Below are positions 1 through 64,000 of a stretch of DNA of 64,000 nt, piece by piece. Under the pieces are notes generated by a model. The model saw only the letters and a program-made list of their open reading frames with translations. It was not told the origin of the DNA and did no database searches. How positions within the stretch are numbered: the stretch's first letter is position 1; every line of letters starts with the position of its first letter. The stretch is taken from NCBI GenBank assembly GCA_027604505.1, contig JADIIX010000013.1:186001-250000 (forward strand), read 5' to 3'. Made by a program: the position numbers and the translations under genes. The stretch is from Gonapodya sp. JEL0774 (taxonomy: Eukaryota).

Positions 1-2367
1 GGTGCTGAAGCTCGCCCTGCTGATTGCCAACAGCACCTGGGGGGGCAGGTGGCGGATGTCCATGTAGTGGCGCCACCAGCATTGAGTTTGCTCTCAGTTG
101 CTGCATTTGCTGTTGTTGAACCTCCTGACGATGTTGCTGAAGAGCGGAAAATTGTTGGAAAGCGGGATCCACAGAACTAAACACGCTCGCAAGTGACGGT
201 GATCCAGATTTGCTCGTTTCATCCTCATGGCCCAGACCAGGAGGTAGAGGTATTGCAGATGCGGGAGCAAGACCCGGAGGTGGTGGGGTTGGAACAGGTC
301 CAGGTTTCATTAAGTGCGTCTCCTCTAGTCCGGGCACACCAGAGGAACTGGATACCGATAGCGGAGCTTCTAAAGAAGACAAAAAGGCTCCTGGTGGGGA
401 AACAAAGATTCTGTCATTGTCCTTCCCAACCTTCTCCCGAAGCCTCTCACTTGGCTTCTCCGTTCCAAATTCCCTGACGTTCTCTGTATGTGTTTCACGG
501 TCCGCATCGTCCTTTTTGTCCCTTTCACCACTGTCCCTTTTTCCTTTCCAGTCACTGGAGCCATTTGTATCACCTCGCATCCGTCTTCCGGATACCTGCG
601 ACGTCACTGGCGGAGGCGCTTGAGTAAGGACTGGGGTTCCCTCGCCATGGGGAGTTGCGACACCATTCTCGTCGCGGCCCGCAGCCTGAGACGAAGAGCG
701 CGCAGGTTTTGCCCTTTGTATAGACATAAAATGCGTCCAGAGATACATAGCCGTAAGATCAGCATGTGACTAAACCACATACCAAGTGGCTGTGGCTGGA
801 AGACCACCTCCCGTATCTCTCTTGACTTGTTCAAGTGGCGGAAAGGGAGCCGGCCTCACTTGACCTCTGTGCGGGGTGGCTAGAAGAGTTTCTTCCGTGA
901 CTCCTTCAGCTGGATCCCCATGCTCATGAAGGAAAACGCAGTTGGGGTTCGGACATGTCTGTCCACGAAGGTAGTGTGCACAGTATCGTGTCGTACCATG
1001 TGTTGCTCTAAGAAAAATAGAAACAACGCGCCTTAGTTACTCAAGTACGTGGGCAGGCACATTAGAAACCACCTCCTTTGACTCACCTGACCAATCGGCC
1101 CTCGTAAGTTGTACCCTCCACCTCTTTAATTGCTTTTGCGGCATCCTCTTTCCTCGCAAAAGCAATGTACAGACCCAGAGGCTGACCACCCAATCCACCG
1201 TGCCCACCGCCAGCTGGACTACTGCTGGTGGGGCCACCGGCAGGCCGACGGTTTACGTATGCCCTCGTCACCTTGCCAAACTGGCCGAAATACTCAGGAG
1301 ATCGGAGTATCTTAAATTCAGATATGTTTCAGCTGCACATCCGGGGAAAATTCTCAGCCAGCAAAAATCTCATACCTCTTCGCCCCCTACTTTCGGCGGC
1401 AGTCCCACCACGTAAATGAGGTTACGTTGAACCACTCTTATCGACGCGAGGTGCTTGCGTTGTTGGAGTTCTTGCTCCTTCCTCTCCCGTTCTTTCGCCT
1501 TCTTGGCGGCACGAAGGCGAGCTGCCCTAGGATCGACGGAACAACCTTAGTTGGAATGACGGTCGGGAAGGGCCAGTCAAGGGACCGGCAAAAGCCAGTG
1601 AAGCATCATCTGCCTGCCCAACTGTGTTAATGCACAGTGCTGCGAAGCAAGCATCCACTTTGAGCTTCATGGCATTGCCTTCACGCCCTCCGCAATTGCT
1701 CATCATCTTGAACAAAGCAACTTCCTCAGTCCCCTGCTGTACTCACTCTTCCCCACTCATGGGTGTGAATTCAACCTGCTCGTCCGTGTAGGGGCGGCGA
1801 CAAGCCGGGCAAAGACTGTTCAAATTCTCTCGGATGTGATTCCAGCAGAAGCGACAAATCTTTGCGAAATTAAGTTATCAATGTTCAGTCCAGTACAAAA
1901 ACAGAAGGTGAATGGTACGGTCAATAGTACAATACGACCAGGTGAAACCAATTGATTCCAAAATCCAGAACGCATTTATCGCTCCAACGACACCGTGAAG
2001 GCAATTCACGAAAATCTTATGCAGGGTTGTGAGAACAAGTCTCTAAATTCGTGGGAACTGATGCACAACCCATGACAAACAAGGCAATGAAAGTCCTGAG
2101 TGTGAACGAAACTGCACATGGGGCTCGTAGAAGCAAGTTTCCTCGTCCTTGAGTCTACCCGCATAGCGTAGCATCTCTGAGCTATACTGATGCTTCCATA
2201 TGTTTTTCATTGTCCCCGAGATCTCCACGAAAACGAACCTGATACCCGCATGGACATGGCTTGAACCCTCGATCCGAAATATCGATTTCTTCCATGCACA
2301 GAGGACATTCAGAGTCTTCAATATCAGAATCGTAGGCTGGTAGGTTAGGGTGCGTGGAAAGGGTCAT
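1..2367 (-). CDS. NOT4: CCR4-NOT E3 ubiquitin ligase subunit (RING + RRM + CCCH), multi-exon, 3' end runs off the window
   Basis: ATG at 2367 gives MTLSTHP..ECPLCMEEIDISDRGFKPCPCGYQ, then an intron, then ICRFCWNHIRENLNSLCPACRRPY (C4C4 RING). An RRM segment (GLYIAFARKEDAAKAIKEVEG) and GTTRYCAHYLRGQTCPNPNCVFLHE follow. Confidence 0.93.
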
Positions 2368-2836
2368 ATTGTACGACTGTTGGAGTACGAGCAGGGTTTG
2401 GTGACAAAGTTTTGAGATGCAATCAGAGAGAACCAAACGAGACAAAGCACGACCACACGAAGAAGGTGAATCTGGAAGTTCTAGAAGTAGGTATCTGCTT
2501 CACGCTTTCGGGGCAGAACAAAAATGCATCCAGCGTTTTGAAACTACTTTCTCCAGGTGTGTGGCTATTTCTTGCCTTAAGGATGAGAACGCGGTCGAAT
2601 AAGAGGATGAACTTACTGTGATGCGAAGTCGATCTCGAGCAGGAAGGATGTCAGAGGGTCTCGGAACTGTCGCGTAGTGATATAGAGATTTGGAATCCGC
2701 ACTCAACTCCCAGCAGACTGTTCGTGCACAAGGCAATCAAGCACAACAAGTAAGCAATTCTGTGTCTGCACACAACAACAAGACATGTCGACAGTGTTTC
2801 TTCGAAACCTAATGATTTAAATTTGTACATGCAATT

Positions 2837-3994
2837 CTACGTACTTTCTTCCTTGGGAGTATCTGCGGACCCGTTTACCTCCTCACTCTTTTGCTCTGTA
2901 CGGTACGAGAACAATTGACACATTGGATTAGGGACATTTGGCTCACAATTGGTCATCAATTATCAGCAAACACACAACCCACCCAAGAAAGCCTTTAGTG
3001 CGTCCGGTATTAAGCCATAACTTCTCTCTAATTCAGCTGCTAACAGGCTCTCAATGAGCGCGGCGGCACCAGGAATCCACAGCGAGTCTACATCTAGGTG
3101 AACACGAATAGACTGCTTACACTGGTTGGGGTTCTCGGGGTCGGGAAGGACCGAGACAGTGCCATGAATCTTGATGTAAGTTTGCATGATGGGAGGGTCT
3201 TCATCAAAGGTAATAGATCTTGAAGTGTGGTCTTTGACGTAGTTGTCGTAATCTAGACGAGAAATTTGAGGGCAATATGAAAGGTCCATTCAACGGGTAG
3301 AAGGATCGTTTAAGAAGGGGCATAAGTAATGGAGACAAAAGATACGTTGGTTCATTCTGTGTGCCCCCAAAGACTTGAATACGTCCGTTCACTTAGCGGA
3401 ATCACTGGTCTTCATAGTATCCACAAACTCACAATGCATCTCCTCGTTTCCAAGATAGTAGAGAACAATGCTTGGGAGCGGAACGTTAGGCACCACTTTC
3501 ACCCTCCTCTTGACCCTCAATGGATTCTCTGGGTCAGGTTCCGATAATTCGTATGACAGATCTCGCAGACCCAGAAACTTGGCCTGGAACTTGTCGTATT
3601 CCTCTTCGTAGAAATCTGAAGAGATTAGTCACGAATTGATATCAGAGACCAGCAACGGAGCATTCCAGAACAGAAGGAATTGCGGGGATGGATACGATGG
3701 TGTGATCATGTGCATCGCTATGCACGGCAGTCCTCCTTTAGAGTGATGCATTCAATTCCACTGTCCCACTTTCCAAAGAACCAAAAGCACAAAAACGGAT
3801 TTGTGGGGTGTTTACCCGATTCAGAGAATAAGGTTCGACTTGTAGATCATAGAGACCGCTCATCCAGCCGCAACAGCATGTCGTGGTCACGACACAACGC
3901 CCGAGTTCACTGATCGAAAGTCAAACCCACATTTCTCAAAGTACTCGTCCGGAGGCAACGGCACTGTAAACTCAACGTCAATATTGCTAGGCAT
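2837..3994 (-). CDS. Small START/SRPBCC (Bet v1)-fold-like protein, DUF2505-like, multi-exon
   Basis: Exons read MPSNIDVEFTVPLPPDEYFEK / FYEEEYDKFQAKFLG..RVKRRVKVVPNVPLPSIV / YIKIHGTVSVLPDPENPNQCKQSIRVHLDV..WIPGAAALIESLLAAELERSY. Alternating beta-strands plus a long C-terminal helix suggest a helix-grip fold; the fold call is inference. Confidence 0.6.
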
Positions 3995-4703
3995 CTCGTG
4001 TTTTGAAGCAATTCTGGGTGGATTCTTTGGTCGTTTTTGTCGTGATAACTGTGTGAGCTGGGGAAGAGATCGGAGTAGTTGGAGGGAGATGCAGTGGATG
4101 AACTTCAGTGGTAAGCGTGTACGAGAGCAACAGCCAGGAGTTGCAGTTGTGGGAAAGGAACTTGGCTCAAAGGGGTGGAAAGAGCCTGATGGAGAGCCAG
4201 AAGAGGCCGAGAAACTCAAAGCTGATTCTATTTGAGTCCGAGAGAATGGACTTCAAGCGGTTGAAATACGAAAGGTTGTGTCGTTTTCAATGAAATGAGG
4301 TCTGGTGCCACTCGACGGGCGGCACTTCACTCTCATTGTTGTTGTGTCAACAGGAACCGACAAACAAAGAAGGCGGAACTCGAGGGCGAAATATATTGAG
4401 TATCGCCGGACACAGACAGAATTGCAGTTGAGAAAGTGTAAATTTGCATGAGGAGCCCAGCGATGTTGAAAAGGGGGGTTCCAAAGCAGTCCTAGAGCTC
4501 AAGGCACTGTAAAGCTGAACATTGCCAAACGCGCTTCATACGAAGAAAAGGAAGAAGAACTCGAAATGGCTATCCTGAGTTCTCTTGACCATAGATTATT
4601 AGAATACATCTCTCCCTTTGGGACAGACCACATTCTTCAAGTACAAGTACGCAAGAAATCAAACCAAAACCCCTTCTCATGTTCTGCATCACCGTGCACT
4701 ACC

Positions 4704-7324
4704 CTATTTAGCTTCTTCCTTCTCGGCTGGGAGATCTGGGTGCTTGGCGCCATCCAAATACCAGTCAGGGTGCCTTGCCAAGTTGGAGTGCCAGAAACCG
4801 TAACCTGCGAAACCCAATTGTGTAAGTGCACCACGTCGTGTTTGAGAAATACTGACGGTCACACTCTCACCGAAGTAAAGAACAAAGCCGATCGCCAGCC
4901 ATACAGCGACACGAATGGCAGTCTCCTTGTTACCCGACAAGACTAGACACAAATCAGAAAGTGAGCGTCGAGGGTCTATCATAATGTTGATTTTGCCCTT
5001 CAAACTCACCAATGAGGCCCATAGAAGTGAAGCATCCCAAGAACGCAACGATGGGTCCAATGATGGTACCAGCAGCACCCTGACCGCCGATCCTGAACGG
5101 ACGGTATCGGTTGTGGTCGGTGAATCGGAGAATGAAGACACCAGCAGACACGAGGAAGAAGGCGAGCAATGTCCCGATGGAAGTCAAGTTCGCGAGAACG
5201 TCAATTGGGAGGAATCCTGCAGCTATAGTGGCGAGGACACCAGTGATAGTAGTTGTGACCTGTAAATCACATCGTGAGTCCCAAAGAGTCCTTAAATTTA
5301 ACACGCAAAAAATCTCACAATAGGGGTGTGGAACTTGGGGTGCATCTTCGCAAAGAAAGCGGGAAGGAGACCGTCGCGTGCCATGGCGTTAAAGATACGA
5401 GGTTGACCCATCAAGGAAACCAAGGTCACTGAACCCAGACCACAAATCTGAAGAACAATCAAAGAATGATTGGGGGAGGGTACTTTTACAGTAAATTCAA
5501 TCAACTCACGGCACCGATGTCAACGATACTCTTCATCCAGTTCAATCCGGTGACCCCAATGACGGCGGAGATGGGAGCTTCACTTGGAATTTCAGTGTAC
5601 TTCATAAGGCCAACCATTCTGCATACGAAAAGAATCGTGAAAAATGGAACCGAGAAAAATACTGAAATTGATTCAATTCCACATACACAGCGCACACAGC
5701 GATGTAGAGCCCGGTCGAAATAATGAGGGACAGGCAGATACCAATGGGCATGTCACGCTGCGGGTTCGCTGCCTCCTGCGCGACTGTGGAGACTGCATCG
5801 AAACCAATGTATGCGAAGAACACAACCTGTGCTCCTCGGAAGATACCCTGAGATCCATACTGCTGGCCAATCGGGTCGGGGATGAACGGTTTGTAGTTGT
5901 CAGGGTTGATCCACTTGATACTGAGAAACTTATTTCCTTAATAACACTACCGTGCGCACTGCAATTTTTCGCAAGAGCTTACCCGACAAAGATGAACATC
6001 AAGATGATGACGATCTTCAGGACGACAATGAAGTTGTTGAATCGGGCAGATTCCTTGATGCCGAAGATCAAAAGCAATGTGAGTGCAAAAGTAAGGGCTG
6101 TGGTACCGATGTGTCAGTCCAATCAGGATTGCCATGCAAATGCCGAGGTAGACTCACCCATCCCCGGAAGGCAAATGTAACCATACACTTTAGTAGGATT
6201 TGAGTCAAGGCAATCACTTCTTGCCGTGCCGTCAAGGCACTTGAAGTTCCGCTCGATCGATCCAGTTTCTTCGTTCCAGTAAATTGGAGGATTAGCGACC
6301 CTGAACAACATGATGATATTCAATATGCACTTTCGAGTAGCTTAGATAGAAAAGCTCACTCGTATTTGAAACCTTTGTAGAAACAGGTGGTTGTGCCGTT
6401 GGGGAGTGGGTCTCCACCACAGGTGTTTGTGGGTCCCACATTGAACCCGATGCCGAAGGTGTCGATAAAGAAAGCCTCGAAGTATGTCGACCAGCCGACC
6501 GCAACGGCAGCAGCAGAAACGAGGTACTGAGGAGGAAGTTCGGAATTCAAAAAAAATCCCGGTTTTATTTCGCATCCAAGGCAACTCACCTCAAGGACCA
6601 AGTCCCAACCGATAATCCAAGCGAGAAGCTCCCCAAGGGTGGCGTAGGTGAAGGTGTAAGCAGAACCAGAAATGGGAATCAGGGCCGAGAGTTCAGAGTA
6701 CTGGAAAAGGTCCTCCGTCAGTCTTAAGATTCAAGACGGTTCCGGAAAGTGACCACGTACAGTGAAGGCAGCAAATGCCGACACAACTCCAGCAATGACG
6801 AAGGAGAGGAGGATAGCTGGTCCGGCGTAGTTCCGGGCAGCAGATCCTGTGAGGGCAAAGATACCAGCTCCAATGATACCACCCAACCCAAGGAGGGTCC
6901 TGCGAAAGACACATTCTCAAGGTAAGAAGTAGGAAGCTTACTCCATTTCGTAACTCAATGAGCTCACAAGTCAATCCAGGAGAGCGTTTTGCGGTATCTG
7001 GTGATTGCGATAAACAAAGTGGCTTCAACGACGGCGTGAAGATATCCGCATTCAGCAAGCTACGTACCCAAGGGTTTCACCCTCTGCGATACTAAGAAGG
7101 GAAATCGGAAGGCGAGTCAGAAAGACGGATGGGCAGATCGGATCCGATTTGATATCCGGTGAAAAGACAGGGATGAGGCGGGATAGGACAGAATGGATCA
7201 TCGAACAAATACCCACATAACGTCACTGGGCAGGTGAGAATGAAGAGAAGGAAGTGTTAGTAAGATTACTGGCAGGAGGATCCGTTTTGAGCGCCTGGAA
7301 GACTCGGCGACAACAGCTGTCCAT
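4704..7324 (-). CDS. APC-superfamily amino-acid permease (cationic amino-acid transporter type), many introns
   Basis: Motifs GGIIGAGIFALTG, ELSALIPISGSAYTFTYATLGELLAWIIGWDLVLE, FFAYIGFDAVSTVAQEAANPQRDMPIGI, GQPRIFNAMARDGLLPAFFAKMHPKFHTP and LTSIGTLLAFFLV. Confidence 0.92.
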
Positions 7325-9488
7325 AGGTGGGTCCACTCTCGCGGAGACGAGATACGACCGACACCGACGCCAGCACAAATGAGCGTGTCTGAACGTGCTA
7401 CTCACACCCGCTTTGTGCGGAAAAGCTTCTTGAGTACCGCTGCCATCACTGAGAAGTGGTGCACCGATGTGTTGATAAACCAGGCGGTCTAAGTACAGCT
7501 CAGAAAAAAGGAGAGAGCCTCAAATTTATGTAAGGATTGCGGGCGGGGCCGCCTTATCGAAACCCTCAGATTTGGCTTCCTTTTTCTTCTGCACCACATA
7601 ATAAATCTGTTCACAGATTCCCCAGCTCACATCACACATAAGTACAACCATGAAGCAACCGTTGCGCTTAACCAGCGAAAAGTCCACCAGTATTTGTCAA
7701 GTTCAATTCATCAATGCACTCAGGTGGCTTGTCAGAGAATGATAACATTGAGGCCCATCACCTCTGGCCGGGAAGTTTGCCAATTTCCGGACGTAGTGGC
7801 GCCTGACGCGCAGAGCTTGGACAAAGGGACCCCATAGGTGCCAGTGTGATTCTGGAAAGCTTAGGATTAGATATGTAACCAGGTTGGATCGCTCCTGACG
7901 CACTATCAGGGCAAGATTAAAATGGGAGACAAATGACAACAACCCTCTGATATACATAATCAGAAAAGAAGAGCACAGAGACAGTAAGAAGCTAAGAAGC
8001 TCTAGCAAAAATTTAGATATCAAGCTGAGTGCTCTCACAAACCTGGTCTCATTCACACTATGATATGTCATTCAGACATCGCAAAATATCGACGCTGACG
8101 AGAGATTGAAAGCGCACAGAGAAACTTAGGTGTCTCCCTTTGGAATTCCACGCTGGATTTTTCTTCGGGCTCAATTTTTACTCGAAGGTCCAAGCAAATT
8201 GGCTTCCGACCCTTTCCGACCTCCCACTGGTGATCGGGAACTGTTCATTGTTGAATCATCACCCGCCCGCCGACACACCTCCGACCCAACAGTACAATAT
8301 GTACAACACTTTGTAGGACAAAATGGACCTTCCCCAAAAAATTGAGTGGATGTACGCAAACATAGATTTTGTATATAGAATGTGATATGTTACACAGAAG
8401 GTTTTACGATACATAGTATCTAAGCAGCGAGAAAAAACATGTCGAACATAGCCGTAAACAATGGATTGACACTATGCAACCAACAATTAATGTCTTGGGG
8501 AAAGTTCGGGAGTTTTATGTCATGACACGGGGTAGGCTGCTTCGTTATACCTCCCACGACATTCCCTCTCACACATTCGGAGAATGCACTCCCGTCGTCG
8601 CAGAATGCTGGTAGGTGTAAAAGTGCAATGGATTTTAGCCACGAAAGCCGTGTGTGTGTCTAGTTGGTGTTCTCACCCGTCCAAAATCACAACACAATAA
8701 AACGTGAGCGACGGCACCAACAGAAATGGCTCTGCGGTTATGGTGTCAAGCAGTACTCCATTCGAAAGGTACTGAAACGGATTGTTCTATCTGCACTTAG
8801 GTGGAACGGCAGACCCTATTTGATCGAACTCGAATCCAGTGAAGAGTGGATCACAAATCCGATATGCATGCCCTGCTTGTTCGCTTGCGTTCATGAACTC
8901 GAAAGATGCTAGAAACACGCACATTTACTCATTGAGCGTCGCGCTTGCGTCCGCCAATTTTTCAATCACCCAGCAAGTACAAAAGAAAAAGAAAGGAAAC
9001 GCCTACGGTGAACTAACTCCAAGTCGCTCGCAACAGGCGGTTCGACCTAGCACACTAATTAATTCAGTAACGCGCATGGATGAAAGAAAGAGTCCCTTGG
9101 AATGCCATCTCCTGTTTCCACTCGTCGTTTGGAAATCCAGAATACGAGTCAACACAAACTTCTCAACCTGCGTCGCAACTGGCGGCCGCATAGAGTGTGA
9201 ACGAGTGGTAATTGGTCATAAGGAGCATCGTGTGCATTAGCTGTGATACTGCCGCAACAGGCGTGCAAGATCATAGAAACGCGCCAGATACGAAAGAGTG
9301 GAGTGTAGAGGTTTTGGAGCCCAATGGAGTATATCCGAAAAGAACGTCCGAAAAATAGCATGGAATCCCGAAATCTTGTAATCCTTCACAGTTCAATTCC
9401 AATCCGAGTCGACAAAATCATGGTCAATGGTGAGGAACAGGCCATCCTGCGTGGTTATCGCCGCAAAGCTAGTCCTTCCTTCCACCTG

Positions 9489-10387
9489 TTAAAAGGTGTT
9501 CACTTCGCCAAGCTGACTGAGTTGCTTGATCTTGCGTCCCTGGGTCATCAGCAACTTCATCTCAGCCTCCCTGATCCTCGCAGCAATCTCCTCGTTCCGT
9601 TCCTGCAACAACTCGCACCTTGCCTCGAGCCAACGCGCACGGAGAAGCTTACGCAGGCGGCATCTGCGGGCTGCGCGGAGCGTTCTGTCCCGACGAGTGC
9701 TGTTGTTCGACGTCGGACTGGGGCGACTATACGATGTAAAGGACACAAAAGAGAGTAAACGTCCGGTAAGTGAGAGCGACCCTTATCCTTATCCAACACG
9801 TTGATCACCCACTTCTTGCCCCCTCGGCCGGGCTTGAGCGCATCAACGAAGTCATCCGCGACTCCGAGGTTGGCCTCAACAGCATTCAAGTATTCTTCAA
9901 AGTCGATTGTCGCAATGGGCTTTCCACTGGCGACTTTGGACTCGGCAGCGAGAATGGCAGAAGGCGGAGGGGGTGGCGAAGGGGAGCGGGAACTGTTACC
10001 AGTGCTGCCACCACGTCCCATCCTCGGAGAGCGATCCTGAGAAGTCTCGTGAGGCGACCCCTCCACGCTCCCTGTTTCAGAACACGTGCTTGCGTTAGGG
10101 AGAGCATCGACGGGGAATCCAGGATGCTGGTACATGACATCAATGGAGGTTGGGGGACTCAATGGAGTCGGCAGAGGCGGAGAATGCATAGCCTGCGTCG
10201 GAGAATGTATGGCGAGCGGAGAAAAGTCTTGTCCGAAGGTCCGTTGGTACGAGGCGAGCAGCGAGAGCAATATTTGGTGGTCAGGGAGATCGGAATAACC
10301 ACTAGGTTGGAAGGATTGTCCAACAGGGACTTTGTGGGCAGGACCATGTTCGAACAACGGATATTGGTGGCTGACGTGCACGTCCAT
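9489..10387 (-). CDS. bZIP transcription factor, GCN4/ATF4-like (exons 10387-9813 and 9726-9489)
   Basis: Pro/Ser-rich N-terminus and acidic IDFEEYL segment. A GTGGGT..TAG intron (9812-9727) joins it to RRDRTLRAARRCRLRK plus the zipper LEARCELLQERNEEIAARIREAEMKL. Confidence 0.8.
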
Positions 10388-10554
10388 TGCAATTACGTAC
10401 AGAGTTTGATGGGGTCGAAGAATAGATCTGGTTACCGGAATCGGGAGACAGAAAACAATTGTTTTGGGAAACAAAAGCTGTTGCGGATGAAAAAGACATA
10501 GGAATAGAGCAAACTTGAAGCAAAGATGGTCAGGATGCAGGTTTGGACTCACAT
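10302..10554 (-). promoter_or_regulatory. Putative uORFs in the bZIP leader: start-stop ATG-TGA (10554-10549) and a 65-codon out-of-frame uORF (10499-10302) overlapping the main ATG
   Basis: Read directly on the minus strand. A competing GTGAGT..CAG 5'UTR intron (10552-10478) is possible and would remove both. Confidence 0.5.
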
Positions 10555-10810
10555 TGTGGGAGATTCTGTATCGGAACAGTTTTTGCACGACGTCGGGAAC
10601 GGTGAGACGACAGCGAAGGGAAGCGGCTAAGACGCCGGAGAAAGAAGAGAGGAAGCGCGAAGGCTTAGACGCCTAAGGCGGAAGCGGAGGGTGAGCGGGG
10701 GGTGGAAGATTGGGGGATAAGCTATATGGTGGGTGAGCTCATGGCAGCCAGGAGACTCAGCCGCTGCCGCAAAACACCATCCACTATTCCATTGATGTAA
10801 TTGATAAATT

Positions 10811-10839
10811 TAAGTCGAGTGAGTCGAGTAAGTCGAGTA
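10811..10839. repeat. Three copies of a 9-bp unit (aagtcgagt/gagtcgagt) upstream of the bZIP gene
   Basis: taagtcgagtgagtcgagtaagtcgagta. Confidence 0.6.
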
Positions 10840-10954
10840 CCACAAAACTAAACCTGGCAAATCTAACACGTAACACCTCCCTTTCCCCAGATCGTTGCTG
10901 AACTCTGACTTCGATGACATCCCGCTAACAACCTCAATTCGCTACGAGATCTCG

Positions 10955-12274
10955 TCACCTCCTGATTAGGCCGGAGCCACAGGCCAATCGCACATCGTTC
11001 ACCCACGAAGCAAAAGCTTTCGCAACTTCGTCACCGTCTAACCCACGTCCATCATCATCCGATCGGAGTATTACGCGATGTGCCCCACATGCATGACAGA
11101 AGGCAGACCAAGAATCGATCATTGTGTCTGTCGGTGACTTTGACGTAACGATAGTAGATGAGAAATCGATCACCGCCGGTTGAGTCGGAAACGATAGAAA
11201 CAACCGAAGCTCAATAAGGCCAGGGAACGACGTCCGTATTGCAGATGCAAGCGCTGGGAGAAAGTCTGGTGGTGCTGGCTGCCCTAGGGCAACACTGGTT
11301 GGTGTAGACAGATGAAGTCGGAGTGAAAAGAGTGAGCGAATCACTGGTGGGTCAGAATGGCCGGCATAGCGGAGCACTTGGGACGACTCCAAAGATGAGA
11401 GCAAGCGTACTCCCGAGAGGGACGTATGGATTAAAGAAGCAAGCCACAGCAGAGGGTTCTCCATAACATCAAAGAGGGACGGTGCCTCCAAAAGGCTGAT
11501 ATTGGAAGGGGTTGTAAGGTAAGAAGTAACTTCTTCAAGGTCATTCTCCATAATGAGCGAGAAGTTTATAGGGTTTCGCTGCGAGAAGGAGTCCAGGTAG
11601 ACATAAGTGAAACTTCGGAGGTTGGGAAAGGGTGGGCTGACGTCTGAAGCACGCTGAGGAAAGGGCGCTTCACGGCGCGGATCTCGTATAATTTCGAGAT
11701 GCTCGATATGCGGAAAGTCAATGGATGTCATTGTAGCAACTGCGGCGGTGTTCAATACTGCACGGCTGGTGAGAGAGGCACTGTACGGAGGTTCGAGACC
11801 TGCAAGTCCCCCATTCAGGAAGCTTGCAAGATCTAATGGAGTGATGGCTTGAATTCCGTTAAGAAGGTCGACGTGGCCGATGCCGACGACCATTAGTTTT
11901 GGCCATTTGGAGTGTACCGCTTTGATGACGGAATCGGTGTCCAGAAGCATCAAAGCAGGAGTCTTAACTTCCAAAAAAAGTGAATATGATATCCAGCTAC
12001 GAGAGGCGGATGAACCCCTGTTCGAATGGGATGGTCTGAACTTTGGAAGGAAGGAGGGGTGTGTGCTTGCCAGCGTGGTTGCATGGCCCCGGTCCAAAGA
12101 TCGGAATGAGCATGCCAGATCGAGCAAAACTTGTCTCGTTTCTCTGTCAGGTTGTAGAATGGAGAGGGCGCAATCTCGAAAGCGCCGGCAGGCAACTTGA
12201 AGGGAAAGAGCAACCTCCCGCGGGGAGCAGCGCAGAAAAATATCAAAGATGAGCTCGTCAGGGAGTAAATCCAT
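10955..12274 (-). CDS. F-box protein, single exon, 439 aa
   Basis: N-terminal MDLLPDELIFDIFLRC..SLQVACRRFR F-box consensus, followed by degenerate LRR-like segments (FPHIEHLEI, FPNLRSFTY, FPGLIELRL). Confidence 0.8.
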   Translation of the reverse strand: MDLLPDELIFDIFLRCSPREVALSLQVACRRFRDCALSILQPDRETRQVLLDLACSFRSLDRGHATTLASTHPSFLPKFRPSHSNRGSSASRSWISYSLFLEVKTPALMLLDTDSVIKAVHSKWPKLMVVGIGHVDLLNGIQAITPLDLASFLNGGLAGLEPPYSASLTSRAVLNTAAVATMTSIDFPHIEHLEIIRDPRREAPFPQRASDVSPPFPNLRSFTYVYLDSFSQRNPINFSLIMENDLEEVTSYLTTPSNISLLEAPSLFDVMENPLLWLASLIHTSLSGVRLLSSLESSQVLRYAGHSDPPVIRSLFSLRLHLSTPTSVALGQPAPPDFLPALASAIRTSFPGLIELRLFLSFPTQPAVIDFSSTIVTSKSPTDTMIDSWSAFCHACGAHRVILRSDDDGRGLDGDEVAKAFASWVNDVRLACGSGLIRR

Positions 12275-12510
12275 CGGACACTGGTTCGCCGCTCGTGGAT
12301 CGAGGTTCGTGACGTGCCGTAGACGGTCTGGTGCCCACAGCGAAGTTCGTCGCAGGATGGTTCAACCGAACCAACGACAGTAAACCGCTGGAGCAGACTT
12401 TTACATATTGAATTACTACATCATTAGTTGTATTACCGTATTGAAATTAGGTACGATATAGCAAAATAAACAAAGTGCTCGTTGCATATTAGTATGACGG
12501 TGCCGTGAAT

Positions 12511-15432
12511 TCACGCTGCACCTGCTCCCCCCCACTGTTCCACACGTCTATCTCTGTCGGTTGTGGTGCCCTGCTGTGCCCTCAACGTTGACGATGCTTC
12601 GCTTTCCTGTGGTGAGACACGTAGTGCAGAGGAATCTGACAGTCGTTCGATGGAAGGGCGCTGAGCGGAAGTGTCTCTGGGTCCTGATGATGTTGATGGG
12701 GGTATGGTGGACTTGAGACTGCTGGATTTCGGCACAGGGAGACTACCAGCGGCGGATAAAGGAGGTGTAGAAAATGCGACGGGTGCTCGAAATGAAGCCG
12801 TTCGCAGTTGGGTGCCCGAGTAGAGGGAGTCGGAGGTGATTGTGGTCAGAATGACAGATTGTGGATCTGCGAGAATGGAAAGGGGACAGAATCTTCAAAG
12901 GTGTGATTTGTTGCAAACCAGGACAAAAATATTAAGAATTGGGTCGTCACCGTGGAATAATGTGTAATAAGAGAGTTATAGACCACGACATTCTCGAAAT
13001 CGAAGTCAGATCACTCACCCTGCTGTGCCCTTACTCTCGTTCTCCCCCGCCAACCACCCGTCCTCAAACATCCACCGAATAAGCAGAATATCTCCAGGAC
13101 TGACAGCCATCTCGTCTTCCTGCATCGGGACTATCAGTATCAACGTTGATCAAAGAATCCACCAACGTCATAGCATCGATGTAAACTCGCGTCTCACCAT
13201 GACCCTGACCCGCCACCGCTCTCCGATTCACTTCCACCTGCCCGTCACTCCCACTCTCTACACTACCCCCCCAGCTCTCCCCGCTCGCCCCCCCAACAGA
13301 TCCCGCCGCCGTAACAGGCCCTCTACTACCCACACCAGCCGACGCAGTATACACCGTCTTACCGCTTCCACTTCCACTTCTCGCACTATCTTCGGGCACG
13401 ACGACAGGGACTATGTGAGGGCCTGAGGTATGGGGCAAAAAGTGTGCGACGCCATCCTTGGATGGTGCGGGATAAGATGTAGCGAGAGGGAGACTCGGAG
13501 CGTAGAGTGATACAGAAGTGAGCGTAGGTACCGATGCGAATGATGGCATGCGTGTGACCGATGGCACAGAGGGCTCCTTCCCTTGGGGTTGTTCAAGCAA
13601 TGGGCCTCGAGCTGCCTTGTTAGCGAGCACAGCGGTTGGGGATGCCGGAACGGAAGAAATCCTGCCAGATCCCGAAGAGTCCGAGAGGGTTTCCACCAAA
13701 GGGAGAGTGGCGTGGGAGAAGGTGGAGTGGGTGGGACCGCTGTATATGGATGTGCCGTTGGCACGGGATGATGGGGCGATGCTTCGAGGTGCTGCTGTCA
13801 TGGGCGCCGTGGCACTGCTGAGAACGTTGAATCCGCCGTGCATGAAGTGAATACGACGGAGAGCAGTGTGCAGTAAACTGCCAACAAATGGACTCACGAT
13901 GGCGTGGAAGATCGTCGGTGCTTGTCTCGTCGGATTCTCATGAACACAAATCCTGTAGAAAATTAATTGACCCAAGAGTACTCTATATTTGGCGACTGAC
14001 TGCGTCACAATGTCAAACTGACCGATAACGAGTCCAGCTACAACACCTCCTGCAACGACTCCACCTGCGATGGCGGCGACGTTGTACCCGGATCCAGATC
14101 CAGATCCCGATGCCGATCCATTCCCAGTCGAAGAATTCGTAGGACAGCTCACACTCTGACGCGCGATCAGATGCCGGAGTCCGGTTGGAGGGGTGCCAGA
14201 CTCGGTGACTCTGGAACCAGTTCTGAGGGCACGACGGGTCGGTTTTTGGAGGCACCGAAGGTTGGTCAGGTCGCACACGCGGCTGTGAAGAGTCCGTAAA
14301 CATGGGTGCAGGGGGTATTAGGGTATGTAGGAGAGACAACAAAACGTATCCGCGCCGCTTCCCAAGCCAAAATTGCAACCCATCCCTGCGTGCGATCATA
14401 CAGCGGCGCCATGCCCTCCAACGCTCACCCTACCCATTGCACGAACTGGCCCTTTGGTTGGTCGGCACCGTCCTACAACAAGAATTCATCTCGGAGCGAC
14501 TGACTGCATTCGGTCACAGCGCTGCGATAATGCCCCAGACTACCCACCCTACTGGACAGGCCAGGCCGCTTCCGTCTCTTGGGTCTGTCCCACAACACTG
14601 AGCGATGGTTGGGTCGATGCATCCTGCACCGCACACAGTGGTCGTTGCAGTGCAGTCGGCGGAGCACAGAGAGCCACCGTTAATGCATTTTTGGCTGAGT
14701 TGAGTAATATGGAATGGTCATAGTGGAGCAAGCAGAGGAGACAACTCCACAACTCTTGTCTTCTCACTCAAAACCGCAGTAGGTGGCGGAATCTCCACAA
14801 CATATTGTGTTAGCGGGCGCACATGCGGCGGCACCTGAAAGAATGAACACCGTGGAGCTGACGTGAGTAATCAAGGTCAGGGTACCCAATACGAACTTGT
14901 CAAGAGAACAGACATAAAGTAGGGAACGCTGGGTCCTTGCACGAGAGACCGGATCCGGATGGCGCGGTCGCTACGGAAGCGTTAGCGCAGTAGGAGCGGA
15001 TGGCGATATGGGAGTAGAAAACGTCTTGCTGGACACCTGTCCATTCAGGGGGGTAGAACCAGTGCGGGAACGGTTTCTCAAAGTGCGACAGCGTCTTTGG
15101 AGATACCAACAGCAAGCAAAGAGAGAATGGGCGCACCTGCGGGTCTTGGAAGTGCCGGGTGGGTTGCCCACATACGTTTGGCTTGTGGTCGAGCAAAGGG
15201 GTGCCAAGACAACCGCCGACCCAAACAACAAGCCCAGTTCCAAGAGGCCGACTCGCGTGTGGCGTCGCTTATGAGAATTTTTGCGGTTGTTTCGGATGAT
15301 GCACTCGCTTCGTGCAAAAGGTATCCAAGTATTGTGCTCCTGAAATCTGCCGCAGTCCCGCAATATATGTCGGGTAAATTCTGTAACCCAGCATAAATTT
15401 CCTGGAATCAGCAAACTCTTTTTTGTAAACAA
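12511..15432 (-). CDS. Probable type-I single-pass membrane protein: Cys-containing ectodomain, TM helix, Ser/Pro-rich tail; boundaries uncertain
   Basis: Hydrophobic leader LLELGLLFGSAVVLAPLC, Cys-rich exons (YCANAS..LSCKDPAFPTLC) and a GS linker before the TM VAAIAGGVVAGGVVAGLVIG. Low-complexity ORFs continue to 12511. Confidence 0.5.
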
Positions 15433-15734
15433 GGCTCATTATTTTTGAATAAACACAGTAGTGATGTACATCAGTTTGGCTCCTGGGCCTGAATATGGGT
15501 AACATAAAGGCAGTCTCTCCGTGCTCAAAGAGTAGAACATCAATTCACAGTTCTAGTCCAGTTGCTCCACAACCCCCACCCTCTGTCCTCAAGGTATATG
15601 CATAGTGCCCTTTGAAACTCAACACGCTACTTTCTCCATTCGTTGTCCGTTCCAGCCAGTGTTGTACCCCTGGGTACTCACAACCAACCCACATCCACTA
15701 TCCCATCACACATTCTCAGCGGACCCTCGCCCCA

Positions 15735-18700
15735 CTAGTCGCTTCGACTCATCCTCTGCAAATACTCCACGAGCCTCGAAAAGTCCGCCTTGTTCACTTC
15801 AATCACGTGGCTTTCAAAGAGGTCCTGTTTGTAGTTGACCCGTGCTTTCGATGCGGCCTCTTGGAAAGCGAGGGCAAAAGGACTACAACGGGGACGGGAA
15901 AGTGGATATGTTTCGTTCAGGGGGTTGTATCTTGTTGGTCACCATTGCCACTAGCGGGCAGACGCATGGGGCAGACTCACTTTTTGCCTTTCCGAGGCAA
16001 CCCGCACACCAAGTACGTATCACTCTCGGCTTTAAATGCCGCGATCACAAAGTTGGAATCTTTTTTTTGCTGGCTCCATTCCTACATCCCGAATCAGGTG
16101 AAAGTGTCAACTTCTCCGGCACACCTCGGCCAAGATCCCATTTTCAAATGGCAGTCTGTTCTGGCCCTCACCTTAATCGCCATGAACACCATATTCCCCA
16201 GATTTTCCAACCAACTCGCATTCCGTCCAAACAGTGCACTATCCGCAGGACCGATCCTCCCTGAGCCCCGCACGGTGGTACCCGAGAGTGCCCCCGATGC
16301 GAGCTGTGATTGTCCAACGACAGCCAAACGGAAAGTATTGAGCGAACGGAAGGCGTTCTTATCGAGGAGCGTTGTTGCAGCGCGAACAGTGGCGGTTTGC
16401 AGGTGCCGTGCAATGAGGATTCCTTGGCGAAGGATGTCGATACTGAAGTGATGAGTTTGTGCGTAAGTTGAGAGTACAGGCGGATGATCGTCGATACGAA
16501 CACCGACTATCATCCATTTGAATCCCCGAATAACTCCACTTACTTAGAGAGGGCATCAAAAGCCGTGAAAAAATGCGTCATCCATTCATTTGCTTGATCG
16601 TGTTCTCCCTCACCACTTTTGCCCGCCCTCATTGCATCCACCCGAACCAACCCAACGGATCCAGTATCTCTTCCAGTCCCCACGCCTACTGTCTGCACCT
16701 CCACATCCCTCCAGCTCTTGGCTTCCCCCCTTGCCGCAGACCGTTCCTCGTCCTCAACAATCCCACTTTGCACTCGCTCCTCAACCACCACCTCACCCCG
16801 TTCATTGTGGCGGACCCATCCGGCACCACCATCAAGCAGTGCATCAAGCGCCATTGCCGCATCAGCGGCGGAGACAGTTGCTTGGTGGCCACGGGTGCCG
16901 TATCGGCGGGCAAAAGAAGGATATTGAAGGTCGTCCATATTGAACTCCCGGGCAGTGACAGGGAGGGTGGTGGTAAGGCGCTTTTTAAGAGAGGAGGGCA
17001 TGGATGAGGAGGGTTCACGAGCCTCGGAGTTCGGGATGCTGTAGTTGTAGTAAGAGTGAGGCAAGAATAGGGAAGAATGGGTTACATGAAATCAACCTGC
17101 CCAATCATCATCTGCGGCAATCAAAATCTCACCCTGTCTTTGCAAACATTTGTTTCATCTTTCTCCGCCCTTTCTCCTTCCATAATCCCAACTTGACCGC
17201 TACGTACTCAGAGTGAGCCATACCATCGTACACATTCCAGTGCCTCCACAGACAGAATCGAAACTCTTCCGAGGGAAACAACCCCGCGCGTGTGTCTGTG
17301 GCCAGGGCGGTGTTAAGCGGGGCGGCCAGACCTGTCCACTTAGTGGTGATGGCGTTTTCGTAAACTCGAGGAGTAACACGGTGGTGGTGGAGGAGGTGTG
17401 TCAGACCAATCAGCGCCAACCTGTAAGAATATGAACGAGCCCAGATATTGGTGGTTTCGATTCAAAGGGTAAGGGTCGTTACTCCAACCCTCATCTAGTA
17501 CGTCCACGTTTTGCCACTTACCATAATTCCTCATTCCCGCCTCTCCCCACTTTCCAAACCATATCGCACCACAGCGCCGCCACACTTCCCGCATGCCACG
17601 TTCCCGCGGCATAATAACTGGCCAATATTTCCCGGAGACGGGCGTTCTCTCGGCGTCGTGCGGTGCGAGAAGCATGAGTAGAGAGCGGAGGTGGAGTGGT
17701 GCGAACTCGCTTTGGAGGAGACTCAGAAGGGGGATGTCGTCGTTTGCGGGAGGGGGACTTTGAGATGGAGTTTGTTTGAACATACATCAGCGTTTGGCAC
17801 TGACTGTGGTAGCACAAAGAAGCAACGGACTGCAAAACTCACCCCACCACCCTCCTCGTCATTCGCCCTATTTTCCTTGTCTTCATCTCCCCAGTCATCA
17901 TCCCCTTCCAGCTGCCGTAAACGTCCGTTGACTCCCTCGCCGTTTGCATCGTCATCTTCGAGAGCTCTTCGGGCTTCGTCGTCTTCGTTTCCTTCATCAT
18001 CATGACCTTCGTCTCCGTCTCGATCAGGGTCCTGGTCGCGGGGTCGATCGTCGTCATCTGATCCAGCATCCGATTCGAGGTCGGGTGCGTACTGTCCTCA
18101 AAGGAATCGCAAGTAATGGTCGGTCCACAATATACATCAGATCAATTTGAGTTCATCGTGGATTGGTGGATGAGTGAGCACATTCGCAAGAGCTGTTCAC
18201 CTCAAGTTGCATGTAAGCGTCACGGACTTCGACCATTTCCGGTGTTTCAAACTCTTCCTCGACAAAAACGATGACCTGATGCAGGAGATAGAGTCACAGC
18301 AAAGATTCAAATGGAAGAGACTGGCGGTGAGATACACGGGAAGAGAAGCAGCGACGTGCGACAATGTGCATACGTTCTCCTGGCCCCACAGGTTCTTGAG
18401 ATTGCAAGGGCGGTGAGTGTCAACAATGTAAATGCGGGCATCCGGGTGTGCGAGATTAAAGAAGTCTGCGGCTTCTACGAGGGCTCCGCAGTTCACGAGA
18501 ATGAGAGAGCGGAGCTTGTGGACGATAGAGTTTCAAAATAGGCGGAACTCAAGGATAGCAAAAAGTTTATATCTAACGGACTGACATCTTCTCTTCCTGT
18601 GATTCTTTCGTCATTTGCTTTTCCAAGGTCAGTGTAGGATCCAATAGGAACGAGTGAATGTCGGATGTTGTCCGCAGACAGAAGAGACTGCAGTGTAGAG

Positions 18701-19222
18701 GTATGAGTGGCACACGAACAATGGGGTAGATACATGTTAGAGATCGGAGATTCGTTGAGATGGCAATGTTCACGGTCCGAATCTACGTGTAGTGTTTCCA
18801 ATGGCAACAGTCTTCCATTTGAATAACACTTGGATGGAACTCGTCACAAGTATGGTCTATGGGCGAGCATTTTCACAGTCTCTTCAACATCTTCATCACA
18901 GACTTTGATGAAAAACGGATGGAGCGTCCGTCTTCCGGCCTGAAGCACCCCACCGCCACTTGTATCCGGAATGAATATCCAATGAATCCGTCCTCACCAC
19001 CATCCCCCGATTCAGCCCCAGTCATGCACCGGTTCCGTCAATCGAATGAATATCTTCGACTAGAGATCCCTAACGGGCACTCACGATGATAATCTTCCCG
19101 GCGCACACGGCGTCGACGTCGTTCGACACGAATACCAACACAGGGTGGGCATCTGGCATGGATCCCTGGCGACGAATCTCTGCGTATACCCGCTCAAAGT
19201 CGGGCGGCGTTACAAGTGGCAT
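15735..19222 (-). CDS. CDC45: DNA replication initiation factor Cdc45, multi-exon
   Basis: MPLVT..VLVFVSNDVDAVCAGKII; VNCGALVE..IYIVDTHRPCNLKNL; an acidic insertion; FRFCLWRHWNVYDGMAHSEYVAVKLGLWKEKGRRK; VSAADAAMALDALL; C-terminal FESHVIEVNKADFSRLVEYL. Confidence 0.95.
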
Positions 19223-19381
19223 CGTGCGGGAACAAAACGGTTGGAATCAACTCGAATCAGCCAAGTGCTTCACCGTGCAAATTATTTGTGCGCAAGGGCA
19301 ACTGCGGTCATCACACTCATTAATGTGAAATGAGCCGACCTGCAATGAACTTATATTTACACTGCAAATATTCCAGTACAC

Positions 19382-22300
19382 TCATCGCACTTCGATGTTC
19401 AAAATCTTGACATCATCCCACGGTTTATCATTCTTGTCGGTCTTGACGTGCTCAATCTTGTGAATGACATCCATCCCCGCCGTGGCACGACCGAAAATCG
19501 TATGTTTGTTGTCGAGCCATGGCTGACGACGGGAAGGAGGATAGTTAGCAGTTGCAAGCTGAGTGTATCCTTTGTAAATTGATCAAACGCACCGTGGGAA
19601 CAACCGTTATAAAGAACTGGTGAGACAGAGATTGAAGCATAAATTGCAGGTTGGCTGACCAATGTTGACGAGGCAAGTTCGATCCTCACCTGCGATCCAT
19701 TTGTGTTTGGTCCGGCGTTGGCCATGCTCACCGTGTAGGGTCTGTCGTGCTTCACTGCTTTGTTGAACTCGTCCTCAAATTCGCCACCCCAAAGACTCTC
19801 GCCGCCTGTGCCGTCTCCGTTTGGGTCTCCTGTTTGAAGCATGAATCCCTTGATCACCCGATGGAATTTCAGATTGTCGTAATACCCTTTCCTGGCAAGA
19901 CCAGAGAAGTTCTCGACGGTCTTTGGTGCGTACTCCGGGAACAGTCGGAGGTGGATATCTCCCATGGATGTGCGCAAAATAGCGGAGGTGCCTAAGGAGG
20001 CTTTCGCCGCCTGCGACGAAAGCTGAGCAACTGTCTGTTCCTCGCGAGACGGCTTTTCGTTGAAAACGTCACGCCCAGTGGATGAGCTGCCCTCCTCGCT
20101 GTGAGAGAATGTAGGAGAGTTTATGTCGGGTACACAGAGCGGCCACGAGAGAGATCATTGTGCACGCACCCTTCAGGTTCTCGCTTGGTGAACAGGTAGA
20201 ATCTATTTCTCTTGAAGGCAGTTGCAAATACTGTAGGGTCCTGGATTTCAGACTCTTTAAATGCAGGGTTCTCCGACGTGGCCATTTCCTGGGAGAGGCA
20301 GCAAGAGAGGATGCTAATAATCTGGGCGGACTTTAACCTGAATCTGCCGGAACTAAGCAACCCACCAGAGTAACAATCCCCTTTTTCTTTGGTGCTCCTT
20401 GATACAGTGCAAGGTGCAAGAATCGTATCGTTTCACCCTTCCCAACAACACGAACCACTTTGTTTGTGCGGATATTGACGATCTTTATGCCTAAAAGTGT
20501 TGCATAAAGTATGAAGTTACCAGATTCGTCAAACACTGGCCGGTCAGGCGTGGGTTTGTAAGAGATTATTTGCGTTCGAGTTTGAATCGGTTCAATGTCG
20601 TGTCTTCGTGTCTTACCTACGTTTCCAGTGCCTCCCTGGCCAGCTCCCTTTTCAGACACTTCCTTTTCGACGGCCGTACGCCTACCAAATTCCATTTCAT
20701 CCAGTTTGTAGAACCCTGTTCCGGCGACTTGCATCTCCGTCACGGCCTCAATACTCTCATCATATTCACGAATCTTCCTAGCTGTGTAGAAATCAAAGAC
20801 ACGGACGTGGCGGTCATGGGGAGAGAGCGTGGCAAAGTGTGAGTAGCTCGGGCTGAATGTGAGGGTGGTAGGAGGGGATTTGGTCTACTCCAATGCAGTT
20901 CATGTGAATACCTGTCTCATCATTTGACAATGTGCGTAAACATACCTTTTTAAATTCGTACAAATCCGTCTCGCTCTTCAGTTCCCAAGCAACCACCCCC
21001 TTCCTGGGTGTCGGAAAATCCTCCCGCTCATCGGGCACCCAGTACTCAACCATCCCCTGTTCGTCGACACTGACAGTAACATTCGCGATTGGATTATACG
21101 ACAATATTGCAACGGGGTTGCGGTGTAAGCTAGTATTGACGAAAAGCGGTGGGTCTGTACCAGGGGGATTGCTTTCCGTGGATGACGATGCAGGAGCACG
21201 CTTGGAGCTAGCTGCTCCACGACCATCATAGAAAAAAATTGATGACGATGACCGGTCGGAACTGAGATGTTTGTGCACGCAGATAGTGAGACAGTCGTTG
21301 ATCATCGCAACTAAGTGAAAGCACCCACATTGCCAGCAGTGCCCTGGCTTCACCCTTTTTAAACATCCAGCATACAGCTCGGGGCAGGAATGAAAGCTTT
21401 AGCATATTTATCATGTCTGGACATGGACGCCGCTATCAGATACCGCATTCCTCGCAAACCCGGGCGACGTCAACTCACCGAAGTTAATGATATCAAAAAC
21501 CTTGCACGCCCCATCGGCACCTATCGTCGCTGCTAATGAGCCGTCATGACTAACGCTGATACCCACGACAGCCCCCAGATGTGCCCGGAAATGCTTCACG
21601 AATTCAACACCCTTGGCTGTTTTCTTCCAAAATTTGACATGGCCATCGATAGAAGTTGTAAGCAGAAAATCATTCCTGGTAGAAGGTGATTCAAACGAAA
21701 AGATTTAGAGGCGATGCTCTCATGAACTTTCTTCGTCTCCCAGCTGGAACAACAATAACCACAGCATTGAACAGAGTTGCATTTGATTGAAGAGAAACGG
21801 CAATTCCCACTGGTCTCCCTCTCTTCCGTTCGCTCGGCAGCTGAAGCCGCAGCCGTCGATTTCACCCCCTGACAGCCAAAATGCGTTCAAACTCACGAGG
21901 TCATAACAACATAGTTGACAACATCACGGTGCATGAGGGAGCGCTCGTACATGTCGGAATTCGGCAGTGATTCCACATACAGCTTCTCGTAACGGAGAAC
22001 TGGTGGACGTTTCATCAAGTCAGGGGTCCGGACAGTCAAGAGGAGAAGGTCAACATGGACAGACATTCGTTCATTCAATCGCAAAGGGGAAACATCAACT
22101 CACCTCCCTTCTTCTTGGTTCGACCACCTCCGCCTTCGGGATCTGGTCCGGTCAATACCGGCCCAATGTCCATATCGTCATCATCGGCTCCAGCCTCTAC
22201 CTTCCCGTTGTCACTCGTGTCCATCTTATTGTCTTTACTATCATCGTCCTGGGCCATGTGAGTTCCTCCCTGTTCGAAAGGTCCATCTGCGGTAGACTCT

Positions 22301-22551
22301 TCCACTTGACTCCCTTTCCCTGCAGCCCCACCATTTCTGCGCCCGTTCGCGTCACTTTTCATTCGCCCCTCCTCTTCTCGTGCTGTTTCTTTCCCCCTTC
22401 CGTTCATCCTCCTCTTCTTCGCCGCTCGGTCTTCACCATCGTCACCTGCAGCTCCGTCACCTGCGGTACTCCTGCCATTTAAATCATCGCCATCGCCATC
22501 GCTCCGATCATTTTCCTCGGAAATTTTGCGCTCCCGGCGTCGAGTCGCCAT
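19382..22551 (-). CDS. PPWD1: WD40-repeat cyclophilin (peptidylprolyl isomerase domain and WD repeat protein 1)
   Basis: [51 protein letters not shown] and [11 protein letters not shown], then the cyclophilin domain [61 protein letters not shown]. Confidence 0.96.
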
Positions 22552-22830
22552 CTTGGATCAGTATGAATTATCTGAAATTTGATCGATGTTGTAGAGAGCG
22601 CGTGCAAGCAAATTCTAAAAGTGAAGCACGAAATGATCCCACCGTCCGCTCAAATAAAAATATGTATCTTTGAAAATACAAACAGGTTGCACCGCGCCAG
22701 TTCGCGCAATCATGCGATTTGAGCTTTTGCTACAATTGTCCATGAAATAGGGTGGTATCGTACTCAGGCATGACGATTGCAATTAACTTTTTTCTCCGAG
22801 CGACAGTGTTTGGTACATGTCCACTCTCTG

Positions 22831-24612
22831 TCACCTCCCTGGTCCGAAAATATGCTCCGGTGGAGGCGGTACGTGTCCCGTCCCAAGCTGCATCCTCGGA
22901 CGTGTTTGCCCGTCCGGCATTTGATTCGTCGGTGGGAAGCTTCTCTCGTTCCAAGAGTGGGGACTCGGGTGGTGTGGGAAACTAGGTCCCGTGGGATTTT
23001 GAAAGCTGTCGCGGGTAACGTGTGGAACAGGCGGTTGATAGCTAAAGCGGTGCGGATCCTCTTTGTAGGGTCCCACTTGAGGAGCCGGAATAGGGGGGTA
23101 TGAGTACGGTGACGGTGCGGGGTACGATGCGTTCGGCCCAGATGACGACGGCCGGAAGGTAGATGATGCACCAGGCCCAGAAGCATAGCCATAATACCCA
23201 TTGACAGCTGGAGGTGGACCATGGGGTGCGTAACTAGCTTGCTGTGAGTTCAACGGCGGATACTGATTCCACGGCTCCTGAATGGGGGGATAGTTGAGAG
23301 GACCTCGAGTACTTCCATACGGAGGAACAGATTGCGTGCTACCATTTGGAGGTGGGTGAGGCACGGAGTGCTGTCGAATTAACTCAGACTCGGCGAAGGA
23401 CGGTGGAGCACCTGACGGGTGGTTTTGTCGTAATTGCTGCGTGGAAGGAGAGTCCACAGGAAATTGGAGTGGCTCCCGAGTGTATTCGTCTTTTATTTGT
23501 CCAGACGCAGGGGTAGACGAATGTGGGGACGTGGAGGGCAACGCTGCCGAAGCAGCAATGGGCGGTGGTGTCAAATTGAGGTGGGTGCGGAGAGACTCGT
23601 TCTCGCGGCTGTATAGAAGCAGGAGCGACGCATGCGGTGAGAAGGATGACAAAGAGAACGATAGCTCATGCGACGGCGTTCGGATGTTTTCGGTTTAGGT
23701 GTGGTGACATTAAGTAAGCATTTGTAATTCCGCGGAACTGTGGCCCGATCAACCGGGAGTGGACACACTTTCGCCCTGGCATTCCGACGGTCCGTTTCTT
23801 GAGCCCATAGCAGCCTCAAAGTATCTCACGACGCACCGAAGAACTTCATTCTCAGATCTAAGCCAGTCACACTTTTCCTCCACTTGGCGTAAACTGTCTT
23901 CAAGGTCCTTGACGTATCGGTCCCTGCGGTCTATGTGAGCAAAAGCGGTGTACACATTTTCGCAATCGATATTAGAGTGTGTGGTGCGACAAAGAAGGGG
24001 TGCCGAATTCGCTCGGTGGTGCCGGCGGGTGCGTACCTCGAAATGCCTGGCCGGTGGTAGTATGTGACGTTATATGCTGAGAGAAATGTTTACATTCCGA
24101 GACACAGAGACAACTACGGAATCCACATTTAGGCCACGAACGTGATTCAAGTTCATCGGTGACTGTGAGATGCCTCCAAGAAAAAGTCCAATCGCGGGGT
24201 GGAGCGGTAAATGAGCCGCGGCAAAACCCATTGAGTCTTTGGAATTCCGGCAGTGGGCCACCAGGTCTTTGAAGAGCCAGTAGATAAGATCACAAATGCT
24301 CACCTTTTGTGCTGCTCTGTTCTGGGCCTTGCGCTTAGCCTCACGATCGTCTTCCACTATGTGGTCGCCAGGGTGAGACCTCCCTCTTCGATTTTGCCCG
24401 TTCCGCGCTGCAAGCGACGACCGGGAGGTGGCGTCATATACTTCGAAAGATAAATGAGAGTCGTCTTCTGGAGGACCGGTGGGTCTCATAGAGAAGAACG
24501 GCGGAGGGTTTGGTTCAAGAGTTGTGGGAGCGGATGGTAAATGTGGGGGCAGGTCGTTCCACTGACTCGGGGAGCATTCAGCAGAAGAAGACCCAGCCCG
24601 CGAGGTCATCAT
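22831..24612 (-). CDS. bZIP transcription factor, Yap/AP-1 type basic region, Pro-rich C-terminus
   Basis: Spliced DDREAKRKAQNRAAQK|AFR|DRRDRYVKDLEDSLRQVEEKCDWLRSENEVLR, including a 10-nt microexon at 24046-24037. Confidence 0.85.
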
Positions 24613-25231
24613 ACGAGCGCGCACCGGGGCAGAGGTGGAAATGGAAGCAAAGTCAAAGCTCCTTGTTTACAAACGTGTGACTAAGACAACCCTGGTGCAT
24701 GTTTTTCCGAATCACGTATTATGTGAGTTATGAAAATAGCTCCCAAGGTATCCGCCCTGTTGAGTATGCAATAAGAAGGAATTATTTGTAGTACATTTCC
24801 ATTCTTGTCCAAAATGTGTTGGAATTTTGCAACCAGAATGCCGTGTTTACGATCTCTTGACTGTGCGTGTGTGGGAACCGACCGCATCCCCAACCAGGAC
24901 TTCTTATCGCTGCGGGTCCGCTTCCGACTGGACGCAACATCGATGTTCCCATCCCTTGCATTTTCCCACCTCAATCAATCCACCCTTCCCCCTCTTCTTC
25001 TTTTTCGTCCTGTTGCCAATCCTCCTTCCTTTCCTTTTCATCTCAAGTTCAATCGCAGGTTGCGGTTATGGGCTTTGTTCGGGGGATCAAAAAATGAACG
25101 TTTGGCCGCTCAGAACTCCAAAGTACTGCCAGTGGTGGAAGGAGAAGTCGTCGATGATCGTTTCGGATCGGATTCGCATCAGCATGAACCGACGCGAATG
25201 GCAGGATCGGCCGTGACATCGCCAAAATTTG

Positions 25232-26796
25232 ATGCACCACATGTTCGCGCAATTCACAATCACCAACTCTACGTCGCAGAGCAGGTACGTATTTTGTTGA
25301 GAGTATTTTTTTAGCTGCCAGGATCAATGCTCTGAGTCCATCTACCCAAAGAACGCAATCCGAATGATGAAATTGGTACACGAATTCCCACAACTCCGCA
25401 CTATAGCCGCAGATGCAGTAAAGAAATCATCGACCGTCAGGCGAATAGACAACCGAGGTGGAGGGTCTCCATTGCCGATTCCAACTGCGGTCGCCCAGTT
25501 AAAGGAACCGCACACAAATGGAATGATCCCTCAAGATCTCGACAGCGAAGGAAAACCTCTCATTACAGAGGTGCGTTTCCCCTCCATGATCCTTTGTGCG
25601 TACGCGTGTATAAAAATGAAACGCTCGAAACGTCGTAACGTCGTTGTAGGGCCAGCTGCGCTCGTTCCTCTTCCGTGAACACCAACAAACCCGCCCCGAC
25701 GGAAAGCGCAACCCCGCAATGACAACTTCTGTCCCCGTTGTCGCACGTGCACGGCTTTCGGACAATCTCGGGTGGGTGCCCGGGGGCAGAAACGCACGGG
25801 ATAAAGAAGGTATCAAAGTTCGACTCGCCCACGCCAAGGAGGATGCGGTCAGTTGGGCCCACGTGGAATATGATGGATGCCTCTGCAAAATTGATGCTCA
25901 CGCGGCACTTTTCACCACCATCAGGAAGCGTACCGTCAACCCACCGAACAACTATGGCAAGAATACTGGACTGTCCGACCCTCCTCCGCAACGGGCTGGC
26001 AAGGAATCGTCGAGGAGCGGATAGAGCAAGCGAAACGTGCCGGTCTCTTCGACGATATCAAAGGTCGGGGTCGCCCAATCCAAGAATCCTCGGACAGTAA
26101 TAACCCGTTCTTGGATCGCACAGAGTATTTCTTGAACAAGGTGGGTGGGTGAAAAGTTTCCCTGCTTCTCAGAGTTGTCTCTCAACCTTCCAAATTTGAA
26201 TCTCGAAAGGCGATCAAATCCCAAGGGAACAGACCTTACTTTATCGAAATGAGTAAAGATATCGACGAGGAGATTCGTCTGTTCCGGAAAGAGGTGGGTA
26301 GCATTGCCCAACGCCCCACACTGCCCTTCCTGATTCCCTGACCTTTCTTCCCCCTTCCCCCCTCGTCTCTACACCAGATGCGCCTCATTTATGAAAGCGC
26401 GACCACACCTCCAGCGCCACCTAGGCCCGCAACTTCCACGTCGCACTGGCTCAGCTTCTCCTCTTCGGTGACTTCAAACCAATCGCGGAACCGAGCGTCG
26501 TCCACACCTCCTCATTCCCCAACGACCGCAGGCACACTTCCAGCCTCCTACACACGGCGAGCTACGTCGCATGCCGCCGGCAAAGTTAAGGAGATCAATG
26601 AGTGAGAATGTTGTCGTTGTTGGACTTTAAATCAGTATGACGGTGTTCTGATTTTGGCACTGCCCTGTCTGTTGAATAGTCGGATTCGGTAGGTTCTGCG
26701 TTCTCGTCTAACAGCAAGACCTCGTGTTTCAACGCAAAAATGTGGATCTTGGCTCCAGGAATTACAACATGACTGTGCCACGAGGGATTCCAGAGG
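25232..26796 (+). CDS. DUF1992 / DNAJC28-conserved-domain protein, multi-exon, not captured by the ORF track; both ends approximate
   Basis: An exon at about 25925-26140 reads WQGIVEERIEQAKRAGLFDDIKGRGRPI..NNPFLDRTEYFLNK. It is followed by AIKSQGNRPYFIEMSKDIDEEI and ..EINDRIRDYNMTVP, and preceded by KVRLAHAKEDA|EAYR. Confidence 0.8.
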
Positions 26797-27060
26797 TATG
26801 AGTTGTTACATGGTCGTGTTCACATCAGCAATATTAGTAACCTTGCGTCGTAGAAAATACCCTTGCTCCTTCAGACTGAAATTGAGCGTGGTGCTGGTAT
26901 AGTAAAGGAGCCCACCCGCTCAACCAAGACGGAGGGAGACACGCTCTTGAGTTTCTTGAACATTCGCTCGATGATATAAATCGCATATCACCATCACATG
27001 ATTTAGATTCCACATCACAGACTGACATTTGTAAACATTATATTGTATTTGATCGCCGCG

Positions 27061-30000
27061 TCACGTTGGCCGCAACTGTCGACCTGTCACCTGGGTAATC
27101 ACCTGCTCTAACCGTTGCACTCTATCTAACAACTTTGCATTGCGCTCTTTGAGTGCCATGATGAGCATGTCTTTCTCCCTGCACTCCATACACTGGTCTA
27201 CATCTCCAAGCTGCTGGACAGTTCCGCCGGCGTACATTCGAGCCACAACAGACTTATCTAGTCGCTCAAGGGACGATTTATGACGCGCGGATGGGCGGGG
27301 GCTATGATGGTGATGATGAAGGTGGTGGGGTGGCTCTTGTGGTTGAGAAGTTCGAGGAGGGGCACCAGCTTCATCGCCAGAGGAAGCAGAGGAAACTGAG
27401 CCAGACTGCCACGACGAACCACTCTCGGAGCTGGTTCCGCTTGACCCACTGCTTTTCACCTCGTCGTGTTCCAGGATCTCCCGGATCTCGGAGGGATTGA
27501 GGATCGCCTTGTGCTCCAACAGTTTGCGGCGACCCATCAACACTTCCCCAACCTCTGACTGCAGTTGTTGAGTGAAAGCGCAGTTGGGATTGTCCCCTTC
27601 GATCTCCAAGGCTTCTCCGTTCCATTTCTTAATGATCATCTCCTTGGCAATGACGGCACCATTGGGAGTGGCTATATGGGGGACAGGATCACTGGGAGGT
27701 TTGGGTCCATACTCCAACGAGAGATTAGGATATCGTGAGGCTGTGAGAGGATCTAGTGTGTTGAGGAGAGGGTGCGCCAGAATCTCCAGGGCGGAGAGTC
27801 TTTGTGCGGGATCTGGAGCAACCATGCGCTTGAGGACCGAGTACTGAATTGGCAAAAAGGAATATTCACGCCTCTTTGAGTTGATGTACAACAGGATTTT
27901 GCGCGAGACATTCGTGTTCTTACCTCCTTGGGCCATCTTCGCTTAAATCCTTCGGGTACAACACCTTTCCTCAGGTCCATGAGTGTCATGACTCGCTCCA
28001 TTGCAGAAGAGAATGGCCAATAGAGTTCAAAAAACAACACACCAAGCGAATAAATATCCGTTTTCGAGTCGTAACGACGTCGCGACAGTTGCTCGGGGGA
28101 TGCATAGAGAAGGGTGCCAACTCCCAAGGTCAGGTTGACTGTTTGAGTGAGGTGACCTAGAAAATTCAAATTAGAACTAACATGAACTCGACCAAACATG
28201 CGTAATGATGAGAAATGACGCACCATCCTCAGCAAGTTTCTTGATCAGGGTTTCGTCAATCTTCCCACCATTCTTCTGGACCTGCTCGACGAGCATATCC
28301 TTCTCCGCTTCATCTATCTCTTTGTTCTGAAGCATCTCATCCCAAAGATCTCTTACGAGCTCGGTTTCGGTTTCCGGCATATGTCGTTGTTTTTGGCTGA
28401 TATCTTTGGCAAGCCCGAAGTCCCCTAACAGGACATGATCATCCTCTTGCAAAAATACTATGTAATCGACAGAATAGGAAAGTTGGGCGACACTAAACTG
28501 CAAAATCAGGTCGAATGAATTCAGAGATGTCTCACCGTTGCCAGGCTTGATATCGCGATGGATGAACCCGGAAGAGTGTACATGCGCCAACTGATACACC
28601 AAAAAGAAAAATCGACACTAATTTAAAGACAAACGAGACGCCCACAACATACCCCTTGCACGATCTGCCTGAAGATGCGTTCATTCCGTCTCTTCTCAAT
28701 TATAACCCTCGGCCGTTGAGCGTTTCTCGCCTGGAGCCACTTGTGCAGGTTTGTCGAGGAGCACAATTGCATCTGGATAAATAACACAGTGGATCCTTCC
28801 CGTTGCTCTGTTTGCGCGGTTTCCCGAGCTCCATGAGGCAAGTCTTCAGGAGCTGTTGGCCGCGCACGTTGCGAAGAAGATGATGGGATTGGTACAGGAG
28901 ACGGCTGCTGAGTTGGTGGAGGGACAAAAACTGGCATCGGCGGAGCTACAAAAGCTTGCTGGCCTGGGGCGAAGAAAGGCTGCTGGATCGCTGCACCCGG
29001 CGGGGGAACGAATTGCGGCAGTGGGATGGGACCAACAGGTGGGAGACCACCCGCTGCAGTGGACGCTGGTGTTGTGACTCGTAGTGGAACTGGAGTTGGT
29101 GGTGTGGAGGGAGGGGGACGAGGCATCCCCGCCAGAGGCGACGAGGCAGCCGGAATCGTCGAGACGAGAGTTGCAGACTTGGTTCTTTGTCTGGATGGTG
29201 GCTCCAGTGCCTTTTTCGCAGCTTTCGTATCTCGAAATGGCTCCCCAGTTGCAAGTCGAGGGGGCACGGAGGTCAGCACGGGCATAGGGTGCACCGGCGG
29301 GGGTCCCACAGGCGCGCGATCCACCGGCACAGGTGCTGGCGCTGGAACTGGCCTGACAACTAGCGGTGGTGCTATCGAACTAACCACTTGAGAGATCGCC
29401 TTGGGACCGCTGGAAGACAATACCCCACTTGGTCCACGTGGTCGTTTCGGCACAGGTGGTGGAGCCTTCTGTCCCACCTTCGCACCGACAACACCTTCAC
29501 CGCGTCCTTTTAGCGGCGGTCCTGAGCTCGGACTGATACTCCCAGCTACTCCTACTGCGGCGCTGCTTGCCGACGAGTCCGACTCTACGCCCGCATCCTC
29601 AGTATCTCCATCAGTTCCTTTCGTGGTCGCCACGGCCACGTTGAGCGAAGGGTGGTGGAATTTGCTGGGTTGATGCGTCTGTGACTGTCCTTGTTCTGTC
29701 AAGGGTGAGTCCTGGTGCCGGAAACCTTCCGCGCTGTCGTCCAACGCCCGCTCGAAGACGGAGTTTGCTGTGAGAACAATCTTCATGCTAGGCGTAGCCT
29801 CAGTTGCGGTCGAGGGGATTGCCAAGGGGAACGACTCGCCACCGGGCCTTGACGGTGCCATTCCCATCGTTGCCTGCACTCCACCCCCAGCACGCACTGT
29901 CCCCGTCGCGCCTGCGATGAGTTCAATGTTATGTATTGCCGGCAACATCCCCGATGTCGAAGACCCCGAGGACCTCACGAACACCGACTCTGACCCCGTA

Positions 30001-33000
30001 CTCCCGGTGGGAGCTTCCACCGAGGACCCCGTGCCCGCCGAGTCCTGCCTCACGTGCGATCCACCCAGCAGCATCCCACTCGTCCCACCACCAGCCTCGC
30101 CAGACGACCCCGACGCATCCGCTCCACCTTGATGAATGTTGGGCCCGCTCCCACTGGACCCCGAGGTCGGCCCGGACGACATGGCACGACCACCACCATC
30201 ACCACGCTTGCCCAGGGCCCCTTCATCAGACTCTTCGGTGTCCGTTGTGTCAGTATCACTGTCATTCCCAGTCCCAAGCGCCTGCAATCCGGCACCGGCA
30301 CCGGCCAGCCCCACCGCCGCATCGTCGGTCGCTGTTCCACGACGGGGCACTCCGCCGCGCGCGCCGGCACGGAGCTTGCCCTTGCTTGCCCTCCCCCGTT
30401 CACCACCAGTGCTCGACTTCACGCCCGTGCCCGTCCCACCCCTCACCGTCACCGTCGTCGCCGTTCCAGTACCCGCAGTACCAGCAGTCCCCTCCCCTTC
30501 CTCTTCCTCCTCCTCTACCACCCTGCTCTCCCTCTTCCCGGCCCCGCTCTTCCCCCTCGCTCCCTCCTTCCCCCCGGCGGGCCCACCCACCCCCTGCGCC
30601 TGTCCTTGCCCTGCACCCCCCTTGGGCTCTATCCCGGTTCCCGCGCCCTCCCCCTCGAACACGGCCTCGACCCAACTGTTGAAATATCTCACCACGTTGG
30701 GGTGGTTCGATATCCTCGCGAACGTCTTCACCTCCCTGATGATCCTCGCGTCGTCAGGACCCAAGTGCGTCCCGGTGTTGGTGTTGGTGCCCCCATGCAG
30801 TGGGTGGCCCCCCGTCCCGGTCCCCATCCCCGTTCCCGTCACGGGCCCGGTATGCCCCGACCCCTGTCCCCCGCCCCCCCTCCCAGCCGACGCTGTCCTC
30901 GTTCTCACCCCCCTCCCAGTCCCAGCCCGCCCGTCCCCGCCAACCACCACCGACCCTGTCCCTGTGGTCCCTGTGGTATCCCCCGCCCCGCCCATGGACA
31001 CGGACCCGTCCGACCGTATGTCGGACGGCGAGGCCTCGGAGGGGCTTTGTGGGTGTCCTCCTCCTCCGGGGGGATGTACGACGTTGTGGGACTGAGAGTG
31101 GTTACGGGAGGTGGGTGGGGTGGTGGGGGCGTGGATGGACTAGGTGGGGGTTGGTGGGGGGGGTGTGGTTTGGTCAGTCACGCACATGCATTTCCCAGCC
31201 TGTACGTCCCGTCCCGTCCCCAACCCCACCCCGCCCAACCCAACCCACACCCCACACCCCACGCAACGTACGCTCATATAATCCTGCGGATGGCACTGCA
31301 ACCTGACCTTCTTCACGGCGTACTCTTGTCCGTCGAGTCGGTTGCGCGCCCTGAACACAGCGCCGAAACCGCCTTTGCCGAGAAAGGCGAGTTCTACGGG
31401 GGGAGGGGGCGCAGGTCGTGATCCGGGTCGCTCTGCCGCTCAGGGGCCCGCCCATCCCATCCCAATTTACCCCCCTCCTCTCCCTCCCCCCCCCCCCCTC
31501 CCCCAACCCACCTTCAAACTCCCCCAAATACCGACTGGCCCCTCCCCACTCCACAGCCCCCCTGCCTCCCGCCTCCTTATCCCTAATCGTGGCCACAAAG
31601 ATCCGTCCCATATCTGGCCCGGTGGTGGTGGACATCGTGGTGTGCGTGCTGGACGTGGTGGTGCTGGAGAGGGTGGGCAGGTGGGGTAATGGTGTGGCCG
31701 TGGTGGCGGGGGTGGCGGGGGGGGTGGACGGGGGCAAGGGGGAAGGGGAGGTGGCGGGGACAGGGTCACGGGGGAACTCGCCGAGGGGGACAAAGATGGC
31801 ACGGTTGGTAGGGCCGTTGCGGGGTTTTGCGGAGTTTGCGTGGTTGCCGAGGTTCACCACCCCAGTCCACACCTCACACCTCGAGTGACACGTCCCACGT
31901 CCTACGTCAACACCGCTGTGCCTGCGTCCCGCGTGCTGCGCAATACGCGCCATCGAGCCAGGTTCACAGTCCCGAGTGCCCGCATCCCGAGCGCCGGGTG
32001 ACGGGTCACGGCCCGCCGTCCGTGAATTCAACTTGTTCCGTCCACACCCTGCTCACCCCGCTCCCCATGTGCCATCAACGCAGCGTGCCACTGTCCCTCG
32101 TCCCACGATTTTTCTTTCTTTTTCCTCGTGCCGCGGGTTTCGCTCGCTCGCAACCACATCTCGACTCTGACTCGACACAACCACCATGGCCCCCGACCGC
32201 GGCCACATTCATGGTTCATGATCCACCACACCGGCCACCGCCCACCGCAGACCGCACATCGACCACCACCACACCCAGACTCGAAAAGCCCGCACCGCCA
32301 TTCCATCGTACCATTGCTACCGACCCGCCCCACCGTCCGCGCGCGCCGTACCGTACCGAGACCACCGCGTCCGCCTGCCGCCCTCCCAACCGCCGCCCTC
32401 CCACTTTTCACTTTTCACTTCCAACCTCCCACTCCCCCCGACCATACCACCCCCTCCCCCACCGCCCCAGTCTTACCCACCCTCGGCCTCCCCCCCTCCT
32501 TGAGATAACTCCTCATGTACCTGTCGTGGTTGCGGGCAAAGACCGAGGGCATGAGGATGCGGACCTGGGAGGGAGGGGGGTGGTGGGTGGTGGGATGAGT
32601 GGGAGTCGGTTGGTTGGCCTCGTACACATAGGAAAGGGCTGACAGTCGTTTCAAGGCAATCGCCTCCCGCGGACTGTGCCCGCCGCTGACGCTTGCGAGT
32701 CGCTCCGCTCGGGATCAATCGCCACCGGCGGGACTGTGCCCCGTCGCTAGCGCTCGGCCCACTCAACGCACATTCTGGAGTCCGACGACCTCGTGTTTTG
32801 CCCAACCAAACATTCTCGATGCGGCGGAGTTGAACTCGATGATCGTGCCGTCGCCGTTTGCGACGATGACAGCGTCTATGATTGAGTCCATGAAGGAGAG
32901 GACAGGGAGGTTTGCGCCTGAGGAGGAGGAGGCAGAGCGGGATACGGCGGAAGGGAGGGGTTGGAGGGGTGGGTGTGGTGGGTGTGGTGATTGGGATGGG

Positions 33001-33323
33001 TGGGGTGGGTGGGGTGGATGGGATGGGTGTGGTGGATGGGATGGGTGGGATGGGTGTGGGGATGGGGGCCATGGCGGGTGTGCGGGAGAGGGAGAGGGAG
33101 AGGGAGAGTGAGAGGGAGAGGGGTTGAGTTGGTGGTGTTGATGGGTGTTGGATGGGAGACTTGGGACTGGAATGAATCCACTCTGCACGTTGCTGCTGCT
33201 GTGTGCTGTCTGTGCTGAGAGTGCTGTGTGTGCTGTCTGCATTCCCCCTGTGTCCCCACCCCCACTCTCTCTCCCCTCCACTCCCATCGCATCCCCCAAT
33301 TTCTCCTTCTCCCAATCCCCCAT
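27061..33323 (-). CDS. eIF2-alpha kinase (HRI-like) with an N-terminal FixL-type PAS domain and very large kinase inserts
   Basis: SRYLGEFE|ELAFLGKGGFGAVFRARNRLDGQEYAVKKVRL; REVKTFARISNHPNVVRYFNSWVE; LFIQMQLC; IHRDIKPGN; LGDFGLA; TLGVGTLLYASPEQL; DIYSLGVLFFELYWPFSSAMER; C-terminal coiled coil. PAS exons lie at about 32900-32772, 32564-32481 and 31850-31580. The start (33323 or 33242) is uncertain, and one apparent frameshift lies near 31070. Confidence 0.88.
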
Positions 33324-34160
33324 TCAACTCTCCTTTTCCTCTCCTTTCCCCTAACGCTGATATTTCCTTGTTCTGTTCTCCTTCTTCCCGCTCTGTTGTG
33401 TCCTTCCCTCACCCCCTCCGTTCCTGCTCCACCTGGCCCTGTCCTGTATTCTGCCAATCGATCACGCTCCCCTGTTTTCCTCTCTATGATTTTTTATCCC
33501 GTCCCGTCCCGAGCCTGTGCTCCCGTGTTCGCACCCGCCGCTCGTGACTCCAATCCCGTTTTGCGTCTCGCCTTCAGTATGACCTCAATGCTCGCACAGG
33601 GCTCAACAACACCAACACACATCCTGGCGTTCCCACCACCTCCCCTGAAACTTTCGCTAGTACATTTTCACCCACCCACAAGTACCTATACCCCTTGCTT
33701 TGTTTGCTCATTTCATTCACTCTCTCCTCATCCCCAAAATGTAAGTTTAATCAAACTTTTTTCACGCACATACCGACGACAACTGCTTCCTTCCCACGCT
33801 TTCAATCCGCGCGAGACGAATCAAGTTACGCGCGCGGTCTTGGGCCTTGGACCCACTGAGATTGTCCCCGTCTGCCGTTCATACCGACCCCTGTTGATCC
33901 CCTTTTGGTCGACCCCCGGATCCGGCCGATGGACGTGTCATATGCATACCGCGTCCTGCTTACCCCTGCTGAGAGATAGACACCCGTTCGTAGTTCGTAT
34001 GGTCCGGGCCCCTTCTCTCAACTTTACTCCCTTCCAGTGTTTCGGAGTACATAATATTGTGCATCATGAGAGAGTCTCGCGGTCACGTGTCACGTTCTTT
34101 CATCCTTCGCAGTTCTCACACGCAACTTTGTTCAACATGACCCCACCAACAACCCCCACC

Positions 34161-34250
34161 AACCTGGCAACCTGGCAACCTGGCAACCTGGTGACCTGGT
34201 GACCTCGTAACCTGGCAACCTGCCACCCTGCCGCCCTGCCACCCTGGTGA
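34161..34250. repeat. Degenerate 8-bp tandem repeat (AACCTGGC-like, about 11 units)
   Basis: aacctggc x3, aacctggt, gacctggt, gacctcgt, aacctggc, aacctgcc, accctgcc, gccctgcc, accctggt. Confidence 0.85.
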
Positions 34251-35563
34251 CGGCGTACCACAAACTCGTGCACACACGTCACACCAGACCTGGCCCATTC
34301 GTGGTCCGAGCACAGTGCACACCACGGGTGCGGAGTTCGAACCCCGTGGGCGGTGGCGGGTAGGTCGTGCCAGCCACTTACTCTTATCGACACGAATGTT
34401 CAAACCGTGGCACTCTTTTTCCGGTACCTGATGGTTTCCCTCTGCAGAGATTTGAGTGGCGAGAATATGTCTATATGTGTGTATGTACGAGGGCAGCGCG
34501 CGGGCCCCGGCTGACCTCGGTGTCAGATGTGCCGCCGAATTGGAACCTTGGTGGGGGGGCGGGGGAACAGCAGGTGCGTCGTGCGGTGTACGGGTTCCAT
34601 ATGTTTTGCGTATGATGGAGATGGGGACTAGGGGGTAGGGTGAAAGAGCGAGCGTGTACAGGAGTGGGTGTGTGGGAGGGGACCGGCGTGTGGCAGCGTG
34701 CGACCGTGCGTGCAAGTTGCAACATATTCTCTCGCTCGCCAGACGCTTCACGCCAGGATAAACTCGGGGTGGAAATCACGTATCACGTCTCACGGCTCGT
34801 CTGGCCCACGGTGTGCGGCGGGTGGCGGGTGGGCGAGTGTGGAGATGGGGTGTGGGATGGGTTATGTGGGATGTGGCGTGGAGGGGGCAGATCGGATGGA
34901 GTATGGGACTGTACCAGATGCTGTGCCACAGACAGGCGGGTGCGAGCCGTGGAATGTGGGATTTAGGAATGTCCAGACAGTGGGGATCCAAGGTCAAGGT
35001 CATCAGTTGTACACTGAGAGTGCGGTGGGGGTTGGCACCTGGTGGTCACTGTGTGTACCGGGGTTTTGTTTTGTTTTGTTTTTTGGACAGATCGTGGTCG
35101 TTGGGACTGGGGGGAGTGGACGGATGGTTGGTAAGGGTGGGAACACCACATGAAAAAAATAATACCCGCACATGGCAAAACCTCAGGATATTAGAGTGTC
35201 CAGTATTTGGGGACAGAAAAGGGGAACAATTCCGCAGAGCCACATTACATATGCAGCTTGTGATGTAGAGTGCTCCTTAGAAGTTTACTTTGTATAGCAA
35301 AGGAAAAACATTTCTCTCCCCCTCACACTGACAAAACTTGAACGAAGTAATGAGATATTACATAATTAGATACCGACAAATAAAATGCTATGCATGAATA
35401 TTCATACCTTACATATGCATGTATTATCCTCCACCGCACTCACCTTTGTACCGCCATTCGGGCCATTCGCTCACACCACTCCACCCCCAGTCCCGCAGTT
35501 CCCACCTTGGAAGACTAAAGTCACAACCACTGGCAGTCTTCCTGAAAATACCCACCCAGCGCT

Positions 35564-35630
35564 GTCAACGACAAATAAAGTTAACGACAAATAAGTTGGC
35601 GACAGATAAAGTCAACGACAAATAAAGTTG
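35564..35630. repeat. 15-16-bp tandem repeat (GTCAACGACAAATAAA, 4 units)
   Basis: gtcaacgacaaataaa / gttaacgacaaataa / gttggcgacagataaa / gtcaacgacaaataaa. A further cgacaaataaa occurs near 35374. Confidence 0.85.
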
Positions 35631-36147
35631 GTCCGATGGATGCGGAGTTTTGTGGGGATGAAGGCTGTGTGGTGCTGTGTGGTGCTGGTGGAGGCGGTGT
35701 GCACTGCTTCACCCCAAACCGGCTGGTCTTCCTTGGATTCCCCGGTTTGTGTGCACGGTCCGGCGGGTGAACCCAAAAAGAGCCTGCCAAACCAGACAAG
35801 GTGTTGAGGTTGGATATGGGACCTTGCATCCTTGGTCCGGTGGGAAGAGATCCGGATTGTCAAAACATTGAAACTGACGTAATACTGCGATAATTTACTT
35901 GTATGTTTCTGTTGTTTTGGCTGCCAACCCTTTCTTGGTTTGTCATCGTAACGAAAATCGAAATCAACTTAGTGCGATGCACATGTTACACCACAAATGA
36001 AGCGAATACTACATAGATAAATTCAGAGAATACTGCAAAACTAATAAACGTAACACGAGGGAAAACACGGTCACAACGTGCGAAACAACATTGTCCCACT
36101 CCCATCGTGTGGACGATCCCCCCCTCACCCCACCACACACTGGTCCT

Positions 36148-36973
36148 TCACAGCCTCGCCTCACTCCAGAGTTCGGCGGCAGGCCTAAGCACCACCGCGT
36201 GCGCGTCGTGGTCGAGGTCTGTGTGGTGCTCGTTGTGCCGGTGGTGACAGATGCTTCGCGTGGTCGTGGACGGCGGCGCTAACTCCGGGTTGTCGGCCAA
36301 GATACGGGTTTGCATTTCATGAAAATCTGCGGATGACCAGGTGTTACTTTGGGGTGGAAAGAAACGGGGTTGAGTTTTGTTTTCGGGAGTCGAGGAGTGC
36401 CGGAGAAACCACCACCAGATGAGTCACCCACCACACCAGCGCGGTTAAATCCGCCACTGTCATGTCCACGTGAGGTTCTGAGCACCTTGTTTCCTCTTCC
36501 CCGTGTTTCTGCGCGGCCTCATTCTCTCCTCCCGATGCGACCGTGGTATTGGTAAGATTTTCATGCACCACCCAGAGGGCGGTGAGTCCGACCTGCTGGT
36601 AATCCCTCAAAGGAACGAAGCGCCGAGTAGTGTAGCTTCCGTTTTGTGTATGGTAGTAAGGTAGTTGTGTATGTATGTGGGCAAAGGGGAGAAAGAGCAG
36701 GGTACTGTTCAAACAGTGTTCCCAGGCAGCCGCCGGATCCCAGAAAGGGTAGCTACGTTGGACCCACTGGCGGACCAACCTCGGCGGGATGGAAACACTC
36801 TCGCATTCCACGCACCTATCGACGATCCTCGTGGCTTCCCTCATGGTGTCCTTGCTTGTTCTGAGTTCCCGCGCAACTTGGGCGAGCCATCCCAGGAGAA
36901 CCGTGCGGTGTTCCGGCGTTATCTCTGGCACGCGGGATGTGCTCAGCTGTGGTGTGCTTTCTGTGATCGACAT
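36148..36973 (-). CDS. Divergent cyclin-N-box-only protein (3 exons)
   Basis: ITPEHRTVLLGWLAQVARELRTSKDTMREATRIVDR..VPLRDYQQVGLTALWV..VADLTALVC|NTWSSADFHEMQTRIL matches cyclin-box helices 1-5, followed by a short His-rich tail. Confidence 0.7.
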
Positions 36974-38739
36974 GCGTCGCGGTGTGCGGGGTTGATGTAA
37001 TATATGGAATGCGAAGGGAAAGGTCCAGTCACGTCGGTGAATAATACATACGCTGAGATCGGTCCTGTTTGCACCTTATCAATTAATGTATAAAATATAC
37101 GCAATCCGTATCAAGAAACAAATAGAGCTATTACCGCTGCAGTTTCAATCGGATTATCGGACTCCGCCAATTCTTTTTTTGACCTCGGGTCGTCAGAAGC
37201 CGGCGGACGGACACTGATACAGATGTCCGCGTCTAAGTGAGCACAGTATAACTGAACAACCTGTATAAATGAATACGATGCGCCAATCCCGACAGGGTTA
37301 ATTAGAAATTATTCAAAATTCTACAATAATGAATAATGAATACAGAATCTGAGCTGACGGGTATATGGTATCCCGTGATACGGAGAGCACCGGAACGTCC
37401 TTTTTTACGTTTTACAAGACATACATCGTGATCGCTGAACTAAATAATAGGCAAGGACGGGTTCTTTGTCATCCAATCGAACAAGTGCTGCATGATTGAG
37501 GGTGGATTGGATGGTTGGTAGAAAGGTTCACTGCACTAGTAACCAAGTCAAAATCAATGAAATTATGTATTCTCATACCACTTACTCCAATCCTTGGGTA
37601 CTTTTTGTCGTCTGAGTTGGTCTGAATAAAGGTCGCGACTCCATTACCACAACGCGCAGTTGACAGGTCCGTTCGCTTTACCATGGCCTCGCGGCAACCG
37701 AGAGGACAAGCACACAGCATTAGGTGCAATTACGTGGACTCAAATTGAGCTGCAAGCTCTAAAACAGAAGAAATTAGTTCAAAGTCATACAAGGCTTCAT
37801 GGCCTCGCGAGATGGTTATGGAGAATTACATAACTGCGAGAATGAATATCCTGTAGACTGATAATACAAGATCCCTGTCCCGACGGTATTCACTTAGAGA
37901 GGGACATCTGTAGAGTTATGAAAAATGAACGGGGCCTTGCTGGTAGTCTAGAAGCGGCTTTGAGATGAGACCGGTCATGATTCGGAACAGTTATACAAAA
38001 TACCGACTTCATAGAGGGCATCCCCAAATACACTAACAACTGAAAGCTTCCTCATCGCTCGCTCATAAACGAGACCACAATGAGGAAGGACTCTCTGGAG
38101 TGTAGGAGGGGAAATTATACGATGACTGCGCATTAGTGTCATCCCCTGCCGGTGCTACTAGGGCATATAGGCTAACGCTAGCCACCGCTGCTCAGGCATT
38201 TCTTCTAAAGATTATTGCATCAGATGATTTCGGCGGGAGCGTTTATTGTCTGTCTCGACGTGGTTTGTTTGCTTCGGACAGAAGTGCAACCCGAAAAACT
38301 CAAAACGAAAAAAATACTGAAGGATCGAGAACGCGAAAGTGGGGAATCTTCCAAGCCGCCAAAACTTGGTCACGGAACCGGGAGTTGAAACGAACGGAGA
38401 AGAGCGCACAAATCTGGTAAGTGGACCCTCTCTTGCGGAAACGGGGACGACATACTGGCGTTCCGAAGCGGCGGGGACGCCAGGAGAACCAAGAACGTTG
38501 GAGTCATGGACAGTACCCGTTCTCGTATGTCTTACCCGGTCTGTAGCCTTTCTCAGATCAAATCTCGGAATCTGCGGAGCTTTGGCGTTGAACGAATCGA
38601 ACAAAACCACCCCAGTCTGAGTCAAACGCTTGTTCCCTGACACCACCACGTTGCGTTCCTGCGTTCCTGCGCTCCCACATTTTGTGATTTGTGTGCGTAC
38701 AAGAGATTTTCCGAATAAGGTCACTTGTGCCTCGCAAGG

Positions 38740-41700
38740 ATGTCCAGAGTTGTACGATCCTCCCAGCTCCCGCTACTTGCACTGGCGGCAGCGGGAGCAA
38801 CGGCAGTCGCGGTTACAGTCTGGTTGATGTCGTCTCGCTCCTCAGCTCACTTAAAGAAGGTGTCACCGACCGGGGCCGGTGAACTTGCAAAGGACCGGCC
38901 TACAGTCTCGGAGTCATCTTCACCACCGGTTGCGACACCAGCTCAAGAGGGGAAGCCAAATCTCACCCCCAATCCTACAGCCGCAATGGCAGCAGAAAAT
39001 GACCGTCGTGGAGCTGCAGATTCGGGCTCGCACGTTATTCAGTTGGTACCCGTTGACCTTCCGTCGGAATCATCAAGTACTTCTGCAGACAACGATGTGT
39101 CTGCCGAGTTGGAACCGACAAAGGAGGCTCATACACAATTACCTCTCGACGACTCTCATCCGGACCCACTATCAGTCCATGCGCCGCAACCACGTCTTGA
39201 CCCTGTCACTGAAGAAGCACTCCCCGACGACTTATCACTGGTGATCAATCGTGGTCTCTCTGGAAACGAGCACGGCCCTCGTGACTCTGGTAGTTTAGTA
39301 GACACTCGTCGTGAATCTGCCTCACATGAGCCGGCTGCTGTCAGTTCGGAAGTACTTGTTGACTCTTTCTCCGATACTCTATTTTGGCGCCCGTCTGTGG
39401 CTTCATTTGACGACATTCTACCTCTCGAGGAGACATCATCCAAAACCATTGTGGCTGAGCCGCCCACTCCGCAAAGTACCATCGATTCACTCTCAGTATC
39501 ACCAGCGACTGCGGATCTGACACCCGCTGCCACAACCTCCATGTTTTCGTCGTCTTTCTCGGGTCGCTGGCGCGACACATCGGCACTCTCTCAGTCTGCC
39601 CGTGACGCTATCAAATCTTCCATGCCCTCTTCGGACGACCGTGTCGAACCCGCAGCGCTCTCCCAAGATACAATCTCCTCCCAAGATACCATCTCCACTT
39701 CTTCTTTCCCTTTTGCACTTACTCAAACCTCTCCTGTCCATGATCTTTCCCTCTCATTTAAGGTTGTTCCTGCACAAACATCCGTGGACTCCAGTGGAGC
39801 TGTTGGGGCCGATAACGGAGATTTGACAGCATATTGGCGAACTGCTGTTGCATCCGTCGAGTTTGTTGACGGCGATCAGGAGGACAAGGACTCATTCACT
39901 GACTCCCAGTATTGGAAATCTAACTTTCCTGAAATGTCAGTGGTGGATGATGCAGATGGTGGTCCTGTGGTGAAGGTCCTTCCTGTGGAGAGTGTTCCCG
40001 CTGCTGTTCCTGTCTCCACGGCATTTATTGTGGAGACCACACATCCCACCGATGATCCATCATCCCTTTCAGAGTCGACTAAGTGGCGCGACACATCCCG
40101 ACTCCAGAATGCCGCAAGAGCCTCTGTGATCGAATCCCGTGTAGCAGTCTCAAAGGATATCGACACGATGCCACCGGTAAACTCCGTCGGGTTAAATGAT
40201 GAACTTGCCTCACCGAAAACGCTCGCCAACGATGAGCTTGATAAATCTTTTCGACTTTCATCCCCGGACGCTGTCCCAAAACTAGCTGGGGCAGTGTGCG
40301 CACCCGGAGATGAACGTGAAATGTGTGACACGAGGTACTGGAGACAAGACTTGCTTATGGTTGAGGTGTTGGATGCTGTCGAAAATCTAGAGGAAAGACA
40401 GAGCGAAGTGGCAGTCGCGGAGATTGAATTGGACGGCGAGGTAAGTGTGAAACGACTGTGTTTGATTGTGAATGAAGATTAAAGTCTACTCGATTGCATC
40501 CATGTGTGTGACTCCCATTCCGTCTCATCATGCACTAAATTTGATGGATTGTTGTCCAATTGTACCGAATTCACTAATGTTTACTAACTCCGTCCTCCCT
40601 ATAAGCCTTCCGCTCCGCCTCTTTCTTCAGTCCTCTCCTCCACCGCTCCACCATCTGGCAGCGAAGTTATCGCTCCGTCCGATCCATTCGACTCTTTGGC
40701 TCCGAGCGAACCCACCACTATTGTCGCCGTTGAGCCCTCCGTGCTGGATGATGTTGTTCCACAGGCGTTAGTCGTGGACGAGCCTTCTGTACCGCCTGAG
40801 GAAGCGGACCTGAAGAGTGCATCAGAGTGGGGTCCGGTTGGTACTGTGTGGGACGTCAAGGGTCCCCCTCACACTCCAGAGGACTACATAAATGTGGTTG
40901 AAGTCAGCTCAGCAACCACGGATGAGATTGGAAGCGCTACTGCGCTGGTGGCGGATGTTCGCAGACAGAGAGCTCCCATGGCGCTGGCTGCAGCAGAAGG
41001 TCGAGGCCCGCAGGAGATTGAAGAAGCAATCACATTGTCAGGAGCCCAACGAAATGCGGAAGACAAGCCACAGAATGACGTTCAGGTCAACGGAGGCGGG
41101 GCATTTAGTAAAGAAGAGACACTGGTCAACCAGAAACATTCAATGGTTTTGGTCGATGGAGATGGTTTGGACGAGCAATTGATTGCGAAGCAGGCTGTTT
41201 CTTTGACAGATTCTGACATCTCTGCAAAACGTGAGTACAGGGGTTCTATTACTATTTCATACATCTAAAAGCCTTCCACATGACAAACACGTCCGGCAAA
41301 CTTTTAGCGACTACATCCGACTTGAAATCTGGTGACACAAGCAGTGCCCTGACGTCCGCAGCAGTTACTCTTAAATCTAAAAAGCCCATCTCATTCGAAG
41401 ATCTTCTGACCGTACCAGAGTTTAACCCGGACGCAGCCGAATTTGTTCCTAGTGCCCCCTCTAATACTGCTCAGGCTACCTCTCCGCTCTCCCCGACAGC
41501 GCCGTCGTTTTCACTCGCTGCGGCAGCTTTCACACCGACCGCGCGTTCCGCAGCGTCGTCCGCACTGTCACCCGTTGCACAGAGTATTTCGGCTGCGACA
41601 CCCACTATTACAACGTCTCTTCCGTTGCTCTCCCCTGTTGCTGCACCCTTCTCCCCCTCTGCTCCAGCCTTTTCTCCTGCCGCTCAGACCTTTTCGCCTA

Positions 41701-43036
41701 ATGCTCCAGCCTTCTCACCCACTGCGCCTTCGTTCACTCCATCAGCACCGTCATTCTCCCCCGCTGCGCCTTCTTTCCAGCCCACCGCCGGCGCGTCGAT
41801 TCCTTATGCTGTTGCTGCTGGAGTTGCGTACACCGGCATGGACGGATACGGTTACGACTCAAGTTCAGCATTAGGGGTTGGAGCGGTACAGATGATGGAT
41901 GAAACAGACGAAGTGTTTGGAGACGAGGCATACGGAGGTCCAGGCGTCTTCGCAACTGCTGATGGTGAGATTCATGACTCAGAATGGTCTGAAGCTTCGA
42001 GGTCAGAATTCTCACCATTTCCGTGGTTTCCTGAATGCAGACGGTTTGGGTGTTCCTCCTTTCAACCCGTCTACCACTATACCTGCCCAATGGTCAACGT
42101 ATGGTAGCTATCGAGGTTTGGACACTTCACCACAGTTCGACACGGAACCGAGTTACGGCATATCGCACTACGGGCAGTCTCAGGCCGCACCTTACATGAC
42201 GCACAACAGATCGTCTTCGTACACAACCAGGCAACCAAGGCACGCGCATACCCATTCCGGCAGCAACGGGTTCGGCCTCGCGCAGGGAGGTTTGGTCTCT
42301 GCGGATCAACTTACTCAGCAGCAGGGATATGGAACCGATTCTTACCCACGACGCGGCGGACGCGGGCGAGGTGGTTTCAACGGTGCACCCCTGATGCACA
42401 ACGGGTCTGCTAATGGAAACGGGTTTCATGCAGGCGCAGGGCATCCCGGTGCGAGTGACTCGTCCAACGGAAGTTCTTATTCTGTACGAAGGGCCAAGAC
42501 TCTCCCACACGGGGAACACCAGCAATGGGAAAGAATCGACCGCTCCGCCGAAGCTGGTCCACAAGGTACACTCAGAAGAGTAGATCGACGAAGGACCGAC
42601 GATATCGGGGACGAACTTGCTCAGGTGAATGGCGGAGAGTCGGAACTCAGTCTTTCAGGGCAGTTTGGACCACGGCGTGGTGGACGAGGTGGGGGTCGCG
42701 GAAGGGGCAGGGAAGAGCCGCACCTTGTCACTATCAGTGACTTCATCGACGCTCAATTATCAGGTAAAAGCAAAAAGTCAAAGGGAGTCAAGTCCGAGAA
42801 CAAGGTTGATACAGTCGTGGAGTCATCCGCAGTGGAGGTGGTTCTTGATGGGGACAAGCCAGGTCTACCTGGGACTTCGAAGGCCGTATCTGGTACGACA
42901 AAACCAATGTGTGTTTTTGGGAAAAGTAAGTTTGCTGAAACGTGTTTGCTATGTTCGATTCTTCTCATTCGTGTTGTGTCGACTGTCAGACTGTCTCAAT
43001 AAGAAAACTTGCAGCATGATGCACCCTCCTGAATAG
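38740..43036 (+). CDS. Large low-complexity protein: N-terminal TM anchor, Trp-motif repeats, PAM2 motif, RGG boxes, C-terminal CCCH zinc finger
   Basis: Consecutive plus-strand ORFs are linked by apparent GT-AG introns (donors near 40441, 41232, 41987 and 42926). Motifs include LLALAAAGATAVAVTVWLM, EFNPDAAEFVPS, RRGGRGRGG and spliced KPMCVFGKNCLNKKTCSMMH. Confidence 0.75.
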
Positions 43037-43614
43037 AATTTTTCGAATGGATACCTCAAAATCTTTGGATTAGTGAATTACTCATCAGAGTTCTTCTTTG
43101 CGTGACCGTGCCGTCGCGTGGCCGTGATTTCTGCAAGTAAACTTGGTCAAAGTATAACTTTACAATAATAATAATAGGACGATTTTCACAAAAAGTGCGT
43201 CTTTGCAAGATATATATACATCGTACACTTTGTTGCGATACTTCTGTATGCATGAATGACAGCCTGGGATTTATCGTCGGTCTCCATCAACCCGAATGGG
43301 AAAACTTTCAAAGCAGGCGGGATGCGCATCTCCTGCTCCTCTCTCCTACTTTGAACTTCATTATGAATTGCTCTCGCCACTCGCTGATTATGTACATACA
43401 TTGGTCCCATACTACATCTCTGCCACATTCGATTGTTTCCGGAGAAGTTGGTCGTTCCTCCCACAAAACATCGCAACACATCGGCCACATCAAAAATGAG
43501 ATTTGTTTCATGAGAGTATGTAATTACATTTTTAAAACGAGAGGGAGGAGCAAAAGGGAGCATGATCACATGTACACTTATTCGACTCGGCATCAATCAA
43601 AGGACCCAATACGA

Positions 43615-45362
43615 TTACGGAGCCCAATTCCCAGGCGGATACTGCTGGTCCTGCATTCCAGCCGTCTGATAATACCGCGGGGACGACGAGAATGGTCGTC
43701 CTTGCATAATAGGTGGCTCCACGGCCGAATAGACACCGTTACCATTAATGTTCATCATAAGTTCTAGGGATTGCCGGTTGCTGGGAAGAGGAGGATAACA
43801 TCCCACATCCGGCATTGAGGTGGTACGCGAGGGCTGAAGGGGCATCGCGGGAGAGGGCGGGCCCCCGTGCGAATGAGGTGGCGAAGCGTGAGGGGAGGTT
43901 TGAGGACCAGGGGGTCCAACCGGAAGGAAAGGACCGCTCCTGGAATAGCTAGTCGGGTACGGCCCTATATCTCCGTTCCGACTATACACAGCAACATCTG
44001 GGTGTGACAACGGCGGGGCAGTGGATCGACTCTGTCCACCTGCCGTGAACCCGGATGGATAATGAGGAATAGCCAGCTTGGTTTCTCCTAAAGGGAAAAG
44101 CATTTGAGTTGAGTGGTTCTTGACCATAGTGGGGAACGCCTAGTCAAATCAGAACTGAAATTCGATCCAGCTTACCGTTGTAGCCATAATTTGCGGACAC
44201 CAGAGTAGGAGATGGATGAACAGGAGAGTAAGTATCCGTTGAACCATTAGCCTGCATTGAAGGGTGGCTATTGACAGGAACATTCGATGGAACATTCGGG
44301 AAAGTCACAGGCCATGAGGCTCGGTTCTCAGTCGGTTCGAAAAACCAGTATGAAGATGCGATTTGTGGGCTCCCAACATTGGGGGCATGACTTTGGACCG
44401 GGAGAGACACTGTCGGGGTTTCATACAAGCGACAACATTGTTCGAATTTAGTGGACCCGACTTTGAAAGTCTGATACTCACTATGTCTCTGATAGAGACC
44501 GTCGCTCCTTCCAGCGAAATCCATTTGTGCTCCGAAATTTTGCTCGTGATGGGGAGTGTGGGGAGCAAGCAGTCCTCGCGGTACAGCATTGGGGTTGCCA
44601 CCCGATGTTTGATGGAGTCCATCTTCTGAGGGTGATGATAAGCTTGATGACTCCGGGTCTGGAGACGTACGAGTTTCTTCGATATTCGTGACCGATTGGG
44701 GACTAATAGGTGATTGAGCGTTGGTGGCGCTGTTCCCTAACCGAACCGGAGGCGATGAACGGGTTCGCGGTCGTCGCTCCCGTGGAGGGAGGTCAGTGCT
44801 GGGGTGGTAAGACCTGCCGAAGAGCTCACAAAACTATATTTCATTTGCATAAATTTTTTTTAAACTCACTGAACATGTCGAGCCAAATTATCTTGATTTG
44901 GACGAGAGGAGAAGGATACAGGAACGATGTTCAGGTTTCGCTGCCACAGGTTCCACTGTGAGGAGCACCGTGGTGGCACTCACCATGCCTCATGAATGGA
45001 CGTGCACATACGGGGCAGACATATTCTTTAACACCAAGGTGCAGCCGCTCGTGTCTTGGTTGGTCAGAATCAGATCCGAGAAAGTGGAGATGAGGTAAGA
45101 GGGAGACACTCCGATAAGAAATGCTTTTCCACCAAGACCAGCTGCCATCTGAAATACTCCAGAACAAGCGGTCTAGGAGTAATTTCCGCGGACTTGATAG
45201 CGCTTGCACCGCCGAATGTGTGGGTGCTTGAACATTGGCAAATCATCCCCTTGATTGCGGTTCTTCGCCGGTGGAAAGGCAGCATCCTGTACAAACTTAC
45301 CTGCGAAGATTCCCTGTTCTTTGAAACACAGCTCCACAAGTATTGCAAACATAGTTGTTCAT
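43615..45362 (-). CDS. C2H2 zinc-finger transcription factor, multi-exon; middle finger not cleanly reconstructable
   Basis: MNNYVCNTCGAVFQRTGNLR.. and RHERLHLGVKEYVCPVCARPFMRH|DNLARHV, then a Pro/Ser-rich C-terminus. Confidence 0.75.
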
Positions 45363-45960
45363 TCTTACCGGATGGTCAAATAGCAGGTGAGGCACTTGCA
45401 AGGGTCGTCCACAAGGACAGCCTGCGGGTTTGTTTCCGCTTTCTCCCTCTCCCTTTTAGTTTTGCTATATTTCCCTCGCCCTTCCCTTATTCTAGACTTC
45501 TTCCGGTTTTCTGACTTCTTCCACGCCACTCTCGCTTTAGTGGAGATGGACGCCTTATTTGAGTGTAAATTAAGTAATTCTGTGTCGCCAGTCGCGAAGG
45601 TTCAAACCCCACACAGGACGAGCTCGTAGTCTGATGTTATTGCATGTACACATTGAAGAGCATAAAGGGTGGAAATGTGCAGTCCTGGTTCAGAGTCATT
45701 GGATAATCTGTTCAATGTCGATTACACACATAAACGTTATTGTGATATTCCAGCACCTCCTCAATGCGTTGCCAGTCACTCACCAGCCTCGCTCATATTT
45801 GCAAATGTATGTATTTGTTGCCTGCGCATTGAGGGAGGGATCAGGACAGAGGAACGCCACCCCTGCATGACGTCAACACTTGGTCTCCACGGGTGACTCC
45901 GATGAAATTATCTCGGTCTCTCTTTCTCACAGGCAGCAGACAAACTAATGACACGGGGCT

Positions 45961-48186
45961 TCACAATTTAATCTGTGCCGCACTGACGGACGTTTTCAAA
46001 TTAATCAACTGAGGATCGACGACCATTACCATGCGCCCCGTAAATTTGCCACTCCGCATCCTGTCCCACGCAGAGTTGATATCCTCCATAGAAAAAGTTT
46101 CAACAATGGGTTTCACCAACCCGCTCGCCACCAACTTGTAGGCTTCCTCAAGGTCAGCTCGCTTTTGAATGTTTGTTGTTAATTTGAAATCTGATAAAAC
46201 TTATCGCCACAACACACTCACATTTCCAAGCATCGAGCCAGTTATCTGCAATGCCTTGAACACCACAATTTTAGGGAGAATTTGAATCGGGCTATGTGAA
46301 GTTCCCAACGAATGCGAGCATCGGTTAATAATAATCCGGCAAACGAACATTTTCATTTATCTAACACACTTTGAGGGTAGACTTATCCAAACGCAGGTAG
46401 CATTCATTTTGGAAATCTTGATGGATGTTGCGAAAGCCGACTCGTGCACTTCGCATGAAAGAGAAACTGGTGAGTGCCACACCGCGACTTTAATTGAGCA
46501 ATCAGGTTTAACAAACCCGCTGTTACGATAACACCCATGCAACCGCCACCTGTAAATCTCATCACTTCTGATGCCAATTTCGGGTCAGCTGCATTGAAAA
46601 CTTTACGAGCACCGAGTTTCAGGGCTAGGTCGAGTTTGTCTTGAGCAACGTCAATGCCAATCACGAGATATCCGAGAGCTCGCGCATATTGCTAAATGTA
46701 AAGGCATGATGTCGCAACAGATATCAACCGAAGAAGGGTGGCGTGAATTGGTCAAGAAATGAGGAAAGTCGTTTGAAACCAACAGCTGAGAGAGCACTCA
46801 CAATGGCCAGGTGACCCAAGCCACCGATACCTTCAAGGGACTTTGTAAGCATACTCCCTGGTTATGCGCGTAAAACTATGTCAGCTTACCCTTATCACGA
46901 AGGAAAGTACGGGCCATCAAGATATGAGATCTCGGAGATTTTGCGAAAATTGGGGAACACAAATACCAACGATCACTGCGACGTAGCTTCCTGGCTTTTG
47001 CTTGATAGATCGAACTGCTGAGTACACTGTGTGTCCTGCACATGCTACCGGCGCGGCCTCCGTAAAGGGTATTCCGTCAGGGATCTTGGTGCACTGTGAG
47101 AGAAAACAACGGTGAAACAGGCACTCAAAAGCAATGAAAAGGACCGGCACATACGTAAAATGCGGAAATCTTCTGGTACTGACAATAGCAACCATCGGAC
47201 ATGCCACCAGTTTGAACGTACTAGACAGGAGGGTTACGCCCTTTACTTAAGAATGCTGGGCGCATACCCCAACCAAACGTGTATACCTTTTTGCAATGGT
47301 GGTCTCGTCCTTCTTGACATTCGGTACAAGCGTTGCAAGCCGAGTTCCTGCATGGTGTGGCAATGAGTCTTAAAACTCTGTCTGTCACATGAGCAAAGGT
47401 GCCACTCACACATTGCCAATCGCGACTCGTTCTCCGATTTTCAGATTTTTGACATTCCCACCAATTTTGCATACTACTCCAACTCCTTCGTGGCCCAGAA
47501 TGATCTGCAGATGGCGGTAATTTTGGTGGGTGTCGCAATACATACTTCCATCACGTCAAAATCCACGTCAAGAGCTCACGGGTGTTCGGTTCATCGCCGC
47601 CATTTCACCGTCTGCAATGCTGCATGAAAGAATTTAAATCGACGGGGCGCCATTATGTGGAGTAAGATCGCCGGAATTGTAAGAGTTAACATAGACTCGC
47701 TATCCAAAGGCTTTCAAGAAGTTCGCATCATTGGGAAAGTGCTCACTGAAGGTCGGAGTGGCTAAATCATAAACCATTACAATCAACTTCGATAGAGTGC
47801 CACATAATGCGCTGCAGCACTCACCAAACTCCACTTGCTACAATCTTGACCAGTACTTCATCCGCATTAATCTCAGGAACGGTAACTTCCTTGAGAACCA
47901 GCGGCGACTTGTGCTGAACAACCACTGCTGCCTTCACTATAGTTCGGAAACGACGAAAGATGGTTTATGCGGGGGGATGGATACAAGAAACGATAACACA
48001 CAGAGAGGGTAAAACAGAAGTCGAAATTCACGAACGGGCTCCTGATTCCGCCAGATTCGCGATTCACGGTGGTGATATACCCATTTCACATCGAACAGAA
48101 GGAACTATCCTCGGATCACCAAAACCCTGTGTACCACTCCAATCGCTTTCAACCAACGTACTTGTTTTGGGAACTACCAGAGCCAT
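45961..48186 (-). CDS. Zinc-dependent medium-chain alcohol dehydrogenase, many introns
   Basis: MALVVPKT|MKAAVV..LVKIVASGVC|HSDLH..ILGHEGVG; structural Zn site CNACTECQEGRDHHC; AAPVACAGHTVYSA; GIGGLGHLA; GKFTGRMV. Confidence 0.92.
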
Positions 48187-48327
48187 TGCAACGCTGATGC
48201 TGGGGTTGGTATGGATCAGGATTGTATTTGCGGGAATGCGGCACTACATGGAGCCGCCACCACATACTTTTAATACTTTGTAGAAAACTTTGTTTCCACG
48301 CACGATAGAAATAAATGAGAAGATCCG

Positions 48328-50006
48328 TCAACCTTTCTCTCCTGACTCGGTTCCCGCGGCCATGATCGCTAATATTTCTGATTCCATTTGCCGCGATGCA
48401 GCAGCCTGAGGTCTCGCTTTGAGCTTCTTCTTACGGTCTGCCGTTCGCGCGTCAATCAGTAGTCTCCACAATTCTATATAGAACGCCTTGGCACGTTTCT
48501 CCGTTATTCCTTTACAGCGAAGACACCGCTCTAGGAATTCACCCTCCGGAATTCGGAGAATTTGCCGCCCGGATTCGGTTGGACATAGAATTTCCGGATC
48601 CACAGGACTTATTGCTACCCATTTACGGAGATACGCGTTGTCCCAAGTGGCTGGGTTTTTTGCATTGAACTCCATGTGGAACCTTGCTTTTGGGATCGGG
48701 ACACGGAGAGGTTCGATATACCGGAGCGTGTTAAGTGTTGCGGAAGTATCGAACACGCTAGGGGGTGGAACACATTAGCGAAATTCACTGCGGAAAGTAC
48801 GATTTAATCAACTCTCACCTTGGTGAAACACACGCAAACACAACCGTTCCACAGCGCCTCCGTGATTCCAGTTCAAATACGTCCTTCAGAAGGAGAGTGA
48901 GACGATTCAGGCGATAGGGTATATGAACGTGCTTGTCTGGAGAGAGGGCAGCCATTGCACGGTTCCGGATACAGTCCTTGAGCGCCGACAGGCTCTTGTT
49001 AATCTCCTTCGTTTCTGCAAGGCGCTCCTTAGTGTGCTCGGCTACATCTGCAGAGTACTCAGATCCCGCCAGGTCTACCAGATACAGCAATCCGTCCTCC
49101 GATTCGGGAACACGCTGATTAACAATCCTCAGACGGTGAACCGCGTGCGATCTGGATGACGTGTCATTCTTGAGAGTGCTTTCAGTCCTGCGAAGGAGTG
49201 ACGCTTGCTCCACGAACTGCTGAAGCTCACTCGCATTGGTGACTTCCGTTTCTTTCGTTCCGACAACTTGAACCGATCCGAACTTGTCCTCTGCAATTTG
49301 AACTGATTGGCGCTCGGCCAATAAATCATACGTGTTGGGTCCAAAAATTTCAAAAGCGCTGTAATGAATAGAAAAATCGGCATTATCTGGGATTGGCGTC
49401 GACGGATCTTGACGGCGACGGTAGCTACGAGCGACCTCGAAAACGTCCCGGGCAACGTTTTGGGACATGGCTAAGAAGCCCAAATGGTTGCATGGAAGAA
49501 ATCAATCGTAAGAACGTACAACTGCCCTCACCAGCCATGGTGTAAGTCTTGCCGCTACCTGTCTGCCCATATGCAAGAACCGTTCCAACACCCCCACCCA
49601 GAGCGAGCTCAACGATACCGCTTAGCGCGTTTTGATAGACTTCCTCATTGGTTCTCTCGGGCTCAAACGCCAGATCAACTTCAAAGCTGCTTGTCCGGAT
49701 TGCCCCAGGCCCACGATGGCTGCTCGCCACTGGTACGTGGACGTGCACCTGTGGATGTCGTACGTCCACAACCTGGAAGCAGCCACGGGCAAGCTCGTTG
49801 GGTAGAAGGGGTCTGACACGTACACAAACGACTGTGTCAGTTTCCGTGGTACTGTCCTGACCCACGAGACCTGTGCCCTCATTCAAAGCTGATGGCAGAG
49901 GTTTGGCAGGCGAAAGAGAAAAGGAAGAGCGAGAAATGGAGTTGAGGATGAACTCGCGGTTTTCCAGGACGGATATTTGGATTGGGGAATTCTGGACAGT
50001 CTGCAT
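48328..50006 (-). CDS. Kinesin motor protein with a short C-terminal helical domain
   Basis: VCVRVRPL, AYGQTGSGKTYTM (P-loop), NDTSSRSHA (switch I), LVDLAGSE (switch II), INKSLSAL, HIPYRLNRLTLLLKD and TLNTLRY. Confidence 0.93.
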
Positions 50007-50897
50007 TCAGAAAGCTGCGAGACCAAACGGCCCACTTCATTCGTTAGTGCTTTGTATCGTGGGGTTGCTGAGAGCCGACCTATTCCATAGCAAGACAACA
50101 CCAAGAAAGCAACCAAAAGGACCCAATATCGTAATCCTTTCCGAATTTGGTCGCAGCAACCGTTGCGATCAGGCTGCATTTTTTCAAGATTCAACTGTCC
50201 AGTCCCAAGCTGTTACTCCGACGCCGTCGAAACCCTGGCAGTTCGAAGAGGAAAGACGACGGGAGATCGCTTACATAGTCAGTTACCTGAGCCCCAGGAA
50301 ATAAAATTGTTGTCCGATTCGCGGGTGCAAGTTGCAGATGCTGGGGGAGCAACGGCACGAACATGAAAGCATGATTACGTAGTTGTTGGAACAAATTAAC
50401 CCTCAATTATTTCTCAGAGCTTCCCCAAAGAACAACGACTGAAGTTCAGAAACTGAAGGAAGATGTATGGAAAATTGCGACAGTGAGTGATACTTGTACG
50501 GCTGATTGCCTCAAAGTGATGTGCCGTCTGCTGAAAAATGGATTGTATGTTCAATAATACACCAATCGGTGCTTTATCTCATGTTGGTGCGATTTCATTT
50601 CCCTCCCTGGGCGTATTTATCGCACTGGGGTTGAGGATGCTGACGTTGTGACCTCAAGTCAAGTGAGGAGTGCTGATCGCAAATTACTTCTCCAACCTCT
50701 CTTCCCAATCGTTGGATTCCGCGTTCAGATCGAAACGCATCATCATCAACGCAGCTTCCCGTTTCCTGAGACTCGATAGCTCGCGTTTGGGTGTGACTCT
50801 CCCATCCACCAACACTTCTGTCCCCGCAATCCCCTCAATCCCCGCTGCTTGTCCTTCGCCACTCATACCTCCCCCGTCAGATACCGTCCGTAACACC

Positions 50898-53800
50898 ATG
50901 GGTGGAGACAACCAAGCAGAGACAGAGCGAACACACGCCCTTGAAGAATCCATTCCCATGACGGGAACGGGGAAAGGGGATACGCCTTCCAACACCATTC
51001 ATCCCGAAGGAAACGGTGATTCAAGTGGCAAAGATGGCGGGGAATCTTCTGAAAAGGCGATATCAAAAAAGACGAAATTCACGGGAGAAGTGGAGGAAAA
51101 GCCCAAACGCGTCACAATCATACAATTGTTAGTTCGCTCCGCGGTTTGCCTCACCCTTTTCGCGACTTACCAAATTTCGTTATTTGCTCAAGATTTCGAT
51201 TCTCTACAACTGTCGAACGCCTCCTCATGGGTATTGCCTGCATTGCTGCCATGGTGTCAGGTGTTGCTCTTCCACTCCTGAACGTCTTTCTCGGAGGTGG
51301 GTTATTTACTCCTCAGACCATTGTTTCGACAATGATAAATCTGTTCTCTGAATAGATATTATCACGACCATAACCACCTACAATCCCCTCTGCGACTCAA
51401 GTGATCCAAAGATTCGCGCTGACACTCGTGCTGCATTCGGTGGAATTGAATGCGGTATTGACAAGTTCAATCAAGATATCCGCAGTGGATGCATCATTTT
51501 TGCCATATTAGGATGTGTTCAATTCGCCTGTGTTTATCTACACGTGAGCATAAGTGTCAGACCGCCGTACTGGATCCGCGCTGATTTCTCTTTCGTCCAA
51601 ATGGAAATGGAATTTTGATTTCCTCAGAATGTTATCTTTTCCTACACTGCTGAAACTCAAGCTAGAAGAATCCGGGAAGCTTTCTTCCACTCTCTCCTAT
51701 CTCAAGACCAGGGCTGGTTTGATGTGGGTGTTCGTTACTCGATCTTTTGCCAGCTGCGCTACCACACATGACACCTTTCTATTCATTGAGTAGAGCCAAC
51801 TCACGGGAGGCCTTGTAACACGAATTACTGCTGATATTGCGCAGGTCCAAGAAGGGCTCGGTCCAAAGGTGGGGGCGCCTTGTTTATGGATCCTCACTTT
51901 CATACAAACTGAGGTCTCCTTTTGCAGATGTCACAAATTGTGCAGTTCACGACTTCTTTCTTCACCGGTATCATTCTTGGTTTCACCAAAGGATGGCAGA
52001 TGTGAGCACCACACCATCTCGCCCTTTTGCTCACATCTTTAATCTCAATTTCCGAATTGCAAGGACTCTTGTGATTTTTGCGGGAGTTCCCGTCATCGCC
52101 ATTGCTGGCGGGACACTGGGAATTCTTTTGCAATCTGTTGCCACTCAAAACGCCTCGGCCTATGCCGGTGCTGGAGCAGTTGCATCCCAAGCCTTTACCG
52201 CGATTCGTACCGTCGTGGCTTTCGGAGGGGAAGCGAAAGAGGAACGAAAATATGAGAAGCGTTTGGATGAGGCTTATGCGATAGGACGTCGAGCAGCTAT
52301 TATTCAGGGAACCGGCATTGGTGTTGGTGAGTGCGCCTGCTGTTTCATTGTACGAGGCATTCGAAGCTTATATCGAGCAACTTCACCTACTTAAAAACCT
52401 TGATCTGTCATTGAAATCCAGTGAACATGTTGATATACTTCGGTATGTTCTGGTTTGCCCGTTCTGGATCTCGTTCTGGACTCGAATATTTACCCCATTT
52501 CTTCAGTGTTTGCTTTCGGCTTTTGGTACGGCTCCACACTCGTTGCAAGTGGGCAATATAATGGAGGTCAGGTTCTGAGTAAGTACGATCTTCAATCACT
52601 TGCGTCCCTGGCGTGGCTTTTAACTGTGATTGTACAACCTCCGCAGCTGTGTTTTTATCGGTTCTTGTGGGCGCTTTCTCTCTCGCGACAGTTGGTCCCA
52701 ACATTCCTTTCATCTTCACAGCGCAGGGTGCTGCGTTTCAGTTGTACGCCATAATTGACCGCAAATCGCCAATTGACCCTCTGTCGCAGGCCGGCGAGCG
52801 TCCACCAACTGTTCAAGGCCGCATCGAACTACGTAATGTTACTTTCCGCTATCCATCACGCACCGATGTCACGGTCCTTGACGACTTCTCCCTTGTTGTG
52901 GAGCCCGGTCAAACAGTTGCCCTGGTTGGTGGCTCCGGAAGTGGCAAGTCCACGATCGTGAAATTGGTCGAGCGTTTCTATGATGCCGAGAAAGGGCAAG
53001 TGTTGCTTGATGGACGAGACGTGAAAGCCTTGAACGTCGACTTTTTGCGCACAACCGTGGGGATTGTATCTCAGGAACCTGTTTTGTTCGACACGTCAGT
53101 GCGGGAAAACATCTTATACGGATTGAGCCTTGAAGCTCGCAGGAACTTGTCGAAAGAAAAGTTGGACGAGATGGTTATCTCAGCGGCAAAGATGGCGAAT
53201 GCGCACGAATTTGTTTCAAATTTACCCAAGGCCTACGACACTGTCGTTGGTGCACAAGGAGGGCAAATTTCCGGTGAGTAAATGTGACTCAAATCTTACA
53301 TCTGCTGGTTGAGTATCCCTTCGTTCTTTGCTTATCGATACTTTTCTCGTGGGCATAACCGTGATTCTTCTGGATCAGGTGGTCAGAAGCAGAGAGTAGC
53401 AATCGGTGAGTCTCCTGTTCAATTATTTTCTATATTCGTATAACAATTGTCGTCGTGTCGTTCCAGCGCGTGCTATTATTGGAAATCCCGTGAGAATATG
53501 TTTTTATACGTCTTCTGTTTGTGTGCAGTGATGAACTCAACGGTCACGTCAGCGAATACTCCTCCTGGATGAAGCGACCAGTGCCCTTGACACTACAAGG
53601 TAATTGCTGCTGGTCGGTACCTTGAAGCAAAGGGTTAATGCAGCTATTGCAGTGAACGACTTGTACAAGCTGCATTGGATAAAGCAGCAATGGGAAGAAC
53701 GACAATTGTTGTTGCCCAGTACGTGAAATGGTTTGAGCTGGACACTTTAGTCTCCACTTCTCACGAAATGCGCCCTCAGTCGTCTATCCACCATCAAAAA

Positions 53801-56800
53801 TGCATCAAAAATTGTAGTCATGAAGCTGGGGAAAATTGTAGAAGCAGGAACCCATGAGGAGCTGATCGGCAACAATGGACTATACTCTGAATTGGTTCGT
53901 GTTCAAGAGCTTCGGATGAGCAGACGGAAATCATCTGGAGCGATCAGAAGCAGCCGCAAATCCTCACTAGCTCTGTCAGAAGAGGGACGGATATCCACGG
54001 GGACCAAACACCTTTCACACCCTCTAACAGTCGTGCCAGGGACGGGCGTAGAGGCTACCGCTGAGTTGGAAGACGGTTTGCCTGTTCCCATCGTTCCCGT
54101 GAAGCAATTGGAGGAGCTTGAGAATCCGGAAACCGAAGAGTCCGAGGATGATTCCGTAGACAAGACGGGGCAAGACGTGGTTCTTTCACTGAAGCGGGGA
54201 CAGTCGACGGAGCTCATGGCGCTCTCTGCAGAAGAACGCAAGAAAAGAATCCGAGAGGCTGAGTTCGAGCGACTCTCGAAGCAGCCCACGCCTTGGTTTC
54301 GGTTGTACCGAGCTGCACTTCCCCAGTTGTAAGTATATATGTATATGGAAACGCAACGCTATTGCGTGATTCGCTCTAACATTGTTTGACAGACCACTCT
54401 ATATCGTCGGTATATTGGGTGCAAGTGTGAATGGGGCAATTTTCCCTATTTTCTCGGTGCTGTTGTGTGTATTGGAAAGATTTCACCTAGGATTCTTCTG
54501 CAGATCTCGAATAACGTGATTTGATGTTTCTGCTCAGCTCTCGAATCTTGAATGTTTACAGACCTGACAATACCAACGTGCAAGGGGATGCCAAGTTCGT
54601 GTGGCCTGTTCTCCCCGAGATTGTTAACCATTCACCTTTTATTGCTTTTCTATGAAGCTTCTGGTCTCTCATGTTTATTGTAATCGGAGTTGTGGGACTA
54701 TTTTCAAATTTTGCGGCCTTGTCATCTTTCAATATCGGTGGAGGTAACATGAGAACACGCATTCGCCAAAATGAGTCATTTTTGATGCACCTACCCAATA
54801 TCTTCACCTTTAGAGGCGCTTACGCGAAAACTTCGTGCTCAGTCGTTTAGTGCGCTATTGCGTCAGGAGATTGGATTCTATGATGATGAGAAGAACAGTG
54901 TGGGAGCTCTGACAACCAAGTTAGGTGGGTCCAAGGGGTGGTATGATTTGATCTGAGGCGAAGCCTCAATGTTGCTTTCCCAATTTTGAATAAAAAAATA
55001 GCCGAAGAAGCGAGCGAAGTTAAGGGTCTCGTTGGGGGGGTTATTTCCTCCTTGTTTTCAACTGTGGCAACAATCGTCGTTGGTCTGGTTCTGATGTTTA
55101 CAAACGGATGGTATGCAGATTTGCTCCCTTCAACTGCTTGTTTTCATGTTCGAGTTTTACAATCTTCTGCTCTCATCAACCGACAGGCAATTGACCTTGT
55201 GAGTCGATTTCTCTCTATATTGCCAATATAGAGTTCTTACAAGGTTCTGTTGGGCTTTCAGGTGTATCATCGTTTTCTTCCCATTGCTTGCATTGGAAGG
55301 TTACTTCCAAATCTCGGCAATGAAAGGTGCAAAGGAGCAAATCGCGACACTATATGCTCAGAGCAACCGCGTTGCCACGGAAGCGATTTCTAACATCAAA
55401 ACGGTGGCTACACTCGTGAGTGACCACCAATAATCCCAACTCGTGGGCGATATGCACCAATTGTGTTATTGTAGAGGAAAGAGGAGATGTTCTTTGAACA
55501 ATTTCAGTCCAAACTTGAAGAACCATATCGGAGCGGTGTCAGCACCGCACTGCGCACTAGTTTAGGCCTGGGTATTGCGCAAGCTATGCAATTTTACATG
55601 AATGCATTCAGTGAGTGTAGTTAGTATCATTGTCGGTTTATTTAGTGGCCATAACTTTTGCTCGCCAGCTTTCTTTATTGGTGGAAAATTCGTGGCAAGC
55701 GGTCTGTACACCGGTCTCCAGCTCCTTTCTACTTTCTTTGCAGTCCTATTTACAGCGCAACAAGCTGGCCAAGGTGGGTGAATTGTTGTCACCAGTAGAT
55801 TGACGAGCGGCCACTTGATATTCGACATCACGCTAGCATCATCTTTCGCACCAAATATTGCAAAGGCACGCGTTGCAGCTGCTACAATATTCGAATTCCT
55901 TGATCGGATACCGAGAATCGATTCTTCTTCCGCTGAGGGCAAAAAGCCAAAAGCACAGGGCAATTTTGAAGGGAGCGGAATGGAGTTCTCCTACCCAACT
56001 CGATCCGATACTAAAGTACTCAAAGGTCTGGACGTTCGCGGATTGAGAGGCCAAACTATCGCCTTGGTTGGACCATCAGGTAATATTCATTGATCGCTTT
56101 CTGAGTGATATCTCACACACAAAATCAATCTTTCTTTCAGGATGCGGGAAAAGCACTGTAATTGCTCTCCTCGAAAGATTTTATGACGTTTCTGGCGGGT
56201 CGATGAATGTTGAAGGAGTGGACACACGCGAGTGGCATCTCCAGACTCTGAGAAAGGAGATGGCGCTTGTCGGTCAAGGTGAGGTTAGACGTATCAGCCT
56301 TTGTGCCTCGGATACCCCATTTCACACGTCAAGATCCTTCATGTCTCAGAGCCTATTTTGTTCAGTGGCTCGATTCGTGAAAACATTGCCTACGGGGTGC
56401 CGGATAGCGAGCTGGAACCATCTCAAGAGCAAATTGAGACTGTTGCTCGAATGGCAAATATCCATGATTTTATTATGACCCAGCCTCAGGGTTATCATAC
56501 AGAAGTGGGCGAGAAAGGTGGCCAATTATCCGGCGGACAAAAGCAGCGGTAAGTCGATTCGCAAGTTTTCTTTGCGAAACTGTGTTAGTAATCGATTTGT
56601 CGGGAAAGGGTTGCGATTGCGCGAGCGTTGATTCGCAATCCCGAAATCCTATTGCTTGATGAGGCAACCAGCGCGTTAGATTCAGAGAGGTGAGATCTTC
56701 CTGCCAAATTCTCAGGGTTTATTGGTATGAGCAAAGTTCCCCTGTCACATAGTGAGAAAGTTGTAGAGCTTGCATTGAAGGTTGCGAGCAAAGGACGTAC

Positions 56801-56966
56801 CACTGTCTCTATTGCTCACCGTCTTTCGACTATTCAAGACGCAGACGTCATCTTCGTCATCAATCGTGGTGCCGTCGTTGAGTGGGGAAAGCACATGGAT
56901 CTGATTGAACAGAAAGGTCAATACTTCGAGCTGGTGAATCAGCAAAGATTGGGGGCCGCACCGTAA
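50898..56966 (+). CDS. Full-length ABCB (MDR/P-glycoprotein) transporter, TMD-NBD-TMD-NBD, many introns
   Basis: Two NBDs ([35 protein letters not shown] and [42 protein letters not shown]), TMD motifs ([21 protein letters not shown]) and an acidic linker. Confidence 0.96.
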
Positions 56967-57458
56967 GACACAGATCTACCGCATCTCGGTTCCACTTGCC
57001 GTGGTGCTTGAAGATGCTGTCTGAAACGTCCCCACTAACATTCTTGGTGCTTCGAAGTGTAGATAACATAGAATGACATATAGATTAGTAGATCAGATAG
57101 ATGACTGTAGATGACATGTAGGTTGAACACGAAACCACATTCTTAGTAGTACACAGACTTGATTAGAAACGGAGGATTCACTGACAATCTCGCCAATTTC
57201 AAACCAAGACAACTCCAACTCCAATTGCACCGAAAAAACCGTCAGGGACTAATTCACCCCACCAGTAACCCTAAGGCTGGGACTGTTTGTGGGTGGTGTG
57301 GATCGCACAATTCAAGCGCCGGGATAGAGTTTCTAATTATGCAAGTAATGTGCTATTCAGGAGAATTGATTGTAAAACTACCATGGTATTCTAAGAAAGA
57401 ACGAAAGATACTGTGAAACCCATCCTTATGCGGATTGATGCTGATATCTCGCGCTCAA

Positions 57459-60400
57459 TCACCGGCAATCATATCCAGAGCTCCGGTCTCCTCCACACTC
57501 ACGGTACAACCTCATGGTCTCTCCCAAATTTGAACACGCTCCAAAACGCTTTTCGTCCACACCCCACGGACTGATTGACGTGATCGACCACCGAGGCTTC
57601 CGTGAAGAATTCTTGTCTGGCCACTCAGAGTGAGCGCGTCCCGCGACCTCACTCCAGACACTAATCTCTCGATTCTCCCCTGTTCTGATCCACCGAACGT
57701 CACCTGGATTCTTCTGGGGCTGCCGTGATGCGCTTGGAACCAACAAAGACCGAAATCTAGGATCTCGGGACTCCTGCACCTTGGTTCTGTCAACGAACTG
57801 ACGGCCTGCGCCGGGCTCAGTCTGCCAAAAAACGTCTCCTTTGAGAACAATGTCTTCGACATACCGTCTGTCTTCGACAAACTGTCTGTCTACGACAAAC
57901 GGTCTCTCTCTTTGCAAGCCGATCACAGGTGAAATTTCATCCACATCGTCCCATCTTTTCTTTGGTAACACGAATTGTCCGGGCTTTCGAATGATTTGAC
58001 CAACACAGAGAAACTCCGCCGATCTACTCACTCGACGAAAGCCGTTAATAGACGAAGCCCGCAAGTTGCCTGCGGACTCAAGACGTTCAGCTCCAACCTC
58101 ATTGGAAACTATTTTCACAAGGTCGCCAACACATATTATGTCCACTCCGAATCTCAGTGCAAGAATGGAGCTTTTGTTACTGGAGTCAACCTTTAGAGAT
58201 AATGTTCCAGACACACCCATCAACTGTGCTGCTCCACGGTTCCAGAGGGTACATCGTCCAACATTTCCACTTCGCCACAGTTCAATAGGCACAATATGTT
58301 CGGCTGAGACTATTTCAGTTTGACCTGGAGCATCAACGTCGAGGGATGAGACTGGTAGCCGCCGCACCTCGTATGCGAGAGGCCGGTCTCGATTTGCGCC
58401 TTCATGGACTCCCCACCTCTCCAGAATGTAACGAGCAGATCGCGCCGACGGCACAGCAGCGGTCGGCCTGCGAAATGTTCCCATCGTCTCCAGGTCCGGT
58501 CGACCGACTTCGTTGAGAGATGACACAAGCACCAGAGCGTGTTCTTCAGAGTCCGTATTACTAACGGCGTCCGCTGAACGACCAGGTAAGCATGAATCAC
58601 CTGATTCCCTTGAGTTGAGCGCTACGTCACTGATGCCTTCACTAAGCGTAGGAGTAAATAGATCTCGGTATCGAGGAGCGTCCAGAGGATTAAGTGTGGG
58701 AGACGCAGCCATCGTTGAGTCGCGAGGGCGGGTATCAGGGGATAGATATGAGACACCATCGGCCTCTGAGTGACCACGAGCAGGTTTAAGCGCTGGAGAT
58801 AGAACCTGCCGGTTCCCGATATCATCCACAGGTGAGTATTGGGGCCTTGAGATGAAGTTCCTCGCCTCGCTTGCAGATGTCACCAGTGGCAAATAGCTCG
58901 TTACAACTCCAAGATCCATAGCAAAATCTTCTTTGAGATCGAGTTCAGGTTGTTGCGGAAAAAAATTTGAAGCTGCGTGCTGCAGAGGAAACAGGTCATC
59001 CCTCGAGGAAGGTAGAATCACCTCGACTTTTAGTTGCGACTTCAGCAATTGTGAAGAGGGCGAGCAGCCCCTCTCATCGTCTATACTACTGAGATCTTCG
59101 CCAACGTCGTACAGTCGGTCCTCAGACATTGTGTTACCCGCAAAAGCAAAAGAGGAGTTCTGACGATTGGAGAGAGGGGGGCACGGTGCAACAGCGACCG
59201 GGTTGGGTGGAGGAGACGTGGATATGTTTAAATGCGGTTCCAAATCATGTTCCATTATCCAGTGTTGGGAACCATCCTTAATGGTGTGCGGCTTTCGTGT
59301 GTTTTGTTTCACGTTATCATCGGGTAGTGGCCGAACGACCAAGACAGGCCTGGGAGTCGGAAGAAAACGGGCGTTTCCATTCATCACCAAATGTTTGGGA
59401 TCATTTCGGAGACCTCAGACGGAAACCCACCACATCACCTCTCTCACATCCTGATCATTCTCTTTTTCTTCCTTGTTCTCCAACACCACAGCCCAAGCAA
59501 TATCCCCTGATCTATATCCTAAGTGCCATTCCCACTTGATCGGTTCTCCCGCGTTTGGAGCAACGACTTCGACTAAGGTGGCACCGCGCTTGTGGGAACG
59601 CTTATGGGACAGACTTGAAGGGGGAAGAACAGACGAGGAAGCAGGCCAAGAGGAGACTCTAATGCCGGAATAGGAAGACCCGGGAGGGTTTAGTCGGCGA
59701 CGCTTTGAAAAGTTCCCGTTGTCTGCAGAGTCCGATTCGTCTTCCCCAGAAAAGGATGAACGATTAAGCCTACTAGTTCGACGATCAGAAGATTGCGCTG
59801 GAGAAGGAGATGAGTTTGGAGGTTTGGAAAGTGAGCTGTGAACTTTCATGCTCCTCCTTGGAGGCAGGGCGCCTGGGGCTCTATTTGACGGATTGCGAGC
59901 ACCCCGCGGAACCCCACCACAGTACTGACACAAGCACGCTGGCACAACTACATTAGGTGGCAAAACTGCCAGAGCTGGCTGACCCGTGCGCAGAGAGGGA
60001 GAACCAAAAGTAAGGTTATCGAGAACCACGTCCAATGGTCGCGTCAGGCTGGGAGTGGCCCCATTCTCCTTCGTGCTCTTCCGAATGGCTTCATCAACAC
60101 TCTTTAACCACTTGAGGTGTGGCGCGAACTCGTTCGGACTACGAAACCTTCGCCTCCCCGCCATCCCAAACAAGTAGAAATCCGTCCTCCTCCTCTCATT
60201 CCGCGCTCGAGAATGTCCAAACAGCGCATATCCACGTGGCCAAGCTGTGAGTCCACAAAGAGGAAGCCAGTGCGACTCAGAACGGGAGCCTTGGGCGAGG
60301 AAAAAGCCGGAGGATTGTTCGGTGGACGGATGGTTAATGGGGTCACCGTCTGAGAAGAGAGGAGGGGAGACCGCTGAAGAATTCGTGAGCGGAGGTGGGA

Positions 60401-61090
60401 CGAAAGTGGGGGACGGAGCGGCAGTTTGAGAAGTTGACCGGTTACGCATGCTGTACGTGTTGCTGATTGGGGAAGATGACTGTGATCGAGAGGGGGAACG
60501 ACTCACTGCACTGAGAGCGTCAGGCGGGCTGTGCAAAAAGATAAACCAATTCACGTAATATTGTAATGGTGTGGTTCACCGCAGCACTTCTCACCATGCA
60601 GCTTCGACGTCTCTGGATCCCCCTTCATCCTCCTCGCTCACTCGTTTGTGCATCCTCTTACACACACTGGACAAGAACCCAAAGGATATAAGGATCATCA
60701 GGTCATGCATGTATTGACGAATGACCAATTCGCGGGGAGTGGACTTCGAATCATATCATCATTCGCGATGTAGCAAAGAATTTGCACTTGCCACCTGGAT
60801 ACAAGCTCTCCCTGCTCGACGCAAAGCAGTTTCATTCTTTTCTAAGTTTCCCCCGGGCGCCCGTTTTCAATTGCACTACGTCCAGCTGGAAACATAATCT
60901 CACCTCCGCGCCCTTTGTCCTCCTTATCTACGAACCCCGCGCGACACTCTGTGCGACCAGCGCTACCGGTGCCACAAATGGTGATAGTTAAGTCGTGTTG
61001 TCGTTCTGTCGTGGAAAGGTGTGGTAGCACCTCAGGTTGGCGGAGGACTGGCCCCTTCGACGACTCGGAGCCACAGTGGCATCCCGACAT
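57459..61090 (-). CDS. clr2: Cryptic loci regulator 2 (Clr2)-like silencing protein; 5' end uncertain (60653 or 61090)
   Basis: LTAWPRGYALFGHSR..RTDFYLFG..RRFRSPNEFAPHLKWL..CLCQYC matches the Clr2 transcription-silencing domain. YRSGDIAW and a C-terminal FGVDIICVGDLVKI (BAH-like) region also fit. Confidence 0.78.
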
Positions 61091-61765
61091 CCCAACATAG
61101 TAACTCGCCAGCCTGCAAAAGACGGTGCATTTGGATTCAAACATCGCAACCCTCTGTTCTCTGATCAAAATATTCTCGAGGCCATGACCTCGATTTGCCA
61201 AATGATGGTCATCCCAGAGAGATTTGGCGGAAGTGATGAAAGCTATTTGACCCCCAACAACCAAAAGTCAGGTATATTCGACGTCGCGCATGCTGTTACC
61301 CCATTTTCACCCCATTTTTTTTTTGGATTGTCGTTTTGATGTATTATTTTGCCTGATTTATGTAAATTGTACAGACATGGAAATACTTTGTTTGTGTTTG
61401 CTTCGCAAGATGTGACAGACAGAATGAAAAGAAGAGAAAAAATACCCGAGCACTCTCGAAATGATTGAAAAAATGGTGAAATGTGAACGGCAATTCGACC
61501 CACAACAATTGCAGCAATCGTCACTCTGCATAGTGCCAGCTACACAAGACAAGAGTTTTGAGTTCCCCAGTCGGTCCAGAGGCGTGAAACACGATGGCGC
61601 CGTGTCCATCGTATCCAGTTCTATCTCTCGCCAAGTTGATCAGACGTGTCCTCAAACGTAGTGTCTTGTCCCGTCTGCCAAAGCAGGACAGAAGCGTCTT
61701 GAAATAACGTTCTTCGGATGCACCATATCACCACTCCAAACACACGTTCTCACCTTTCCTCAATT

Positions 61766-63535
61766 TCACCAAGGGCACTGCCTAACCCACCCCTCTCTCC
61801 TCTTCCCTCCTCCCACCAATTCTCCATGCTCCTCCTCTCGCTTCCTCCTCGTCCCTCCCACATAAGCCAGTTTCGCCAAGAGTGCCTCCCATCCGGTGTT
61901 CTTCCCGTTCTGGACCCATTCCTCCTCCATTTTTCGGAGACCCTCATTTACATCCAATCCCAGAGTCTTCCTCATATGAAGCACTTGGCTCAAGCGCTTG
62001 GCTCGCAACTCTTGGGCGGCAGAGACAAAGGATTCGTAAGGCAGCGATGCGTTTGCACCCGTGAGACACGATTCAAAGAGAGCCATATCTGCCCGCGCAA
62101 ACAGCGGAGGTGTTGCGTTCTTGGCGGCAATGAGAAGCCCACGTTCTCTGTGAGCTCTTTCGCGCTGGCGTTCTTGCTTGAGTTGCTTTTGTCTCTTCAC
62201 CTCCGAACCCTTCTTTTCGATGATATCGATAAGAGGCTCCCAGCTTTTCTTCACAAATGGGTTGTTCCTTCTCCAATTCTCCAATGCCGCGAGTCGGGCT
62301 TCCTCCCAAGTTCGACCCTTCACGCCATAATTATGCCATTGAGTTTGGAACCCGCGCGCTCCAATTCTAGTGGCGAACTTGTCCACACTGACTCGGCGGA
62401 TATGCTCGTGCAACCGAGTTATTCCCGTTATGTCATTGTTGCGCACAAAGTCGGGCTCGGGGCCGTAGAGGCTTGGGAGCGGGAGTTTTGGGACAGCGAC
62501 TTTTGGGACATCAGGATCGCGGAGGGAGAGAAGAGATTCCTCGTCAGGGAAGAGGTCGGCAGCAGTGAAGGAATCCTGGTGTGGAGAAACCGGGTTCCAA
62601 GGACGGAGAACACGGTAAGCAATCAGTTCAATTCATTGCATAACTGCACACAGTGGGGGCGTTCCATGAAGCCCGCTGTCCCCAACAGTGCAACTCACGT
62701 GAGGAATTTTACGCGATACCATTGTTCGTCCGAATTCCACGCGCATCTCCATGATCTTGACAAGCCTCGTCGCAGCCCTCCTCCTGCACGCTACGACAAA
62801 GCCCCACTCTGTGGCCTCCTTATTTTCTATAAAGGCTCTCAACAAGTCCTCATCGGCTTGTCCATCGAGCCTGGACTTACGAGCTGCTGCGACCAGTTTC
62901 CTCATGCGGGTTTCGTCTGCACGGATTTCATGGAGTACTTCGATGGAACCGTTGTGCAAGATGCATGCGCGGTAGCCCGATGCAGCATAATACAATCTAG
63001 TTGGAGCATCGGTGGAATGCATTTGGAAGCAGTGTTGACCGACAGATTGAGGAATTTTGAAGCGGGCGCAGAGTTGTTGAAGAGGCATGGCACCGATGGC
63101 GCGATTAGAGCGGCAGTTGGAGCACAGTTGTGGTGGGTACATGCGAAGTGGCACCGGATCGCGAGCACCAATGGCGTAGCCAGGGCAGACCGGTGGTTTA
63201 AGAAGGTCGGCAGGTATTATTGATCCGCAAGCGACACAGAGGTCTTCCGAACAAGCACGGTCGAGAACGGTAGTGGGAGAACGAGAGTGAGAAATTGTGT
63301 TAAGGAGGTATGCGGCGAGCGAAATCGGTATTTTGGCATTGAACGCTATCGCAGCAGAGGGCAGCACCCAAGGGAACACGGTGTCAACGAACGACTTTGT
63401 GGCTTGGCACGCGGAAGCGAGTTTAAATAGGGCAACTGTGTCGGCCTTCAGATGCTTTTTGAGAATTTGATAGAGGATGTCGTAGTTGAGTGTCAGGAAA
63501 TTGGCAACCTCTCCTTGCTCAACCGGGAGCGCCAT
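61766..63535 (-). CDS. F-box-like protein with Cys pairs; two ORFs joined by an intron (about 62698-62577)
   Basis: FLTLNYDILYQILKKHL..LFKLASACQAT, then CVAC and CSNC. Donor GTGAGT after KIPH and acceptor CAG|GAT link in frame to DSFTAADLFP..FVRNNDITG. Confidence 0.6.
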
Positions 63536-64000
63536 GATGGAGTTTCAAGGGAGCAAAGCTAGGAATCAATCAAAGCGCAACACCAAGTTGCTTTTGAAGA
63601 GGTTGAAGAAGTTGGAGATTCTGTGGATGGGAGTGCACAAGAGCAGAACAGTTTGAGCAGGGGGAGACACTTGACCCGCGAGTAGAGCAGACAGGACATT
63701 CCAATGGCAAAACGATCAATAACAAGTGTAGCATGACTGCCAATGCTGCTGGGATCCGCTCTCGTCTGACTCGGTGTCAGCCCACCTGTCTTGCTCGTGT
63801 TTGGGATGACTGTCCGACACAATTAGTACCCAGGTTTTGTGACAAATACGTTGTGTAAATCAAGTGAGTTCCCTCACAAGAACGCAAACTATTCAAGCGG
63901 TGTACTTCTATCTCTGAAAGTAAACAGATTATTGAAAGCTAAATGTACATCGGCAGGGAAAACGGAGTCTGTCGCCGACTCCCAGTAGTTGACTTGCACA

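Follow-up and report, generated by a model that had tools for sequence, protein, structure and literature searches.

A family of PAS-linked eIF2-alpha kinases with a predicted FixL-type haem site, and its garbled sensor in a Gonapodya sp. contig

A PAS domain of FixL type and an eIF2-alpha-type kinase are joined in a family of proteins, one copy of which is encoded in a 64,000-nucleotide stretch of Gonapodya sp. JEL0774 DNA, hereafter the window. The family is almost certainly real. Its intact members are predicted to hold haem through the histidine used by FixL, and would likely turn translation down when O2 leaves; in the window the sensor is garbled, more likely through an error of assembly. 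Taken as a whole, this account is considered to have an even chance of being right. Since the splice acceptor and the O2-binding Arg strand are absent as assembled, the window copy is a poor test object and cannot carry the claim for the family, for which the intact relatives are the right proteins.

The gene lies on the minus strand of the 64-kb window, to which all the following coordinates refer, and extends from about 32917, where the first exon found begins, to 27061. PAS exon 1 (32772..32917) encodes the first strands and helices of the FixL-type domain and is matched by the Pfam PAS profile (E 2e-8) and the NCBIfam FixL profile (E 5.8e-6). An acceptor scan detected a phase-1 acceptor ahead of it, at 32919-32918, which suggests that more exons are located upstream. 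The following intron (32565..32771, 207 nt), proposed in the first-pass annotation, was confirmed: it reads GTGCGT...CCCAG, has a pyrimidine-rich end (83%) and unites two exons which are contiguous in the relatives. PAS exon 2 (32481..32564) contains the F-alpha helix and the residue equivalent to the proximal haem ligand of FixL, whose codon, at 32528-32526, is CAC and does encode His, as originally read. Compared with three intact relatives, exons 1 and 2 share 22-26/40 and 9-12/20 identical residues, respectively. Then comes a G-rich, intron-like stretch (31855..32480), with two donors (32480, phase 0, and 32476, phase 1) and without a pyrimidine-rich AG end, followed by a garbled remnant of the G-beta strand (31804..31854), which keeps the family length, lacks the distal Arg and the next turn, and is 80% A+C. 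H-beta, a low-complexity H-I loop, I-beta, a 14-residue linker and the SRY start of the kinase are encoded in 31512..31803; the loop is enlarged, being 57 residues long vs 16-21 in five relatives. From 31854 the frame is open, via the last PAS strand, into SRY...GKGGFG across the intron 31511-31394, in agreement with the in-frame passage from a later PAS exon into the kinase noted at first pass.

The kinase begins in earnest with an N-lobe exon (31272..31393), which carries the glycine loop and the catalytic Lys and matches Pfam Pkinase. A large exon (28653..31139) encodes helix C, subdomain IV, a low-complexity insert of about 630 residues and the LFIQMQLC motif; three exons, whose inner ends are approximate (27924..28590), encode the C-lobe with HRD, DFG, activation segment and alpha-G; the last one (27061..27843) contains the end of the kinase, a low-complexity tail and a CxxC followed by a coiled-coil-like helix (about 27192-27091). 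Pkinase was matched by three of the four downstream ORFs scanned as kinase pieces. An NCBI protein (P0001), 100% identical over the query and labelled at its source as eIF2-alpha kinase of Gonapodya sp., maps to seven exons starting from Met 31953; PAS exons 1-2 are left out of this model.

The splice from exon 2 to the third exon, on which the first-pass reading of a complete sensor relied, was not borne out, as no AG acceptor is found where the relatives demand one. The expected joint, set by the PAS length of intact relatives, is phase 0 and leads from 32481 to 31854. Directly ahead of 31854 stands TG, preceded by 30 bases with a pyrimidine content of 33%; the other introns surveyed (n=7) have 55-83%. 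Three alternative in-frame joints, with acceptors of 38%, 41% and 55% pyrimidine, were identified, none of them having the family's acceptor: two add extra residues, and one removes two PAS strands. Among 127,816 window positions, the best match to the G/H strands of the relatives is the gap-free stretch 31854-31765 (30 residues), which is identical to them in 7-10/30 residues, the relatives among themselves sharing 19-28. Its score sits in the last 13 residues only, the first 17 reaching -5 vs about 70 for an intact copy; for this reason the sequence AKPRNGPTN, formerly taken as the counterpart of the FixL turn, is not a valid one. As assembled, the place of the distal Arg (Arg220/214) is occupied by Ala, and a search for an intact Arg-bearing strand elsewhere in the window found none. 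At the DNA level the garbled stretch shows a faint sense-strand likeness, with a score of 2.5 that 14 of 400 shuffles reach, an intact-like control scoring about 43; allowing for frameshifts in the alignment brought the score to no more than 34, vs a null of 24 +/- 4.7 (5/150).

An inversion was also evaluated. The plus strand at 31815-31850 resembles the missing strand, with KDGT alongside in swapped order, and at the protein level this echo is reached by 0/1000 local and 1/200 wider dinucleotide shuffles over 12 columns, and by 10/200 over 17 columns. The candidate was set aside because the region is a 9-nt quasi-repeat, which the shuffles destroy, and a codon-aware DNA test for the missing strand on the plus strand gave nothing (109/400).

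A local assembly error is slightly favoured over true decay as the origin of the garbled sensor, because the damage is short, length-preserving and flanked by conserved sequence: it is limited to about 60 nt plus the acceptor, with both flanks conserved. The lack of intact relatives with His and without Arg (0/10) and the faint sense-strand likeness at the DNA level are counted on the same side. A true loss of the sensor, in which acceptor and G-beta decayed and a PAS-less or PAS-truncated kinase is made, is the less probable explanation, although one of substance, and covers the window copy only. Its product would begin with Met 31953, as the NCBI model does, or derive from a 32476-to-31614 splice omitting two strands, for which the strongest donor (GTAAGA, phase 1) fits the CAG at 31614 in frame. 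Decay would account for the TG standing in place of AG, the missing pyrimidine tract, the score of the first 17 codons, far below the control at the DNA level, and the absence of the PAS exons from the NCBI model, and PAS decay is common among PAS-linked kinases. It is opposed by exons 1-2 and the H and I strands, which are still open and well conserved, by the exact family length kept in the garbled stretch, and by the composition of the latter (6% T, 14% G), which is unlike that of the neighbouring exons.

The assignment of the PAS domain to the FixL type, made at first pass, stands, on the basis of the PDB matches of an intact relative (P0014) and of the two profile matches of window exon 1. 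All seven PDB PAS matches of this relative at E up to 1e-12 are FixL (best 1.8e-20, with one gap), and in the alignment His falls on His and Arg on Arg. In FixL, according to the pocket description in excerpts of PMC10765370, His200/194 is the proximal ligand, Arg220/214 contacts O2, and Ile209, Ile210, Leu230 and Val232 form the distal face. The His is kept in ten relatives (P0004, P0014, P0007, P0008, P0039, P0069, P0081, P0127, P0152, P0192). When these were tabulated with the numbering of the same excerpts, all ten rows, picked for having the His, were found to keep the distal Arg and to have a hydrophobic residue at each of the four distal-face positions. On these residues, intact members probably bind haem; in the FixL cluster, the proximal His is named as the feature on which haem binding primarily depends (PMC10468136, excerpts).

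Some observations bear on how closely the domain follows FixL. The position of FixL Arg206/200 is variable among the relatives (E, D, N, K or R) and is S in the window. Whole-protein FixL scores of intact relatives are 62-80 bits vs a family cut-off of 850, and residues 50-250 of P0007 matched generic PAS clusters only in the ESM Atlas (0.86-0.90). In a PAS tree, whose bacterial sample came from 10 proteins only, 12 of the 14 kinase-linked domains formed a group with 99/99 support vs 28 bacterial domains; when the window exons were added, all 15 kinase-linked domains grouped together (91/99), a result that carries a long-branch warning.

The fusion of PAS and kinase, claimed for the window copy in the first-pass annotation, is thus to be split: it holds at the family level, since in relatives both domains lie in one chain, and is doubtful for the window copy as assembled, whose in-frame exon joints lack the family's acceptor. 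Searches performed with the kinase and with the PAS plus N-lobe returned 13 and 14 matches, respectively. A kinase-weighted profile was compared with 1.84 billion representatives, the best 150 of 3,298 matches at E up to 1e-30 being considered, and a protist-weighted profile search provided the best 120 of 160. Among the matches listed, many proteins have PAS and kinase in one chain. One of them (P0127), derived from Trinity transcripts of Rigifila ramosa, a protist of the CRuMs group, keeps both His and Arg; its PAS domain and the fungal ones are about 53% identical. In metagenomes, PAS and N-lobe share one unbroken frame in 20 of 80 loci. Between the end of the last PAS strand and the SRY motif there are 12-15 residues.

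The His is far from universal. The 20 metagenome loci were assigned to gut fungi by likeness and by a GC content of 22-30%, and none of them (0/20, read by eye) has a His at that place; the PAS domains of Piromyces finnis lack it as well. A second chytrid clade without His includes Borealophlyctis, Phlyctochytrium, Blyttiomyces and Batrachochytrium, along with Polychytrium, Entophlyctis, Boothiomyces and Gorgonomyces. Altogether, the kinase-linked PAS domains found are more often without His than with it, and the family would therefore work without haem in many lineages. Loss of His as a general mark of anaerobes was rejected, given that the aerobic chytrids of the second clade also lack it.

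The family is predicted to be a haem/O2-gated group of integrated stress response (ISR) kinases. The domain order observed is PAS, short linker, split kinase with a long insert, and CxxC plus helix. By analogy with FixL, haem would be held by the FixL-type His and O2 on the haem would be contacted by the distal Arg. The signal may travel through the linker, 12-15 residues long, to the back-to-back dimer motif with which the N-lobe opens; in known eIF2-alpha kinases the SRY motif starts the back-to-back dimer surface. As in those kinases, a change at this surface would lead to autophosphorylation and then to phosphorylation of eIF2-alpha at Ser51. FixL is active without O2, and the direction proposed here, with the kinase active without O2, is borrowed from it. 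That O2 is the regulating signal of intact members is, on the residues compared, an evenly poised proposal. It is weakened by the variability at Arg206/200 and by the absence of His from many PAS-linked kinases, as from 40% of FixL-cluster sequences (PMC10468136, excerpts); for the window copy there are, in addition, the missing acceptor and Arg strand, the enlarged H-I loop and the PAS-less NCBI model.

The PAS domain might instead read the supply of haem, with reversibly bound haem inhibiting the kinase, convergently with the helical haem domain of HRI. The overall layout is in fact that of HRI, i.e. a sensor, a split kinase with insert and a C-terminal coiled coil (excerpts of PMC13181343), the difference being that HRI has its helical domain (Pfam HRI2_3H) where the PAS stands here. 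Moreover, gut fungi, which have lost the His, need haem from outside and seem to lack its synthesis, as stated in excerpts of PMC8561657. This explanation is nevertheless unlikely: in all ten tabulated relatives Arg and a closed hydrophobic pocket are kept together with the His, as for a gas site, and the His was lost in the aerobic chytrids of the second clade too. Equally doubtful is a PAS devoid of haem, acting as a dimerisation or other small-molecule module and having inherited His and Arg from a FixL-type ancestor. The prevalence of His-less domains among the kinase-linked ones agrees with such a module, and PASK offers the precedent of a FixL-cluster PAS with changed function (PMC10468136, excerpts); the joint retention of His, Arg and pocket across fungi and Rigifila, at the level of PAS identity reported above, argues against it.

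The identification of the kinase as an eIF2-alpha kinase, present already in the first-pass annotation, is confirmed by both sequence and fold. Glycine loop, Lys, helix-C Glu, HRD, DFG and an APE-type motif are all present in the window kinase. Alignments to HRI (9rhh) and PERK (4x7h) revealed the RY..EF start, an insert between subdomains IV and V and the L.IQM motif, which we take to be features of eIF2-alpha kinases. The PDB matches of P0001 at E up to 1e-20 are in all 19 cases eIF2-alpha kinases or a GCN2 mutant, HRI being the best by a hair (E 8.7e-49 vs 1.6e-48 for PERK). In an AlphaFold model of P0069 (pLDDT 81, pTM 0.70), the PAS immediately precedes the kinase and the chain ends in a helix; the top 18 matches of a Foldseek search with this model are PERK, PKR and GCN2. 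A structure search with residues 136-500 (VIA) gave Z values of 29.6 for PERK, 27.2 for Wee1, 25.8 for PKR and 25.6 for Myt1.

The term HRI-like, used at first pass, was not supported, as the HRI helical domain is lacking and the trees do not put the kinase in HRI. Pfam HRI2_3H is absent from the window ORFs, from P0001 and from the PAS relatives, and is carried by 65 other matches. RWD, pseudokinase and HisRS-like domains do not appear in the Pfam lists of P0001 or the relatives. A PERK-type luminal domain with a membrane helix was not found in P0001, whose highest 19-residue hydropathy is 1.09, and the PAS lies in that place. Domain content thus supports neither a PERK nor an HRI orthologue.

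Kinase cores were extracted from 164 proteins; 23 incomplete ones were dropped and 17 near-duplicates left out (147 rows), and this set was reduced to 80 and 73 rows for the trees. The proteins sampled are the top matches of searches started from PAS-linked kinases, and the trees were built without a mixture model. Five rows (P0038, P0054, P0028, P0030, P0033) were labelled as PAS by eye or by clade; P0152 and P0192 contain extra kinase domains, and their extracted cores may therefore be mixed. The window kinase groups with P0004 and P0007 (99/93, 73 rows), within a clade comprising these and Piromyces proteins (100/98 with 73 rows, 96/98 with 80 rows). A single branch separates all PAS-labelled rows, along with two or three others, from the rest, with support of 80/8 in the 80-row and 86/73 in the 73-row tree, and their strict monophyly was not rejected (p-AU 0.54). 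GCN2, PERK with PKR, and animal HRI form supported clades of their own. The PAS kinases fall outside the supported HRI clades, in trees whose deep nodes have little support and in which HRI does not form a single clade. A forced union with PERK is 46.9 log units worse (p-AU 0.057), and one with GCN2 was not rejected (p-AU 0.245). These trees weakly suggest that the PAS kinases group apart from HRI, GCN2, PERK and PKR. A substrate other than eIF2-alpha, to which the closeness in fold of Wee1 and Myt1 and the position of the branch, resolved inside none of the four known classes, might point, is very improbable, since the sequence matches favour eIF2-alpha kinases over every other kinase by 12 or more orders of magnitude and the family motifs can be aligned with those of HRI and PERK.

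Amino acids, ER load, double-stranded RNA and haem are the signals sensed by the four textbook eIF2-alpha kinases, and hypoxia is generally held to act on these enzymes indirectly. A haem-PAS-gated member, if confirmed, would let a single protein connect oxygen to translation in eukaryotes living in low-oxygen waters and sediments. FixL resembles the intact relatives in PAS sequence, proximal His, distal Arg and pocket residues; it differs in its histidine-kinase output, replaced here by a Ser/Thr kinase, in Arg206/200, not kept here, and, with respect to the window copy, in the distal Arg, missing there as assembled. PASK, a CAMK-group kinase, is not an eIF2-alpha kinase, and human PASK lacks the haem His. 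It is similar in being a eukaryotic Ser/Thr kinase under the control of a PAS that is related to the FixL cluster (PMC10468136, excerpts).

The architecture had been considered new in the first-pass annotation. This is true only in part, because an N-terminal PAS on 'PERK-like' kinases of the gut fungi Neocallimastix californiae and Piromyces finnis was reported in 2021, with redox sensing suggested as its role (PMC10512342); in the excerpted text of that paper, which treats four gut fungi, the kinases are said to be without the haem domains of HRI, and FixL and haem binding by the PAS are not mentioned. Excerpts of PMC13600944, on the HRI haem pathway, contain nothing on PAS domains. For a PAS on an eIF2-alpha kinase, the FixL type, the kept haem ligand and a range beyond gut fungi were not found in the open literature searched; the supplement and GitHub trees of PMC10512342 may show a wider distribution. 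The new part thus consists of the members keeping His and Arg and of the spread to a protist outside fungi, the family being under-described.

The gut-fungal kinases share the N-terminal PAS and the eIF2-alpha-type kinase with the window copy, and two Piromyces finnis proteins (P0012, P0020) fall inside its 100/98 clade. They differ in that their PAS is without the haem His, and one paralogue carries a membrane helix at its C-terminus (hydropathy 2.3-2.7 vs 1.09 for the window protein). Tentatively, a bacterial FixL-type haem-PAS may have been fused once to an ISR kinase, before the split of fungi and CRuMs, giving a fifth, ancient class of eIF2-alpha kinase that wires O2 to translation initiation; it would then have been lost in animals and Dikarya, and the haem ligand would have been lost several times, including in the anaerobic gut fungi. 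If so, the 'PERK-like' kinases of 2021 would gain an origin. At the other end of the protein, a script was used to examine 20 proteins for the CxxC and helix, its anchor failing for several protist-type rows: in the window protein and in nine further members of its clade, the C-terminus consists of a CxxC and, after it, a coiled-coil-like helix.

In the NCBI model of the kinase gene (P0001), an early donor is used at window positions 31272-31307, by which 12 residues following the catalytic lysine, conserved in the related proteins, are left out. The donor at 31271 agrees better with the family than the early one. Further upstream, a strong donor compatible with phase 1 is located at 34381 on the minus strand (stretch 34381-34443); its joining to the acceptor at 32918 could supply the true N-terminus of the kinase.

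The base composition around the gene is uneven, the GC content rising up to 60-68% between 30001 and 34000, compared to about 50% in the remaining window. This high-GC region contains 9-nt repeats (32930-33073), and its introns have G-rich starts and C-rich ends. On the plus strand, opposite to the garbled G-beta stretch of the PAS domain, a motif resembling the missing strand is found at 31786-31865 together with KDGT, in swapped order. The two elements probably echo a 9-nt CG periodicity; alternatively, they may derive from a fold-back chimera.

Among the related proteins, P0152 and P0192, PAS kinases which retain the histidine equivalent to the FixL proximal haem ligand, carry additional kinase domains within the same chain. 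Three PAS-kinase paralogues are found in the gut-fungal-type sequences (P0015-P0021, P0009/P0012 and the metagenome loci L048/L054), one of them with a C-terminal membrane helix. A second kinase from Rigifila ramosa (P0054) carries a stretch that resembles, by eye, a decayed PAS, for which a profile search returned no match. Four chytrid kinases (P0057, P0186-P0188) are named 'ornithine decarboxylase antizyme' in their source, an apparent mislabel.

As for other genes in the window, one at 23749-24666 on the minus strand is spliced and bZIP-like; it has the basic motif NRAAQ and resembles, by eye, the Yap/AP-1 type. A Pfam scan of its second piece gave no match. The kinase gene is neighbored by genes encoding a DnaJ C28 conserved domain (25895-26152, plus strand, E 2e-12) and a cyclin N-domain (36344-37075, minus strand, E 1.6e-6).
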